IMG/VR virus record: IMGVR_UViG_3300037440_000199
Coordinates: 1-49,248 of that record
DNA length: 49,248 nucleotides
DNA from: a virus
Taxonomy: Duplodnaviria > Caudoviricetes
Direction: 5' to 3' (one strand)
A program made the position numbers and the translations under genes. The notes beneath the pieces were generated by a model that worked only from the letters and a program-made list of their open reading frames with translations, ran no database searches and was not told the origin of the DNA. Of this stretch, positions 1 through 49,248 are shown one piece after another (positions within the stretch are counted from its first letter, which is position 1; each line of letters opens with the position of its first letter).

Positions 1-6
1 CTTGCT

Positions 7-31
7 TGAAAGCCGGCGGCGCCGGCTTTCA
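7..31. other. GC-rich inverted repeat/hairpin upstream of the scaffold gene region
   Basis: TGAAAGCCGGC-GGC-GCCGGCTTTCA: perfect 11-bp stem, 3-nt loop; no long U-tract. Confidence 0.55.
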
Positions 32-82
32 GGCAAAGGTCGTGATGTCGTCCTACACCTATCTCACATTTCAACAGTCAAG

Positions 83-283
83 TCAAATCTGCGTGAGGGG
101 GTGGTCCGCTGCAATTCCAGCTATCCCGTCGGAAGGGCTCCCGGAGCCCTTATCGCCGGCCAGCGGTGCCACCAAATCCCTCAGCTCCCGACCCCGTGAA
201 GGGTCGAAACCGCCACAATCGCACGGCCCCGGCTCCAGCGCCGGGCCGTTGTTTACCGCACAATCAGACCAGTGCTCCATCAC
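83..283 (-). CDS. small Cys/His-rich hypothetical phage protein
   Basis: 66 aa, HWSDCAVNNGPALEPGPCDCG; start overlaps the portal stop. Confidence 0.6.
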   Translation of the reverse strand: MMEHWSDCAVNNGPALEPGPCDCGGFDPSRGRELRDLVAPLAGDKGSGSPSDGIAGIAADHPLTQI

Positions 284-2424
284 ATCACCCCCGGCGCCTG
301 ACCTGTCATCGGCGACGGGTACGCGGGCTGCGCGCCCGGCTCATTCTCGTTTTCCTGCGGTCCCTGCGCGTTGTTGGCGCCCTTGCCCCCCTGCTGACCG
401 GGGTCGCTCTCGGCCCCCTCGCCAGCCCCGAACGGCGAGATCGGCTTGCTGGCCGCGGAGTTGAGCGCCGTAATGGATGGCACGCCGGCCGTGTACAGCT
501 CCTCCATGTCGATATCGAGCAATTCAGCGTACTTCTCGACCAACGGCTGCGGGTTCACCCCGGGAAGCTGGATCAGGTACGGCAGCGCCCGCTCCATGTT
601 GGCGAGATCGGCCGCTTTGTTGGGGCGGCCGCTCGACCCGGCGCGGATTTCGAGCAGCAAATCCTTGGCGATCTCCTCGCGGGTCGGCGGCGCGTCCGGC
701 CACACCGCCCCGGGGCCGACGATTTCCATCACGGTGTCCTTGGTGAGTTCGGCCAGCATCAGTTGGCCGGTCGCCTTGGCAAGCGCGGACAGGAACTCGT
801 CGAGGTCGTCCACATTGTCGGCGATCGACGACACCCGCGACTGCTCAGCGATCGACGATTCGGTCGCGGTGCCGCCAGAAATGGCCCCTAAATTCGCCTC
901 TTGGGTGCCGACCGCCCGGAGGGCATCTTTGTATTGCTCCTCGACCTGGTACTGATTCGGATCGATCCCGGTGTGCTCGAACTTCTGGACCCGCTTGTTG
1001 ATGTCGTCCTGCGGGCTCAGCGAGTTGAACGCCACGATCCCGTGCGCCGGGACATCCTCGAACGACTTCAAATCCTTGTCTTCGATCGCTCCCGCGCTGA
1101 CGAAATACTTCGGCCGATTCGCTTGCCGGTGCTCCCGGAGCCCCTGCCGGGCGCGGTTGTAGTCTTGCTGTGGGTGGCGCATCAGCCACACGTCGGACGG
1201 CGGGTACTTCTCCTTTTCGTTCTCCACCTCGTTGAACACGAGCGGGAACAGCGGGAAGAACCGCTCCAGCTTCACGTCGGGCGCTTGCGGCTCGACGACG
1301 AAATCCGGGTAGCCCTCAATGATCGTGAAGCACTGCCGATTCTTCTTGTCGTGAACCTTGTAGACCCGGCACATGGACTTCTTTTTGTCGCCCTTGCGCT
1401 TCTTGTCGTCGGCGCCCTTGTACTTCGTGTAGGTATCCTTCAGGTCGAGCGGATTCCCGTCCGCGTCCTTATAGGTCTCCGCCACCGTCCGGGGCGTCAT
1501 ATCGTATTCGCGCGCGTACCACTGCGCGCCGCGAAGCGTCTTGATGTTCTGCACCTCCTCGTCGATGATGATCTTGCGCGGGTTTGGCCAGTCGAACACC
1601 GGCCCTTCGCGGACGATCAGCATCGCCTGCTGTTGCAAGTCCTGGAGGTTGAGCCGCAGTTCCTCGATGGTCGGGCTGTCTTCCTCCAGCTTGCCTTCCG
1701 ACATCTCATGGAGACCCGTTTCGACGGCCTTGATCTTGGCGGTCAAATCGCTGATCTGCGCGTCATTGTCGGGCCGCTTCTCTAAAATGCGCTGATAGCC
1801 GAGTTCGCAGAAGCCGATACAACACACCTTCACGCGGCGCACCAGGGACTTCATCTCGGCCTTGAGATCGCAATCCTGCTCGCCCGCGAAGTAGGTCCAC
1901 AGGATCTCCATCGTCTTGCCGATCTTGTCGACCATCTTGTTGTACTGATCGACGGCCTCGATCTCCTGCAACAACGCCATGACTTGCGGATCGGGGGGCG
2001 CGAGCGGTGCCACACCCAGCGCCGCAGCCTCCTGCAACATCGCCATCGACTGCACCGCCGCTTGGAGCGTCTGCGGGTCGCCGTCCCAGATTTGGTACAT
2101 CAGCCGCTTACGGCGTTTCGCCGTCACGCGCGGGTCTTTGGCGTAGAGCGCCGCCACGATCTGGTTAATGTGCCGTGGGATGATCGGCACCGTGTAGCTG
2201 TTGCTGTCGACCCACGCTTTATCGGCGCCCTCGCTGGCCAACTGCTCGCACTTGTCCATACGCTTGAAGATGTGGTCCCAATGCTTCTTGGCGCACTGGA
2301 TGCGTTCTTCCCACTCCTTGACCAATGCGGCGCGCGACGGCTCGACCTCCGGGCCAACGCCGTCGTACGCCGGCACGTCGGTAGACGGGGCGTCTTTCAC
2401 TTCCGGGTCTGACACGTCAACCAT
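280..2424 (-). CDS. portal protein
   Basis: 714 aa directly after TerL; TATE motif (GGTATESSIAEQ), helical composition, acidic Pro/Gly-rich C-terminus typical of podoviral portals. Confidence 0.85.
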   Translation of the reverse strand: MVDVSDPEVKDAPSTDVPAYDGVGPEVEPSRAALVKEWEERIQCAKKHWDHIFKRMDKCEQLASEGADKAWVDSNSYTVPIIPRHINQIVAALYAKDPRVTAKRRKRLMYQIWDGDPQTLQAAVQSMAMLQEAAALGVAPLAPPDPQVMALLQEIEAVDQYNKMVDKIGKTMEILWTYFAGEQDCDLKAEMKSLVRRVKVCCIGFCELGYQRILEKRPDNDAQISDLTAKIKAVETGLHEMSEGKLEEDSPTIEELRLNLQDLQQQAMLIVREGPVFDWPNPRKIIIDEEVQNIKTLRGAQWYAREYDMTPRTVAETYKDADGNPLDLKDTYTKYKGADDKKRKGDKKKSMCRVYKVHDKKNRQCFTIIEGYPDFVVEPQAPDVKLERFFPLFPLVFNEVENEKEKYPPSDVWLMRHPQQDYNRARQGLREHRQANRPKYFVSAGAIEDKDLKSFEDVPAHGIVAFNSLSPQDDINKRVQKFEHTGIDPNQYQVEEQYKDALRAVGTQEANLGAISGGTATESSIAEQSRVSSIADNVDDLDEFLSALAKATGQLMLAELTKDTVMEIVGPGAVWPDAPPTREEIAKDLLLEIRAGSSGRPNKAADLANMERALPYLIQLPGVNPQPLVEKYAELLDIDMEELYTAGVPSITALNSAASKPISPFGAGEGAESDPGQQGGKGANNAQGPQENENEPGAQPAYPSPMTGQAPGVM

Positions 2425-2428
2425 TACT

Positions 2429-4075
2429 CTACCACCCTGCTAAGCCGGCAACGCGCTTCTCGCTACGCGCCCGTTTCTCGGAACTCCGTAAAATCCACTC
2501 GATCGACCCGATCGGCGGCCCCGGCGTCTCGTGTCGTTCTGCGGGTGCCGCAACTTCCTTCATCAGCCCCAAGCCGATATAGGCGAGCCAGTCCACAAAG
2601 TCATCGTGGGCGCCTGTGGGGAAGCGCAGCATCTCCCCACGCGCCTGCTGCCACCACGGGGCGAACCGCGGGAACCGCACCTTCCCCATCCGCATCCGAC
2701 CCTGGATCGCCCGAGCGCGGAGCGCCTTGTCCTTGGACGGCGTGATGTGATCGATCGCCGTGTAGACCCGTTCCTCGCGCATCCGTTTGAGCAAGAACGG
2801 CCCAAACGATTTTGAGATGTTCTCCGATTCCATCCACCAGAGCATCGGCTTGTGGTTCTTGAACTGAATCAGCAGTTCGTCCACCGCCCTATCAGTCGCG
2901 AATCGGTCCCACACCACAGTCGGCAGCACCCATATGTCGTCGTTCTCGTCGATGCCGACACAGCCGAGCACCGTGAAGTCGCGCTCCGCCTTGGTGCTGA
3001 CCGCGTGATCCGACGCGCCATAGATGCGTAGGTTCTTGGGCAGTTCGTCCCGGTCGTACTCGACCAGGTCGGACGCCCGAAAATAATCGCCATCCTCGGG
3101 AGACGGTTTCCCCATGTAGAGGGATGAGAAGCCGCGCTTGTCGAGCCGCTTCTGCCGCGCAAGCCGCTCCAGTGAGTGACGTTGTTCCCACAGCGCCGAG
3201 ATCGGCTTATCGCCGAACTGCTCGCGCACCAGGTCGCTTTTCGGCTTCTCCAGCGTCAAACCGAGCGCCTTCGCAAGATCCGGGTCGGAGATCACCGCTG
3301 GAACGTTTAAGTAAAGCCAATCACCCGCGATGCCGGCGTATTCCTTGTCGCGATCAGGGTGCTCGGGGTCACACAGCCGGCCGATCAGGTCGTCGCCACT
3401 CCACCGCGTATGGACAACTACCACCGCGGAATCATTATGCGTACGGGTGGACGCGGTGCGGGCGAACCAGTGCCAGAGCCGCTGCCGATAAGTATCGGAT
3501 TGCGCTTCTTCATCGGACTTAATCGGGTCATCAACCACGAAGATGTCGGCCGGCTTACCCATCGCCGCGCCGCCGCCGACACCCGCGAACACCGATTTAC
3601 CACCAACCGTCGTGATGAGCAGATCCTTGGCTTTGCCGCCGTCGCGCAATTCGCATTCCGGGAACACTTGGCGAAACATATGTGAGTTTACAATCGCCCG
3701 CACGTCGTCGCCGAAACCGTTGGCGCTATCCTGATTGTAGCTAGCGATAATCATATTGATCCGCGGATTACGGCCAACCTGCCACGCCGGGAACACTCGG
3801 CTAATGAGCTGGCTCTTGCCTGTCTGCGGGGCGATCGACAGCGCGAAGTTACGAGCGCCCGACTTGGCCAGTATCTCGCGACGATCGATCTTGTGCAGAA
3901 TCTCGCACAACAGCCGAGCTTGCGGGGTGACCTGGTACAACGACTTATCAGGGTTATCCATGTCGTTTGGGTCCGGCATGGCAAGCTGCGCAAACTTCAG
4001 CAGGTCGTCGTGCGCCTCCCGCACAGCGATGAGGCGTTTCGTTGCCCTGAGAAGTTCCTGCTTGTCGGCGCTCAA
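2429..4075 (-). CDS. terL: terminase large subunit
   Basis: Walker A APQTGKS, Walker B VVDDP, VHTRW coupling motif, nuclease ASDHA...HDDFVD; start placed at TTG 4075 (GGAGG RBS, overlaps upstream TGA) rather than 4240. Confidence 0.92.
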   Translation of the reverse strand: MSADKQELLRATKRLIAVREAHDDLLKFAQLAMPDPNDMDNPDKSLYQVTPQARLLCEILHKIDRREILAKSGARNFALSIAPQTGKSQLISRVFPAWQVGRNPRINMIIASYNQDSANGFGDDVRAIVNSHMFRQVFPECELRDGGKAKDLLITTVGGKSVFAGVGGGAAMGKPADIFVVDDPIKSDEEAQSDTYRQRLWHWFARTASTRTHNDSAVVVVHTRWSGDDLIGRLCDPEHPDRDKEYAGIAGDWLYLNVPAVISDPDLAKALGLTLEKPKSDLVREQFGDKPISALWEQRHSLERLARQKRLDKRGFSSLYMGKPSPEDGDYFRASDLVEYDRDELPKNLRIYGASDHAVSTKAERDFTVLGCVGIDENDDIWVLPTVVWDRFATDRAVDELLIQFKNHKPMLWWMESENISKSFGPFLLKRMREERVYTAIDHITPSKDKALRARAIQGRMRMGKVRFPRFAPWWQQARGEMLRFPTGAHDDFVDWLAYIGLGLMKEVAAPAERHETPGPPIGSIEWILRSSEKRARSEKRVAGLAGW

Positions 4076-4278
4076 CTGCGGGTCCTCCGCTTGCTGGCGC
4101 TTCGCGTCTTCCTCTGAACCGGGCGGCGCTGCTTCGGCGAGCGATCCGGGAAATGGATAAAGCCGATCGGCTCCGACTTCTTCCGTGGGCTCTTGCCGGG
4201 GACCGTCGTCACGCTCCCGACGCCGATGCAATCCGGCCAAACGTCGCCATTTTCATCGGTCCAACCCCGGCGGCTCAT
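4072..4278 (-). CDS. small basic hypothetical protein
   Basis: 68 aa, coupled by ATGA and TTGA overlaps to both neighbours. Confidence 0.55.
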   Translation of the reverse strand: MSRRGWTDENGDVWPDCIGVGSVTTVPGKSPRKKSEPIGFIHFPDRSPKQRRPVQRKTRSASKRRTRS

Positions 4279-5519
4279 ACCGTTGCCCCCCCCAACATCT
4301 GCGGCGAGATGACAAGACGCGACACCTCGCCAAATTTCTTGTGATAGGTGATGACCTTTGCGGAGCGGCCGACGAGCCAGCCGCCATTCGCCGCAAAGGC
4401 GTCCCGCGCGGCCAGCGTCTCGTGCCGCTCCACCTTCATCAGGTTAGTGGACTTGAGCTCGTCGGAGTGTAGGTGCCCGATGTGGGCGTAGCTGCGCTTC
4501 GTGCGGCCGAACACGTCACGGAACTGACCGGCGAACACCGAATCCACGTCGGCGATCTTGCGCTTGTGGCCGTGGTGGTAGAACAGCGACGTTTCGCCGT
4601 GCTCATAGCAATAGTACGTGCTGGCGCTGCTATCGACCGTCACGCGCGACTCGTCCTCAAAGAACGCCGCGAACATCTCGCGCAGCCACGCGCCACCGGC
4701 CGGGTCGTGATTGGCGTCCGCCATCACGATGTGGACACGCTCGTGCTTCGCCAGCAACAACGCAACGATCTGGCGCAGGCACCGAATGACGGCCCGGATC
4801 ACCTTCTGGAGCCGCGAATCAGCGTCGAGCACGTGGGCGTGCGTGGGCGTGACGCTCTGATGCGAATCGTGGTGCAGCAAGTCGCCGAGCTGGGCCAGTA
4901 CCGCGGTGGCGGCGGGCGGGGACAACTCGACCGCGGCCGCGAACCAATCCACCAACAGCTTCTCGGCGATCTTCAGGTCGTAGTCCGCGCCGGTTTCCTC
5001 CCGCCACGACAGCATCCCCATGTGGAGATCGGTCACGGTGAATTGATTGAGCAGGTCGGTATTGCCTGACCGCGCCGGCAACGGCACGGGCTCGGCTCGC
5101 GGAACTTCCTCCTTGAGCGCCGCCACGACGGCGCGCATCGCGGCTTCCTGCTGCTCGGCGTCCGGCATATACCGCGGCCACGACTGAACTACGCGCCCTG
5201 CCGCGTCGACCTGCGCGGTGACCTTGCCAAGTACGTGCGTCGACGGCGGCTCATATTTCTCGCCGTGCTCTTGCTTTTGCGTGATGTGCTGGCCGCCGTC
5301 GGGGGCGGTCGTGACTTTTGTTATCTCAAATCCCGGCATCGCTGGGGGGTGATCGAGTAATTTGCCCTCACGCGCGGCGCGCTCCAGGCGCCTCCGCAAC
5401 GTCGCGCGGGCGATGCCGAGCTCGGCCGCGGCTTTACGCTCACTCCCGAGCCTCCGGTAAACATCAGCGGTGTGCTGGATATCCTCCTCGGGAGTGGACT
5501 CGTTGGCTACCGCCACCAC
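4275..5519 (-). CDS. HTH + calcineurin-like metallophosphoesterase
   Basis: N-terminal HTH (SERKAAAELGIARATLRRRL); DLHMG, LGDLLHHD, NHD, HHGH, GHLH motifs. Confidence 0.8.
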   Translation of the reverse strand: MVAVANESTPEEDIQHTADVYRRLGSERKAAAELGIARATLRRRLERAAREGKLLDHPPAMPGFEITKVTTAPDGGQHITQKQEHGEKYEPPSTHVLGKVTAQVDAAGRVVQSWPRYMPDAEQQEAAMRAVVAALKEEVPRAEPVPLPARSGNTDLLNQFTVTDLHMGMLSWREETGADYDLKIAEKLLVDWFAAAVELSPPAATAVLAQLGDLLHHDSHQSVTPTHAHVLDADSRLQKVIRAVIRCLRQIVALLLAKHERVHIVMADANHDPAGGAWLREMFAAFFEDESRVTVDSSASTYYCYEHGETSLFYHHGHKRKIADVDSVFAGQFRDVFGRTKRSYAHIGHLHSDELKSTNLMKVERHETLAARDAFAANGGWLVGRSAKVITYHKKFGEVSRLVISPQMLGGATV

Positions 5520-5800
5520 GTCCTCACGAGTTCGATTGAGAGGTTGGCGACCCCCGCCAGCACGAACGCCGCCACCGAGACGATCTTGAGGCCGAATCGC
5601 TTGGTTCGCCGGTAGTCCTCGACGTGCGGGTGCATTTCCTCAACCTTGGCGACCACCGTCGGCATTTGTGCCTTGATCTCCGTCAGATCCCGGGCAATCA
5701 GCTCGGTCTTGGCTTCGTGCGCCGCGCTGCGGGCCAGTAGCGTCTTCACGGCGTTGTTAACCTCGCCCAGCCGGAACGACACTTCATCGAGCGAACTCAT
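5507..5800 (-). CDS. coiled-coil protein with C-terminal TM helix (holin/antiholin-like)
   Basis: 97 aa; C-terminal hydrophobic segment IVSVAAFVLAGVANLSI. Confidence 0.55.
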   Translation of the reverse strand: MSSLDEVSFRLGEVNNAVKTLLARSAAHEAKTELIARDLTEIKAQMPTVVAKVEEMHPHVEDYRRTKRFGLKIVSVAAFVLAGVANLSIELVRTWWR

Positions 5801-5892
5801 GACGTTGTAGGTTTCTGCGACATTTGTCGTCCTACGTCAAGCCGGTCGCTTTTCGGTTGCGGGGCCACGCCCCGTTCGGTAGAATGGGCGCC

Positions 5893-6078
5893 ATGGAACC
5901 CCTGACCCCCGAAGAACTGGCCACCACCTACGCGCTGCGGTCGCCCCATGATCTGCATGTCCCGACGCTCGCCGAGATATTCCGGCGCGAAGGGATCGAG
6001 ACGCTGGAACAGGCGTCGGCCTACGTGCGGGCGCGCGACGAGGTCGGCGAGATGGACGCCATCCACGGGTCCAAGTGA
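5893..6078 (+). CDS. small antisense moron ORF, probably leaderless
   Basis: TTGCGG-17-TAGAAT (5857-5885) with ATG 7 nt downstream; opposite strand to flanking late genes. Confidence 0.55.
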   Translation: MEPLTPEELATTYALRSPHDLHVPTLAEIFRREGIETLEQASAYVRARDEVGEMDAIHGSK

Positions 6079-6083
6079 CCACA

Positions 6084-9000
6084 TTACGCCTGGAACCCGC
6101 CCGAGCACGCCGCGAAGTCGTTGACGCTTGCGGGGGCCTTCAGGTTTGTTATGCTGCCCGAACCAAGAAAATGCTCCGGCTGAACCGACGCGGAGCCGCT
6201 GGACTGTATCCGCGTCCCAACAAAGTTACCGACGATCGTCCCGGAAACCGACGAGTTCAGACCGTCGATACACACGTCGGCCGGCGATGCGCTGCGATTA
6301 AGGAACTCATTCCCCGTAACCGCGACCTTCTTGGGCGAAGCACCAACGAAGTTAATCATCTGACCCCCGTTCGCGGTCAGCTGACAGCCGTTGATGATCG
6401 CCCGGACCTCACTCCCATCCCCCGATTGGTTCGTTAGATCGAAACAGACTGCGCCAGACCCCGCCGTGTTCCCGGCGTCCAAGACGCAGCCGGTGAATAT
6501 GGCGTGAACGCTGTGGTTGGTCTCCGCCGAGATCGACGACCCGATCCGCATCCGAACACTTGCACTTTCGCCCCGGTCAAAGACAACGTTCGTGAACTGC
6601 CGATTTCCGAGGTGCTGCTGGCTGCCGTCCATATCCAGCGCGTAGGCGCAGTTGGCGTTGGTGAGGTTGATTTCACCATTCATCACCTTCCATGCATCGC
6701 CGCCGAGCCCGGCGCCCGGGTGCATCCAGATGCCGCGCGTGTCGTACTGCTCCGCGTCCCCATCTGACGCCGTGATGAAGAAATTGCTGAGTTTGATGTT
6801 GTTGGAGCCCTGATCGTCGATGCCCGCTCCGTCGCCCGGGCCGTGAATGTCGATTTTTAGCCCGTTAATAGACGACTGCGTGCAAGTCGTACTGTCGGAG
6901 GTACTGCCCAATTGGAGGCCAACATGAACCCCCTCTAGGCGCACATCGTCGATTTCCCAACGTGATCCATTGACAGCCTTGATCGCGACGCCTGACGGTG
7001 TTCCCGACAGCGAATCGAAGTTCAGTTCCAGGTTCTCCAGACGCCAACGGGACGACGCGGTGCCGCTGGTCCCCATCGTGAACAGATTGGCGTTCGTGGT
7101 GCCGGTCTTCTCAATGACGCAGTCCTCGGACGACGCGCCCCGGATCGTCCAAAAATTTCCTGTGATAGTGTCGAGCGCCCCACCAGACACAATCGAATTA
7201 CCAATCGGAACCAGGAACGACCTGTAGAGGTTCGAGTTGATCATGGAGACGACGGTCTGCCACGCGGTGCGATCGTCCGTGCTGCCGTCAAGCACCATCC
7301 CGATCATCCGGGTGTTGATGATTTCCTCAGCCGGTTCCCACCAGTCGCCACCGGCATCCTGGAACTTGGCGTCGTGGGTAGGCTCGGACGTGCTGACGTT
7401 GCGCCACAGCCCGTGACCGCCGTCGCCGAGCGAGGCGTAGCCGTGAACGTAAAGCTGGCCGTATGCCGAAACGTCGGCCGCCGCGGCGTCCGTGGTGTCG
7501 GCGAACTGCGGAATGCCGCCGAGGTTCGCGAGCGTTCCGGGCGCGTCACCGGCCGTCAGCGCGCCTTGGATTTCGAGGTTGCCGGATTCGTCGATTTCGA
7601 GGCGATTGACCAGCGGCGTACCGCCATCCCGGGTGAACAACGCCACACGGCCGGCATTCGCACCTGTCTTCTCGGCAACCAAGGCCGCGGCAAACACGTC
7701 GGTATCGCCGGCGGTAAGGGTAGCCGCAGCCCTCGTGCCGGTATCGGGATTGGAAAGAGCAAGCTGCCGCGCCGCGTTGACTTGAGCATTGGTGAGCGAC
7801 GACCCGACCGGAGCAGAAACCGCAGCGGTGTCGGACCGAGTAATGCTCTGGACGGTCGTGAACGCATTAACCTGACCGAGCAGCGCCGTCACGGTGCCGT
7901 CGACGGTAAACTCCTGGCCCGTCAGCGTGAGGCCAGTGCCGGCGCTATACGAGTTAGCGGCCTGGGTCTGGACGAACGTGATGTCGTCCGTATCGACGAC
8001 TGGCGCGGTCGTATTCGAGCACTTCCACTTCGTCGCTTCGTTAGCGGTGCCCTCGAGCACCAGAACTTGCCGGCCGACGAACTCACCCGTTTCATCGTTG
8101 TCAGTCGCGCGAGTCGGGGCGCCGGTCGCCTCGACCGTGTAGACGCCGTTCTCGGATTCGTCGGCCTGATCTTTGATGAGAACGCGATCACCGGTGGCGA
8201 GCACCACACCATCAACCGTATCGCCATCCTCGAAGTCTGACGCCAACGTTCCGGCCGTCGTCGTCGCGGCAACCACCGGGTCGAGATCGACAAAGCCGGT
8301 AGCGATTTGGGTGTCGACGTACGTCTTGACGGCGTGCTCGGTGACCGCGTCGGTTTCGCTGTCGTCGCCGAGCGTCACGTCGTTGCTGAGCCCGGCCACT
8401 GCCGCGGCGCCGAGCTCCAACGCGGTGCGGGCGCCGGCGGCGTCATCCGCTCCGGTGCCACCGTTCGCCAACGCAAGGATGGACGACCCGACTGCCGCGG
8501 CCTCGGACAGGTCGATCGAACCGAACGCGAGCGCATCGCCGGCGCCGCTGATCCGGAGGATCTGGTCGGCCGTACCAACGATATTGCCGCGGTTCGCCGT
8601 GCTGTTGCCGGTGACGCCCACCACCGAGCGGGCGGAACCTTGCGCCAGCTTGGCGTTCGACACTGCGTTATCGGCGATCGTCACCACCCCTTCGGAGTCG
8701 ACCGTGATATCGCCCGACAGGGACAGGGGGTCCGTGGCCAAGTCCACCAGGAGTTCCCAGAAGCCAGTGTTCAGGTCTTCCGAGAAATCCGCCGTTGACG
8801 TGTGCGACTCGATGGCGCGATAGAGCGACGTGAAATTGATAACCACGTCGCCGGGGACATAGGCGGTTTCCGCCGCCCAGACGGTCGCGGGGTTGATACC
8901 GACCAGTACTTCGGCTTTGAGCTGGTCGAACCCGACGGTCTGATTGGCAAGCGCGGTGTCGTCGCGCTGGATGAGCGCAAGATTCGCCAGAATCGCGTTG

Positions 9001-9122
9001 AACGTATTGACGACGGCGTTGAATTCGGTGTCGACCGTCTGCCCGGGAAGTGGGGTCGACGGGCTGAGGCTCTGGATGTCCTGGAAATTGGCTACGCGTT
9101 CGTAGGGAGTCGGTTGTGCCAC
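6084..9122 (-). CDS. tail fibre/tailspike with C-terminal beta-helix (depolymerase-like) domain
   Basis: 1012 aa; N-terminal attachment region, W..ETAYVPGDVV module, DGVVLATGDRVLIKDQ...ENGVY module, GMVLDGSTDDRTAWQ start of a pectin-lyase-like region. Confidence 0.8.
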   Translation of the reverse strand: MAQPTPYERVANFQDIQSLSPSTPLPGQTVDTEFNAVVNTFNAILANLALIQRDDTALANQTVGFDQLKAEVLVGINPATVWAAETAYVPGDVVINFTSLYRAIESHTSTADFSEDLNTGFWELLVDLATDPLSLSGDITVDSEGVVTIADNAVSNAKLAQGSARSVVGVTGNSTANRGNIVGTADQILRISGAGDALAFGSIDLSEAAAVGSSILALANGGTGADDAAGARTALELGAAAVAGLSNDVTLGDDSETDAVTEHAVKTYVDTQIATGFVDLDPVVAATTTAGTLASDFEDGDTVDGVVLATGDRVLIKDQADESENGVYTVEATGAPTRATDNDETGEFVGRQVLVLEGTANEATKWKCSNTTAPVVDTDDITFVQTQAANSYSAGTGLTLTGQEFTVDGTVTALLGQVNAFTTVQSITRSDTAAVSAPVGSSLTNAQVNAARQLALSNPDTGTRAAATLTAGDTDVFAAALVAEKTGANAGRVALFTRDGGTPLVNRLEIDESGNLEIQGALTAGDAPGTLANLGGIPQFADTTDAAAADVSAYGQLYVHGYASLGDGGHGLWRNVSTSEPTHDAKFQDAGGDWWEPAEEIINTRMIGMVLDGSTDDRTAWQTVVSMINSNLYRSFLVPIGNSIVSGGALDTITGNFWTIRGASSEDCVIEKTGTTNANLFTMGTSGTASSRWRLENLELNFDSLSGTPSGVAIKAVNGSRWEIDDVRLEGVHVGLQLGSTSDSTTCTQSSINGLKIDIHGPGDGAGIDDQGSNNIKLSNFFITASDGDAEQYDTRGIWMHPGAGLGGDAWKVMNGEINLTNANCAYALDMDGSQQHLGNRQFTNVVFDRGESASVRMRIGSSISAETNHSVHAIFTGCVLDAGNTAGSGAVCFDLTNQSGDGSEVRAIINGCQLTANGGQMINFVGASPKKVAVTGNEFLNRSASPADVCIDGLNSSVSGTIVGNFVGTRIQSSGSASVQPEHFLGSGSITNLKAPASVNDFAACSGGFQA

Positions 9123-9271
9123 GGTGTGCCCATGCGGTCAAACGCCGTGGGCGAAACGGCCGAAACGTCCCTAGCGGATACTACACTGTCGGAATACGAG
9201 ACGCAAGTAGGGCTGCGCTATGCGGCCCAGCGCATAACCGCGATTTATGCGCCAAACTGCCTACGCCAGGG

Positions 9272-9436
9272 CTACCGCGGGTCCAACCAAGGACCGTGCA
9301 TGTCGTTGCGCGCCACCGCCAAACCCGCGCGGATCAACTCCGCCGCCGGAACGATGTTTTCCGCGTGAATGTTTGCGATACCGTGCCGCTGCGCTTCACG
9401 CAGCAAATCCGCGGCTTCTTCGCTCAAATCACTCAC
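9272..9436 (-). CDS. small hypothetical protein (54 aa, not in ORF track)
   Basis: GTG overlapping the SLT stop; MSDLSEEAADLLREAQRHG...WLDPR. Confidence 0.5.
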   Translation of the reverse strand: MSDLSEEAADLLREAQRHGIANIHAENIVPAAELIRAGLAVARNDMHGPWLDPR

Positions 9437-10125
9437 GCCAGCACCAAATTCGGCGACGCGTTCGCGAAAATCGACACCATGTCGTTGCGTTTCGGCTTTT
9501 TTCCGCCCTCGGGGGGCTTTTCGGCCGCTTGTGGCTGTTGCGCGGACATCAGTTGCGCCAGCATGGCGCCGAGCCCGTTTTGGGTAGGATCCACCCCAGT
9601 TTGGGTAGGAGGAGACGCTTGTATTCCCGCCGGCGGGACGGCGCCTCCTCCGGATGCCGGGGAGCTACCGCCGGCAAACTTCTTCGTCCACAAATTAGCG
9701 AAATCGCCGGCCGTCATGCCGGGTTGGCCGGCGTTGAGGGCGATCGCCTTGTCGCCGACGACCGACGCGGCTGGTGCGCTGGCGTTCCGGAGCAGATTTA
9801 TCGCTCCACCCGCCCCTTGCTGGTGCATGAGATACATCTCTCCAGGAGAAGGATCGCGGCCGAGCGCCGTTCGGAAGTGGTTCCGGTTGTCAACAGTGAA
9901 ACGAGCCATCGCATCGGTGTTGGCAATTGCGTCGGACTTTGGGGCGCCTCTGCCATACTGGTTCCACGTAGGGTCGATGAACTGAAACAGCCCGCCGGCG
10001 CTCGAACTAGGGTTCTTGGCGGCCGGGTTCATGCCTGATTCGATCTGCGCCGACCGCATCAGATAATCGGCGGGGAGCCCGTACTGCGCGGCGGCCTGTT
10101 GGATGATGTCGGCGACTGTCGGCAT
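9433..10125 (-). CDS. lytic transglycosylase (SLT-like), probably virion-associated
   Basis: IESGMNPAAKNPSSSAGGLFQF catalytic motif; YLMHQQGAGGA. Confidence 0.85.
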   Translation of the reverse strand: MPTVADIIQQAAAQYGLPADYLMRSAQIESGMNPAAKNPSSSAGGLFQFIDPTWNQYGRGAPKSDAIANTDAMARFTVDNRNHFRTALGRDPSPGEMYLMHQQGAGGAINLLRNASAPAASVVGDKAIALNAGQPGMTAGDFANLWTKKFAGGSSPASGGGAVPPAGIQASPPTQTGVDPTQNGLGAMLAQLMSAQQPQAAEKPPEGGKKPKRNDMVSIFANASPNLVLA

Positions 10126-10326
10126 ACGGTGTTATACGCCAATTGCGGATTGCGTACAACTGTCTGGCGGTAGAGGCTGCACAGGCGGCCAGAACGTGTT
10201 CCCGTAAGTACCCACGACCACGATCCCGTCGTTGGTCGAAGCGTGCTGCGGGAGATTGCTCGTCAGGAAGCGGATAAGCCGGGTACTGGCGATAAAGAGT
10301 CTAGGGTGCCCCACGGTTTATCTCTG

Positions 10327-10476
10327 AAAAAGAACGGCCCCGACGCCCAAGGTGCTACGCATTACAAACAGGAGGGTGGCGTCGGGGCCGTAAGTCAGGC
10401 TGTTGAGACAGAACCGGCAGCCCACGAAGCCACCGGGTAGAGAGGATCGGGTGAACTCTACCAAAAGCCCCGACCC
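10327..10476 (-). ncRNA. putative structured ncRNA, unit 3
   Basis: follows TTGACA-18-TACATT; ends in a perfect 14-bp stem (10334-10347/10378-10391) plus UCUUUUU. Confidence 0.6.
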
Positions 10477-10482
10477 CGTGGG

Positions 10483-10512
10483 AATGTAGGATACTGAGGC
10501 GGGTGTTGTCAA
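10483..10512 (-). promoter_or_regulatory. sigma70-like promoter, unit 3
   Basis: TTGACA-18-TACATT; -35 centred in the palindrome GGGTGTTG-T-CAACACCC (10501-10517). Confidence 0.7.
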
Positions 10513-10565
10513 CACCCTTACACGAGCGGAGCGGATTGAAACTGATTCGCTGTGCTCAGTGAAAG

Positions 10566-10730
10566 AAAAGACCGGGGCGGCAAGTGAACCGCTGAGCGAC
10601 AGTACCGCCCCGGCCTCCCGGGTGGGCGTGCCGATTTATCAGTTCGGTGCCGCCCGGACTTACTGAGGGCGGATGCCCGCTTTCACCCTGTTAAGCGATC
10701 CAGTCGCGCAGAGCCGATCCCGCAGTTTGC
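10566..10730 (-). ncRNA. putative structured ncRNA, unit 2
   Basis: follows TTGACA-18-TACAAA; two hairpins with complementary loops; ends in CCGGGGCGG...CCGCCCCGG-UCUUUU. Confidence 0.65.
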
Positions 10731-10766
10731 GTCGGATTTGTAGGCAGATGTCGAGGGGGTTGTCAA
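10731..10766 (-). promoter_or_regulatory. sigma70-like promoter, unit 2
   Basis: TTGACA-18-TACAAA-tccgac; near-identical to the unit 1 promoter. Confidence 0.7.
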
Positions 10767-10791
10767 CACCCTTATACACCCGGAACGGATT

Positions 10792-10896
10792 AAAAAGACC
10801 GGGGCGGCAAGTGAACCGCTGAGCGACAGTACCGCCCCGGCCAACGGTCATCCCGGAGTGCCGGGAGCCGCATATATGCGTCGATGCGCGACGCGC
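10792..10896 (-). ncRNA. putative structured ncRNA, unit 1
   Basis: hairpins GCGUCG/CGACGC and UCCCGG/CCGGGA, then the shared 50-nt terminal hairpin and U-tract. Confidence 0.6.
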
Positions 10897-10932
10897 GTCG
10901 GATTTGTAGGCAGATGTCGGGGGGATTGTCAA
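10897..10932 (-). promoter_or_regulatory. sigma70-like promoter, unit 1
   Basis: TTGACA-18-TACAAA-tccgac; -35 overlaps the MTase stop codon. Confidence 0.7.
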
Positions 10933-11903
10933 GCGCAGGCCGCTATGAACTCCGCGGCGACTTGCGGGACGATCGCGTTGCCGTAGGCGCGCAGGCATCC
11001 CACTCGGCCGGGAATCCCATGAGCCAGCGGGAATGTGCCGGATTCAACTGGCCGGGCTTTTCCGTCGGTGCAGAGGAGCCAGTCGGCGTCTGACCAGAAA
11101 CTAGCGCCACCGTCTTGCGGCCCGAGTCCGTATTCCCCGCCTCGTTGTAGCCTTTCTGCGCGGGCGTACCGGCCATTGGCGTCGGCCAGCTCGCTAACGA
11201 CGCCGCTCCCGGCAACCTGTCCGTTCCCTGCGCTGGTCCACCTTTCGGGCCGTCCTGCGTGCACGGCGTCGACCACGCTGCCAACTGTGCGCTCTGCCCG
11301 AGCGTCAGCCCGAAACCGTTGTTCCCGTGCTTCGCCGCGGCTTTCGCCCGACGCTCCATCCACGTCGTGTCGGTCAGGTTGCCCGCCGATGCGTCCGGCG
11401 TCGGCCACGAACCACAATCGCTGTCTGATGTGCGGCGCGCCGACGCTACAAGCTGGCAATACGGCCGCCCCGCAGGCGTAGCCTTCTGCCTCCAGGCCAG
11501 CGAAAACAGCGTCGAGCCAGCCTTGCTTAATCGCGCCGCTAACCTGCTCGCCAAAGACCTTTGCAGGCTTGCGCTCGCGGATGAGACTGAACCAGTCGGG
11601 CCACAAATGGCGATCGTCCGCGAAGCCTTTTCGCTGACCAGCGGCGCTGAAGGGCTGGCAGGGGCAGCTCCCGGTCCAGACGGGTCGGTCGTCGGGCCAT
11701 CCAGCCAGGCGTAGCGCGTAGCTCCACCCGCCGATTCCGGCGAAGAAGTGATGCTGCGTGTAGGCGGTGAGGTCGTCAGGCTGAACGTCCTTGACGCTGC
11801 GGGTGTCTACGTCGCCAGGGGCGATGAGGTTTTCGGCGATCAGGTTTTTCAGCCATTGGGCCGCGTAGGGGTCGATCTCGTTGTAGTACGCCCGGGGCTG
11901 CAT
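10929..11903 (-). CDS. DNA cytosine-5 methyltransferase (alpha-type subunit)
   Basis: FFAGIGG (motif I), [12 protein letters not shown] (IV), GEQV (VI), [11 protein letters not shown] (VIII), [10 protein letters not shown] (X). Confidence 0.9.
10943..11554 (-). CDS. nested alternative-frame ORF, probable MTase beta-type subunit
   Basis: W(P/S)TP repeats and [16 protein letters not shown] (motif IX-like), entirely within the MTase gene. Confidence 0.65.
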
Positions 11904-11959
11904 GTCGGATTTGTAGACGAACGTATGCAGACACGCAATAGGACCGTTATCCTACTTGA

Positions 11960-11972
11960 AATCAGGTTTTTA
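11960..11972 (+). promoter_or_regulatory. IHF consensus site
   Basis: AATCAG-GTTT-TTA matches WATCARNNNNTTR exactly, in non-coding DNA beside terS. Confidence 0.5.
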
Positions 11973-12098
11973 CAAAATTAGCGGAAGCGCCCCCGGGCTC
12001 CGACACGAACCGCGCGCAGCCCCCGGCCGGGGGGTGGGGTCGGCCTGGCAGGCTCGATCCGGGGCGCCGAGGCACGACACCGCCTAACCTAGGCGGTA

Positions 12099-12587
12099 TT
12101 AGTCTAGCCAAGACAAAGGCTTAGCCTCGTCGTCTTGGGCGTTTTGAGCGTTAACCGGGGTTGCGCGGCCGGCGAGCTCTGATTCAAGCTTGGCCACGAG
12201 CTCGTGCAGCTCGTGCGTCGTGCGTTCGGTAAGCGGCTTCTCGATAGCGCTCTCCGCGCCTTCAGCCTTTGGCGGTACCCATCCGGCGAGGCCTATCAGA
12301 TCCCTGGCGCAGTTGCGCCGAACGGCCGGCGGCACCTTTTCATCACGGGCCAGCGACAACAGCACGCTGTACGCGACGGGCGCCGCTTCAACGACCAAGC
12401 GCCGCGTTATCTCCACCCGCACGGCCGCGGCGACGTGCGGGAGCCGAATCGCGGCCGAAACCGATTCTTTATGGGAGTAGCCCGCGCGTTCGCCGGCGAG
12501 TCCCTGCGGCACTCCGTTCACTAACTCGTGAACTAACGCCCTCTGCTGATCGGTGAGGCTCGCCAAGTGTGGCGCCGGCAGACCCAC
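12099..12587 (-). CDS. terS: terminase small subunit-like protein
   Basis: N-terminal HTH LTDQQRALV...AGERAGYS...IRLPHVAAAV typical of TerS. Confidence 0.65.
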   Translation of the reverse strand: MGLPAPHLASLTDQQRALVHELVNGVPQGLAGERAGYSHKESVSAAIRLPHVAAAVRVEITRRLVVEAAPVAYSVLLSLARDEKVPPAVRRNCARDLIGLAGWVPPKAEGAESAIEKPLTERTTHELHELVAKLESELAGRATPVNAQNAQDDEAKPLSWLD

Positions 12588-12616
12588 AAAAATATTTCTC
12601 CCGTCATCACATTATT

Positions 12617-12648
12617 TTGTAGACATGCAGCACGACGTATGCCTACAA
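12617..12648. promoter_or_regulatory. symmetric bidirectional promoter between terS and the early genes
   Basis: TTGTAGACAT...ATGCCTACAA inverted repeat; reads TAGACA-18-TACAAT (+) and TAGGCA-18-TACAAA (-). Confidence 0.6.
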
Positions 12649-12686
12649 TGCCGACACTAGCAGAGACAGACAGAAGGGACAAGACG

Positions 12687-12923
12687 ATGACACACGTGAT
12701 TCTCTGCGACGGCCAAATCTTCCGTATGGAGCGTTGGGGCAACGGCTTGTCATACGAGCTGACCCACAAGCCCTCCGGAATGGCAGCGTACATGCGGGGT
12801 GAATGCGCCGCGCGATTCGACGACGATCTGCGCGCATGTGAAGACAATTTCCCCGACAACACGACCGAGCAAAACGCCGCGTGGCTTTGGGATCAATGCG
12901 AATATAGCTCGATCGCGGTCTAG
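12687..12923 (+). CDS. early hypothetical protein
   Basis: 78 aa from the ATG after the shared GAAGGGACAAGACG leader. Confidence 0.7.
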   Translation: MTHVILCDGQIFRMERWGNGLSYELTHKPSGMAAYMRGECAARFDDDLRACEDNFPDNTTEQNAAWLWDQCEYSSIAV

Positions 12924-12983
12924 CCACGCGCCTTCCTCGCTGAATACTGAGACGAATCACCGCAGACATGAAGGGACAAGACG

Positions 12984-13280
12984 ATGTCATTGGTTCAAGA
13001 CGCCCGCAACGCCCATGCCCTGCACGGCTTCAAAGCTTGGCAACTTTACCAGACCTACAAAACTTGGTGGAGCGGCCCAGTCCCGCGCGGTCCTGGGATG
13101 GACACAATCACCAGATTAGCCCTCCGACTCTACTACGGCCGGACACCAGCGGAGGCTTTGGCCCGCGAGTACCTCTACCGTTGGGGCTTGGCCATCAAGC
13201 CAGCCGATCAGTGCATTGGCGCCGCCACCCGCAACCCTTGCGTTTCCATATTCGGCGCACCGCACACAATCGGAATGTGA
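12984..13280 (+). CDS. early hypothetical protein
   Basis: 98 aa, starts at the end of repeat B. Confidence 0.7.
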   Translation: MSLVQDARNAHALHGFKAWQLYQTYKTWWSGPVPRGPGMDTITRLALRLYYGRTPAEALAREYLYRWGLAIKPADQCIGAATRNPCVSIFGAPHTIGM

Positions 13281-13327
13281 AGCCGCGCGCCTTCCTTGTG
13301 GAAAACTGAGACAGATAGGAGCAGACA

Positions 13328-13597
13328 GTGGTCAAATTCAACCCGTTCGGCAGGGTCAATTGCCAATACGGCGCTCCCATGGGCCGCCACGGAAACGACG
13401 CGTCGACATGGGACGCCACCAGCAAACTATACGCCCGCCACGGTGGCGGCGATGGTTACTATGACCGCGGCGGCGCCTATTGGGGCCACAGCGACATATA
13501 CGCCGTGTGGGCACGTGGCGGCGGATGGTGCTGCTATGTTGATGGCGTTTCATCCCCCGAATCGGCAATCCGCAAAGTGCAACGAACCAACGCCTAA
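13328..13597 (+). CDS. early hypothetical protein (YGAPMGR...YYDRGGAYWG)
   Basis: 89 aa, GTG at the end of repeat A with AGGAG RBS. Confidence 0.72.
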   Translation: MVKFNPFGRVNCQYGAPMGRHGNDASTWDATSKLYARHGGGDGYYDRGGAYWGHSDIYAVWARGGGWCCYVDGVSSPESAIRKVQRTNA

Positions 13598-13661
13598 AGC
13601 CGCGCGCACCTTCCTTGTTGAATATTGAGACAAATCACCGCAGACACGAAGGGACAAGACG

Positions 13662-13850
13662 ATGCATCTCACCGACATGACCTACGACCAAGCGAATCAC
13701 ATGCTGCGCACCGGCCGCGCGTCAGAAACCGCCGCCCGTGAGTATGTCGCCACATGGAACGCCCACAAGGTCTCTACACAAGCCACCCTGATCGAGGTCA
13801 GGGACAACGGCTTCCGTCACGTCGAAATTATCGTTGTAGACGCGCCCTGA
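13662..13850 (+). CDS. early hypothetical protein
   Basis: 62 aa, starts at the end of repeat B. Confidence 0.68.
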   Translation: MHLTDMTYDQANHMLRTGRASETAAREYVATWNAHKVSTQATLIEVRDNGFRHVEIIVVDAP

Positions 13851-13900
13851 CCTAGCCGCGCGCCTTCCTTGTGGAAAACTGAGACAGATAGGAGCAGACA

Positions 13901-14113
13901 GTGGCTAAACAATCTGACAAGCTTCGCGACATGGAAACGCCGATGGTGCTCGGTTACGAACTCGACCGCAAAACACTCCTGCCCCTTCGCCGCACGATCG
14001 ACACAAGCCGCCCCAGAGATTACGGCGCCGACCCAATCGGCAATGGCAAATTCCGCATGGTCCCCAGCGGCGACATTGTGGATTTCGCCGAACGCAACCG
14101 CAGACTCGCCTAA
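13901..14113 (+). CDS. early hypothetical protein
   Basis: 70 aa, GTG at the end of repeat A. Confidence 0.68.
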   Translation: MAKQSDKLRDMETPMVLGYELDRKTLLPLRRTIDTSRPRDYGADPIGNGKFRMVPSGDIVDFAERNRRLA

Positions 14114-14115
14114 CC

Positions 14116-14187
14116 GGCGAAACGGCGCTCCAGTCAAGAGAGCGCCGTCCGGCCGGGATGGCTTCCGGCCGCTGATGAGCCAAGCCA
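14116..14187 (+). ncRNA. type II hammerhead ribozyme
   Basis: GGC-GAAA-stem III (CGGCGCTC/GAGCGCCG)-TC^-stem I (CGGCCGGGA/TTCCGGCCG)-CTGATGA-GCC; predicted cleavage after C14149; loop TGGCT can pair with 3' AGCCA. Confidence 0.9.
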
Positions 14188-14221
14188 AAACGTTGAAAAC
14201 TGAGACAGAATGGAGACTGAA

Positions 14222-14536
14222 ATGGCTACGCGCGAATTTGAACACTATGACGGCTGCAGCCGCAACGACCCTGACAACTGCGGCGCCTGCGCACTGACTG
14301 ACACTCGGCAGAACCGCCCGAACTATTCATCTTGGCCGCTTGTCTACATGTCCAACCGCCGCGCCATCCCGGCTACGTGGAAAGCCGCTTTCTTCGAGGA
14401 GCTGGCGCGCACCGATAACCTCCTTTACCGGGACAACTTGGTCGCGCACGTCGTCAAGTATGGCGCGCGGTTTTCCGACGGTACGACGGCGGTCGAGCGG
14501 AACGGCTTGGTCATGCATGGGCCGGAAAAATGCTAA
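14222..14536 (+). CDS. early hypothetical protein, Cys/His-rich N-terminus
   Basis: HYDGC...NCGAC; GGAG RBS; directly downstream of the hammerhead. Confidence 0.68.
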   Translation: MATREFEHYDGCSRNDPDNCGACALTDTRQNRPNYSSWPLVYMSNRRAIPATWKAAFFEELARTDNLLYRDNLVAHVVKYGARFSDGTTAVERNGLVMHGPEKC

Positions 14537-14616
14537 CCCTCCTCTCCGCCCTCTTACGCCTCCTGCTGATGGCCGCCGTCATGGCCACATGGGTTGCGTA
14601 TGCCGCCAACGCGTGA
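14530..14616 (+). CDS. 28-aa hydrophobic peptide
   Basis: MLTLLSALLRLLLMAAVMATWVAYAANA; fills the gap between two ORFs. Confidence 0.4.
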   Translation: MLTLLSALLRLLLMAAVMATWVAYAANA

Positions 14617-14639
14617 AACTGAGACAGATGGAGACAGAC

Positions 14640-14999
14640 ATGGACGGCTTCCGATTCTATGCCGACTTACCCGGCACGACCACACGACCCGACACCTACG
14701 GCATATCACCCGGCCCGTACCACGAAAAGCCGGTGCTGCCGAAAAGCAGCACGGTCGCGCGCATACGCGCCTTCGCGGACAGCGGGGAACACCTGAACGT
14801 TGCGGCGGTCCTGTTAGGTCGCGAGCACACAAACGACGACTACACACAGGAAGCGATAGTAGCGACATTCAGCCATGCCGACTCCGGTACCTCGCTCGGT
14901 TCCGTGTCGCGCGAGTATCTGCGGAAGTGCCGGCGCATCCCTGAGTCACTAGCTCGCCGGCTGCACCCGCAGATGTTCGCCCGTCTTGACGCAAACTGA
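14640..14999 (+). CDS. early hypothetical protein
   Basis: 119 aa from MDGFRFYADL; GGAG RBS after the TGAGAC motif. Confidence 0.7.
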   Translation: MDGFRFYADLPGTTTRPDTYGISPGPYHEKPVLPKSSTVARIRAFADSGEHLNVAAVLLGREHTNDDYTQEAIVATFSHADSGTSLGSVSREYLRKCRRIPESLARRLHPQMFARLDAN

Positions 15000-15008
15000 G
15001 ACACCACA

Positions 15009-15212
15009 ATGACCACAATCGCAATCGCAATCAACGGCACCGTCCGCTTGCGTGGCCACTACGACCCCACGACCCAAGCCGCTCAATTGGCCGCCGAGCT
15101 CGATCGAGCCTTGCCGACCCTCCGCCAACAAGGGAGGGTCGCCATCTGGGCCGAAGCCGCCGACGGCATCGCCCATCTGGTCCACCCTTGCGCCTTCAAT
15201 GTCGGAAAGTGA
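15009..15212 (+). CDS. early hypothetical protein
   Basis: 67 aa between two motif copies. Confidence 0.6.
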   Translation: MTTIAIAINGTVRLRGHYDPTTQAAQLAAELDRALPTLRQQGRVAIWAEAADGIAHLVHPCAFNVGK

Positions 15213-15221
15213 GGCAAAGCC

Positions 15222-15356
15222 ATGTCTACAATCCTGCTGATAGCCGTGGTGGCGCTCCTGATATTCGGGACTCACCACCACCGGGCGCAAAGCCGCTTCG
15301 CTCAAAGCCGCTACGCCGGTAACATGCCAGCGCCGAAATTCATCCGCAGACTGTGA
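15222..15356 (+). CDS. 44-aa membrane peptide
   Basis: MSTILLIAVVALLIFGTHHHRAQ...; GAGG RBS. Confidence 0.5.
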   Translation: MSTILLIAVVALLIFGTHHHRAQSRFAQSRYAGNMPAPKFIRRL

Positions 15357-15373
15357 AACGGAGGAACACCCCG

Positions 15374-15586
15374 ATGGCACTCTACGAAACACGCCGCGAC
15401 GCGATCACAGCCGTGGCACTGAAGCATTGGGCGCAATGGATACGGAATGACCCACACTTCGACCGGGAGCCGCGCGAACAAACACTTAAATCGGTTCAAG
15501 ATGCGATCGCCAATACTTACATCGACGACATCAGCGACGCCGACTGGCTCACTGCAGCACTCGGGCGCTTGATGGCGACCCGCTGA
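15374..15586 (+). CDS. early hypothetical protein
   Basis: 70 aa; GGAGG RBS. Confidence 0.62.
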   Translation: MALYETRRDAITAVALKHWAQWIRNDPHFDREPREQTLKSVQDAIANTYIDDISDADWLTAALGRLMATR

Positions 15587-15590
15587 CCCC

Positions 15591-16142
15591 TCAAGTTCCC
15601 TCCCCCACCTCAGCCGCCGCCTCGGCGGCTTTTTCTTTGGCCTCTACGCCGGCCTCAGCGAGCCCGTAGAGCCATATCGGTTCTTCGGCTATGCCAGCCG
15701 CCACCCGCTTCATAATCTCCCGTGGCGCCCGCGCTACCCCATCGTGATCCGGATTCCGGGTGCGGGTCAGCCAGTCCTTCTCACGCATGTGCACCAGCGC
15801 GATAGCCGCCTGGCCTTTGAGCATCCCGGCCGCCTCGTACAGGTCGCGCGCACCGTACCACCGGCCGGGCTCCATCAGCCTCAGAAGCCGCCCCTGATTG
15901 TTGGTAGCCAAATCACGGCCGCGCTCCCACACCGCGCGCTTGGCCGCGCGCCGCTCCATGGTCGCCGCCGAGACCGCCTCGCGCTGCCGACGCCCACGGT
16001 TCGCGTCCCGAGTCCGCCGCGCCTTCTCGGTCGACTCCTTCCGGTGCCGGTCGCCTTTCCGCATGACACGCCGGTCCGTCGCGGCCGCCAGGATCATGTC
16101 CCAAGCCTCCTGGTCGAAACGCCATTCGGGGGTTTTAGCCAT
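15591..16142 (-). CDS. basic protein with possible winged-HTH
   Basis: LLRLMEPGRWYGARDLYEAAG...LVHMREKDWL; coupled to the helicase stop. Confidence 0.6.
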   Translation of the reverse strand: MAKTPEWRFDQEAWDMILAAATDRRVMRKGDRHRKESTEKARRTRDANRGRRQREAVSAATMERRAAKRAVWERGRDLATNNQGRLLRLMEPGRWYGARDLYEAAGMLKGQAAIALVHMREKDWLTRTRNPDHDGVARAPREIMKRVAAGIAEEPIWLYGLAEAGVEAKEKAAEAAAEVGEGT

Positions 16143-17658
16143 CGGTTTTCTTCTCCGCCGGTTCGGTCAAGCGAACAGAAACCCCCCTATATAGGGGGGG
16201 GTTTTGTTCGTTCGCTTTGACAAGCGAACTGTTCGGTTCTGTTCGGTTCTGTTCGCTTTGGATAACATACTGGCCGCGCTTGTGTTTTTTGAGCACACCC
16301 TTCTGTTCGATCCTGTTCGCTAACATCCTGGTTGCATCTTTGGAAAACACAAGCGAACAAGAATTCCTGTTCGCTTTGGTGGTAATATGGTGATTTATTT
16401 CGGCTAGACTGATGATTATTTCGCCGGCCGGATTCGGCTCTTTTCCATCTGCCACCTCGTGGCATATTTCGGCGAATTGTTCCTCGGCCGGCGTGAGCTC
16501 CACATCGAATTCGGTTGCCGTCTGGTAACCGACCACGCACGCCGATACGGGGTCGCCGTCCGCATCCCGGCCGAGCACGATCGTCTCCAGCCGGAACCCG
16601 ACCGGCGTTTTCATCTTCTCCAGGTCGCGTTGTTTGGTGTCCCGGATCGCGTTTTCGTGAACCTCGATCTCGGTCTCGATCGCCCCCAGCAGCCCCGACC
16701 ACCCACGGGCGCCGCGGTCGATATCCTTGCCCGCGTGGTGCACCGTGCACACGTGCGCGCCTGTCGCCGCCATGATGGCCGATACGTGTTTGAGATAGAG
16801 CCCCACATCGCCCGGATCGGTGTCGCTGCCCCCCGCCAGTGCAGCCACCATCGTGTCGATAGCCACGAAGGCTATGCGCCCGCACTCAGCCTCGATTTCC
16901 TTCAGGATCCCTAAAAGCCGCTTCGCCGATTCGGCGCTTCGCAGGTTGAACGCCTGCGGCACGATAATGAGCGGCACGTCGTCCGGGGTGTCGTGCTTCC
17001 GCTTGAGTGCTTCTAGCCGCTTGAACAGCCCGCCGGCGCCTTCCATCGCGACGTACACCGCGACTCCCTGCGCCACCTTGCGGCCCATCCACGGCGTCCC
17101 GGTGGCGATTCGCCACGCCCAATCAAGCACGATGTAGGACTTGCCCGCGTTGGGCTTGCCGAACACCACCGACAGCGATGTGCTTTCGAGCAGCCCCTTT
17201 ATAAGCGGCCGGGTGTTGGTGAGCGCGCGGCGCCGGCCTTCCCCGAATGTGATCCACGAGCGCGCGGCCACCGCAGGCTCAAACTCATTCACCGGGTTGG
17301 CGACGCCGGGCGGCGTCTTCCGGTAGCGCGCCGCGTTGTCAACTTTTTGTGACAAGTCCTCCAAGTCCCACGGTGGCTCACATCGTGGGTTGTAGTGTTC
17401 CGCCATAAGGTCGAGGCACACGCCCGGCGACAGCCCGAAGTCGGTAGCGCGAACCGCCGCCAAGTAGGTGGTGGCGTCGCCGCCTGCGTTCTCGATCGCC
17501 GGCTCGGCGTCGTGCAGCAGGTAGTGGGTGGCGAACTGAATGGCCGATTCGGTGTCGAGCTCACCAATTGGAGCTACGCCGCCTTCCGGCCGCTCGACCG
17601 GCGCGGAGAGTTTCGGCAGCAGCCAATCGGGGACGGGGGCCAGGTCAGAGAACTTCAT
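16135..17658 (-). CDS. primase C-terminal domain + RecA-family (AAA_25/RepA-like) helicase
   Basis: YNPRCEPPW; Walker A GKPNAGKS, YVAMEG, VAIDT, VHHAGKD...ARGWS. Confidence 0.88.
   Translation of the reverse strand: MKFSDLAPVPDWLLPKLSAPVERPEGGVAPIGELDTESAIQFATHYLLHDAEPAIENAGGDATTYLAAVRATDFGLSPGVCLDLMAEHYNPRCEPPWDLEDLSQKVDNAARYRKTPPGVANPVNEFEPAVAARSWITFGEGRRRALTNTRPLIKGLLESTSLSVVFGKPNAGKSYIVLDWAWRIATGTPWMGRKVAQGVAVYVAMEGAGGLFKRLEALKRKHDTPDDVPLIIVPQAFNLRSAESAKRLLGILKEIEAECGRIAFVAIDTMVAALAGGSDTDPGDVGLYLKHVSAIMAATGAHVCTVHHAGKDIDRGARGWSGLLGAIETEIEVHENAIRDTKQRDLEKMKTPVGFRLETIVLGRDADGDPVSACVVGYQTATEFDVELTPAEEQFAEICHEVADGKEPNPAGEIIISLAEINHHITTKANRNSCSLVFSKDATRMLANRIEQKGVLKKHKRGQYVIQSEQNRTEPNSSLVKANEQNPPLYRGVSVRLTEPAEKKTDG
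16160..16378. repeat. putative replication origin: (CT)GTTCG iterons and a CCCCCC-TATATA-GGGGGG palindrome
   Basis: more than 10 GTTCG/CGAAC copies in both orientations in an AT-richer stretch at the 3' end of the helicase gene. Confidence 0.6.
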
Positions 17659-18127
17659 ACGTTTTCCCGTCTATTACGCTGCCTGGGCCGACCACGAGCC
17701 CGCCGTCACCGCGTATATCTACATTGTCCGCTATTTTCGACACGGAGTTCCTGACTGGCCGGTCGATCCTCAAATAAACGTGAAGCCCGCCGGTCGCCGT
17801 GCGGACCCGCATCGTGTCCGGCAGGCCGTAGATGTTCTCGTGCACCGCAAGCGATTCGGCGCCGCGCTTGCCCGGCTTGGTATCGTAGTCGATCACCACG
17901 AGCCCGCGGCCGGTGGCGATCCCGACATTGCAGTTTGGGCCTTTTGGGGCCAGTGGGTCGCTATTCCGCCCGTGCGGCTTGTTGCCCCACCACCTGGTGA
18001 TTTGTGCTGAATCAACCGTTGCGAGATTTTGCCAACCTTTAATGGCTGGGGTTTTGCCGTTTGGTATCAACGGGAAGATGCGGAAGCTTTTTTGCGCCAG
18101 CGCGAGCGCGTGATCCTTGAGCGGCAT
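17645..18127 (-). CDS. bifunctional primase/polymerase N-terminal (Prim-Pol) domain
   Basis: IFPLIPNGKTP, NVGIATG..LVVIDYD, TATGGLHVY, DIRGDGGLVVGPGS. Confidence 0.88.
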   Translation of the reverse strand: MPLKDHALALAQKSFRIFPLIPNGKTPAIKGWQNLATVDSAQITRWWGNKPHGRNSDPLAPKGPNCNVGIATGRGLVVIDYDTKPGKRGAESLAVHENIYGLPDTMRVRTATGGLHVYLRIDRPVRNSVSKIADNVDIRGDGGLVVGPGSVIDGKTYEVL

Positions 18128-18273
18128 ATTGCCCCGGGGGTTTTGTGTAGGATTTTGTCGGACTCCAGTTGACAACATACGGGCGGCGGGCTACCGAAGT
18201 CAAACAGCCCGCCAGTTCGAGCGAGCGCGCAACGAGAACCAAGAAGCAACAGTGGGGCGCAAGGGGACAACCG

Positions 18274-18723
18274 ATGAAACTCGCTTTGGACCTGGGAACT
18301 AAAACCGGCTACGCCTTCACCGCGTCGACACCCGCCAACATCGTCTCAGGTGTCTGGGACATGAAGCCAGGCCGCTTCGACGGCGGCGGGATGCGCATCC
18401 TAAAATTCCGCGAGAACCTGGTGAAGATCCACGCTGCTCACCCGATTGACGTTGTGTGGTACGAGGAAGTGCGCCGGCACTTGGGCACGGACGCCGCTCA
18501 TTTATACGGCGCCTTGTGGGGCCAGCTTCTCGCTTTCTGCGAGGAGCAGACCCCCAAGATCCCTTACGAAGGCGTGCCGGTTGGCCAGATCAAGAAGCAC
18601 TGGACCGGCAAAGGCAATGCGCCGAAGGAGCTCATGGTCGAGATGGCCCGTCACTGGGGTTATGAGCCGGTCGACGATAACGAAGCGGACGCGATCGCGA
18701 TTCTGCATATGAAGCTGAGTTGA
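18274..18723 (+). CDS. RuvC-like Holliday junction resolvase
   Basis: LALDLGTKTGYA, WYEEV, IKKHWTGKGNAPK, DDNEADAIA. Confidence 0.85.
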   Translation: MKLALDLGTKTGYAFTASTPANIVSGVWDMKPGRFDGGGMRILKFRENLVKIHAAHPIDVVWYEEVRRHLGTDAAHLYGALWGQLLAFCEEQTPKIPYEGVPVGQIKKHWTGKGNAPKELMVEMARHWGYEPVDDNEADAIAILHMKLS

Positions 18724-18732
18724 GAGGGTCAT

Positions 18733-18915
18733 ATGGTTTTGTCCGGTCGCGAACGTGCGCTCATCAGGGCGGCGCTAAAACACGCAGAAGCCGAAATGCG
18801 AAAAGGTGCGGACGCATCTGTTCGTTTGATGTGCGAGACCATCTTGCCGCCGGCGGAAGCGCGAGATATGGCCGACCAAATGGCGGTTCTGTATGACAAA
18901 ATGACCGGCGGATAG
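18733..18915 (+). CDS. hypothetical protein
   Basis: 60 aa, GAGGG RBS. Confidence 0.55.
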   Translation: MVLSGRERALIRAALKHAEAEMRKGADASVRLMCETILPPAEARDMADQMAVLYDKMTGG

Positions 18916-19044
18916 TTTTATGGGGCGGTCCCCGACGTGCTAGCTCTCGGGGGGCTAGTTGAACGTGTGAGATAAGGAGATGCGCGCACACCGCCCCGCC
19001 AGTTTGAAGGCCGTGTAGGAAACTGAGACGATAGGAGAACGACG

Positions 19045-19215
19045 ATGAAAGGTCAGAACGAGTTGCGCCTGTGTGGAGCGGAAATGGCTGCGGCGATGCA
19101 GGATTACGTCAACGCGCTTATGAAGCACCCGCCGACGGTGACGAACGTGAAATGACTCAACTCTGAAAACGAGTTCGTTGTCACGCTGAAGGAACCTGAC
19201 CCGTTGGCCGGTTGA
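19045..19215 (+). pseudogene. small ORF interrupted by an in-frame TGA (19153-19155)
   Basis: AGGAG RBS; the frame continues 19 codons after the TGA to a stop overlapping the next ATG. Confidence 0.45.
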
Positions 19216-19478
19216 TGCGCCGCAAAGCCGCACCAGAGCCGCGTCCGCTCTCGCCCGACGACGTACGCGACACAGAGATTCGCCGAGCCTGCGCCAAGGC
19301 GCTGGCCGGATACATGAAGGGAATGAACTTGTCGCGGCCGTTTCGATCGCTCACCCGCCCCGAGGCCGAAGGCATGGCGCAAGCCGTGATCTCCGAATGG
19401 GTGGTGCAGGCGTCGCGGCGGGTGGCGGCTGAGCCGGAGGCGAATGTGGAACTGAAACACTGGTTGATGGGTGGGTGA
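19215..19478 (+). CDS. hypothetical protein
   Basis: 87 aa helical protein; TGATG coupling. Confidence 0.62.
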   Translation: MRRKAAPEPRPLSPDDVRDTEIRRACAKALAGYMKGMNLSRPFRSLTRPEAEGMAQAVISEWVVQASRRVAAEPEANVELKHWLMGG

Positions 19479-19666
19479 TAATGGGGCGACAGCCGTTGCA
19501 GGGGGCTCGGTACGTTTTATCGCTGTATCGTCCCAGTCCAGGGCGGCCGTGCGTGGCGTCCGCTTCGCTGTCTGACGAGGATTTTTGGGAAGCATTGAAC
19601 ATAGCTTATCGGCTCTGCGGTATGGATGGGGAAAAGCGTGGCGCCGGTCGGAGGCGCGATGACTGA
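19475..19666 (+). CDS. hypothetical protein
   Basis: 63 aa, overlaps both neighbours. Confidence 0.45.
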   Translation: MIMGRQPLQGARYVLSLYRPSPGRPCVASASLSDEDFWEALNIAYRLCGMDGEKRGAGRRRDD

Positions 19667-19985
19667 TCGCACTTGCCCCCTTTGCGCCGGCAACGGCCAC
19701 GTCGACTTGTCCTACTGGCTGCCCCGCCAGCAGCGTCTCATCTTTGAGGCGGTGTTGAAACGACCACGGACATGCCGAGATCTCCAGGACGTGCTGTACG
19801 CCGATGACCCGAGCGGTGGCCCGGAGAACGCGGAGCGCGTCGTATGGGCCCAAGTGAATAACTTGAACAGTCGCTTGGCGCCCCACGGGTTGCGCGTGCG
19901 AGCGACGTTCGGCAGGAGCGCCCGCTATCGCATAGAGCGTCTTCACGATGCGGTGAAGCCTGTTGCGCCGCGTGTCGAAAACTGA
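19659..19985 (+). CDS. CxxC + OmpR/PhoB-like winged-helix DNA-binding protein
   Basis: CPLC; LQDVLYADDPSGGP...VVWAQVNNLNSRL...FGRSARYRI; GGAGG RBS. Confidence 0.7.
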   Translation: MTDRTCPLCAGNGHVDLSYWLPRQQRLIFEAVLKRPRTCRDLQDVLYADDPSGGPENAERVVWAQVNNLNSRLAPHGLRVRATFGRSARYRIERLHDAVKPVAPRVEN

Positions 19986-20018
19986 GACAAGCGTCAACCT
20001 ACAAAGAGGAGTCCACTT

Positions 20019-20201
20019 GTGTCCTTTGACCGAAAACCACTGCCTTTGTCTTTCGGCGTCTGCGTCGAGCAGGGAATGGTGATTTACCACAACGGCCTGT
20101 CGGAGTCCCGTTTCACCCCCGACAGCGCGACGTGGCTCGGGGAACAACTCATCTCGTACGCAGCTGCCGCTGCGGCGCAATCCATTCCATGGAGAAAGTA
20201 G
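20019..20201 (+). CDS. hypothetical protein
   Basis: 60 aa, GAGGAG RBS. Confidence 0.55.
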   Translation: MSFDRKPLPLSFGVCVEQGMVIYHNGLSESRFTPDSATWLGEQLISYAAAAAAQSIPWRK

Positions 20202-20205
20202 AGAA

Positions 20206-20631
20206 ATGATCCGAATTGAAATCGACGGCAGTAACTTCGACGAGTTCATGCACAACCTCGACAGCTTCATGGTGATGGTGCTGGGGACAACGCGGCAACA
20301 GCCGACACCCGCTGCGCCGGCGACAGACACAGTGCTGGACCCGAAAGCGGCCGAGATCATTCCGCCCGAGCCCGAGAAGAAGACGCGCGGCCGGCCGAAG
20401 AAGGAAGCGCCGACGATTGATGCGACCGCCGAGACCGCCGAGACGTACGCGCTCGGTGACGTTCGGGCAGCCTTGATGGAACTCATCAAGCACGCCGACG
20501 AGGCCGCCGCGCTCGATCTGCTGAAGGACAAAGGCGGCACCGCGAAGCTGAAGGACGTGCCGGCGGAGAAGTACGCCGCGGTCATCAAGGCGGCGCATAT
20601 CGAGATCGACCGCGTGAAGGCGACTGCGTAA
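20206..20631 (+). CDS. hypothetical protein typical upstream of DUF2800 in APSE-like modules
   Basis: C-terminal LGDVRAAL...GTAKLKDVPAEKYAAV; RGRPKK AT-hook-like segment. Confidence 0.65.
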   Translation: MIRIEIDGSNFDEFMHNLDSFMVMVLGTTRQQPTPAAPATDTVLDPKAAEIIPPEPEKKTRGRPKKEAPTIDATAETAETYALGDVRAALMELIKHADEAAALDLLKDKGGTAKLKDVPAEKYAAVIKAAHIEIDRVKATA

Positions 20632-20934
20632 GTGCAGCTCGTCAGCACCTTCCTGTCGCGCCTGCGCGCTACCGCCCGCAAGATCGTCGGCGAGCCTACG
20701 CAACTCGACTACGCCTTGAAGGCGATGGACCTGAAAGCCTCCGCGCCGTTGCGGCCGCGGCGGCCACCGAGCCGGATGCGCCGGTGGGGTCCGTTGATTC
20801 AGGTCGATGTGTTGCAGCACCGGCTGCCGTCGCGCAAAGGGCACACCCGGGAGGTTCCGTTGCTTTACCAGCGGTGGTTCGACGGGTCGAAGAAGTATCC
20901 GGTCAAGAGGAGTGCAGCGTGGTGGCCGACATGA
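20632..20934 (+). CDS. basic hypothetical protein
   Basis: 100 aa; ATGA overlap with the next gene. Confidence 0.45.
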   Translation: MQLVSTFLSRLRATARKIVGEPTQLDYALKAMDLKASAPLRPRRPPSRMRRWGPLIQVDVLQHRLPSRKGHTREVPLLYQRWFDGSKKYPVKRSAAWWPT

Positions 20935-21215
20935 AGATGCGCCAAACCGACTACTACACCACCCCGGAACTGCAGGAAGTGCAGCGGGCAATCGGCGCCG
21001 CTTTCATAAGTCATGTTGGCTTGGCCACTAACGTAACCGACGGCGAACACATGGCGGCGCAGCTTGTGGTTAATATGTGGGTTCAACTTCTCGTAAAGAC
21101 GGTGTTGTCCGTACATCGCGGAGACGCGAGCACGGCAGTCCCGCATCTGCAAATGTTGTTGGCAAATCATATTGATTTTGAGATGAGCCAAAACACGCCG
21201 GAGACGGTTCAATGA
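20931..21215 (+). CDS. hypothetical protein
   Basis: 94 aa from MKMRQTD; ATGA overlaps on both sides. Confidence 0.55.
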   Translation: MKMRQTDYYTTPELQEVQRAIGAAFISHVGLATNVTDGEHMAAQLVVNMWVQLLVKTVLSVHRGDASTAVPHLQMLLANHIDFEMSQNTPETVQ

Positions 21216-22372
21216 CTCACTCCACCCGCGCCCACGCCAAGCTCTCACCCTCGGCCGCTCACAGGTGGTTCGCGTGCCCCGGCTCGATCCGGCTCTCGGC
21301 CGGCATTGAGGACAAGCCCAGCGTCTACGCCGACGAAGGAACCGCGGCGCACACGATCGCCGAGCGGTGTCTACGCATGGATATGGATGCGAGCCACTGC
21401 ATCGGCGAGATCATCACCGTCCGCCCCGGCGTCGAGTTCACCGCCGACGACGAAATGGCCGAAGCCGTCCAGGTGTTTCTCGATCGGGTGCGCCACTATG
21501 AATCGCTCGGCTACGAGATCAGCGTCGAACAGCGGCTCGATCTCGGTCACCTCTCGCCCGGCCAGTTCGGCACCGGTGACGCGATCGCCTACGTGGATGG
21601 CGACCTGCACGTGCTCGATTTCAAGTACGGGCGTGGCGTCGCGGTCGACCCGAAAGACAATCCTCAGCTCCTAAGCTACGCGTCCGGTGCGGCGAAGCGA
21701 TACCACAATCGCAAGGTCGAGTTCGTAACGTGCCATGTGGTGCAACCACGGGCGCCGCACAAGGACGGCCCGGTGCGCGCGTGGACGACGACGCCCGAGG
21801 TGCTGGCCGCGTTCGAGGCTGAGTTCCGTGAGGCCGCCAAGCGCACCGCGGACCCGAATGCACCGCTCGTCGCCGGGGATCACTGTCGATTCTGCCCCGC
21901 GGCCGCTGTCTGCCCGGCGCTGCGCGACAAGTCGATGGAGACCGCGCGCCAAGAGTTCGACGACCCAGCCGAGGTCGCGAAGCTGTCGCCCGCCGAAGTC
22001 GGCGACTTGCTCCACGGGCTCGACCTGGTGGAAGCGCGCTGCCGCCGCATCCGCGAGTTCGCCCACCAGGAGGCCAATGACGGCCGCACGCCTGAGGGCT
22101 GGAAGCTCGTCTACAAGCGCGCGAATCGCCGATGGGCCGACGAGGCCAAAGCCGCGCAAGCGTTGAAGCTCGGCTTCGATCTCGGCGATGAGGATATATT
22201 CGAGCGCAAACTGGTGTCGCCCGCCAAGGCCGATTCGCTGGTCGGCAAAAAAGCCGCAGCGGCTTTGAAGCCCCTGATCGATAAGACGCCGAGCGGCACC
22301 GTGCTGGCGCCGGTCGACGATCCGCGGCCGGCCGCGAAGGCCGACGCGGGTGTGGAGTTTGGCGGTGGCTGA
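21212..22372 (+). CDS. DUF2800 Cas4-like PD-(D/E)XK exonuclease
   Basis: HAKLSPSAAHRWFACPGS, FGTGD, LDFKYGRG, NPQL..YA, GDHCRFCP...C. Confidence 0.88.
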   Translation: MTHSTRAHAKLSPSAAHRWFACPGSIRLSAGIEDKPSVYADEGTAAHTIAERCLRMDMDASHCIGEIITVRPGVEFTADDEMAEAVQVFLDRVRHYESLGYEISVEQRLDLGHLSPGQFGTGDAIAYVDGDLHVLDFKYGRGVAVDPKDNPQLLSYASGAAKRYHNRKVEFVTCHVVQPRAPHKDGPVRAWTTTPEVLAAFEAEFREAAKRTADPNAPLVAGDHCRFCPAAAVCPALRDKSMETARQEFDDPAEVAKLSPAEVGDLLHGLDLVEARCRRIREFAHQEANDGRTPEGWKLVYKRANRRWADEAKAAQALKLGFDLGDEDIFERKLVSPAKADSLVGKKAAAALKPLIDKTPSGTVLAPVDDPRPAAKADAGVEFGGG

Positions 22373-22901
22373 GCATGAACCGTCGATCGGCCAGTCGGAC
22401 GAATGGTACACGCCACCCGAGATCTTCGCGGCGTTGAAACTGGTGTTCGATCTTGATCCGTGCTCGCCGGGGGAGTGGTGTTACCCGTGCCGGGTTCCTG
22501 CGACTCGGTTCTACACGAAAGCCGAAGATGGGCTGCGCCAGCCGTGGTCGGGGCTTGTGTTTATGAACCCTCCGTTCGGCGGTCGTAACGGCCACGTGCC
22601 GTGGCTGCGGCTATTTCTCGACCACGGCAACGGCGTGGCGATCGTGCGGGCGTATACGTCGTCTGATTGGTGGCATAAGTTCATGCCGCGCGCTCACGGG
22701 ATTTTGTTCCCGCACGGCAAGACGAAGTTCATCCGGCCGGATGGCTCTGTCGGCAAGTCGCCGGGTCACGGGGTCGCCCTGGTGGGGATGGGCCAAGTCG
22801 CCTGCGACGCTCTGCGCGATTCCAATCTCGGCATGTACTGGCAACTGAATTCGGCAAACCCTACAAGCCGTGACAATTCTGTCGAATCTGTAGGAAACTG
22901 A
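22365..22901 (+). CDS. phage N6-adenine DNA methyltransferase
   Basis: SDEWYTPP, FDLDPC, W.GLVFMNPPF. Confidence 0.85.
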   Translation: MAEHEPSIGQSDEWYTPPEIFAALKLVFDLDPCSPGEWCYPCRVPATRFYTKAEDGLRQPWSGLVFMNPPFGGRNGHVPWLRLFLDHGNGVAIVRAYTSSDWWHKFMPRAHGILFPHGKTKFIRPDGSVGKSPGHGVALVGMGQVACDALRDSNLGMYWQLNSANPTSRDNSVESVGN

Positions 22902-22915
22902 GGAAACTGTAGACA

Positions 22916-23506
22916 ATGGTTGACTTCAATACCTGCGTTGAAACGAAAGCCGGCACGCTCTTGCTGCCGAAAGGCCGGCTCTCCTACCCGAACCTGTTCG
23001 TGGCCAGAGCTATGAAGGGCGAGCCTGCCGAAAAGGCGATGTACGGCACCACGATCCTGTTGCCCGGCAGCGTCGACCTGAAGCTCGCAATCGCGATGGT
23101 CGACAGGGCTGTCACCGAAAAGTGGGGCGCTGGCGCGAAGGTGAGGAAGAAGCCGTTCCTGAAATCGGCCGAGAAGATGGAAGACGAGGAACTGGCAAAG
23201 GCGTTCCCGATCATGATCCGGTCGTCCAGCAAGCAGCGGCCGGGTGTCATCTTCGCCAACTGTGACCCCTGCACCGATGAGGAGGAGGTCTACCCTGGCC
23301 GGTGGGCGCGTCTCAGTGTGCGTGCGTACTGCTGGGACCACCCCGCGAACGGCCGTGGCGTTTCGTTCGGCCTCTCGAACGTGCAGTTGCTCGACCACGA
23401 CGAGCGGATCGGCGGCGGCCGCGCCAAGGCCGAAGACGAGTTCTCGCCGGTCGAGGTTGCGGGCGGCGATGCCGGTGCATCGGCCGATTCGATCTTCGGT
23501 GATTGA
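22916..23506 (+). CDS. DUF2815 ssDNA-binding protein
   Basis: RLSYPNLF, VYPGRWAR, GVSFGLSNVQ..D.ERIGG...AEDEF, acidic tail ending IFGD. Confidence 0.88.
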   Translation: MVDFNTCVETKAGTLLLPKGRLSYPNLFVARAMKGEPAEKAMYGTTILLPGSVDLKLAIAMVDRAVTEKWGAGAKVRKKPFLKSAEKMEDEELAKAFPIMIRSSSKQRPGVIFANCDPCTDEEEVYPGRWARLSVRAYCWDHPANGRGVSFGLSNVQLLDHDERIGGGRAKAEDEFSPVEVAGGDAGASADSIFGD

Positions 23507-23706
23507 TGGATCCCGTACCCGACTACGTCGGAAGCGCGGGTGAGTCCTACGGGCTCGCCCAGCGAATCATCGTGTACTGGCGAGCCCGAGGCTACGCGGG
23601 CTGCAAGCCCAAGGTGCTGAACCTAGGCTCGCCGGAATTTCCCATTTGGTCTGTGCGGTCGAATATCGGGCCGGACGGCTACCCACCGAAGGAGAAAGTA
23701 GGATGA
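23503..23706 (+). CDS. hypothetical protein
   Basis: 67 aa, coupled overlaps. Confidence 0.55.
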   Translation: MMDPVPDYVGSAGESYGLAQRIIVYWRARGYAGCKPKVLNLGSPEFPIWSVRSNIGPDGYPPKEKVG

Positions 23707-24011
23707 ACACGTTTAGAGAGGTCGGAGGGCTTATCGGCGGCGCGGGTAAATTCCCGCCGCAGCAAGCCACCGCCAAGAAGCCGTCCCCGTTCGGGGAGAT
23801 CACCCGCGTAGTCGGGTGCGTCAATCAAGTACGTGATCGTCTCGCGCAGTTGGAGAATCGTCTGGTCGGCTCCAACCCGATCCCGAGCGAGCCGGTTGGG
23901 GCGAATCCGGACCCGGAGTTCGATCGGCTTGCTATGTCGGCCGAGCACATCGCCGGCGCCGTGGCAGACATGAACCGGATGCTCAACAACATCGAGGAGC
24001 GTCTGCCGTGA
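23703..24011 (+). CDS. hypothetical coiled-coil protein
   Basis: 102 aa from MNTFREV; overlaps on both sides. Confidence 0.55.
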
Positions 24012-24265
24012 CTGAATCCGTAGGCCACAACGCCAAAGAGATCATCAAGTCGTTCGTCGAGCGCGTCGAACGACTCGCCGAGGAGAAGGACGGGCTCGCG
24101 TCCGACATCAAGGATGTCTACGCCGAGGCTAAGGGCGGCGGTTTCGACACCAAGGCGCTTCGCCGCGTCGTGGCGCTGCGCAAGCAGGACCGCGAGAAGC
24201 TGAAGGAGCACCAGGCGATCCTGGAGATCTACCTGGATGCGCTCGGAATGGATTGGCTTTTGTGA
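24008..24265 (+). CDS. gapR: GapR-like (DUF2312) DNA-binding protein
   Basis: [15 protein letters not shown]....[27 protein letters not shown]...[10 protein letters not shown]. Confidence 0.9.
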
Positions 24266-24411
24266 TTTGCCCCGCGGGGGTACTCCAGTCGGGCAGCGCA
24301 AGGCTCGGCGTTCAGAAAGGTGACCTGCGGCCCGCCGGGGCGCACCCATGCCTATGTCCGTACAAGGTCATCGACTTGCGCGTTAATTTTGCGGGAAAGC
24401 GAGACAATCTG

Positions 24412-24750
24412 ATGAGTTCTGCATTTACCGCGTTCCATACGCTTCGGCGGGCCAACCTCACCCGGCAGGCCGAGTGGGATCCGAACGACAGCATTTCGCT
24501 CTCGTACCGCGGCAACGAGCTCGCGGGTGAAGTCGGCGAGGCGTGCAACGTTATCAAGAAGCTGGAGCGGGCGCGGCTCGGCATACGGGGCTCCCGCGCC
24601 ACGGCGGGGCAACTGGCCGAAGAATTGGCTGACGCGGTGATCTGCGTCGATCTGATCGCCGCCGCGGAGGGCATCGACTTGGGTGACGCGGTTTGCCGGA
24701 AGTTCAACGCCACGTCCGAGAAGTACGGGCTGAAAACGAGGATCGAATGA
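24412..24750 (+). CDS. MazG-like nucleotide pyrophosphohydrolase
   Basis: ELAGEVGEACNVIKK...LAEELADAVI...KFN. Confidence 0.85.
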   Translation: MSSAFTAFHTLRRANLTRQAEWDPNDSISLSYRGNELAGEVGEACNVIKKLERARLGIRGSRATAGQLAEELADAVICVDLIAAAEGIDLGDAVCRKFNATSEKYGLKTRIE

Positions 24751-25106
24751 AGATCTATCTCGCCGGCCCTATGCGGGGGATTCCCGAGCTGAACCACCCC
24801 GCGTTCGACAAGGCGGCTGAGAGGCTACGCGCGCAGGGCCACGAGGTGTTTAACCCGGCAGAGGATTCGCGAGCGCGGTTCGGCGACGCTATTGCGGCAG
24901 GCGAGGCCGGCGACGAAGGCGCGGTGGCCGAACGAATGGGGCTTACGCCGATGGAACTGAGCCGCCGCGTGTTCGCGCATGATCTCGCGTACATCTGCTG
25001 CGAGGCCGAGGGAATCGCGCTGCTGCCGCGGTGGCAGAACAGCAAAGGCGCGACGGCGGAACAAGCCGTTGCCTTGGCGCTCGGGCTGTGGGTGGTGGAG
25101 TTATGA
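24747..25106 (+). CDS. DUF4406 (nucleoside deoxyribosyltransferase-like) protein
   Basis: KIYLAGPMRG..ELNHPAF...GHEVFNPA...LLPRWQNSKGATAE. Confidence 0.85.
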   Translation: MKIYLAGPMRGIPELNHPAFDKAAERLRAQGHEVFNPAEDSRARFGDAIAAGEAGDEGAVAERMGLTPMELSRRVFAHDLAYICCEAEGIALLPRWQNSKGATAEQAVALALGLWVVEL

Positions 25107-25678
25107 ATCGGGTTCTCATCGGCTTCACCGGCCGCATCGGCGCCGGCAAGTCCACCGCCGCGCGGGCGCTATACAATCGCGGCTTCACGCGGGTTCGGTT
25201 CGCCGGCCCGCTGAAGGCCATGATGGCTTGCATGGGGCTCTCTGAGCAGGAGGTAGACGGCAGCCTGAAGGAGGAGCCGTGCGATCTGCTGTGCGGCAAG
25301 ACGCCTCGCTACGCCATGCAGACGATCGGCACTGAGTGGGGCCGGCAGATGATCGGCGACGACATTTGGATTCGGGCGTTCAAACGTTCGGTCGAATCCT
25401 ACGGCGAGCACATCCCGCTCGTCTGTGACGACGTGCGGTTCCCGAACGAAGCGGCGGCTATCCGCGATCTCGGCGGGGCGATTGTGCGGGTGGTTCGGGG
25501 CGGATCGCTGGGGGCGGTGGGCCACGTCAGTGAGCACCAGGATTTCGTAGTTGACGCCACGCTGTACAACACCGGGTCGGTTCCCGAGTTCATACGCGAC
25601 GTGGCGGCTTATGCAGACACGCTGCGGCTCGGCGCTGGTGTCGCGAATCCTTTTGCTCCGAGGAGGCAATGGCGATGA
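25103..25678 (+). CDS. deoxynucleoside monophosphate kinase
   Basis: IGFTGRIGAGKST, FAGPLK, TPRYAMQTIGTEWGR, DDVRFPNE, HVSE. Confidence 0.88.
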   Translation: MNRVLIGFTGRIGAGKSTAARALYNRGFTRVRFAGPLKAMMACMGLSEQEVDGSLKEEPCDLLCGKTPRYAMQTIGTEWGRQMIGDDIWIRAFKRSVESYGEHIPLVCDDVRFPNEAAAIRDLGGAIVRVVRGGSLGAVGHVSEHQDFVVDATLYNTGSVPEFIRDVAAYADTLRLGAGVANPFAPRRQWR

Positions 25679-26466
25679 GGACAGAAGATGAACTGGTAAA
25701 ACGGCTACACGCAATAGCCAACATGGACCTACGCACAGGCCCGTTCCTGGCCCACACGTTCGACACTGCGGCAGAGGCCGCCGACAAAATTCCCCGGCTA
25801 TCTGCTGAGATCAAGCGCCTCACCGCAGCCCTTGAGAGGACACGCCAGCAGTCGGAAAAATTCGAGGGACTCTACGAAGAATATCTCGCTCGATGTGAGC
25901 AAGCCGAAGAATATGCCGCCAGCGAGGCAAAGACCGGAGAGGACGTATACGAGCATCTTGGTGATGTTCTGTATTTCCTGTGCGATCTACATCCCGATGA
26001 TCGCTGCGAAGCACTGGACAAGGCGCTAGCTTTCTACAACGCCGCGAGGCCGGACAAGAAGATAGAGCCGTCCGGTTTTCCATTCCGGCATCTAACCACG
26101 TTAGGCGATTATCTTGAAAGTCTTGTCGCCCCCGCGCATCCGTCCAGGGATGCGGAGCAAGAGCCTCCCGGCTGCCCTACGCCCGGCGCGTGTTCCTGCC
26201 CGGCGCTGAAAGAAGCGCGCCGGTTGGTCGAACAAGCCGACGCCGTGACCCATACTGACGCGGCCGGCAATCAACATCGCAAAGTCTTTGCAAGGGACCT
26301 AGATGCCTTGGCAGCCGCCATCAAGCACTCCACCCCGCCCGCAAGGGATTATGTGCTGGAGGAAGCGGCGAAGGCAATCGAGCGTGTCGATAATACACTG
26401 TTGCACCAGGACAAGCTCGCAGCGCACATCCGCGCCCTCAAGAAGTCCCAACCGGGAGAGGGCTGA
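25669..26466 (+). CDS. mosaic hypothetical protein
   Basis: 265 aa; AGGAGG RBS; ends KSQPGEG*. Confidence 0.65.
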   Translation: MAMRTEDELVKRLHAIANMDLRTGPFLAHTFDTAAEAADKIPRLSAEIKRLTAALERTRQQSEKFEGLYEEYLARCEQAEEYAASEAKTGEDVYEHLGDVLYFLCDLHPDDRCEALDKALAFYNAARPDKKIEPSGFPFRHLTTLGDYLESLVAPAHPSRDAEQEPPGCPTPGACSCPALKEARRLVEQADAVTHTDAAGNQHRKVFARDLDALAAAIKHSTPPARDYVLEEAAKAIERVDNTLLHQDKLAAHIRALKKSQPGEG

Positions 26467-26471
26467 CCGAA

Positions 26472-26636
26472 ATGAAACTCGTTCGTTGTGATTCTTGCGG
26501 CAGGACTGAGGAAATCCCGGATGGCCACAAGCCACCTGAATGGTGGCAGAGGACCGATGCGAAGACACGCCAGGAGTATCACGCGTGCTCGCGCATATGC
26601 CGCGACAAACTACCCGGAATACCGGGGCCATTCTGA
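26472..26636 (+). CDS. 54-aa zinc-finger-like protein (not in ORF track)
   Basis: MKLVRCDSCG...HACSRIC. Confidence 0.6.
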   Translation: MKLVRCDSCGRTEEIPDGHKPPEWWQRTDAKTRQEYHACSRICRDKLPGIPGPF

Positions 26637-26656
26637 CGCAACCGGGAGAGGGCTAG

Positions 26657-26845
26657 ATGAAGTACCCACACGAATTCCTCGGACGATGTGAGACGTGCTT
26701 GGGCAACGCCTACTTGTCGAGCGCGCCTTGCAGAATTGGCTATGGGCAAGGGATGCCACTTTTCGATAGCCAGTGTGTGGTGCGCAGGGCACAAAAACAA
26801 TACGAGCAAAAGCGAAAAGCGAAGTCCCAACCGGGAGAGGGCTGA
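26657..26845 (+). CDS. 62-aa Cys-rich protein
   Basis: CETC..C..C; ends KSQPGEG*. Confidence 0.55.
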   Translation: MKYPHEFLGRCETCLGNAYLSSAPCRIGYGQGMPLFDSQCVVRRAQKQYEQKRKAKSQPGEG

Positions 26846-26851
26846 CCGCCG

Positions 26852-28897
26852 GTGGTGCCCCCCATCCTCCACATCGACTTCGAGACCCGCAGCGCCGTCG
26901 ACCTGCGGAAGACCGGCGTTCACGTCTACGCGGAAGACGAAACCACCGACACTTGGTGCGCAGCCTATGCGTTCGGCGACGGACCTGTCGAGCTGTGGGC
27001 ACCGGACGATTTGTTCTGCCCGCCCGAGATCACGGAACATATTGCGTCCGGAGGACTAATTTATGCCCACAACGCCGCATTCGAGCGCACGATCTGGAAA
27101 CACATTCTGACGCCGCGCTACGGCTGGTCGGAGGTTCCGGTTGAGCAGTGGCGATGCACCATGGCGGCGGCCTACGCGATGGCGCTCCCCGGCGCCCTGG
27201 CGGACGCCGCTGCGGCGCTCGGGGTCGAGGCGCAGAAGGACCAGAAAGGCCACGCGCTGATGCTGCGTATGGCCAAGCCGCGCGGCCGAGACGCCAGCGG
27301 CAATCTGATCTGGTGGGATGACGAGGAACGCCGGCAGCGGCTTTACGCTTACTGCCGCCAGGACGTGGAGACCGAGCGCGCCATCCACAAGCGGCTGTTG
27401 CCGCTCCGACCGTCCGAGCAGTCCTTGTGGCACCTCGACCAGCAGATCAACGACCGCGGGGTTCACGTCGACGAGGCGCTTTGCCAAGCGGCTCTGAAGA
27501 TTGTTGGGCAAACGACCGACGGGCTGAACGCCGAAATGCGCGAAGTCTCCGGCGGCGAGGTGGGCGCGTGTTCGAACGTGCAGGAGATTGTGGCATTCTG
27601 CGCCAAGCGCGAGATCGACACTGATTCGATCCGCAAGGACGTGCTCGCCGAGATCCTGTGCCGCGACATCCCCGACGACGCGCGTCGCGTGCTGGAACTA
27701 CGGCAGGAGGCCGGTAAAGCATCCGTTACCAAGATCAAGGCGCTGCTCGCCGGCCGCTCACGCGATGGCCGCGCCCGGGGGATGTTGCAGTTCCACGCCG
27801 CGTCGACCGGCCGTTGGGCGGGGCGGCGGTTCCAGCCGCAGAATTTGAAGCGGCCTGAGTTCCTGGAAGACAAAAATCCCGAGGTTGCAGAACAGCTTAG
27901 AGAGACCGCTATCCGGATGGTCCTGGGAGGCCGTACGGAGGCGCTGGAGGGGGTGTTCGGGCCGCCGCTGTCTGTGGTGGGTGACTTGATTCGCTCCACT
28001 GTGCGGGCCGCGCCGGGGCACGTTTTGTACGTTGCCGACTTCTCGGCGATCGAGGGGCGCGGACTGGCGTGGCTGGTCGGCGAGGAGTGGAAGCTGCAGG
28101 CGTTTCGCGACTACGATGCCGGCAAAGGGCCAGGCATCTACGAGAAGACCGCCGGCGAGATATTGGCGAAGGCTCCGGGGCAGGTCACCAAGCCCGAGCG
28201 CCAGGCGTACGGCAAAGTCCCGGAGCTCGCGTTGGGCTACCAGGGCGGAGTCGGCGCCTTCCAGACGATGGCGCACACGTACGGCGTCAAGGTCACCGAC
28301 GAGGAAGCCGATGTTATCAAATGCCGCTGGCGCGAGAAGCATCCTCGCACGGTGCAGTTCTGGTACGACATTGACGAAGCGGCGATCCGGGCGGTAGACA
28401 GCCCCGGAAAGACGATTCCGTGCGGCCGGTTGGCGTTCAAGACCAGCGGCAGTTTCCTGTTCATGCGGCTGCCGAGCGGAAAGCGTCTTTGCTACCCCTA
28501 CCCACGGATCGAATGGATCGATACCCCGTGGGGGTCGCGCAAGCAGGCGCTCACCTACAAGACCGTGCTGACGCCGTTCAACCAGAAGCGCCGAACCGGC
28601 GACCCGAACGATACCACCAAGTGGGGCCGGATTTCCACCTACGGCGGGTCGGAGACCGAAAACGCCGTTCAGGCGATTTGCACTGGCGTGGGGGGTCTAT
28701 TGGGCGAGGCAATAGTGCGGCTTGACGATGCTGGATACCCGGTCGTCATGCACGGTCATGACGAGGCAGTGGCCGAGACACCCGAGGACTTCGGGTCGGT
28801 CGAGGAGTTCGAGCAGTTGATGTCAATCGTGCCTGGCTGGGCACCCGGGTTCCCGATCGCCGCCGAGGCGTGGCGGGGGGTGAGGTATAGGAAATGA
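26852..28897 (+). CDS. family A DNA polymerase (APSE/SPO2-like)
   Basis: exo HIDFETRS, AHNAAFE, YCRQDV; TGRWAG...QN; ADFSAIEGR; KVPELALGY; HGHDE. Confidence 0.93.
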   Translation: MVPPILHIDFETRSAVDLRKTGVHVYAEDETTDTWCAAYAFGDGPVELWAPDDLFCPPEITEHIASGGLIYAHNAAFERTIWKHILTPRYGWSEVPVEQWRCTMAAAYAMALPGALADAAAALGVEAQKDQKGHALMLRMAKPRGRDASGNLIWWDDEERRQRLYAYCRQDVETERAIHKRLLPLRPSEQSLWHLDQQINDRGVHVDEALCQAALKIVGQTTDGLNAEMREVSGGEVGACSNVQEIVAFCAKREIDTDSIRKDVLAEILCRDIPDDARRVLELRQEAGKASVTKIKALLAGRSRDGRARGMLQFHAASTGRWAGRRFQPQNLKRPEFLEDKNPEVAEQLRETAIRMVLGGRTEALEGVFGPPLSVVGDLIRSTVRAAPGHVLYVADFSAIEGRGLAWLVGEEWKLQAFRDYDAGKGPGIYEKTAGEILAKAPGQVTKPERQAYGKVPELALGYQGGVGAFQTMAHTYGVKVTDEEADVIKCRWREKHPRTVQFWYDIDEAAIRAVDSPGKTIPCGRLAFKTSGSFLFMRLPSGKRLCYPYPRIEWIDTPWGSRKQALTYKTVLTPFNQKRRTGDPNDTTKWGRISTYGGSETENAVQAICTGVGGLLGEAIVRLDDAGYPVVMHGHDEAVAETPEDFGSVEEFEQLMSIVPGWAPGFPIAAEAWRGVRYRK

Positions 28898-29172
28898 CAC
28901 TACCCGAGACGCTCTTGGGCTACGAGGAGGAGTGCGCGGCGATCCGGTCGTGGCTACGCTCTGACGGCTGGCTGCACCAGGACGAGTTCGATCGCCTGTC
29001 GTTTGGGTGGAGGCACCAACCGCGTCCGTGCGCCATTAGGCCGTTCAACCTGGGGTCCATAGTCCCGCCGATGAACGGAGACCCGCTCCTGGCGTTCCTC
29101 CAAGAGATGATCCGGCAGGGATTGGCGAAGGCCCGGGAGCGCGATGACGGAAAGGTCGAGTACAGCGAGTGA
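28894..29172 (+). CDS. hypothetical protein, paralog of 29960-30250
   Basis: shared SWL..D.WLHQD.FDR.SF.WRH...GDPLLA...ARERD. Confidence 0.7.
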   Translation: MTLPETLLGYEEECAAIRSWLRSDGWLHQDEFDRLSFGWRHQPRPCAIRPFNLGSIVPPMNGDPLLAFLQEMIRQGLAKARERDDGKVEYSE

Positions 29173-29312
29173 GCACCCCCCTCATCGCCCTCGTCACGCT
29201 GATCTACGTCGGTGTCGCGGTGTCTGAGCTCTACGTCGGGCGACCCGGGATGGCGGTGGTGTTCGGCGGCTACGCGCTGGCGAACCTGGGACTGATTTGG
29301 AGTATATGGTGA
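29169..29312 (+). CDS. 47-aa two-TM membrane protein
   Basis: MSTPLIALVTLIYVGVAV...FGGYALANLGL. Confidence 0.6.
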   Translation: MSTPLIALVTLIYVGVAVSELYVGRPGMAVVFGGYALANLGLIWSIW

Positions 29313-29527
29313 TGGCGGGAACCAAACCAAAGCGAAGACAACCGAGCGCCAAGACGCTTGCCAAGCGGCAGGAGGTTCTTGACTGGGTCAAGACGTACAG
29401 GAAGGTCGTGACCCCGGAATGGTCCGCATACCAAGCGGCGAAAGCAGGCATCGAGTGGGAGGATTGGCTGGAAGCGCGAGGCCCGGCGCGGCGTTTAATC
29501 CCTGCGCGTAACGCCCCAAATGTGTAG
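29312..29527 (+). CDS. hypothetical protein
   Basis: 71 aa; TGATG coupling. Confidence 0.5.
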   Translation: MAGTKPKRRQPSAKTLAKRQEVLDWVKTYRKVVTPEWSAYQAAKAGIEWEDWLEARGPARRLIPARNAPNV

Positions 29528-29611
29528 GCAATTTGTCGGCGTTTGCAGACCTACATCGCCGAAATCGCAACAGGATCAATGTCGGCATGTAGGTCTACAA
29601 AAGCCTACGGA

Positions 29612-29658
29612 GCCCTTTCACGGCGGAAACACGGGTTCGAGTCCCGTAGGGCGCGCCA
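29612..29658 (+). mobile_element. attP: attP core = 3' half of tRNA-Glu(TTC)
   Basis: GCCC-TTTCAC-GGCGG-AAAC-ACGGG-TTCGAGT-CCCGT-AGGGCGC-GCCA: anticodon loop, T-arm, acceptor 3' strand, CCA; no 5' half; downstream of the integrase operon. Confidence 0.88.
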
Positions 29659-29684
29659 GAAATTGCACCTGAAATGCGAGATAG

Positions 29685-29963
29685 TTAGAATTCTGAGACA
29701 GGTGTCGGACTCGTGAACGAAGGGTGACTTTGGGCGCTACGTTGGGCGTTACGCAGTATGTAGTTGGCCCGCCGGCACTGAGACAACGTGAACGTACCGA
29801 AGTGGCAGCGGTCAGCCGGTAGGCTCATTTTCCGGTGAAGGTAGCGGTACACGCCGTCGCGGGGCCACCCCCGGAACTCGATCATCAGATCGACCAGCTT
29901 GTGGCCTTCCATACGAGCTTGAGCCAGTTGTGACCCTGGTTCGGCGGGCCAGCGCAGCGTCAT
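29685..29963 (-). CDS. hypothetical protein, DUF3268-like C-terminal region
   Basis: RMEGHKLVD...VYRYL..KM.LP..CHFG.F....CRRA. Confidence 0.55.
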   Translation of the reverse strand: MTLRWPAEPGSQLAQARMEGHKLVDLMIEFRGWPRDGVYRYLHRKMSLPADRCHFGTFTLSQCRRANYILRNAQRSAQSHPSFTSPTPVSEF

Positions 29964-30250
29964 CCCTTCTTCTCCTCAGCAAGTCGGTACTCGATCTCCC
30001 CGTCACGTTCCCTTGCGACCACGGTCCCGGCCATCTGAAACTCGCGCAATATGGCGAGCAGCGGATCCCCGTGGATCGGCAGCACGATAGTATCCTCGTT
30101 GAACGAAGGAACTTGTCGCGGGCCGGGGCGATGCCTCCACTCGAAAGATTTGCGGTCAAAGTCATCCTGGTGGAGCCATGAGTCTGCGCTCAGCCACGAC
30201 AAGATGGTCGCGCATTCGTCGCGGTACATCTCGACACTTTTCGGAATCAT
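29960..30250 (-). CDS. hypothetical protein, paralog of 28894-29172
   Basis: 96 aa; ends EEKKG*. Confidence 0.7.
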   Translation of the reverse strand: MIPKSVEMYRDECATILSWLSADSWLHQDDFDRKSFEWRHRPGPRQVPSFNEDTIVLPIHGDPLLAILREFQMAGTVVARERDGEIEYRLAEEKKG

Positions 30251-30402
30251 CCCTTCTTCTCCCTCAGATCGACCACCCCGTCAGCGTCCACGATCTTCGG
30301 CGGGCGGTCTGGGTGCACTATCACGAGCACCCCGCTGACAACGCGCCCGTCCTCGCCGGGCTGCAATTCGTACAGCACGCGGGCGCCGGGAATACGTTTC
30401 AT
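30247..30402 (-). CDS. 51-aa hypothetical protein
   Basis: starts and ends in junction repeats; ends REKKG*. Confidence 0.6.
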   Translation of the reverse strand: MKRIPGARVLYELQPGEDGRVVSGVLVIVHPDRPPKIVDADGVVDLREKKG

Positions 30403-30599
30403 CCCTTCTTCTCCTCGTTCCACACGACAGGCGGGTCGATGTCGAAATGCTCCACCGGGAACGGGGTCCAACCATAGCCATATACGGATTCCGCGTTGTC
30501 GAACTGTGCGAGGATATGCGCGCTTGTCCTTGCCGGGCGCAGCAGCGCGCGCTCGCCTTTTAGCTGCGGGTCGGGACCGACGTAGGTTCCTGCTCTCAT
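30399..30599 (-). CDS. 66-aa hypothetical protein
   Basis: starts and ends in junction repeats; ends EEKKG*. Confidence 0.6.
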   Translation of the reverse strand: MRAGTYVGPDPQLKGERALLRPARTSAHILAQFDNAESVYGYGWTPFPVEHFDIDPPVVWNEEKKG

Positions 30600-31672
30600 C
30601 CCTTCTTCTCCTCCAATGTCCCCGCCATGAAGTCGGGGGAAAAATGTCCGTACACCCGCTCCACCGTAGCCACCGTATCGCCCAAGAGCTTCGCCACGTC
30701 CCAGAGCGACACGCCGGCTTGCAGCAGGTGTGTAGCGCGGGAGTGGCGAAGGATATGCGGGTTCCGCTTGTGCCCGAGCCCGATGGATTCCATGTGGCTC
30801 CTGAAGGGCCAGTACAGATCCGGCGCCGGGTCGCCGAACAGATACGTTTCCTCGGGCTTCATCACCAGCAGCCGAGGTTCTATCACCGTCCGAGCGGCCG
30901 TAGTGAGCGGCACGACGACCCGGCGCTTCGTTGATCGCCGCTGGCCGTCGGTCTCGTTGGGGTTCCGGAGGTTGATCCGGTTGTTCTGTAAATCGATCTG
31001 GAAGCGGGTCAGTGTCTCAATGGCGGTACGCCGGCTCGCGGTCTCGTAGGCCAGCACCATGAAGTCGTGCAGCCGGCCGTCGGCTTGGGAGACCGCCCAG
31101 CGGTACTCCTCGCGGGTCAGGTACTTGTCGTCCGCTAACGCTTCCGAGCGCGTCTCGGCCGGGAGCTCGATCTGCGGGAGGTCGTTGGCCGTGATGCGTT
31201 TCCAGCGTAGTGCGTGGCGAGCAGCAGCTCCAAGTACGACAAGTTCGCGCCGGGCTGTAGATTCCGAGCCCACGGCGTTGTGTCGACGTATGCCACCGCC
31301 AATCTTACCGGTTCGACGCGCTTCCGTGTAATTTCGGCTGGCAGGGATGTCGATTTCCCGAATCTGGTCATCACCGAACCACTCCTTCAGATGTGTGATG
31401 GCGTCTTCCGCCCGGTCCTTGTCGACCACCTTCACCGCGACATGCTCACGCCAGTAGTCGTCGAGCGCCTGCGTCACCGTGAGCCCGATCCGGTTCTCTT
31501 GGATCGTCCGCCCGTGTGTGAGCCACTGCGCGAAACGATCCTGTGCCACATCAGCGTCTCTTGCATCCAGCGACTTGCGCTTCGTGCGTCGCGTATCCTT
31601 GTCGTACCAGAAGACGTAGTAGACGCCCTCGACCTTATCGAGCCAGGGGATTTCCCGGAGCTTCCGCGGCAT
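30596..31672 (-). CDS. int: tyrosine integrase
   Basis: TASRRTAI (R), PHILRHSRATHLL (HxxR), LLGDT, VYGH (Y). Confidence 0.92.
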   Translation of the reverse strand: MPRKLREIPWLDKVEGVYYVFWYDKDTRRTKRKSLDARDADVAQDRFAQWLTHGRTIQENRIGLTVTQALDDYWREHVAVKVVDKDRAEDAITHLKEWFGDDQIREIDIPASRNYTEARRTGKIGGGIRRHNAVGSESTARRELVVLGAAARHALRWKRITANDLPQIELPAETRSEALADDKYLTREEYRWAVSQADGRLHDFMVLAYETASRRTAIETLTRFQIDLQNNRINLRNPNETDGQRRSTKRRVVVPLTTAARTVIEPRLLVMKPEETYLFGDPAPDLYWPFRSHMESIGLGHKRNPHILRHSRATHLLQAGVSLWDVAKLLGDTVATVERVYGHFSPDFMAGTLEEKKG

Positions 31673-31824
31673 AACAGTTGCTCTACTTGTTCAATCGTGA
31701 ACCTTGCCTGGCCGCCCGCGGTTCTGAATGCCGGGGCCAGCAGGCCCTCCTTGAGATACCGCTGCACGGTGCGGGGGGTGACCCTGAGCTGTGCAGCGAC
31801 TTGCTCAGTTCTTAGGCCGGGCAC
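31474..31824 (-). CDS. xis: excisionase (MerR-like HTH)
   Basis: TEQVAAQLRVTPRTVQRYLKEGLL..FRTAGGQARF; C-terminal tail overlaps int out of frame. Confidence 0.75.
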   Translation of the reverse strand: MPGLRTEQVAAQLRVTPRTVQRYLKEGLLAPAFRTAGGQARFTIEQVEQLLCRGSSGKSPGSIRSRASTTSSGTTRIRDARSASRWMQETLMWHRIVSRSGSHTGGRSKRTGSGSR

Positions 31825-32345
31825 TTTCCACCAATTGTTGTATCCGAACCCCTATGTCGGTCGGAAGCGTCATGTTCACCCGCACCCACGAATACCCGTT
31901 ACCCGCACTCGTGACGAGCAGCGGGGGTGCGTTGGCGCCCGTGGCGCTCGGCAGTATGGTGTGGCCTAGGTCTTCCGAACTGATCCCCAAGGCCATGCAA
32001 ATGGCTTTCCGGTTATTTGGCCCCGGTAGGTTGCGGCCGCGCAAGTATCCCGAGATAACGTCACGGCCCATTCTGCCGGATGGCATGTGCATTCCCGCTT
32101 GGCGGGCCAGTTCACTCTGGTTCCAGCCTTTACGGAGCATGTGCGCCTGCAGGTGGGACGCGAAGTCCTGCCGGATTGCCTCCGCGGGCGCCCACGGAGG
32201 CGGTGCCACGAGCCCCGGCGGAGGATTCTGGTAAGCGGGGGTGCGCGGTGTTCCGACGTTGCGTGGGTGCTGTTGCGGCTTCACCGGGGCCTTAGCTTTT
32301 GCCTTCTTCCGCGTAGGTTTTCTGGTGCGCTTCTTGGCCATCATG
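31805..32345 (-). CDS. XRE-family transcriptional regulator (repressor candidate); start uncertain
   Basis: KGWNQSELARQAG...RDVISGYLRGRNLP...ICMALG; GGGAG precedes MMAKKR. Confidence 0.8.
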
Positions 32346-32648
32346 TACTCCCGTTGCATTTGCAGGAAGCAGCGGCTTTTGTAGAAGTCGTGCTTGCCTA
32401 CACGGGTCACATATCACGCACCCGTGAGACTGCCTAGAGTACAAAGCGGCAACAATAGGTTAATTATTTGTTGACAACTTGCAGCCACGTAGGCTGTCGG
32501 TCTTTTCGGACGGTACTCGGCGGGTACTTGGGCGCCACCACAGGCTCGACATCGCACCCGGCGCAGCAGTGTTGGGGGGCGCTCGGATCGTAGTGAGGGC
32601 CGAGGTCGCCCGATCGATAGGGGCACTCGGGGCAGGTGCGGACTTTCA

Positions 32649-33113
32649 TCATATCATCGCCACCGGTTCCCAGCACAAAACGGTTACGCCCCCACCCACG
32701 AACACCACGTTGTGATCTGTCGGGTTGACGATCGCCGGGCGCCGCAGTTTGCTCCGCGGGATGGCGACGCGCGTACCGACCAGAAGGTGCGCCCGTGTAA
32801 TGGTGCGGCCGTTCGGCAGTGTGACGGTGTCGGGCCGTTCGTCCGTGATGATCGCCACCATGGCGCAGTCTGACCCGTCGACCACGGAACAAGGCTCCAC
32901 CTTGTCGGCGTAGTAGGCATCGCCCTCGCCGCAGCAGGAGGCGTACGGGTTGTCCGGCTGGCGCAGGCTCTCGTAGTAGGCCGAGATGTCCGGAATGCCC
33001 TCACGAGCGTCTTGAGCGAGCGCCGCTGCTATTGAGAGCAGAAACACCACAGCCGCCACGGTCACGGGCACGATCAGGCTGCGCCAGAGCGCAGGGAGCG
33101 GCGGGCGGGTCAT
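32649..33113 (-). CDS. secreted/membrane Cys-rich hypothetical protein
   Basis: N-terminal signal/TM; YESLRQPD...SCCGEGD...NPT. Confidence 0.7.
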   Translation of the reverse strand: MTRPPLPALWRSLIVPVTVAAVVFLLSIAAALAQDAREGIPDISAYYESLRQPDNPYASCCGEGDAYYADKVEPCSVVDGSDCAMVAIITDERPDTVTLPNGRTITRAHLLVGTRVAIPRSKLRRPAIVNPTDHNVVFVGGGVTVLCWEPVAMI

Positions 33114-33238
33114 GGGACGCGCTCGAAATACTTAGTGGACATGTTTTGGAACGAGTTGTGTCGCTCACACCACACCGCCGCCTGATCGCCGCGGATAGAA
33201 TCGACAACGCCAATGATCTGTTTCGCGATATCCTTCAT
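33110..33238 (-). CDS. 42-aa hypothetical protein
   Basis: MKDIAKQIIG...FERVP; ATGA overlaps on both sides. Confidence 0.45.
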   Translation of the reverse strand: MKDIAKQIIGVVDSIRGDQAAVWCERHNSFQNMSTKYFERVP

Positions 33239-33633
33239 GCCCCCCTCTCCTCAATCTGAACCACGGTGAATTGCTCCATCGGCGGAGCCGGCTGGACGCC
33301 TTGCGGGCCGACGAACCCCGTGACTGTGACGGCGATCACCAGATAGGCCTTGTGGTCGTAGTTGATCTGCTTGACGACGCCGATCGGCAGAAACGTCACG
33401 GCGGCGAACGCACACGCGGCCGGGTTTTCTTCTTCCTGGTTGATCGTCGCCACGGTGGCGATCGGGTTGGCGCCCGTCTCTTGGCTGAGCTCGACGAATC
33501 GCTCGACCTGCGGGATGGTGTCGCACAACAGCCCGTGGCCGACGGTTGGCTCCTGTTCAGCCGAGAGCGCGGTGCCAATGTGGTAGCCAACCGCAAACAT
33601 TATGCCCCATACGACGCACCAGAATAGCTTCAT
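33235..33633 (-). CDS. secreted/membrane hypothetical protein
   Basis: N-terminal hydrophobic segment; GLLCDT..QVERFV. Confidence 0.65.
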   Translation of the reverse strand: MKLFWCVVWGIMFAVGYHIGTALSAEQEPTVGHGLLCDTIPQVERFVELSQETGANPIATVATINQEEENPAACAFAAVTFLPIGVVKQINYDHKAYLVIAVTVTGFVGPQGVQPAPPMEQFTVVQIEERGA

Positions 33634-33839
33634 GGGGCGCGCTCCAGGATGTGGAGCGGCTGCAACTCATACCCAAACTGCGCGTTGTGCAGCAGGACGT
33701 TTTTGTCGCTGTCATTGTCGATGAAGCGAATCTCGTAAGTGGATCGCTTTAACCCCCAGGTTACCCAATCTCCCACCTGTAGCGGGTGTAGCGGGCGGGG
33801 CTCGATGCGGACGATGTCGCCCACTTTGGTGTCCGTCAT
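33630..33839 (-). CDS. 69-aa hypothetical protein
   Basis: MTDTKVGDIVRI...ERAP; GGGGAG RBS. Confidence 0.5.
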   Translation of the reverse strand: MTDTKVGDIVRIEPRPLHPLQVGDWVTWGLKRSTYEIRFIDNDSDKNVLLHNAQFGYELQPLHILERAP

Positions 33840-34075
33840 TTCGTCTCCCCTTTGCCGAAGACACTCGGAATGAGATTGGAAATCGCCCCGAAGCCGACGC
33901 CGGCGAGCACGCCGCCGGAGATCATGAAGGCCCACGAGAGCGCGCTGGCGTGCAGCGAGTTGTCGGCCTTGCCGTAGAGCAGGAGCCACCACACCACGCC
34001 GCCGGTGAAGCCGAGCGCCGCCCACGCGAAGGCGATGCGCCACGAGGTGTTGACGGGCTCGGGGGTGTCGGTCAC
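33836..34075 (-). CDS. holin-like two-TM protein
   Basis: 79 aa, two hydrophobic helices, downstream of the spanins. Confidence 0.6.
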   Translation of the reverse strand: MTDTPEPVNTSWRIAFAWAALGFTGGVVWWLLLYGKADNSLHASALSWAFMISGGVLAGVGFGAISNLIPSVFGKGETK

Positions 34076-34221
34076 GGTTTCTCCGGTCTTAAGTGATGCC
34101 ACTTCACGGTCCCGTAGATGCCGTCGTCCCACGTCACGAAGGCGTCGCCGTCTGACAGGAACTCGTCGGCCACGCCCGTCCGGCCGTTGATGGTGTAGCG
34201 GACTCGGTCGCCGGCGCTCAT
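34072..34221 (-). CDS. 49-aa SH3-like hypothetical protein
   Basis: GDRVRY..NGRTGV...VTWDDG. Confidence 0.55.
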   Translation of the reverse strand: MSAGDRVRYTINGRTGVADEFLSDGDAFVTWDDGIYGTVKWHHLRPEKP

Positions 34222-34265
34222 GCCGTTCGCGCCGCTTAGGTGATCGGTGAAAGCCCACGGATGTG

Positions 34266-34553
34266 TCACTGAGCCAACCCCTTCGCGATGCTGTTGTAGA
34301 AGCCGAGCAGCCGACGGCCGCACTGTGATTTGGCCACCTCGGATCGCTTGAGTTCGGCGATCAGCCGCACGACCGCCTTGCGGTTCAGCGGACCCGGGGG
34401 CAGCTTCACGTACTTGGCGAAGCAGGCTTCCACGCCGGCCGGCACAGCCGGTAGCCGCGTCTCAGCGCTCGGCTTCGGGCCAGATGGACCGCAGCTCATT
34501 AACGTCGCCGCCAGTAAGGCAATCGCCGTCGCTGATGCGAGTTTCGATGTCAT
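34266..34553 (-). CDS. o-spanin (Rz1-like lipoprotein)
   Basis: lipobox LMSC, Pro-rich; overlaps the i-spanin 3' end in another frame. Confidence 0.75.
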   Translation of the reverse strand: MTSKLASATAIALLAATLMSCGPSGPKPSAETRLPAVPAGVEACFAKYVKLPPGPLNRKAVVRLIAELKRSEVAKSQCGRRLLGFYNSIAKGLAQ

Positions 34554-34803
34554 TGGCTGCTTCCTTGCGCCGGTTGTCGTCTTGCTGGTCTTCGAGCGCC
34601 TGCAGGTTGTCCTTGGCCTGCGCCTGCTGGTATGTCGTCAGTTGGCGGCGGAGATCTGCCGCAATTTTCTGCTCGGCGGCCAAAGCGGTTTTCGCCGCGG
34701 CGGCGTCACAGAATGCGTCACGGGTCTTCCACCCGGCGCCGTAGACCGCGAGCACGAGCGCGCCGACTGCGATTGCTTTGACCCACCAGGGGATAAGACT
34801 CAT
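34462..34803 (-). CDS. i-spanin (Rz-like)
   Basis: N-terminal TM, coiled coil, C-terminal Cys. Confidence 0.75.
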   Translation of the reverse strand: MSLIPWWVKAIAVGALVLAVYGAGWKTRDAFCDAAAAKTALAAEQKIAADLRRQLTTYQQAQAKDNLQALEDQQDDNRRKEAANDIETRISDGDCLTGGDVNELRSIWPEAER

Positions 34804-35154
34804 TTAGCTTTCTCTCTCGCATTCGGGGCAAAAGTGATTGTGCGGATCGTCCCACTGCCACAAGGCCCCAAAGTGCGCAGCACGCCAGTCAGGGTTTCCG
34901 TCGGTAGCTTTGTACTGCGCCATGTAGAAGCCAACCGCGGCGTCAGCCGCTCTTTCGAGTTCTTGGTCGGTAAACCCACCCGAACAGGCGCTTCGTTTTA
35001 CTTGGTCGAGAATGTAAGGCGGGCGCTCGTCGTCTTTTAAGTTGGCCGGCATTCCACGAAGGGCGTCGTCCGTGCGCTGGGCTAATTGCTCGACATCCAA
35101 ATCACGGTGTGTTCGTTCTTTTCTCCGGAAGCGCCACGGGATAAGGCTACTCAT
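34804..35154 (-). CDS. hypothetical protein inserted in the lysis cassette
   Basis: 116 aa; starts MSSLIPW like the i-spanin (MSLIPW); ends FCPEC. Confidence 0.55.
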   Translation of the reverse strand: MSSLIPWRFRRKERTHRDLDVEQLAQRTDDALRGMPANLKDDERPPYILDQVKRSACSGGFTDQELERAADAAVGFYMAQYKATDGNPDWRAAHFGALWQWDDPHNHFCPECERES

Positions 35155-35945
35155 CCGATCTTCCCTCGCACCCATGAAGCAACGCGCTGACGACCGAACA
35201 GAAACAACGCGATCACGAGGGCGATCAACGCCACCACGATCGCCCCACCGATCAGCACCGCCCAAACCCATGGGTCGGTGAGAAACGCGAAGATGCTGAA
35301 CCCGCCGACGCCGCTCGCGCCGCGCCAACGGCGCTTCATCCATCCCCACGCGCCATGTTCGACCGGGGCCTCCAGAGGCTCCACATCAGGCGGCATGTGC
35401 GGCGGCACTCCCTCTGGGGGCACCTCCTCCACGTCAGGAGCGGGCAGCGCTTCCATCTCGGGCGCCGGCTCGGGTATCGGCTTCGTGGCGGGCTTGATCG
35501 GCGTCACCGGCCACCTCGCGCCTATCAGCGACGTGCGGCGGTAGCGCGCTATCGTCACTGCGTCGGACTGGTTGCCGCCGATAACCGTAAGCACGCTGCC
35601 GTTGTCCTCTAACAGCAGGCAGACGTGGCCCTGCCATGACGAATTCCCCCTTTTGAATATGAGCACGGCGCCGCGCGGGAGAGGCTTCAAAGCAGGCTTG
35701 GTGCCCCACGCCAGCCACGAGCGGGCGAGCAGCGACCGGGTGCCCTCAATGCCCGACTCGGCCATCCAGGCGTTCACAGCGGCGCTGCACCACGGGACCG
35801 AATCCTCTTTGACGCCCGAATTCTTGGCGAGCGCGTACATCTCGACGATGCGGGGGTTCGAGCCCTTGCCCGGAACCTCTTTGAGTCCGAGATCCGCAAA
35901 AGCGCGTCTCAGCCACGGTGGGTCGGTTTTGAGGACTTTGACCAT
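35151..35945 (-). CDS. endolysin, TIGR02594/NlpC-P60-like with C-terminal TM region
   Basis: PPWL..A..DLGLKE..G..SNPRI; PWCSAAVN; ARSWL.WG; GHV; GGNQSDAV. Confidence 0.85.
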   Translation of the reverse strand: MVKVLKTDPPWLRRAFADLGLKEVPGKGSNPRIVEMYALAKNSGVKEDSVPWCSAAVNAWMAESGIEGTRSLLARSWLAWGTKPALKPLPRGAVLIFKRGNSSWQGHVCLLLEDNGSVLTVIGGNQSDAVTIARYRRTSLIGARWPVTPIKPATKPIPEPAPEMEALPAPDVEEVPPEGVPPHMPPDVEPLEAPVEHGAWGWMKRRWRGASGVGGFSIFAFLTDPWVWAVLIGGAIVVALIALVIALFLFGRQRVASWVRGKIG

Positions 35946-36003
35946 GTAGGCTCCGTGATGGCTACGCTTGTCTCACTTTCCGACATTGCCGTCAAGCGGG
36001 AAA

Positions 36004-36423
36004 TTATGGGATGACTAGCCGGAGCGAGACGTTATCTACGGCGAGATTTGGCGTGGTTCCGCCGAACATGCGGAGGGTGTCGTTGCCGGTCACGGCCGTA
36101 AGGTATGACGTGTAGTCCCCGACCGCCGCTCGGTTCGTGCCGCTGATTGTCGTCCCGCCGAGCAACTGAGGGCGTACGACACCCGCAGTGTAGGCCGTGA
36201 CGGTGAACCGCACTCGGTACACGGCCCCCGGGGTGAAAGCGAACGCCTGCGCGACGCTGCCGCTCGCCGCCCCTGTGATGGTAGCGACACCGGCCGCGAT
36301 CGTGGCGTTCGTCTTGTCCCAATCGGTGTCGGCGTCAAAGCCGCCGTTGGTGAGCAGTTCGGGGCCGACATGCGACCCGTCAACCACGCCCGCGCTGGTC
36401 AGCCCTAAACCCAACCCCAGCAT
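36004..36423 (-). CDS. virion accessory protein with carbohydrate-binding-like domain
   Basis: LGLGLGL N-terminus; GPELLTNGGFD...VDNVSL. Confidence 0.65.
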   Translation of the reverse strand: MLGLGLGLTSAGVVDGSHVGPELLTNGGFDADTDWDKTNATIAAGVATITGAASGSVAQAFAFTPGAVYRVRFTVTAYTAGVVRPQLLGGTTISGTNRAAVGDYTSYLTAVTGNDTLRMFGGTTPNLAVDNVSLRLVIP

Positions 36424-36424
36424 G

Positions 36425-36661
36425 TCAATAGAGCGCCCAGATGTCGTCGGCGTCGCCGCCGGTGCGGACCTGCTTGCACGCGAGCGGGTTGTATCCGGCC
36501 TGAAGCGGCACGTCTGTGCGGATCCCGCCGCTCGCGTCCATCAGGTTGGCGGTGCCGGCCGTGCCGACCAACAGCGCACGGCAAGTGCCGCCCGGCAGGT
36601 CGCTGTTGGCCTTGGTGACCGGCACGAACTTGGCGGCCGGGTTGGTCGAGTAGATTGCCAT
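36425..36661 (-). CDS. small virion protein (spike-base-like)
   Basis: CRALLVGTAG...KQVRTGG.ADDIWALY; AAGGAG RBS. Confidence 0.65.
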   Translation of the reverse strand: MAIYSTNPAAKFVPVTKANSDLPGGTCRALLVGTAGTANLMDASGGIRTDVPLQAGYNPLACKQVRTGGDADDIWALY

Positions 36662-36695
36662 TTACTTCTCCTTTGCGTGTGGTAGGGTGCGGGGC

Positions 36696-36815
36696 ATGGC
36701 TACCCTCGAACTCGTAGGCGATCTCGGCAAAGCCCTGCTGGCGTGGGTATGGCTGGCCGCGATAGCCGGATTGGCCGTTTGGGTGCTATGGGAATGGTCA
36801 TCACTCATCTTCTGA
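36696..36815 (+). CDS. 39-aa single-TM antisense moron, probably leaderless
   Basis: MATLELVGDLGKALLAWVWLAAIAGLAVWVLWEWSSLIF; TAGGGT ends 7 nt before the ATG. Confidence 0.5.
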   Translation: MATLELVGDLGKALLAWVWLAAIAGLAVWVLWEWSSLIF

Positions 36816-39695
36816 CAACCCCCGCGCACCCTCGCCCAGCCCCAGCCGTGTATTGAGCCGGGAGTTCCACTCGGGGCTACCCACCCTGAGTTTTCGCCCC
36901 AGCAGAAGCCCCATCAATTCTGGATCGAACGCCGCTTCCTCGACGATGGCGATGAGTTCCTGCTGCTCTTTCTTGCCGACACCCGCCAGGCCGCGACGGA
37001 TACCCGCGATCTTGCCGCCGGCGTAGACCGCACCCAACTTCAACCGCAGCGCCGCCTCAAGCCCCCGGCCGATCGGCGTGTCGCGCAGGTCGTCGACGAT
37101 GTTCGTCCACTTGATCTTCTCGGCGGTGTCCGACCCCACGGTCGCGCGCAGCTGGTCGATGTTGGCGAGTTCGAGCGCGCGATGGCCGGCTCGGAGCGTG
37201 TTCATCTCTCCGGGACCGTCAAAGATCAGCGCCAATTCCCGCTCATGCTCGTTCAGCAGCTTTGACATCTTGGCCGCCGACACGGGGCCGCGGCGGTCAC
37301 CAGCGCGCAGCTTCTCGGTCGCCGTGGTGGTGGCCTTGTCGATCAAATAGTCGCGCGCTGCGGCTTTGAGCCCGTCGCGCGCAGCCGGGTTGTTCGCCGT
37401 CAGGTCGATCAGTTCGCGCAGTTGCCGCGCGCTGCTGGTCGGGTTGTTCATGATCGCCGCAACCGCTTTATCGGGATCGGCCTGCATGACGGTGCCGAGC
37501 GCGCCACGGTCGACTTCGCGCTGCGTGTTCCGCAAGTCGCGCTGCCGGGTACGAAGGGTGTCGGCGATTCGCCCGGCCACTTCCTGCCCGCGGCCGGCTT
37601 GCGCGACCATCACGGTAACCTCGTCGCGCAGCCCCGGCACCACGTCCAGGTTAGCGGCGTTCTTCTCCGACCAGCGGCGCAGGTTGGCGGCGCGCAGCGT
37701 GCCGTTCGGCCCCACGGCACCGCTCCGCGCCATGTCGGCGATCAGGTATTCGGTCGCGGCCGTGCGAGCGGCTTCGGGGTTCGCGGCCGCGTCCACGGCG
37801 GCGCGCAGCTCGGCCGACGCTTCCGGCCGATCCGGGCGCATGAACCGCCCGGCCGTTTGTGATGGGGGCGGCTCCTGTCGGCGATCGATGCTGCGAGTGA
37901 ACTTCGCCATCTCGCTCTGGCCACGCGGCCGATACGTTTCGGCAAACTCGCCGTAGCGCCGGGTGGCCTCGGCGGCCTCGGGGGCCTGTTCGACGATCCC
38001 GTTGATAGCGACGCGCAGGTTCCGGATGTTGTCGGCGAGGTCGAAGTTGCCCGCCGTCGCAGCGCGCTCGCTCGCGGTGGATAGGTATTTACGAACATCG
38101 ACAAGATCGCCAAGCGCCGCCGTACCGGGTCCGCCCACGTTCGTGTCGCGCATGACCGGACGGCCGCTCGGGTCCAAGATCGCGCTAGGCTGCTGCTGGA
38201 TATCGGGCGCCAGACGTTCCAATGCCTGAACGAACTCCGCCGGCAATTGCTCGCGCTGCGGCCCCAACTCGTTAACGGCGGCGCGCACCCGCTGCGCGGC
38301 CTCGATCGCCGGGGTGGCGTCGACTTGAACGGTACCCTCCGGGTCGATGGCGTCGAACGCCTCGTTTTTGGCGGCGCGTGCCGGGCGGTAACCTTCGTCG
38401 ACGATTTCACGGTGAAGGGTCGTGCTGGCCTCGGCCTCTCGCCCGCGGCGCGCTATGACGGGTTGCGCTTGCCGCTGTCGGATGTTCTCGACCGCGGCGC
38501 CGCCACGCTCTGCGCTGGCCACCCGGCGCTCCTGAGCGCCCACCAGTTCATCCGCTCGCGCTGTGGCGGTTTGCTGTAGCGGCGCAGCGGTCGCGCCCCT
38601 GGGGCCGACGCTGTCCACCGTGTCGCGCACGGATGTCTGGAAATTGCGGTTCTGATCGACGGCGTGGGCCGGGTTCTGTAGCCGAACCCTGTTCTCGACC
38701 GCTGCCAACCCTGGGTCTTCGGACAGCGCGGCCGGCGACGGCAAATTCTCCATGTAGGGCGAAAGCTCGCGCTGATTCTGGACCATCCGTTCGCGGGCTT
38801 GCGGCGACGTGGCCGCCCCCTGCATGATGTCCGCGGCGCGGTCGACCGTGCCGCTCTTGACCGGAGGCCGCATCGGGTTGCCTTCGCGCATACGCGCGGT
38901 CACGTTGGGGTCAACGTCGAACCCCGTCACCCGTCGGAGCAACGCGCCTAAACCGCGGACCAACGCTTCCGCCACGCCAAGAACGCCCGCGCCACCTACA
39001 CCCCCTGCAAGAGCGCCGCCGGCTGACGCCAGAGGGCTATCCGGTGCGTACTCGTCCGCGATGGTGACACCAGCGCCCGCGCCTGCGCCGGCCGCCAAGT
39101 CTCCCGCGATGGTGCGCCCTGCGCTCGGCCCCATGTAGGGCCGCAGCAAATTGTCCATGCGAGTGCCGACCGCGCCAGCGGCGATCTCCGGGGCGCGCGT
39201 GATAGCCGCGCGGGCAAGCGTAGGTGCCGAAATCGCGGCCTGCGTGCCGAAGCGGTTGACGTTATACGCCAGCTTCTCGGCGTCGGTCATCATGCTCTCG
39301 GGCGTCGTCGTGACGCCGGCCGCCTCACCGATACCGGTTGCGGTCTTCTTGAGTTCGTCGGACGCTAACGGAAACCGATAGCCGATCTCGGGGCCGCCAA
39401 CTTTCTGGGACAGCCAATCTGCGCCGGCGAGCCCCGCGTTGACCGCCGTGTTGGTCATGTCGGGCAGAAAGCCCGCGAGCTCCGCCGCGCCAGCGCCAGC
39501 GCCCTGCACACCGACGTTGAGATTTCCGCGCTGGCCGCGCACGACAGCAGCGTCGGTGTCGATGGGGCCGGCGAAGCCCGATTCGTCGAAACCTTGCTGG
39601 GGCGACTGGCCGCCGAGCATGGACGCGATCTCGGTGTCCGTGGCGTCGTCGGGGAACTCGTACTGCTGCCCCTCGAACTCAACCGTCTGCGGCAT
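36801..39695 (-). CDS. large internal virion (DNA ejection) protein
   Basis: 964 aa, Ala/Gly-rich; N-terminal VEFEGQQYEFPDDAT; last gene of the ejection cluster. Confidence 0.7.
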   Translation of the reverse strand: MPQTVEFEGQQYEFPDDATDTEIASMLGGQSPQQGFDESGFAGPIDTDAAVVRGQRGNLNVGVQGAGAGAAELAGFLPDMTNTAVNAGLAGADWLSQKVGGPEIGYRFPLASDELKKTATGIGEAAGVTTTPESMMTDAEKLAYNVNRFGTQAAISAPTLARAAITRAPEIAAGAVGTRMDNLLRPYMGPSAGRTIAGDLAAGAGAGAGVTIADEYAPDSPLASAGGALAGGVGGAGVLGVAEALVRGLGALLRRVTGFDVDPNVTARMREGNPMRPPVKSGTVDRAADIMQGAATSPQARERMVQNQRELSPYMENLPSPAALSEDPGLAAVENRVRLQNPAHAVDQNRNFQTSVRDTVDSVGPRGATAAPLQQTATARADELVGAQERRVASAERGGAAVENIRQRQAQPVIARRGREAEASTTLHREIVDEGYRPARAAKNEAFDAIDPEGTVQVDATPAIEAAQRVRAAVNELGPQREQLPAEFVQALERLAPDIQQQPSAILDPSGRPVMRDTNVGGPGTAALGDLVDVRKYLSTASERAATAGNFDLADNIRNLRVAINGIVEQAPEAAEATRRYGEFAETYRPRGQSEMAKFTRSIDRRQEPPPSQTAGRFMRPDRPEASAELRAAVDAAANPEAARTAATEYLIADMARSGAVGPNGTLRAANLRRWSEKNAANLDVVPGLRDEVTVMVAQAGRGQEVAGRIADTLRTRQRDLRNTQREVDRGALGTVMQADPDKAVAAIMNNPTSSARQLRELIDLTANNPAARDGLKAAARDYLIDKATTTATEKLRAGDRRGPVSAAKMSKLLNEHERELALIFDGPGEMNTLRAGHRALELANIDQLRATVGSDTAEKIKWTNIVDDLRDTPIGRGLEAALRLKLGAVYAGGKIAGIRRGLAGVGKKEQQELIAIVEEAAFDPELMGLLLGRKLRVGSPEWNSRLNTRLGLGEGARGLSEDE

Positions 39696-41044
39696 TACTG
39701 CACCCGCCGCAATTGCCCGTCAGGACCACGCTCGAATCGCTTCACAGCACTCGAGGCCGCCGGCGTCATCGGGGCGTCGAGGCCGGGTACGGCCCCTTCC
39801 GCCGCGGGAAGGTTCGGATACATCCGCCGGGTTTCTTCTTCCCGGATGCCGTGCAGCGTGACGAGACGATTTTTCAGATCATCCAAGACCGCGACACGGG
39901 AGTTCGGGTCCATCGACCCTCCGACGATACGTTGTGCGTCGGCGATGTCGTGTTGGGTGATTCGACCCTGCGGGTCTTTGGCCTTGGCGATGACATACGC
40001 TGTGTCCATAAGCTGCGACGCAAGAACATCCGCACTGATGCCCAGTTGCGACGCCCGCGGCGCGAGCGACATGGCAGCCTGCTTCGCCGACGCCAGCACA
40101 CCCGGGTCGGACGATTCAACCATGAACGTCGGGGCGCCCACTTCCGTGGCGATGGCGTCGTACTGTGCGCGCAGGCCGTTGAACAGGCTCGCCGCGCCCC
40201 CAAGCGGGCCAATCTGCGCGCCCGCGTCGGGCTGCTGTAGCGTCGTCTGCATACGCTCGATCATCCCCACAGCGTTGCGGACATTGGTGCGCGATTCGAT
40301 GAGTTGCCGAACGACCGTCTTGTCGCCTGATACGCCCACGTCCTGCGCCGCCCCCTGTGCGTTGGCGATATACTGGCCAGGAGTAGTGCCGGGGACAGGC
40401 TCCATTGCGCCTGTCTCTGGATTTGTGCGCGAAATCTGTGGCGGTCCCCCGGGTGAAGCGATGTTTTGCGGGGTGGCGTACTTGAGATTCGCCCCGACCA
40501 CCTCGCGCTGCTGCGCTGGCGACAGGAACGGGGTTTGGGTGTTGAGCGACCGGCCGCGTGCGTCGGCGAACGACTCTGGCGCCTGCTGCCCCACAACAGA
40601 CGACGCAGTGCCAAAGATCGGAGCTTGCCCTGGCCCCGGGATAAAGGCGGTGGGCTTCGACCCGGCGATGCGTTCGGTTGAGGCCAAAGCCCGCTGCTGG
40701 CCCATCGGCGTAGCCGACATCGGCGCATTGAACAGCATCGAGCGCGTCACGCTTGGGTCGTCGACGCTTGGCGCTCGACTGACGCCGCCGACACGACCGT
40801 ATCCCGCCAGGTCCGCGCCACTGATGCCAGCTAGCGGGCCGTAGCGCAGCATGTCTGCTACGTTGTTCGCGGCAGCGGCCTCGGAGAACAGCGGCAGGTT
40901 CGTATTTTTCTGCTGAATGCCCTGCAGCTTCCCCCTCGCCAGCGCGCCCGTCATCTGACCGGGGCCGAAGTACGCTTCGCCGAGCTTCGCGAGCGTCTTC
41001 CCGAGAGAGTTGTCGGCCGTGTAGGAACTAACGATCTGCGGCAC
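39695..41044 (-). CDS. internal virion (ejection) protein
   Basis: 449 aa, Ala/Gln/Gly-rich; synteny. Confidence 0.65.
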   Translation of the reverse strand: MPQIVSSYTADNSLGKTLAKLGEAYFGPGQMTGALARGKLQGIQQKNTNLPLFSEAAAANNVADMLRYGPLAGISGADLAGYGRVGGVSRAPSVDDPSVTRSMLFNAPMSATPMGQQRALASTERIAGSKPTAFIPGPGQAPIFGTASSVVGQQAPESFADARGRSLNTQTPFLSPAQQREVVGANLKYATPQNIASPGGPPQISRTNPETGAMEPVPGTTPGQYIANAQGAAQDVGVSGDKTVVRQLIESRTNVRNAVGMIERMQTTLQQPDAGAQIGPLGGAASLFNGLRAQYDAIATEVGAPTFMVESSDPGVLASAKQAAMSLAPRASQLGISADVLASQLMDTAYVIAKAKDPQGRITQHDIADAQRIVGGSMDPNSRVAVLDDLKNRLVTLHGIREEETRRMYPNLPAAEGAVPGLDAPMTPAASSAVKRFERGPDGQLRRVQ

Positions 41045-41047
41045 CCA

Positions 41048-41770
41048 TCACCCCCACGGGAACGCGGTGGACGCGCCCCACCACGGAGCGGCCGGCGCCG
41101 CGGTCGACACCGCATGGCCTAGCGCCTTGGGTGCGCCGAACACTGCCGGGTTCATGCCCCCCGCCGCCATGCCGCCGATCGAGCCGAGCCCCTGCAAGAG
41201 CGGCCCGAGCCCCGACGGCGGCTTACGGTTCGCGTAGCCCACCAGGTCTTGCTCCAACGGCAGCATCGAGGTGTTGGCGCGTGAGAAGTTGTTAAACGTA
41301 TCGATCATCCGGCCGGGCTGGAGCATCGCGCGGTCATTCTGGCCCCATGTGTCGCCGTAGGCCGAGAACTTGCCTTTCGCCTTCGCCTCGTCGGTGGCGT
41401 CGGTGAACGCGCTCAGCATCCGTTGGGCGATCTGGCTCTTGACGATCGACGGCGCGTTGCCGGAAAGCGGGATCGCGCCGGCGTCGGCCGGCTGGGCGTT
41501 GGTGTCGATGGCTTGGGAGCGCTGCTCGACGTTCTCGGCCTGCTTGGCAGTCTGCTTCGTCTCGTCGAGCTCGCCACGGGCCTTCGCCGCCTGCTCCTGG
41601 TTCTGCGCGTGGAGGTTCCGCTGCCGCTCCATGTACTGTTCGAGCACACGGTTGCGGGCTGCGGCCTCGTTGGCGGCGGAGCTCTGGGCCTCGGACTGGG
41701 AGAGCACACCACCGCCAACCGACGCGGCGGTGCTGGCGAGCAGGATGCCGGCTGTGACTGGATCGCACAT
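41048..41770 (-). CDS. internal virion protein (gp14-like)
   Basis: MCDPVT followed by a hydrophobic Ala/Gly helix and Gln-rich coil. Confidence 0.7.
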   Translation of the reverse strand: MCDPVTAGILLASTAASVGGGVLSQSEAQSSAANEAAARNRVLEQYMERQRNLHAQNQEQAAKARGELDETKQTAKQAENVEQRSQAIDTNAQPADAGAIPLSGNAPSIVKSQIAQRMLSAFTDATDEAKAKGKFSAYGDTWGQNDRAMLQPGRMIDTFNNFSRANTSMLPLEQDLVGYANRKPPSGLGPLLQGLGSIGGMAAGGMNPAVFGAPKALGHAVSTAAPAAPWWGASTAFPWG

Positions 41771-42405
41771 TAGCTGTACACCGCCGAGCTGCCGCCACCC
41801 GAAGTCGGCGCGAAGAAGTTCCTGACGCGCCCGCCGGATGGGTTGTACGCATCGGCGCGAGCAAAGTTGGCGAACGGCGCCAACACGTTGGCGAACAGGT
41901 CACCAAGCTGTGAAGTCGATTGCGGGGGTGTCAGCGCGGTCGTCTGACCGAGCGCCTGCGCGGCGATCATCTTGGGATCGGCGGCCGCCTGGTTAAGCGA
42001 GTAGAGGTTCGACTTCGACTTCTCGACCCGGTCCCGGAACGCATTCTCGGCGTCGAAGGCTTCGTTGGTAGCCCGGCCTGTCGCCTCGGTGCGGGTACGC
42101 TCAAGGTCGCCGAAAGCGTTGCCGGCGATCGAGCTATTCAGCACACCGCGATCCGCCAGCAAGGCGGACAGCTTTCCGCCGGACTTGTCGTACTGCCGCT
42201 GGATCTGCGGCGTCTGGGTGCCGAGGTAATCGCTCCGGACGCCCTGGTAGTACGGATCGTCGAACTGCCGGAAGTTGCGGTTGATCTCGTGTTGACCGGT
42301 GCGGATGTCGCCCCGGCGCTCCTTTTCCTCCTGCCGCATCCGAATGCGGTCTTGCCCAGCCTGCTGGCGCGAGGCCGCGCCTGGATCACCGAAAATGTCA
42401 CACAC
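41770..42405 (-). CDS. internal virion protein
   Basis: 211 aa; MCD start; L..RG.LNSS motif; synteny. Confidence 0.65.
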   Translation of the reverse strand: MCDIFGDPGAASRQQAGQDRIRMRQEEKERRGDIRTGQHEINRNFRQFDDPYYQGVRSDYLGTQTPQIQRQYDKSGGKLSALLADRGVLNSSIAGNAFGDLERTRTEATGRATNEAFDAENAFRDRVEKSKSNLYSLNQAAADPKMIAAQALGQTTALTPPQSTSQLGDLFANVLAPFANFARADAYNPSGGRVRNFFAPTSGGGSSAVYS

Positions 42406-42466
42406 GGGTAAATCGCCATTGGGAGTCCGGGGCGGCGATCTCCGGGGCGTACATCCGCGTGGTTAG

Positions 42467-42495
42467 AGTGTACTACGCTGAAGCCTGAGGGTCAA
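42467..42495 (-). promoter_or_regulatory. sigma70-like promoter upstream of the ejection genes
   Basis: TTGACC-17-TACACT. Confidence 0.55.
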
Positions 42496-42985
42496 CACCG
42501 CCCCAGTTTTCTACAATCGGCACAGGCTTCTCGGCCGGCTTCAGTCGGAACAACAGGGCTTGGCCGTTGTATTCGCCCATGAACTCGTAGCCGAACACCT
42601 TGTGCCACCGAACTATGTCCGGATGCCGGGAGCTGGTGTAACTGTCAAATTTAACACCGGGGTAAAAAAGCTGCAATGTTTTCATGTACTTGCGGGCGAT
42701 CAGCATGGTTCGTAGCCCGTGTTCAAAAAACGCCTGGCGGTAGCGCGTCCATGTAAATCGCGTGTACGGATCGCGATTTGCAGGGATATGACCTAAAACA
42801 GCGATCGGCTCGCCACCCCAAATGAGTGCGTCGGCCGGCCCCTGCTTGTACAACTCCCGTGTGAGCGGGAGGGCCTGCCACCACGTTTTGCCGCCCCGCA
42901 GGACTTCAGATGCCGATATTTCCGACAAATCAGCCATCACGGTGTGGATATCGGCCAGTGTGGCCTCGCGGATGTATGGCTTCAT
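42473..42985 (-). CDS. T7 gp13-like/GNAT-fold tail assembly protein
   Basis: IREATLADI...E; RWHKVFGY; follows the nozzle gene. Confidence 0.6.
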   Translation of the reverse strand: MKPYIREATLADIHTVMADLSEISASEVLRGGKTWWQALPLTRELYKQGPADALIWGGEPIAVLGHIPANRDPYTRFTWTRYRQAFFEHGLRTMLIARKYMKTLQLFYPGVKFDSYTSSRHPDIVRWHKVFGYEFMGEYNGQALLFRLKPAEKPVPIVENWGGVDPQASA

Positions 42986-43006
42986 GCGTCTCGCTATCCT
43001 ACATCC

Positions 43007-45094
43007 TCAACGTGATTCGTCACCGGCGAAATGCATCGACGCCGTCGAAATTGTCGCGTACCCGCCCTTGGTGCATTCGAATTCAAACGCGAATTGCGCC
43101 GTTCGAGCCGACACCGTGATGTGGGGATTGACCGACGTATTCTTGTAGATGCGCCCGATCTCCACCTTCTCTTCTTCGTTGTTGGGATTGACCAGCACTT
43201 TCACCAGCCATTCGTTCTGACACGAGATGTCAAAGCCCGTGATAGCCTTCTCGGTGTTGGGCGCGTCCGCGTCCATGAACGGCGTGCTCACCAGCACGGG
43301 CATCTCGTCGTCTTCTGGGTACTCCGCATGGCTCTGCCCGCCGTAGAGGTAGATTATGTCCCCACCACGGCAGTACAACCGGCGGCCCCTGCGTACGAAA
43401 TCGGTGATCGGCACCGGCGGCTCGTAGTAGCTCCACGCGGTGATCTTGCTGGCCGGGAAGAACGACAGCACGTAAATTCTCTCTCCGAGAGCCAGCCAAA
43501 ACCGGCTGTCGCCGGGCTCGATGGTAGCCACCGCTTGGCTCGCGACCGTCGACGCCAGTGTCCCGAGATGATCCTGGACGAATGTATCGATCGGAGCGCC
43601 GACATCCGTCACGAAAGACGCGTTGATGTTGTCGCGCGCCCGGACTGAACGGATGCCGTTTGAATCGAGGTAGTAGACATCGTTGTTGCCGTAGGTGATA
43701 ACTGACCGTCCCGAGTGCGTGCCGGTGTTATCGAGTGTCTGTTCGTGCCTGATCTCCTCGGCGTCCGCGAAGATCGCGTACATCCGGATCTGATCCTTGG
43801 CGAACAGCGCGATGAGGTTTTGGTACTCGGCCGCCCCCACCAGGACGCCGGACCCTTGCGATTCGTTCGACGTATCGATCGTGACGGCGCCCTCCGATGC
43901 GTCGCTGTCCGTCCAGTCGGTAGGATCGTTGAGCTTGGACCCACGAAGGATCGTTTCGGCCAACGCCCAAATACGGGACTTGTATGCAAACACAAACGAG
44001 CCCGCGACGCTGCCGCCGTCGCCGGTCAACGAGTACACCGTGCCGTTCACCGTCACGGTGAACAGATCGGCGCCCTCGTACGTGCCCCCGAGCGCGATCG
44101 TGTTCTTTTGCGGCAATGCGTCTGCTTGATCGACGCCACCGCTGAAATTGATCTCGTTGACGGTTACCACGCTGTTGTGGTTGGTGGACATCGAACGCCC
44201 ATTGGCGGCCGTTCCTTCGCCTACCGGCGCTTTGATGTGGACTTGGTTGCCGTCGCGAGTCGCCGTGTATCCGTGAACCGCCGTCTTGGCGTTAATCTGG
44301 TCCTTGGTTTCAACCACCAGCCGGCCTTCTTGCGTCGGCACGGGGTTAATGGCGACTTCTGCCGCAGCGGCCAGCAACTGAACACCGTTGCTGGTCGTGA
44401 TCTGAGCGATGCGCGGCTTAGTTATGCCGCTCCCCGGCACGTTAATTACAACTCTGCCCTCGGCGCGCACCTCGTCGACTTCTTCGACGGCAGCCTGCGT
44501 CTCGGTGTTGACAGCGATTTGGTCGTCAACGCCGCCCGCGCCGTTGATGGCTGACGCCGAGATGGTGACTTCTTCCCCCAGGGTGCGCGCTTCAAGCAGG
44601 ATCGAAGCGCCGGAGGCGGTGGCGGATACATCTTCCGACACGTCTATCTTGGCCGCCAAGTTGGAGGCAAGCTGCGTGAAATCGCCCGACTCCGGGTCGA
44701 AGCCCGACACCAACACGCCGTCGTAAAAGTGGTATGTCGTGCCGTCGTCGAACGTCGCGACGACGTACAGTTTTCCCGCGAAGGCAGCGACACCCAGCAC
44801 CGCCGTCATAGCGGGATCGTCCGGCGCCTGGAGGCGCTGATAGTTCACCCCCGCGGGGATCGACGCCGCGAGATCGTCAGACCCGAACACGTAAATGTCT
44901 TCGCGCAGGCGGGCCATGCTGTGCGTGCCGGCCGGAAGGGTGAACGTAGGGACGAATCGCTTGGCGCGCTCAATGTCGCCGCCGCGCGTGATGTGGGCGT
45001 TCTTGAGCACCCACAGCGTGCCGGGGACGCCCGTCACCCGAGGGCGGCGGCGGTCCAGGCCGAACTTGAAGTCCTTTATATGGAGCTGGGCCAT
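43007..45094 (-). CDS. tail nozzle (tubular protein B-like)
   Basis: 695 aa, beta-rich; IKDFKFGLD...LKNAHITRGGDIE; AWSYY. Confidence 0.75.
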   Translation of the reverse strand: MAQLHIKDFKFGLDRRRPRVTGVPGTLWVLKNAHITRGGDIERAKRFVPTFTLPAGTHSMARLREDIYVFGSDDLAASIPAGVNYQRLQAPDDPAMTAVLGVAAFAGKLYVVATFDDGTTYHFYDGVLVSGFDPESGDFTQLASNLAAKIDVSEDVSATASGASILLEARTLGEEVTISASAINGAGGVDDQIAVNTETQAAVEEVDEVRAEGRVVINVPGSGITKPRIAQITTSNGVQLLAAAAEVAINPVPTQEGRLVVETKDQINAKTAVHGYTATRDGNQVHIKAPVGEGTAANGRSMSTNHNSVVTVNEINFSGGVDQADALPQKNTIALGGTYEGADLFTVTVNGTVYSLTGDGGSVAGSFVFAYKSRIWALAETILRGSKLNDPTDWTDSDASEGAVTIDTSNESQGSGVLVGAAEYQNLIALFAKDQIRMYAIFADAEEIRHEQTLDNTGTHSGRSVITYGNNDVYYLDSNGIRSVRARDNINASFVTDVGAPIDTFVQDHLGTLASTVASQAVATIEPGDSRFWLALGERIYVLSFFPASKITAWSYYEPPVPITDFVRRGRRLYCRGGDIIYLYGGQSHAEYPEDDEMPVLVSTPFMDADAPNTEKAITGFDISCQNEWLVKVLVNPNNEEEKVEIGRIYKNTSVNPHITVSARTAQFAFEFECTKGGYATISTASMHFAGDESR

Positions 45095-45100
45095 GCGGCG

Positions 45101-45814
45101 CTACCGCACAAATAGCGCCAACGTGAACGGCTTCTTCTCTGGATGGCCGCCGAGCGTGTAGAACCGGCTGCCGCCCTTGGTGCGGCCCTTGAGCCGGCTG
45201 TAGAGCGCCTGCGCGGCGCTCGCCTTGGCACCAGCGTCTTTGCTTTCCTGTCGCGCCAGCAGTTCGGCCGCGCTGAACAGGACGACGAGATTGTCGTCGA
45301 GCAGGCAAATGTCGCCGTCGTTCACGAGCCGCGTGAACTTCCGGAAGCCCGTGAAGTGTAGCTTCTGGTCGTTCGTGTCGGGGATCGGCCAAACCTCGAT
45401 CTGTTCCGCGTCGCCGGTGAACCGCACGTCCCACTTCAGGACGGGGCCGTTGCGCTCGTCTTCTTCGCTGTCGATTGAGTTGTAGTCGTTGGCGTCTATA
45501 CCTCGCTCGACCGGGTACGAGAGCCCCGACCACCGAACAGCGATCTCCTCGATCCGGTCATAGTCCATCGGCGCGGGGATGTCGGGGTCGGATGGCACCG
45601 ACGGCGGGTCGTAGTAGCGTTCGCCCTGGAGCAGCGGGATGGTGGCGAACTGGCGCAGATGCGGCCAGTCGTAGTCGGCGTACAGGGCTTCGTAGTTGCG
45701 GTTGATCGTGCGCTTCAGCGACGCCACATCGCCGGTGCTGACCGCTACGTCAGTCGTGCGGCCCAGTTCATCACGCAACATCGTGACCATCGTGAGGAAC
45801 TGGGAACCGCGCAC
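45101..45814 (-). CDS. head-tail adaptor (tubular protein A-like)
   Basis: IN..Y..L...DWPHL; IEVWPIPD; synteny. Confidence 0.75.
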   Translation of the reverse strand: MRGSQFLTMVTMLRDELGRTTDVAVSTGDVASLKRTINRNYEALYADYDWPHLRQFATIPLLQGERYYDPPSVPSDPDIPAPMDYDRIEEIAVRWSGLSYPVERGIDANDYNSIDSEEDERNGPVLKWDVRFTGDAEQIEVWPIPDTNDQKLHFTGFRKFTRLVNDGDICLLDDNLVVLFSAAELLARQESKDAGAKASAAQALYSRLKGRTKGGSRFYTLGGHPEKKPFTLALFVR

Positions 45815-45817
45815 AGG

Positions 45818-46249
45818 TTACGCCTCGATCTGCGCCGGTTCCTTGGCGATCCGGGTCCGGCGAACGTCCTTCATCGCCTCCAAGTCGACGATCTCTCCCT
45901 CGCCTTCGATGACGGGCTTCGGCGCGTCACCCACCGTGATGTCGGCAAGTTCGCACGGCATCGGCGTGCCGACACCGAACACCTTGTCGACCAGCATCTT
46001 GCCGGAATGCTTCGACGACGTGTAGCGTTGCGCCAGGTGCTCGCGCTCGGCATCGTCGCCGCGGCGCACCGCCTTGGTGAGCTTCTTGATCTGGACGACC
46101 CCCGGGTTGCCGCGCTCGTTGTCGCCGTGGATATGCTGGAGCAGCTTGATCTCGGCCGCCGTCACCATCGACTTCGGAACCTGATTGTCTTTGGAGCCGT
46201 GGAGTTGGACAGTGCAGTCGTATAGATGACGCAAGTCGGAAGGCATCAA
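45818..46249 (-). CDS. hypothetical virion-region protein
   Basis: 143 aa; VTAAEIKLLQHIHG. Confidence 0.65.
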   Translation of the reverse strand: MMPSDLRHLYDCTVQLHGSKDNQVPKSMVTAAEIKLLQHIHGDNERGNPGVVQIKKLTKAVRRGDDAEREHLAQRYTSSKHSGKMLVDKVFGVGTPMPCELADITVGDAPKPVIEGEGEIVDLEAMKDVRRTRIAKEPAQIEA

Positions 46250-46265
46250 TCACCCTTTGGTTGGT

Positions 46266-46289
46266 GGGAGCGGCCGCAAAGCCGCTCCC
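46266..46289 (-). terminator. hairpin after the capsid/decoration genes
   Basis: GGGAGCGGC/GCCGCTCCC 9-bp stem; lacks a U-tract. Confidence 0.4.
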
Positions 46290-46295
46290 GAGTTA

Positions 46296-47186
46296 TTAGC
46301 CGGCGAACTGCGCGATCCCGCGATTGGCCGGATCAGGCAGCACGACCATCAGCTTGAACGCCGTAGCGCCGTCGGTCGCCGTGTTCGGGTCGTAGGTGCC
46401 GCGCACGTCGCCGGTCGTCGCCGTCGGCGTGGTGTTGACACCCAGGACCAGCGTGCCGGCAGTCGCCGCCACACCATCTTCCAGTTCGGCCAGAACGTAA
46501 GCCGCGGCGCCCATGTACGCCGGCAGGCCGAGCACGTCGCCGAAGCCCACGAAGGCGTCGTTGGCGATGGTGGCGCTTGCCGCGATGCTGTCCACCTGCT
46601 TGAACGCCTTCTTGCCGGGAACCACGGTCGTACCGTTGAGCGTGATGTTCTCGACCATCGTGTTGCCGTACACGTCCTTGCCGGTGATCGTCAGAACGGC
46701 GGTGTCCGCACCACCCGAGTCAGCGGTGAGGTTGCGCGGCACGTCAAGCACCACCGGCGTAGCCGTCAGTGTGAGAGTGTGCGCGCCGGTGTCGCTCTGC
46801 GCTTCCGCAACGCCATTCACGTCCGCCACGACGGGGGCGCCGAGGTCGATCATGTACGCGTCCAACGGGACGGTCGCGATCGGCAACTCGAACGCACCCG
46901 GAGCGGTGTCATCCGCGCCGAGAATGTCGAGTTGCACGTGGACGCGCGAGCCGGCCGCGATAGTGGTCGACCCGTTGTATGTGACGGTGATGTTCGACGC
47001 GCCGAACGACAGCGAAACCTCGCCGGCCTCCGCCGTGTAGAGATACTGATGGGTGTCCACCCACACAGTGTGCTTGTTACCGCCCGCGAACGTCCCGGCT
47101 GCGGTGTTCGCGGGATAGTTCACCGTGAACGTACCCGCCGACACGACCGCCGAGGAGACAGCAGCTTCTACGATCTTGAAAGTCAT
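46296..47186 (-). CDS. capsid decoration/minor head protein
   Basis: 296 aa after the capsid gene; PRNLT...ITGKDVYG...GKKAFK...GDVLGLP...TATTGDVRGTY. Confidence 0.7.
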   Translation of the reverse strand: MTFKIVEAAVSSAVVSAGTFTVNYPANTAAGTFAGGNKHTVWVDTHQYLYTAEAGEVSLSFGASNITVTYNGSTTIAAGSRVHVQLDILGADDTAPGAFELPIATVPLDAYMIDLGAPVVADVNGVAEAQSDTGAHTLTLTATPVVLDVPRNLTADSGGADTAVLTITGKDVYGNTMVENITLNGTTVVPGKKAFKQVDSIAASATIANDAFVGFGDVLGLPAYMGAAAYVLAELEDGVAATAGTLVLGVNTTPTATTGDVRGTYDPNTATDGATAFKLMVVLPDPANRGIAQFAG

Positions 47187-47198
47187 CTGTGCTTCTCC

Positions 47199-48239
47199 TT
47201 AAGCGATCGAGTACACGCCGTGGCAGTTGCGCTGGTCACAGACCAGGCCGCCGACCCACGTTTTTGCGCGATACATGACGTACTTCTCGGCAGGCCGGGA
47301 AGGCTTGTGGTCCCTCATCGACTCGCCTTCGATCGGCATCGGATAGATGTGCCGGCAGTCGAGCACATACAGGTACTTCGCCTTGCTCATGTCATCGAGC
47401 GTCGGGTCGTACATGATCGGCTTGCCCTTGAAGGCGATGTCGGCCACGCTGGCGTCGATCGAGCCCTTGTTGGCCCAACCGTCGAGCGTGTAGTTGCCCT
47501 TCGCGCGAAGCTCCTGCTCAAACCAGTCCATGAAGTCGGAACCGGCCAAGAGAGTATCCGGGCGGCCGCCGAACCTACGGAGCTGCCTGAACTCACGCTG
47601 GAGCGTCTGCACGACGTTCTGATCGCCGGCGGTCGTCGCCGTCAGGTTGAGCGACGCGCGATTGCGCCACCAGGTGTTCGCCGACTGGTCGATACCGCCG
47701 ACCGTCACCGCGCTGGTGGGGTCGTCGAGGATGAACGACGTGATGCCGGGCACTTCCTTGGCGTCCTGGGTACCGTCTTCCCAGAACATGTTGTTCATGC
47801 CCCGTTCGGTACCTTCCTGCATGTCCTCGATCTTGTCGTTGAGCAGGTCGGCCAGGCGAATCATCTCGCCTTCGTGCGCCGCAGTCTTGGAGCCATCCTG
47901 GGTGTCGGTGATCGAGATGCCGTTCTTCAGCAACTCGTGCATCGTCACCTTGATGCCGGAGTGGATGAGCTTCCACGGGAACGAGGCGGTCTTGATGTTC
48001 GCCGGGTTGCCGTAGGTGACATCCTCGTCGTGCTCGAAGCCCTGGATGTCGGTCGTGTAGATGCCCTTCACCCGGACGGTGATGTTTTCGAGAGACCCAG
48101 GGAAGGACTTTTCCTTGCCCATGAGCTTTTCGAGAAGCGGCTTCTCCTGGAGCGTCTGCGAGACGATCTTGCCCTTCTTGAAGTGGAAGTCGATCGCGGC
48201 CTGTGCCGCGTTCTCAAGTTCCTGAACCGTAAACGGCAT
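47199..48239 (-). CDS. major capsid protein
   Basis: 346 aa after the scaffold; TVGGID....WWRN; FKGKPIMYDPTLD; AAAGGA RBS. Confidence 0.85.
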   Translation of the reverse strand: MPFTVQELENAAQAAIDFHFKKGKIVSQTLQEKPLLEKLMGKEKSFPGSLENITVRVKGIYTTDIQGFEHDEDVTYGNPANIKTASFPWKLIHSGIKVTMHELLKNGISITDTQDGSKTAAHEGEMIRLADLLNDKIEDMQEGTERGMNNMFWEDGTQDAKEVPGITSFILDDPTSAVTVGGIDQSANTWWRNRASLNLTATTAGDQNVVQTLQREFRQLRRFGGRPDTLLAGSDFMDWFEQELRAKGNYTLDGWANKGSIDASVADIAFKGKPIMYDPTLDDMSKAKYLYVLDCRHIYPMPIEGESMRDHKPSRPAEKYVMYRAKTWVGGLVCDQRNCHGVYSIA

Positions 48240-48265
48240 TTCCTTTGCGCCTTCGAGTTATTCCG

Positions 48266-49246
48266 TCACGCCGAGAGCCGCTGCTTGATCGCGTCAAGTA
48301 CAGACGTTGGCTCCGCAACCGTGCGGGTCGAAGACTCACCGGACACCGGTTTCACCGCAGTCGCCGTTGGCTGGAACCGCTTGATTTCCTTGGTGACCTT
48401 GTCGTGGACGCCGTTGAGCATCTTCGCTAGGTCATCCGCGGTTTGCGGGTAGCCATTCCTGACGACGTGAAGCTCGACCAATTCGTGTACGCGGTCAGCC
48501 TTCAGATGCCAGTCAGGATCGGAAGTCCGTTTAGCCGTTTCCCACTTGCTCGCCGCATCGGAGATATTCTGAACCAAGGATTGCTGCGCTCGCTGCTGGG
48601 CTTCCGCTTCAGTCCGTTGCTGCGTTTGCTGCTCACGGACACCTGCGAAGTGGCTTTTGCTGCGAAGCGTCGCGATCTCCCGCGCGTGCGGCTCGGTGAT
48701 GTAACCAAGCCGGACCTGTTCTTGCAGGTCATCCGGGATAACCGCCCCGGCCGCTTGCTGAAGCTGCGCGACGACCGGCATTAAGGCTTCCAGCGCCCGA
48801 TGTGGGTCACCGGATTTCACCGCCGCGACGATCCCCAACGTATTGTTGAACTCGTCGGGCGAGAGCCCGATTCGCTGCATGAAGCCTTGCAGTTTCTCAG
48901 CTTCGGCCGCCTTGGGCTGGAGACTTTCGATCTCCGCTTTCAGGGTTTTGGTCTGGCCGACGAGGTGCTGGAACCTGCGCCGCGTCTTTTCCTTAAGCTC
49001 TTGGAACTCCTCGTCGGAAAACTCGTCAGGATCGGGCTCACCTTCGGCTTTCGCCTCTGGATCGGCCTTCGTTTCCTGGGTTTGCGAAGCCGGCGGAGCT
49101 TCTTCAGCCTTCGGTGCGAGGGCGGCTTTAACGCTCTCGAGTATCGTCGGCTCAGCGCCTTGAGTTTCCGTCGTGGACGAAGCGGCGGGAGGTGCGTCCT
49201 GGGTAGTCGGTACTGGTGCGGCGGCAACAGCCTCCGCGGTCTCCGG
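48266..49246 (-). CDS. scaffolding protein (5' truncated by window end)
   Basis: frame is open from the window end (PETAEAVAAAP...KTRRRFQHL...MQRIG); acidic low-complexity N-terminus and coiled coils. Confidence 0.75.
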   Translation of the reverse strand, partial: PETAEAVAAAPVPTTQDAPPAASSTTETQGAEPTILESVKAALAPKAEEAPPASQTQETKADPEAKAEGEPDPDEFSDEEFQELKEKTRRRFQHLVGQTKTLKAEIESLQPKAAEAEKLQGFMQRIGLSPDEFNNTLGIVAAVKSGDPHRALEALMPVVAQLQQAAGAVIPDDLQEQVRLGYITEPHAREIATLRSKSHFAGVREQQTQQRTEAEAQQRAQQSLVQNISDAASKWETAKRTSDPDWHLKADRVHELVELHVVRNGYPQTADDLAKMLNGVHDKVTKEIKRFQPTATAVKPVSGESSTRTVAEPTSVLDAIKQRLSA

Positions 49247-49248
49247 GG

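Follow-up and report, generated by a model that had tools for sequence, protein, structure and literature searches.

A tandem array of three promoter–terminator units in a phage genome, with predicted small RNAs that may pair with the phage's own early gene leaders

The c4 RNA of phages P1 and P7 carries loops that pair at two places on an mRNA of the same phage, one at the ribosome-binding site and one farther upstream (PMC5320573, PMC12197685). According to the portions of these sources that deal with c4, its loop sequence determines specificity, the RNA is processed by RNase P to about 77 nt and the target is the antirepressor operon (PMC5320573, PMC12197685). In the section devoted to it, sar of phage P22 is described as a short phage RNA that blocks translation initiation of ant, its single target (PMC12197685). 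The cuckoo/RSs0680 (CcsR) sRNAs of Alphaproteobacteria, as outlined in part of PMC4615179, consist of 2–4 adjacent hairpins, each with the loop motif CCUCCUCCC, bind Hfq and are expressed from a stress-sigma promoter. In the literature covered, with subscription journals mostly outside it, no paper on an array like the one described here was found; the 10,006 candidate viral RNAs of PMC10690425 could include its motifs.

The DNA analysed (the window, 49,248 bp, GC 63%) is the whole of virus record IMGVR_UViG_3300037440_000199. It encodes a terminase, a capsid, a T7-like polymerase and ssDNA-binding proteins as well as an integrase and an HTH repressor-like protein (31805–32410). The closest cultured phage shows a terminase identity below 40%, and relatives of the window phage were found in alpha- and betaproteobacterial genomes. 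On the minus strand, the array is flanked upstream by a C5 cytosine methyltransferase gene (10929–11903) and downstream by an SLT transglycosylase gene (9433–10125). Both genes seem leaderless, with start codons 5–6 nt past a −10-like hexamer (11903–11916 and 10125–10160, minus strand). A probable terminase small subunit gene (12099–12587, minus strand), whose homologues carry PF03592 and a JGI name, anchors the site across relatives, and beyond it lies a divergent early operon of ten small genes, e1 to e10 (12687–15586, plus strand). Searched against protein families, the ten early proteins gave one PHROG (function unknown), one sub-threshold Pfam match and no antirepressor family. A tRNA/tmRNA search returned none.

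Between the flanking genes, TTGACA occurs on the minus strand at 10932, 10766 and 10512, followed after an 18-nt spacer by TACAAA, TACAAA and TACATT, respectively, which bears out the three promoters of this form proposed in an earlier note on this DNA. They look sigma-70-like. Promoter 1 (10896–10932) has its −35 element at 10927–10932, overlapping the methyltransferase stop codon, its −10 element at 10903–10908 and a predicted +1 at 10896. The corresponding positions are 10761–10766, 10737–10742 and 10730 for promoter 2 (10730–10766) and 10507–10512, 10483–10488 and 10476 for promoter 3 (10476–10512). The promoter of the methyltransferase gene has 13 nt in common with promoters 1 and 2. A generic promoter scanner, which accepts a −10 hexamer only if its sixth base is T, for that reason reports promoter 3 alone. 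When the window and 183 related loci were scanned for a promoter plus terminator, using a pattern derived from the array's own promoters, six matches were obtained, of which the three in the window all fall at the array.

The predicted RNAs measure 108 nt (unit 1, 10789–10896), 168 nt (unit 2, 10563–10730) and 150 nt (unit 3, 10327–10476), all on the minus strand and close to the structured bodies of ∼105, ∼165 and ∼150 nt that had been proposed. Each unit terminates in a GC-rich stem of 13–14 bp with a 20–30 nt loop and a U-rich tail. Unit 1 is made up of two 5' hairpins and a 50-nt module (10793–10842), and unit 2 of a 115-nt 5' body and a second copy of the module (10566–10615); the module forms the terminator-like stem, with its loop at 10811–10829 in the first copy and 10584–10602 in the second. 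Unit 3 comprises hairpin 1, hairpin 2, a linker and a terminator hairpin. As the earlier note had it, promoters 1 and 2 are nearly identical (95% over 38 nt) and the two modules fully so (100%); there is further similarity between the spacers ahead of promoters 2 and 3 (75% over 57 nt). These repeats suggest that the array grew through tandem duplications in which the 5' part was exchanged. In line with the earlier note, which saw no credible gene in these ∼600 bp, none of the five ORFs that overlap or adjoin the array has a PHROG match better than E 0.1 or belongs to a family.

Units 1 and 3 fold better than their shuffled counterparts, with z-scores of −3.56 (0 of 200 shuffles as good) and −3.79 (1 of 200). 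Taken alone, the 115-nt 5' body of unit 2 has an unexceptional fold (z −0.93; 32 of 200 shuffles as good). It can be drawn as two hairpins whose loops are able to kiss by 5 bp, an arrangement that receives no support from the MFE structure or from model R1, the model of an RNA domain of two relatives (see below). Within the first loop of unit 3 (10436–10462, minus strand), 7 nt are complementary to 7 nt just behind the stem, which in the centroid structure may form an alternative fold or a pseudoknot. In X1, the one sequencing run in which this DNA was found and possibly its source, the assembly is interrupted at the 50-nt repeat, with comparable depth for the three resulting pieces (10.5, 8.2 and 11.7); among the contigs listed, no alternative joint occurs at the array. 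The runs listed for the locus include no RNA run. One X1 contig joins the early-leader repeats at 12927–13336 and skips 294 nt, possibly as a repeat unitig or through leader recombination.

The early genes have a repeated leader that contains a 17-bp, partly dyad box. A box matrix, for which the training set was 12 sites outside the array, ranks promoter 3 (box at 10485–10501), promoter 1 (10896–10912) and promoter 2 (10730–10746) at 16, 17 and 18, respectively, of 98,462 positions, and shuffled genomes (n=3) contain no site that reaches the box score of the array promoters. In promoters 1 and 2 the box spans −10 to +1, as it does in the early promoter (12620–12656); this promoter, which together with the e1 leader occupies 12620–12689 (plus strand; e1 start at 12687), shares both architecture and box with promoters 1 and 2. 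A weak box-like stretch (rank 57) is present at the start of unit 2. From the DNA sequence, we infer that the box may be an operator that co-regulates the array promoters and the early operon. None of the top 45 box sites lies beside the repressor-like gene, and in a dyad spacing test among relatives, 9 nt was not singled out.

The box is phage-wide, with ∼22 sites in promoters and gene leaders (e.g. at 76, 9187, 11903, 12656, 12938–15200, 19014, 19973, 22889, 24390, 35985 and 43003), and is also present in the close relatives L021, L034, L036, L192 and L199. Stoperators of mycobacteriophage L5 (PMC9283540, in the part that treats them) invite a comparison with the box only. Like these, the box is present ∼20 times, within promoters or small gaps between genes, and at gene leaders its orientation relative to transcription is mostly the same; unlike them, it is a partly dyad-symmetric 17-mer that is reversed at several promoters.

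The predicted pairing of the RNAs with the phage's own messages is strongest for unit 3. Opening costs included, its six best partners among 42 curated gene starts are e1, e6, e5, e3, e7 and e4, all belonging to the ten early genes, whose leaders are repeats of about three leader types rather than independent sites. Seed A, in the linker (10404–10413, minus strand), is a 10-nt perfect complement of the e6 leader and matches 9 nt of the e3, e5 and e7 leaders, a match that was spotted by eye before the pairing tests. The complement consists of the box end plus 2–3 nt in the four leaders and overlaps the right half of the box; the predicted targets, each a box with its ribosome-binding site on the plus strand, lie at 13297–13330 (e3), 13870–13903 (e5), 14191–14224 (e6) and 14610–14642 (e7). 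Seed B, in the terminator loop (10364–10376, minus strand), is an anti-Shine-Dalgarno sequence predicted to pair with the e1 leader and its Shine-Dalgarno, the best predicted target of unit 3. The unit 3/e1 duplex reaches −16.8 kcal/mol with opening costs and ranks first in both its row and its column of a 20-phage matrix (see below). Among 24 phages, the phage's own early set ranks first for unit 3 and second for the module. Counting against this, the early leaders of the window are easily paired and attract foreign loops as well.

When only the unpaired bases of the whole RNA were shuffled, pairing as good over the three leader types was obtained in 1 of 90 shuffles for unit 3, 1 of 40 for unit 1 and 0 of 40 for unit 2. 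Shuffling of isolated loops gave borderline results: 8/200 as good for seed B, 12/200 for seed A and 46/200 for the module loop. Perfect matches of at least 9 nt in translation-start regions stood at 5/70 for unit 3 (p=0.11), 0/69 for unit 1 and 0/103 for unit 2. The first hairpin of unit 3 is similar to the anti-leader hairpin of L013 and L016, but its loop has no early-leader match (188/200 shuffles as good). Between the units themselves, the best pairing is −9.5 kcal/mol (units 3 and 2). Starts of the SLT gene and of a large structural gene were considered as targets of the module loop and discarded, as the pairing (about −9 kcal/mol) is no better than noise. In all, unit 3 carries most of the evidence for an antisense reading.

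Units 1 and 2 invariably find their best predicted site on e1–e7 through the module loop (−5 to −11 kcal/mol, bulged); early leaders are not favoured by the unrelated 5' bodies of these units. The 'constant scaffold, variable payload' of the earlier note is therefore probably the wrong way round for these two units: in pairing models, the constant module, rather than the variable 5' body, is likely to be the seed. Since both seed A and the module loop lie opposite the box in these pairings, part of the leader match may be a DNA relic.

The reading that we favour, with slightly more doubt than belief, is that the array RNAs act in trans as an antisense brake on early-gene translation. Host sigma-70 would transcribe the three units separately, with transcription ending at the stems. 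The terminator loop of unit 3 would bind the e1 leader and its linker the e3, e5, e6 and e7 leaders, and the module loop would allow units 1 and 2 to bind those early leaders more weakly; pairing at the leaders or ribosome-binding sites would lower translation. Because the box lies on the −10/+1 region of the array promoters as it does on the early promoter, the RNAs may be switched on together with the early genes and could then act as a delayed brake on the early operon. The 5' bodies of units 1 and 2 might, at a guess, be stability or protein-binding parts. Of the roles first suggested for a modular small-RNA array, antisense regulation has thus become the best-supported reading, whereas no support was found for decoy or anti-defence functions.

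As far as the consulted parts of the literature allow, the array resembles phage antisense RNAs of the P1 c4 and P22 sar type and is not a member of the C4 or cuckoo families. Like c4, phage RNA loops are predicted to pair with mRNA leaders of their own phage, and the two single-stranded pairing regions typical of c4 are predicted in unit 3, where they are borderline against loop shuffles. The array differs from c4 in having three separately promoted units in place of one RNase P-processed 77-nt RNA, in its predicted targets (the repeated leader of several early genes, rather than an antirepressor operon) and in promoters that appear to be co-regulated with the early promoter. As with sar, a short phage RNA is predicted to block translation initiation of a phage gene, but sar has one target, ant, and the array has short, partly bulged seeds and several targets 2–4 kb away. 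Clustered small RNAs, GC-rich variable stems and the anti-Shine-Dalgarno loop of unit 3 recall the cuckoo sRNAs, as does the presence of alphaproteobacterial genomes among those with relatives of the window phage. Membership was rejected, as there is no CCUCCUCCC loop in the three units, only one shorter anti-Shine-Dalgarno stretch in unit 3 and none in units 1 and 2; unlike cuckoo, each unit has its own promoter and terminator and is phage-borne.

Rfam models gave no match to the array at gathering score, only weak unrelated matches below it, in keeping with the earlier impression that the array belongs to no recognised family. The C4 models had no array match at gathering score nor among 10 matches up to E 10. 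A solitary CRISPR-repeat RNA (Racr) would presumably look like a complete CRISPR direct repeat, read on the strand that is transcribed; this assignment was dropped, the only similarity being a 10-nt piece of CRISPR-DR9 on the opposite strand, in a spacer, at 15.9 bits against a cut-off of 45. A self-cleaving ribozyme or riboswitch was likewise set aside: Rfam has no such match at the array, and hammerhead and HDV-like layouts were not seen in it when the consensus was compared by eye.

Searches for relatives of the array by sequence gave little. A blastn search of 50,697 phage records found matches in the methyltransferase gene only and no array homologue, the exact module pattern occurred 0 times in viral contigs, and nhmmer found no homologue of the units in 183 loci and 83 further loci. 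No relative turned up in metagenomes queried with the terminase small subunit, and Rfam gave 0 matches on 11 related loci. The hairpin-1 pattern occurred in 14 loci, namely the record of L016 and 13 that resemble chance terminators. Since no sequence homologue of the units was found, relatives were compared by synteny, using 252 related loci that searches with alignments of terminase and structural proteins had brought together; among the first 184 sequences, the small terminase gene could be placed by a profile in 68. Behind this gene, many relatives, though not all, carry a sigma-70-like promoter, at least one GC-rich hairpin with a pyrimidine-rich loop and a terminator, and many have no RNA-like unit at the site. 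The first stem of unit 3 aligns with hairpin stems of L013 and L016, and the module stem bears a loose resemblance to L008, L102 and L047, with no invariant column.

To compare each phage's site with its own and with foreign early leaders, 29 phages were selected by rule (non-redundant, a site of at least 120 nt, at least three early starts and enough flanking DNA). Own-site matches over the Shine-Dalgarno were longer than foreign ones (p=5e-5, or p=0.002 without the window, L013 and L016; like all own-versus-other statistics here, without a tree correction for relatedness). Controls gave p=0.095 for the other strand and p=0.04 and 0.47 for coding sequence. When matches had to overlap the Shine-Dalgarno core, the window ranked 8 of 29. 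This test took the place of an initial one, discarded since it was inflated by promoter-box matches. In the 20-phage matrix, RNAs scored against their own first early gene gave p=3e-4, and p=1e-3 without the window, for bodies delimited by promoter and terminator after several matches had already been seen; on removal of the window and six relatives noticed by eye, the signal was gone (p=0.35). The window, L016, L013, L008 and L028 came first in their rows. The RNA of L016 has its longest perfect complement within the complete L016 record (13 nt) at the first early gene, on the ribosome-binding site. Against shuffles, the loops of 6 of 14 relatives stood at 4/60 or better and 8 did not, one of the eight misses being L061, for which the pattern chose the wrong loop. 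We conclude that the self-match is real in a subset of phages with different sequences and absent in about half.

A wider proposal, which we consider doubtful, is that the clade maintains, after the gene for the terminase small subunit, a slot in which small RNAs can be swapped, with loops that co-evolve with their own early leaders. In the window, three RNAs would read the transcribed box and Shine-Dalgarno, such that one DNA box would serve both as a protein-bound switch and as the RNA address of a multi-target timer or immunity layer.

Other kinds of conserved or repeated RNA-like motif were seen at this site. L008 (6178–6275) and L102 (4104–4205) have in common a conserved RNA domain of ∼100 nt, with two hairpins and pairing loops, in which 9 of 29 pairs change on both sides, three of them in the loop–loop helix (two sequences only); the domain is not in Rfam and has no third member among 100 loci. 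Unit 2, whose possible loop–loop pairing recalls this domain, was rejected as a member, as R1, the model of this domain, gives 11 window matches up to E 5 and none in the array. Another common non-coding motif lies behind the terminase small subunit gene in L021 (3255–3365), L034 (3715–3830) and L192 (688–785), and positions 600–1020 of L192 seem to form an extended series of hairpin units. In L114 (∼3180–3480), L040 (∼3270–3450) and L032 (∼6830–6930), promoter–hairpin–terminator units occupy the same site on the opposite strand. By eye, the L114 unit has the look of an early leader copied in inverted orientation, start codon included, which hints at a possible origin of such RNAs.

The RNAs might aim at host mRNAs instead, the pyrimidine-rich loops being general, cuckoo-like anti-Shine-Dalgarno seeds and the phage-leader match a side effect. 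We regard this as unlikely. It would account for the 11 nt shared by seed B and a hairpin loop in L022, a distant phage, for the C/U-rich loops without a self-match in many relatives (L047, L020, L034 and L021) and for the L038 RNA, which matches starts all over the L038 genome. However, the own-versus-other tests favour each phage's own leaders, and the module loop has no anti-Shine-Dalgarno motif. The same pairing is expected if the RNAs are made in the lysogen and confer immunity against the phage itself and similar phages, as c4 does in P1 and P7. Both an integrase gene and an HTH repressor-like gene are present in the window, the L016 record is classed as a provirus, and loops vary between phages along with leaders, as heteroimmunity needs. 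We nevertheless judge lysogen immunity quite improbable: the array promoters carry the box of the early promoter, so that silencing of the early promoter would silence both. This objection is softened by the lack of a top-45 box beside the repressor-like gene.

It would be more surprising still if the RNAs were decoys or scaffolds for a protein (box-binding, host RNA-binding or defence), with the leader complement a leftover of the DNA box. Seed B is not part of the box, no similarity to CRISPR repeats rises above chance (a CRISPR-DR9 fragment, E 2.4, opposite strand) and the L008/L102 model misses unit 2. In favour of a decoy, the structured 5' bodies of units 1 and 2 have no target and unit 2 begins with the weak box-like stretch; the L008/L102 domain, with its covarying loop–loop pairing, indicates that protein-binding or tertiary RNAs occur at this site. 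Finally, the near-identical promoters, identical module and related spacers point to recent duplication, and many relatives lack an RNA-like unit here, as would be expected of a by-product of tandem promoter–terminator duplication that only stops methyltransferase read-through or has no function. Such an origin seems very improbable to us as a full account, since termination needs no three strong promoters, the bodies differ and fold well, and promoter–hairpin units are kept at the site in independent lineages.

To our knowledge, the phage antisense RNAs c4, sar and OOP each control one regulator. If the antisense brake on early-gene translation is true, a multi-target RNA acting on the whole early operon would be a simple means of timing early-gene shut-off, and the repeated leaders found in the early regions of many phages would gain a use. 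Natural seed–leader pairs that can be tested with reporters, without phage culture, are provided by the own-versus-other signal in this diverse clade.

Two further features of the window were observed. In the Rfam scan, a Type II hammerhead ribozyme was detected at 14115–14190 on the plus strand (50.1 bits, cut-off 37), within the early operon between the e5 stop codon and the box and leader of e6; a second hammerhead was sought near 18.7 kb, and none was found there. Ahead of the DNA polymerase gene, an identical 28-nt repeat occurs at 26442–26469 and 26821–26848, with ∼380 bp between the copies.

Follow-up and report, generated by a model that had tools for sequence, protein, structure and literature searches.

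The window analysed here, 49,248 bases long, comprises an entire virus record and represents a phage that was called temperate. Its genes include those for a terminase, a DNA polymerase, an integrase, a repressor-like protein and the major head proteins. The large terminase subunit matches PHROG 38, and the terminase of this phage is of the two-subunit type. Relatives of the large subunit were present in seven genome records, and since four of these are titled as alphaproteobacteria, the host of the phage is presumably an alphaproteobacterium. The subject of this work is a small three-way-junction element located inside an 803-nt non-coding gap. On the left the gap is bordered by a transglycosylase-like gene (9433..10125, minus strand; PHROG 4067, E 6e-24) and on the right by a DNA methyltransferase gene (10929..11903, minus strand; PHROG 363, E 1.5e-83). 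A second frame overlapping the latter, 10943-11554 on the minus strand, also matches methyltransferase PHROGs (E 1.5e-25). The gap lies downstream of a gene for a small terminase subunit-like protein (12099..12587, minus strand), which shares 65% identity with P0003 (called phage terminase small subunit at its source) and served us as the synteny landmark. The closest relatives are P0006, whose large terminase is 85% identical and which comes from a 50-kb contig, and P0002 and P0003, with small terminases 65-66% identical. Across 10586-10822, DNA contigs from one sequencing run, probably the one from which the window was derived, show not a single differing letter.

An earlier note had read the element on the minus strand, at 10620-10688, as a transcribed 'unit 2' forming a three-way junction with complementary loops. 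All helices named there pair as written: the outer GGGU/ACCC, GGGC/GCCC, and two hairpins, one of 6 bp that closes an 11-nt loop and one of 4 bp that closes a 9-nt loop. Between the loop segments 10639-10643 and 10662-10666, Watson-Crick complementarity is exact over 5 bp (UCAGU/ACUGA). The same stems can be read on the plus strand as a core junction at 10624..10678. Herein, P1 is formed by 10624-10629 and 10673-10678, P2 by 10630-10634 and 10644-10648, and P3 by 10650-10655 and 10667-10672, with a single unpaired G (10649) after P2. The junction strands are thus 0, 1 and 0 nt long, and the linker between the two hairpins is this one G on the plus strand and CA, 2 nt, on the minus strand. The P2 loop (10635..10643, 9 nt) carries UCAGU at its 3' end (10639-10643), and the P3 loop (10656..10666, 11 nt) begins with GGA and carries ACUGA at its 3' end (10662-10666). 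Two pairs of the plus junction are G-U, as the earlier note had remarked in a caveat, and at these junction flanks the minus strand offers A-C. Such G-U pairs point to the plus strand, which is also the strand that folds better and has the loop geometry of the RNA family described below.

Folding of both strands gave a divided answer. For the isolated plus core (57 nt, 10623-10679) the junction is the minimum-energy fold at -26.8 kcal/mol (z -2.52; 1 of 200 shuffles as good), but when flanks are added a competing fold is lower by 3.7-4.2 kcal/mol. The minus-strand junction falls short of the minimum even in the 69-mer (10620..10688), where it reaches -22.9 against a minimum of -24.4 kcal/mol, i.e. 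1.5 kcal/mol above; this 69-mer is no stabler than its shuffles (z -1.03; 30/200 as good), and within the whole stretch from promoter-like site to terminator-like hairpin the difference grows to 7.5 kcal/mol. As the isolated 5-bp loop-loop duplex is worth -3.7 kcal/mol, pairing of the loops could tip the balance on the plus strand, and could hardly do so on the minus strand.

How readily such a fold arises by chance was estimated by shuffling the 803-nt gap with its dinucleotides preserved. In 337 of 15,175 shuffles (2.2%) one strand or the other gave a tight junction having five or more loop-loop pairs, which makes the element unusual, yet not beyond chance by itself. The real gap yields one such junction under the descriptor, on the plus strand only, the minus reading failing it. 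Pairing over 5 bp between two loops of such size occurs in about 3% of shuffles when the loop ends are set one base off. A stricter descriptor, one that did not recover the window's own element, was run over 1.24 Mb of related phage DNA and returned 26 rows; four of these are two members of the family discussed below, each on both strands, and the other 22 (18 distinct) look like chance, which amounts to about 0.7 chance-like folds per 49 kb. The exact loop-pair pattern had 13 matches in viral contigs, none of them flanked by comparable stems, and nothing similar to the element was found at the seven loci of transglycosylase relatives. Such numbers, together with the insignificant family-model scores given below, are what one would expect if the hairpins were ordinary GC-rich parts of an expression cassette whose loops match by accident and whose likeness to the family is a coincidence, a reading we regard as unlikely for reasons to which we return.

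The element matches no known RNA. Rfam gave no match over it at E<=1 for the whole window or at E<=10 for either 10100-10960 or the cut-out element, in agreement with the view of the earlier note that purine riboswitches, the SRP Alu domain and phi29 pRNA do not account for it. The purine riboswitch aptamer is a three-way junction of two hairpins joined loop to loop, with a long conserved J2/3. The element shares the junction and the two loop-joined hairpins; however, its P2-P3 strand has only 1 nt (plus) or 2 nt (minus), and it is flanked by a terminator-like hairpin and promoter-like sites instead of standing in the leader of a purine-related gene, the nearest genes being the transglycosylase and the methyltransferase; the window shows no gene that it would control. 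Since junction strands measure only 0-3 nt across the whole comparison, neither the element nor the family has room for a ligand pocket. The SRP Alu domain is built of two adjacent hairpins with a loop-loop helix on the scale of 5 bp, a third closing stem, a UGU U-turn and an attached S domain. Two adjacent hairpins, a 5-bp loop match and a closing stem are found here as well, whereas the linker is G or CA, the UGU U-turn is missing, no S domain lies nearby and Rfam reports no SRP RNA anywhere in the window. The antisense RNAs C4 of phage P1 and CI of P4 are small, three-armed and cut from longer transcripts, in which their loops have separate complementary target sites; unlike in these, the two loops of the family covary with each other.

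Two groups of phage RNAs deserve closer comparison. The protomers of phi29 pRNA are joined head to tail through four base pairs (PMC7357161), and the element and its family similarly present two stem-loops with short complementary segments; they differ in having 5-7 loop-loop pairs whose sequence varies, in the terminase-type packaging genes of the window and in the occurrence of family members outside packaging modules as well. GOLLD (RF02032) and ROOL have covarying kissing loops, and one ROOL kissing loop first read as tertiary proved to be quaternary (10.1101/2024.12.08.627333). Like the family, they are structured RNAs encoded by phages near tRNA genes, and one family member lies in the very tRNA array that holds a GOLLD gene; unlike it, they span hundreds of nucleotides and many domains, and the GOLLD model matches neither the element nor the family members.

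Several other observations concern RNAs elsewhere in the phage. Hammerhead junctions carry CUGANGA and GAAA. A hammerhead at the element was rejected, as its CUGAUAA sits in a hairpin loop and the only Rfam hammerhead of the window is at 14115-14190 (plus strand), a type II ribozyme scoring 50.1 bits, above the gathering score, which stands between short early genes and before a repeated gene-start motif. RNase P RNA, suggested by two short motifs, was rejected too: RF00010 (bacterial type A) and RF02357 (type T) gave no matches at E<=10, while the same models had matches in 11 and 8 of 14 control genomes, respectively. At 12918-15216 on the plus strand, a repeated leader of 37-56 nt with AAAACTGAGACA precedes several short genes (families D1, D2, D4 and D7); it shares ACTGA with a kissing segment, and its match to the first loop is at most 6 bp.

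The minus strand of the gap has a distinct architecture. It carries three TTGACA sites (10932, 10766 and 10512) and, as repeat D10, a 50-nt hairpin with a U tract behind it in two identical copies (10566..10615 and 10793-10842). The element lies between the second TTGACA site and the first of these terminator-like copies. Promoter-like site 1 (10898..10932) precedes a short hairpin unit that ends in the second terminator copy. Site 2 (10732..10767) has its TTGACA at 10766-10761 and a CTACA-type second box, which we take to be the alphaproteobacterial promoter form. Site 3 (10483..10513), with a 10/12 consensus match, precedes unit 3, a set of hairpins favoured on the minus strand at 10332-10482 or, by a second delimitation, 10320-10482; the end of unit 3 resembles alphaproteobacterial small RNAs of the mmgR/suhB type, with a C-rich loop and weak Rfam scores (E 0.95-7). 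The promoter scan did not list site 2, nor did the terminator scan list the 50-nt hairpin, which folds to -32.2 kcal/mol on the minus strand, with four G-U pairs, against -24.4 kcal/mol on the plus strand. A palindrome, GTTGWCAAC, which contains the TTGACA box, occurs six times in the window against 0.39 expected (9886, 10505, 10759, 17335, 18168 and 32470); sites 2 and 3 both have their -35 box within a copy, a copy also stands upstream of the repressor-like gene, and the palindrome is probably an operator.

It is conceivable, then, that the working molecule is the minus transcript of about 165 nt running from promoter-like site 2 to the terminator-like hairpin, an early small RNA under repressor control with a kissing-loop core. 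We consider this possible, though doubtful. The promoter-like site and the hairpin do bracket the element with no credible gene between them, and the palindrome covers the -35 box. Against it speaks the energy of the junction in the full transcript given above, in which, moreover, the pairing probability of the first hairpin is near 0 if the kiss is left out, as do the A-C pairs flanking the junction and the failure of the minus reading under the descriptor. The assignment of the element to a minus-strand transcript in the earlier note is therefore doubtful: it has real support in the promoter-terminator cassette, but the strand that folds better and has the loop geometry of the family is the other one.

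Other parts of the gap favour the plus strand. Three long hairpins at 10162..10325, with G-U pairs on the plus strand, fold better on it by 6-11 kcal/mol and might be the 5' part of a plus transcript; they begin just after a mirror-like promoter region (10132-10160) and have no Rfam match. A hairpin at 10515..10562, which comes shortly before the terminator copy and the junction, folds to -22.0 on the plus against -11.6 kcal/mol on the minus strand. The gap is therefore a mosaic, in which these two regions and the element fold better on the plus strand, and unit 3 and the terminator on the minus strand. Such an arrangement fits a non-coding plus transcript overlapped by short minus cassettes. 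A convincing promoter for the plus strand was looked for and not found.

Related phages were compared as well. An alignment of 44 large terminases led to a collection of 80 viral and 7 genome loci. When 90 sources were searched with a descriptor free of sequence, L021 and L042 turned out to have the same element, among 26 rows in all. Patterns and a model made from three members then added L111, L226, L271, L272 (identical to L279) and L275, so that the family now consists of seven distinct phage or prophage sequences in eight aligned rows. Each is a single tight three-way junction of 55-80 nt, and members left out of the building of model R1 score 47-61 bits with it. In the nested stems, for an alignment fitted to the model, 97.8% of 138 cells are paired, both sides change in 9 of the 20 pairs, and the covariation score was reached in none of 500 shuffles. 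The loop-loop helix takes no part in the model's score and pairs in 35 of 36 cells, with four of six pairs changing on both sides and again 0/500 shuffles reaching the score; slid alignments pair in at most 58% of cells. L275, although gapped in these columns, shows UCAUCA/UGAUGA. The helix comprises 5-7 pairs of varying sequence, with its segments at the 3' side of both loops. The members further share an invariant block that includes a bulged A, 12 bases without variation at the 5' end and, in six of the seven, a hairpin ending 0-1 nt before UCC. Overall, the family is well supported by comparative sequence evidence as real and as having covarying kissing loops, and it stands on firmer ground than the copy in the window. 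It also lends indirect support to the three-way junction with loop-loop pairing proposed by the earlier note, being made of RNAs of the same build in related phages.

Members of the family are found in varied contexts. L021, L042 and L271 occupy the same gap behind a small-terminase-like gene (L042 recognised through tblastn, L021 and L271 by eye), the RNA lying on the strand of that gene. Four members adjoin tRNA genes, and four of the seven are outside the packaging module. L272 lies 15 nt behind tRNA-Lys, L111 and L226 also lie behind tRNAs, all three on the tRNA strand, and L275 is inside an array of 17 tRNAs, directly before tRNA-Gly and 290 nt from GOLLD. The GOLLD RNA itself (L275:2375-2841, minus strand) scores 205 bits, and the array belongs to a provirus of 129 kb. 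Other contexts are behind an rtcB-like gene, named by eye, and before a start codon. In all four members with tRNA genes the family strand is that of the neighbouring tRNAs. The strand corresponding to it folds lower in six of six members tested, by 0.3-4.9 kcal/mol, and a kissing pair that alternates between A-U and G-U works on this strand only, while G-U counts in the nested folds favour the opposite strand in five of the six. Such variety of context is easier to reconcile with a free RNA than with a cis element; it also argues against a riboswitch, and would favour an RNA that, like the surrounding tRNAs, is excised from a longer precursor.

The family is patchy in its distribution. A search of 50 virus records met one known member, with nothing new in the 49 others. 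Samples of genomes gave 4 of 151 (two kept), 1 of 27, 1 of 401 by pattern and 1 of 151; further samples gave 1 of 151 (apparently the same sample as the one with four), 0 of 151 and two weak matches in 63. Pattern scans returned mostly chance matches: three members among six matches, the same three among 36, five members among six, and, in metagenomes, one member among at least 119 matches listed. With the gap or a family member as query, similarity searching retrieved no phage records and one match of 23 nt, and among plasmids 11 partial matches, none covering 80% of the query. L142, L124, L277, L273, L274, L316 and L317 were dropped from the family as weak or coding. L045 is not counted as a member either, since short motifs common to the family occur there in another order: at L045:5400-5680 (plus strand) the same gap holds a promoter and, behind it, a multi-way junction RNA with reordered short motifs like those of the family and of the window. 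L299 is doubtful; both loops occur in hairpins within a structured non-coding stretch, and the model gives no match. This stretch (L299:1150-1520, plus strand) is an array of hairpins behind a gene, at -180.8 kcal/mol over 370 nt, and may hold a divergent kissing-loop junction. The gap behind the small-terminase gene is, in many of the relatives listed (L024-L109), occupied by a promoter followed by hairpins with C-rich loops, and it looks like a recurring slot for small RNAs.

Does the copy in the window belong to this family? The models give little help. R1 assigns it 8.4 bits (E 4.7, rank 16 of 31), R2 lists it nowhere among 15 matches at E<=5, and the cut-out element scores 4.0 bits on the plus and 4.4 bits on the minus strand, values that do not separate the strands. 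It keeps seven of the 12 invariant 5' bases, an invariance that is partly a product of the search, most members having been found with patterns or models requiring those bases. The plus strand does have the build of the family: junction strands of 0, 1 and 0 nt, five loop-loop pairs formed by the 3' portions of the two loops, a first loop of 9 nt beginning with UUU, and a second loop beginning with GGA and having U, invariant in the family, at positions 1 and 4 of the hexamer. This second-loop pattern, drawn up after the window had been seen, was carried by only seven of the junctions obtained from the 15,175 gap shuffles. Directly before its UCC, which precedes P1, stands a hairpin, here the reverse of the terminator-like one, just as in the family. 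Against the full second-loop consensus of the family, GA-N(1-2)-U-R-R-U, the plus strand has UACU, with one mismatch. The minus strand has the motif, but out of register with its own kiss; it also resembles the family in that its outer stem contains a bulged A and its second loop UGAU. Its kissing segments occupy the 5' part of each loop, opposite to the arrangement in the family. On the other hand, the plus strand of the window is opposite to the small-terminase gene, while the syntenic members L021, L042 and L271 follow that gene's strand, which, like the model's failure to score the minus reading any worse, favours the minus transcript. As for a form intermediate between the window and the family, a scan using the loops only gave 28 matches, which included two known members, one doubtful and no clear intermediate.

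Taking these points together, we think that the element is probably kin to the kissing-loop family, and, given that the fold is real, the plus strand is somewhat favoured as the working one. Against accident speaks its place, the very gap in which three relatives hold a covarying RNA of the same build, and so do the several loop features that it has in common with them.

Covariation of the loops cannot separate pairing within one molecule from pairing between molecules; the ROOL kissing loop once taken for tertiary proved quaternary (10.1101/2024.12.08.627333). The loops might thus join molecules head to tail into rings or cages, as in phi29 pRNA or GOLLD and ROOL, making the element a minimal self-assembling phage RNA. 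The 0-2 nt between the hairpins may hinder pairing within one molecule, and the neighbourhood of GOLLD in one member and of a small-terminase-like gene in three others agrees with such a role. However, bulges in the P3 stems of the family could supply the bend that an intramolecular kiss needs, four of seven members are outside the packaging module, and a two-subunit terminase is distinct from the phi29-type motor. We hold rings to be rather improbable. At its boldest the idea would be that of a class not yet described, very small phage RNAs with intermolecular kissing loops, the smallest natural self-assembling ring next to pRNA, residing in tRNA arrays and behind the terminase genes of alphaproteobacterial phages and here shut off by its own antisense cassette; put in this form it is a long shot.

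One might also suppose that the family is a new class of small self-cleaving ribozymes that process phage tRNA or non-coding transcripts, the kiss organising the active site as it does in hammerheads. Varied contexts, adjacency to tRNA genes, the invariant block with its bulged A and the type II hammerhead elsewhere in the phage would all suit such an activity, but no known ribozyme core is present, the RNA has no fixed side relative to the tRNA, 5' and 3' placements both occurring, and the window copy is without five of the 12 invariant 5' bases. This scenario seems to us very improbable.

The explanation we prefer, tentatively and at less than even confidence, is that the element is a diverged plus-strand relative of the family. 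A longer non-coding transcript over the plus strand of the gap would be cut to release a compact, stable RNA. Its two loops would pair within one molecule and lock the junction. Once released, this RNA might work in trans on a host RNA-binding factor, as its decoy or scaffold, a role that we propose from the genomic context. The promoter-terminator cassette on the minus strand would then make an antisense RNA that silences the plus RNA early in infection.

Literature searches, based mostly on listings, found no description of the kissing-loop family, and Rfam has no match for its members. It could be among the 8,495 candidate RNAs that a survey drew from IMG/VR (PMC10690425); the motif and the contig numbers tried had no match in seven of the supplementary files of that survey.

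Overall, the fold in the window is likely real, if modestly significant, and it led to a well-supported, uncatalogued family of which the window copy is likely a distant relative, its strand being uncertain. L021, L042, L271, L272 or L275 would be better first objects for tests than the copy that drew our attention. Phage tRNA islands carry structured RNAs, the large ones of which self-assemble through kissing loops. A family of 55-80 nt with a covarying kiss is small enough for direct tests and may thus offer a tractable entry to the role of such RNAs.
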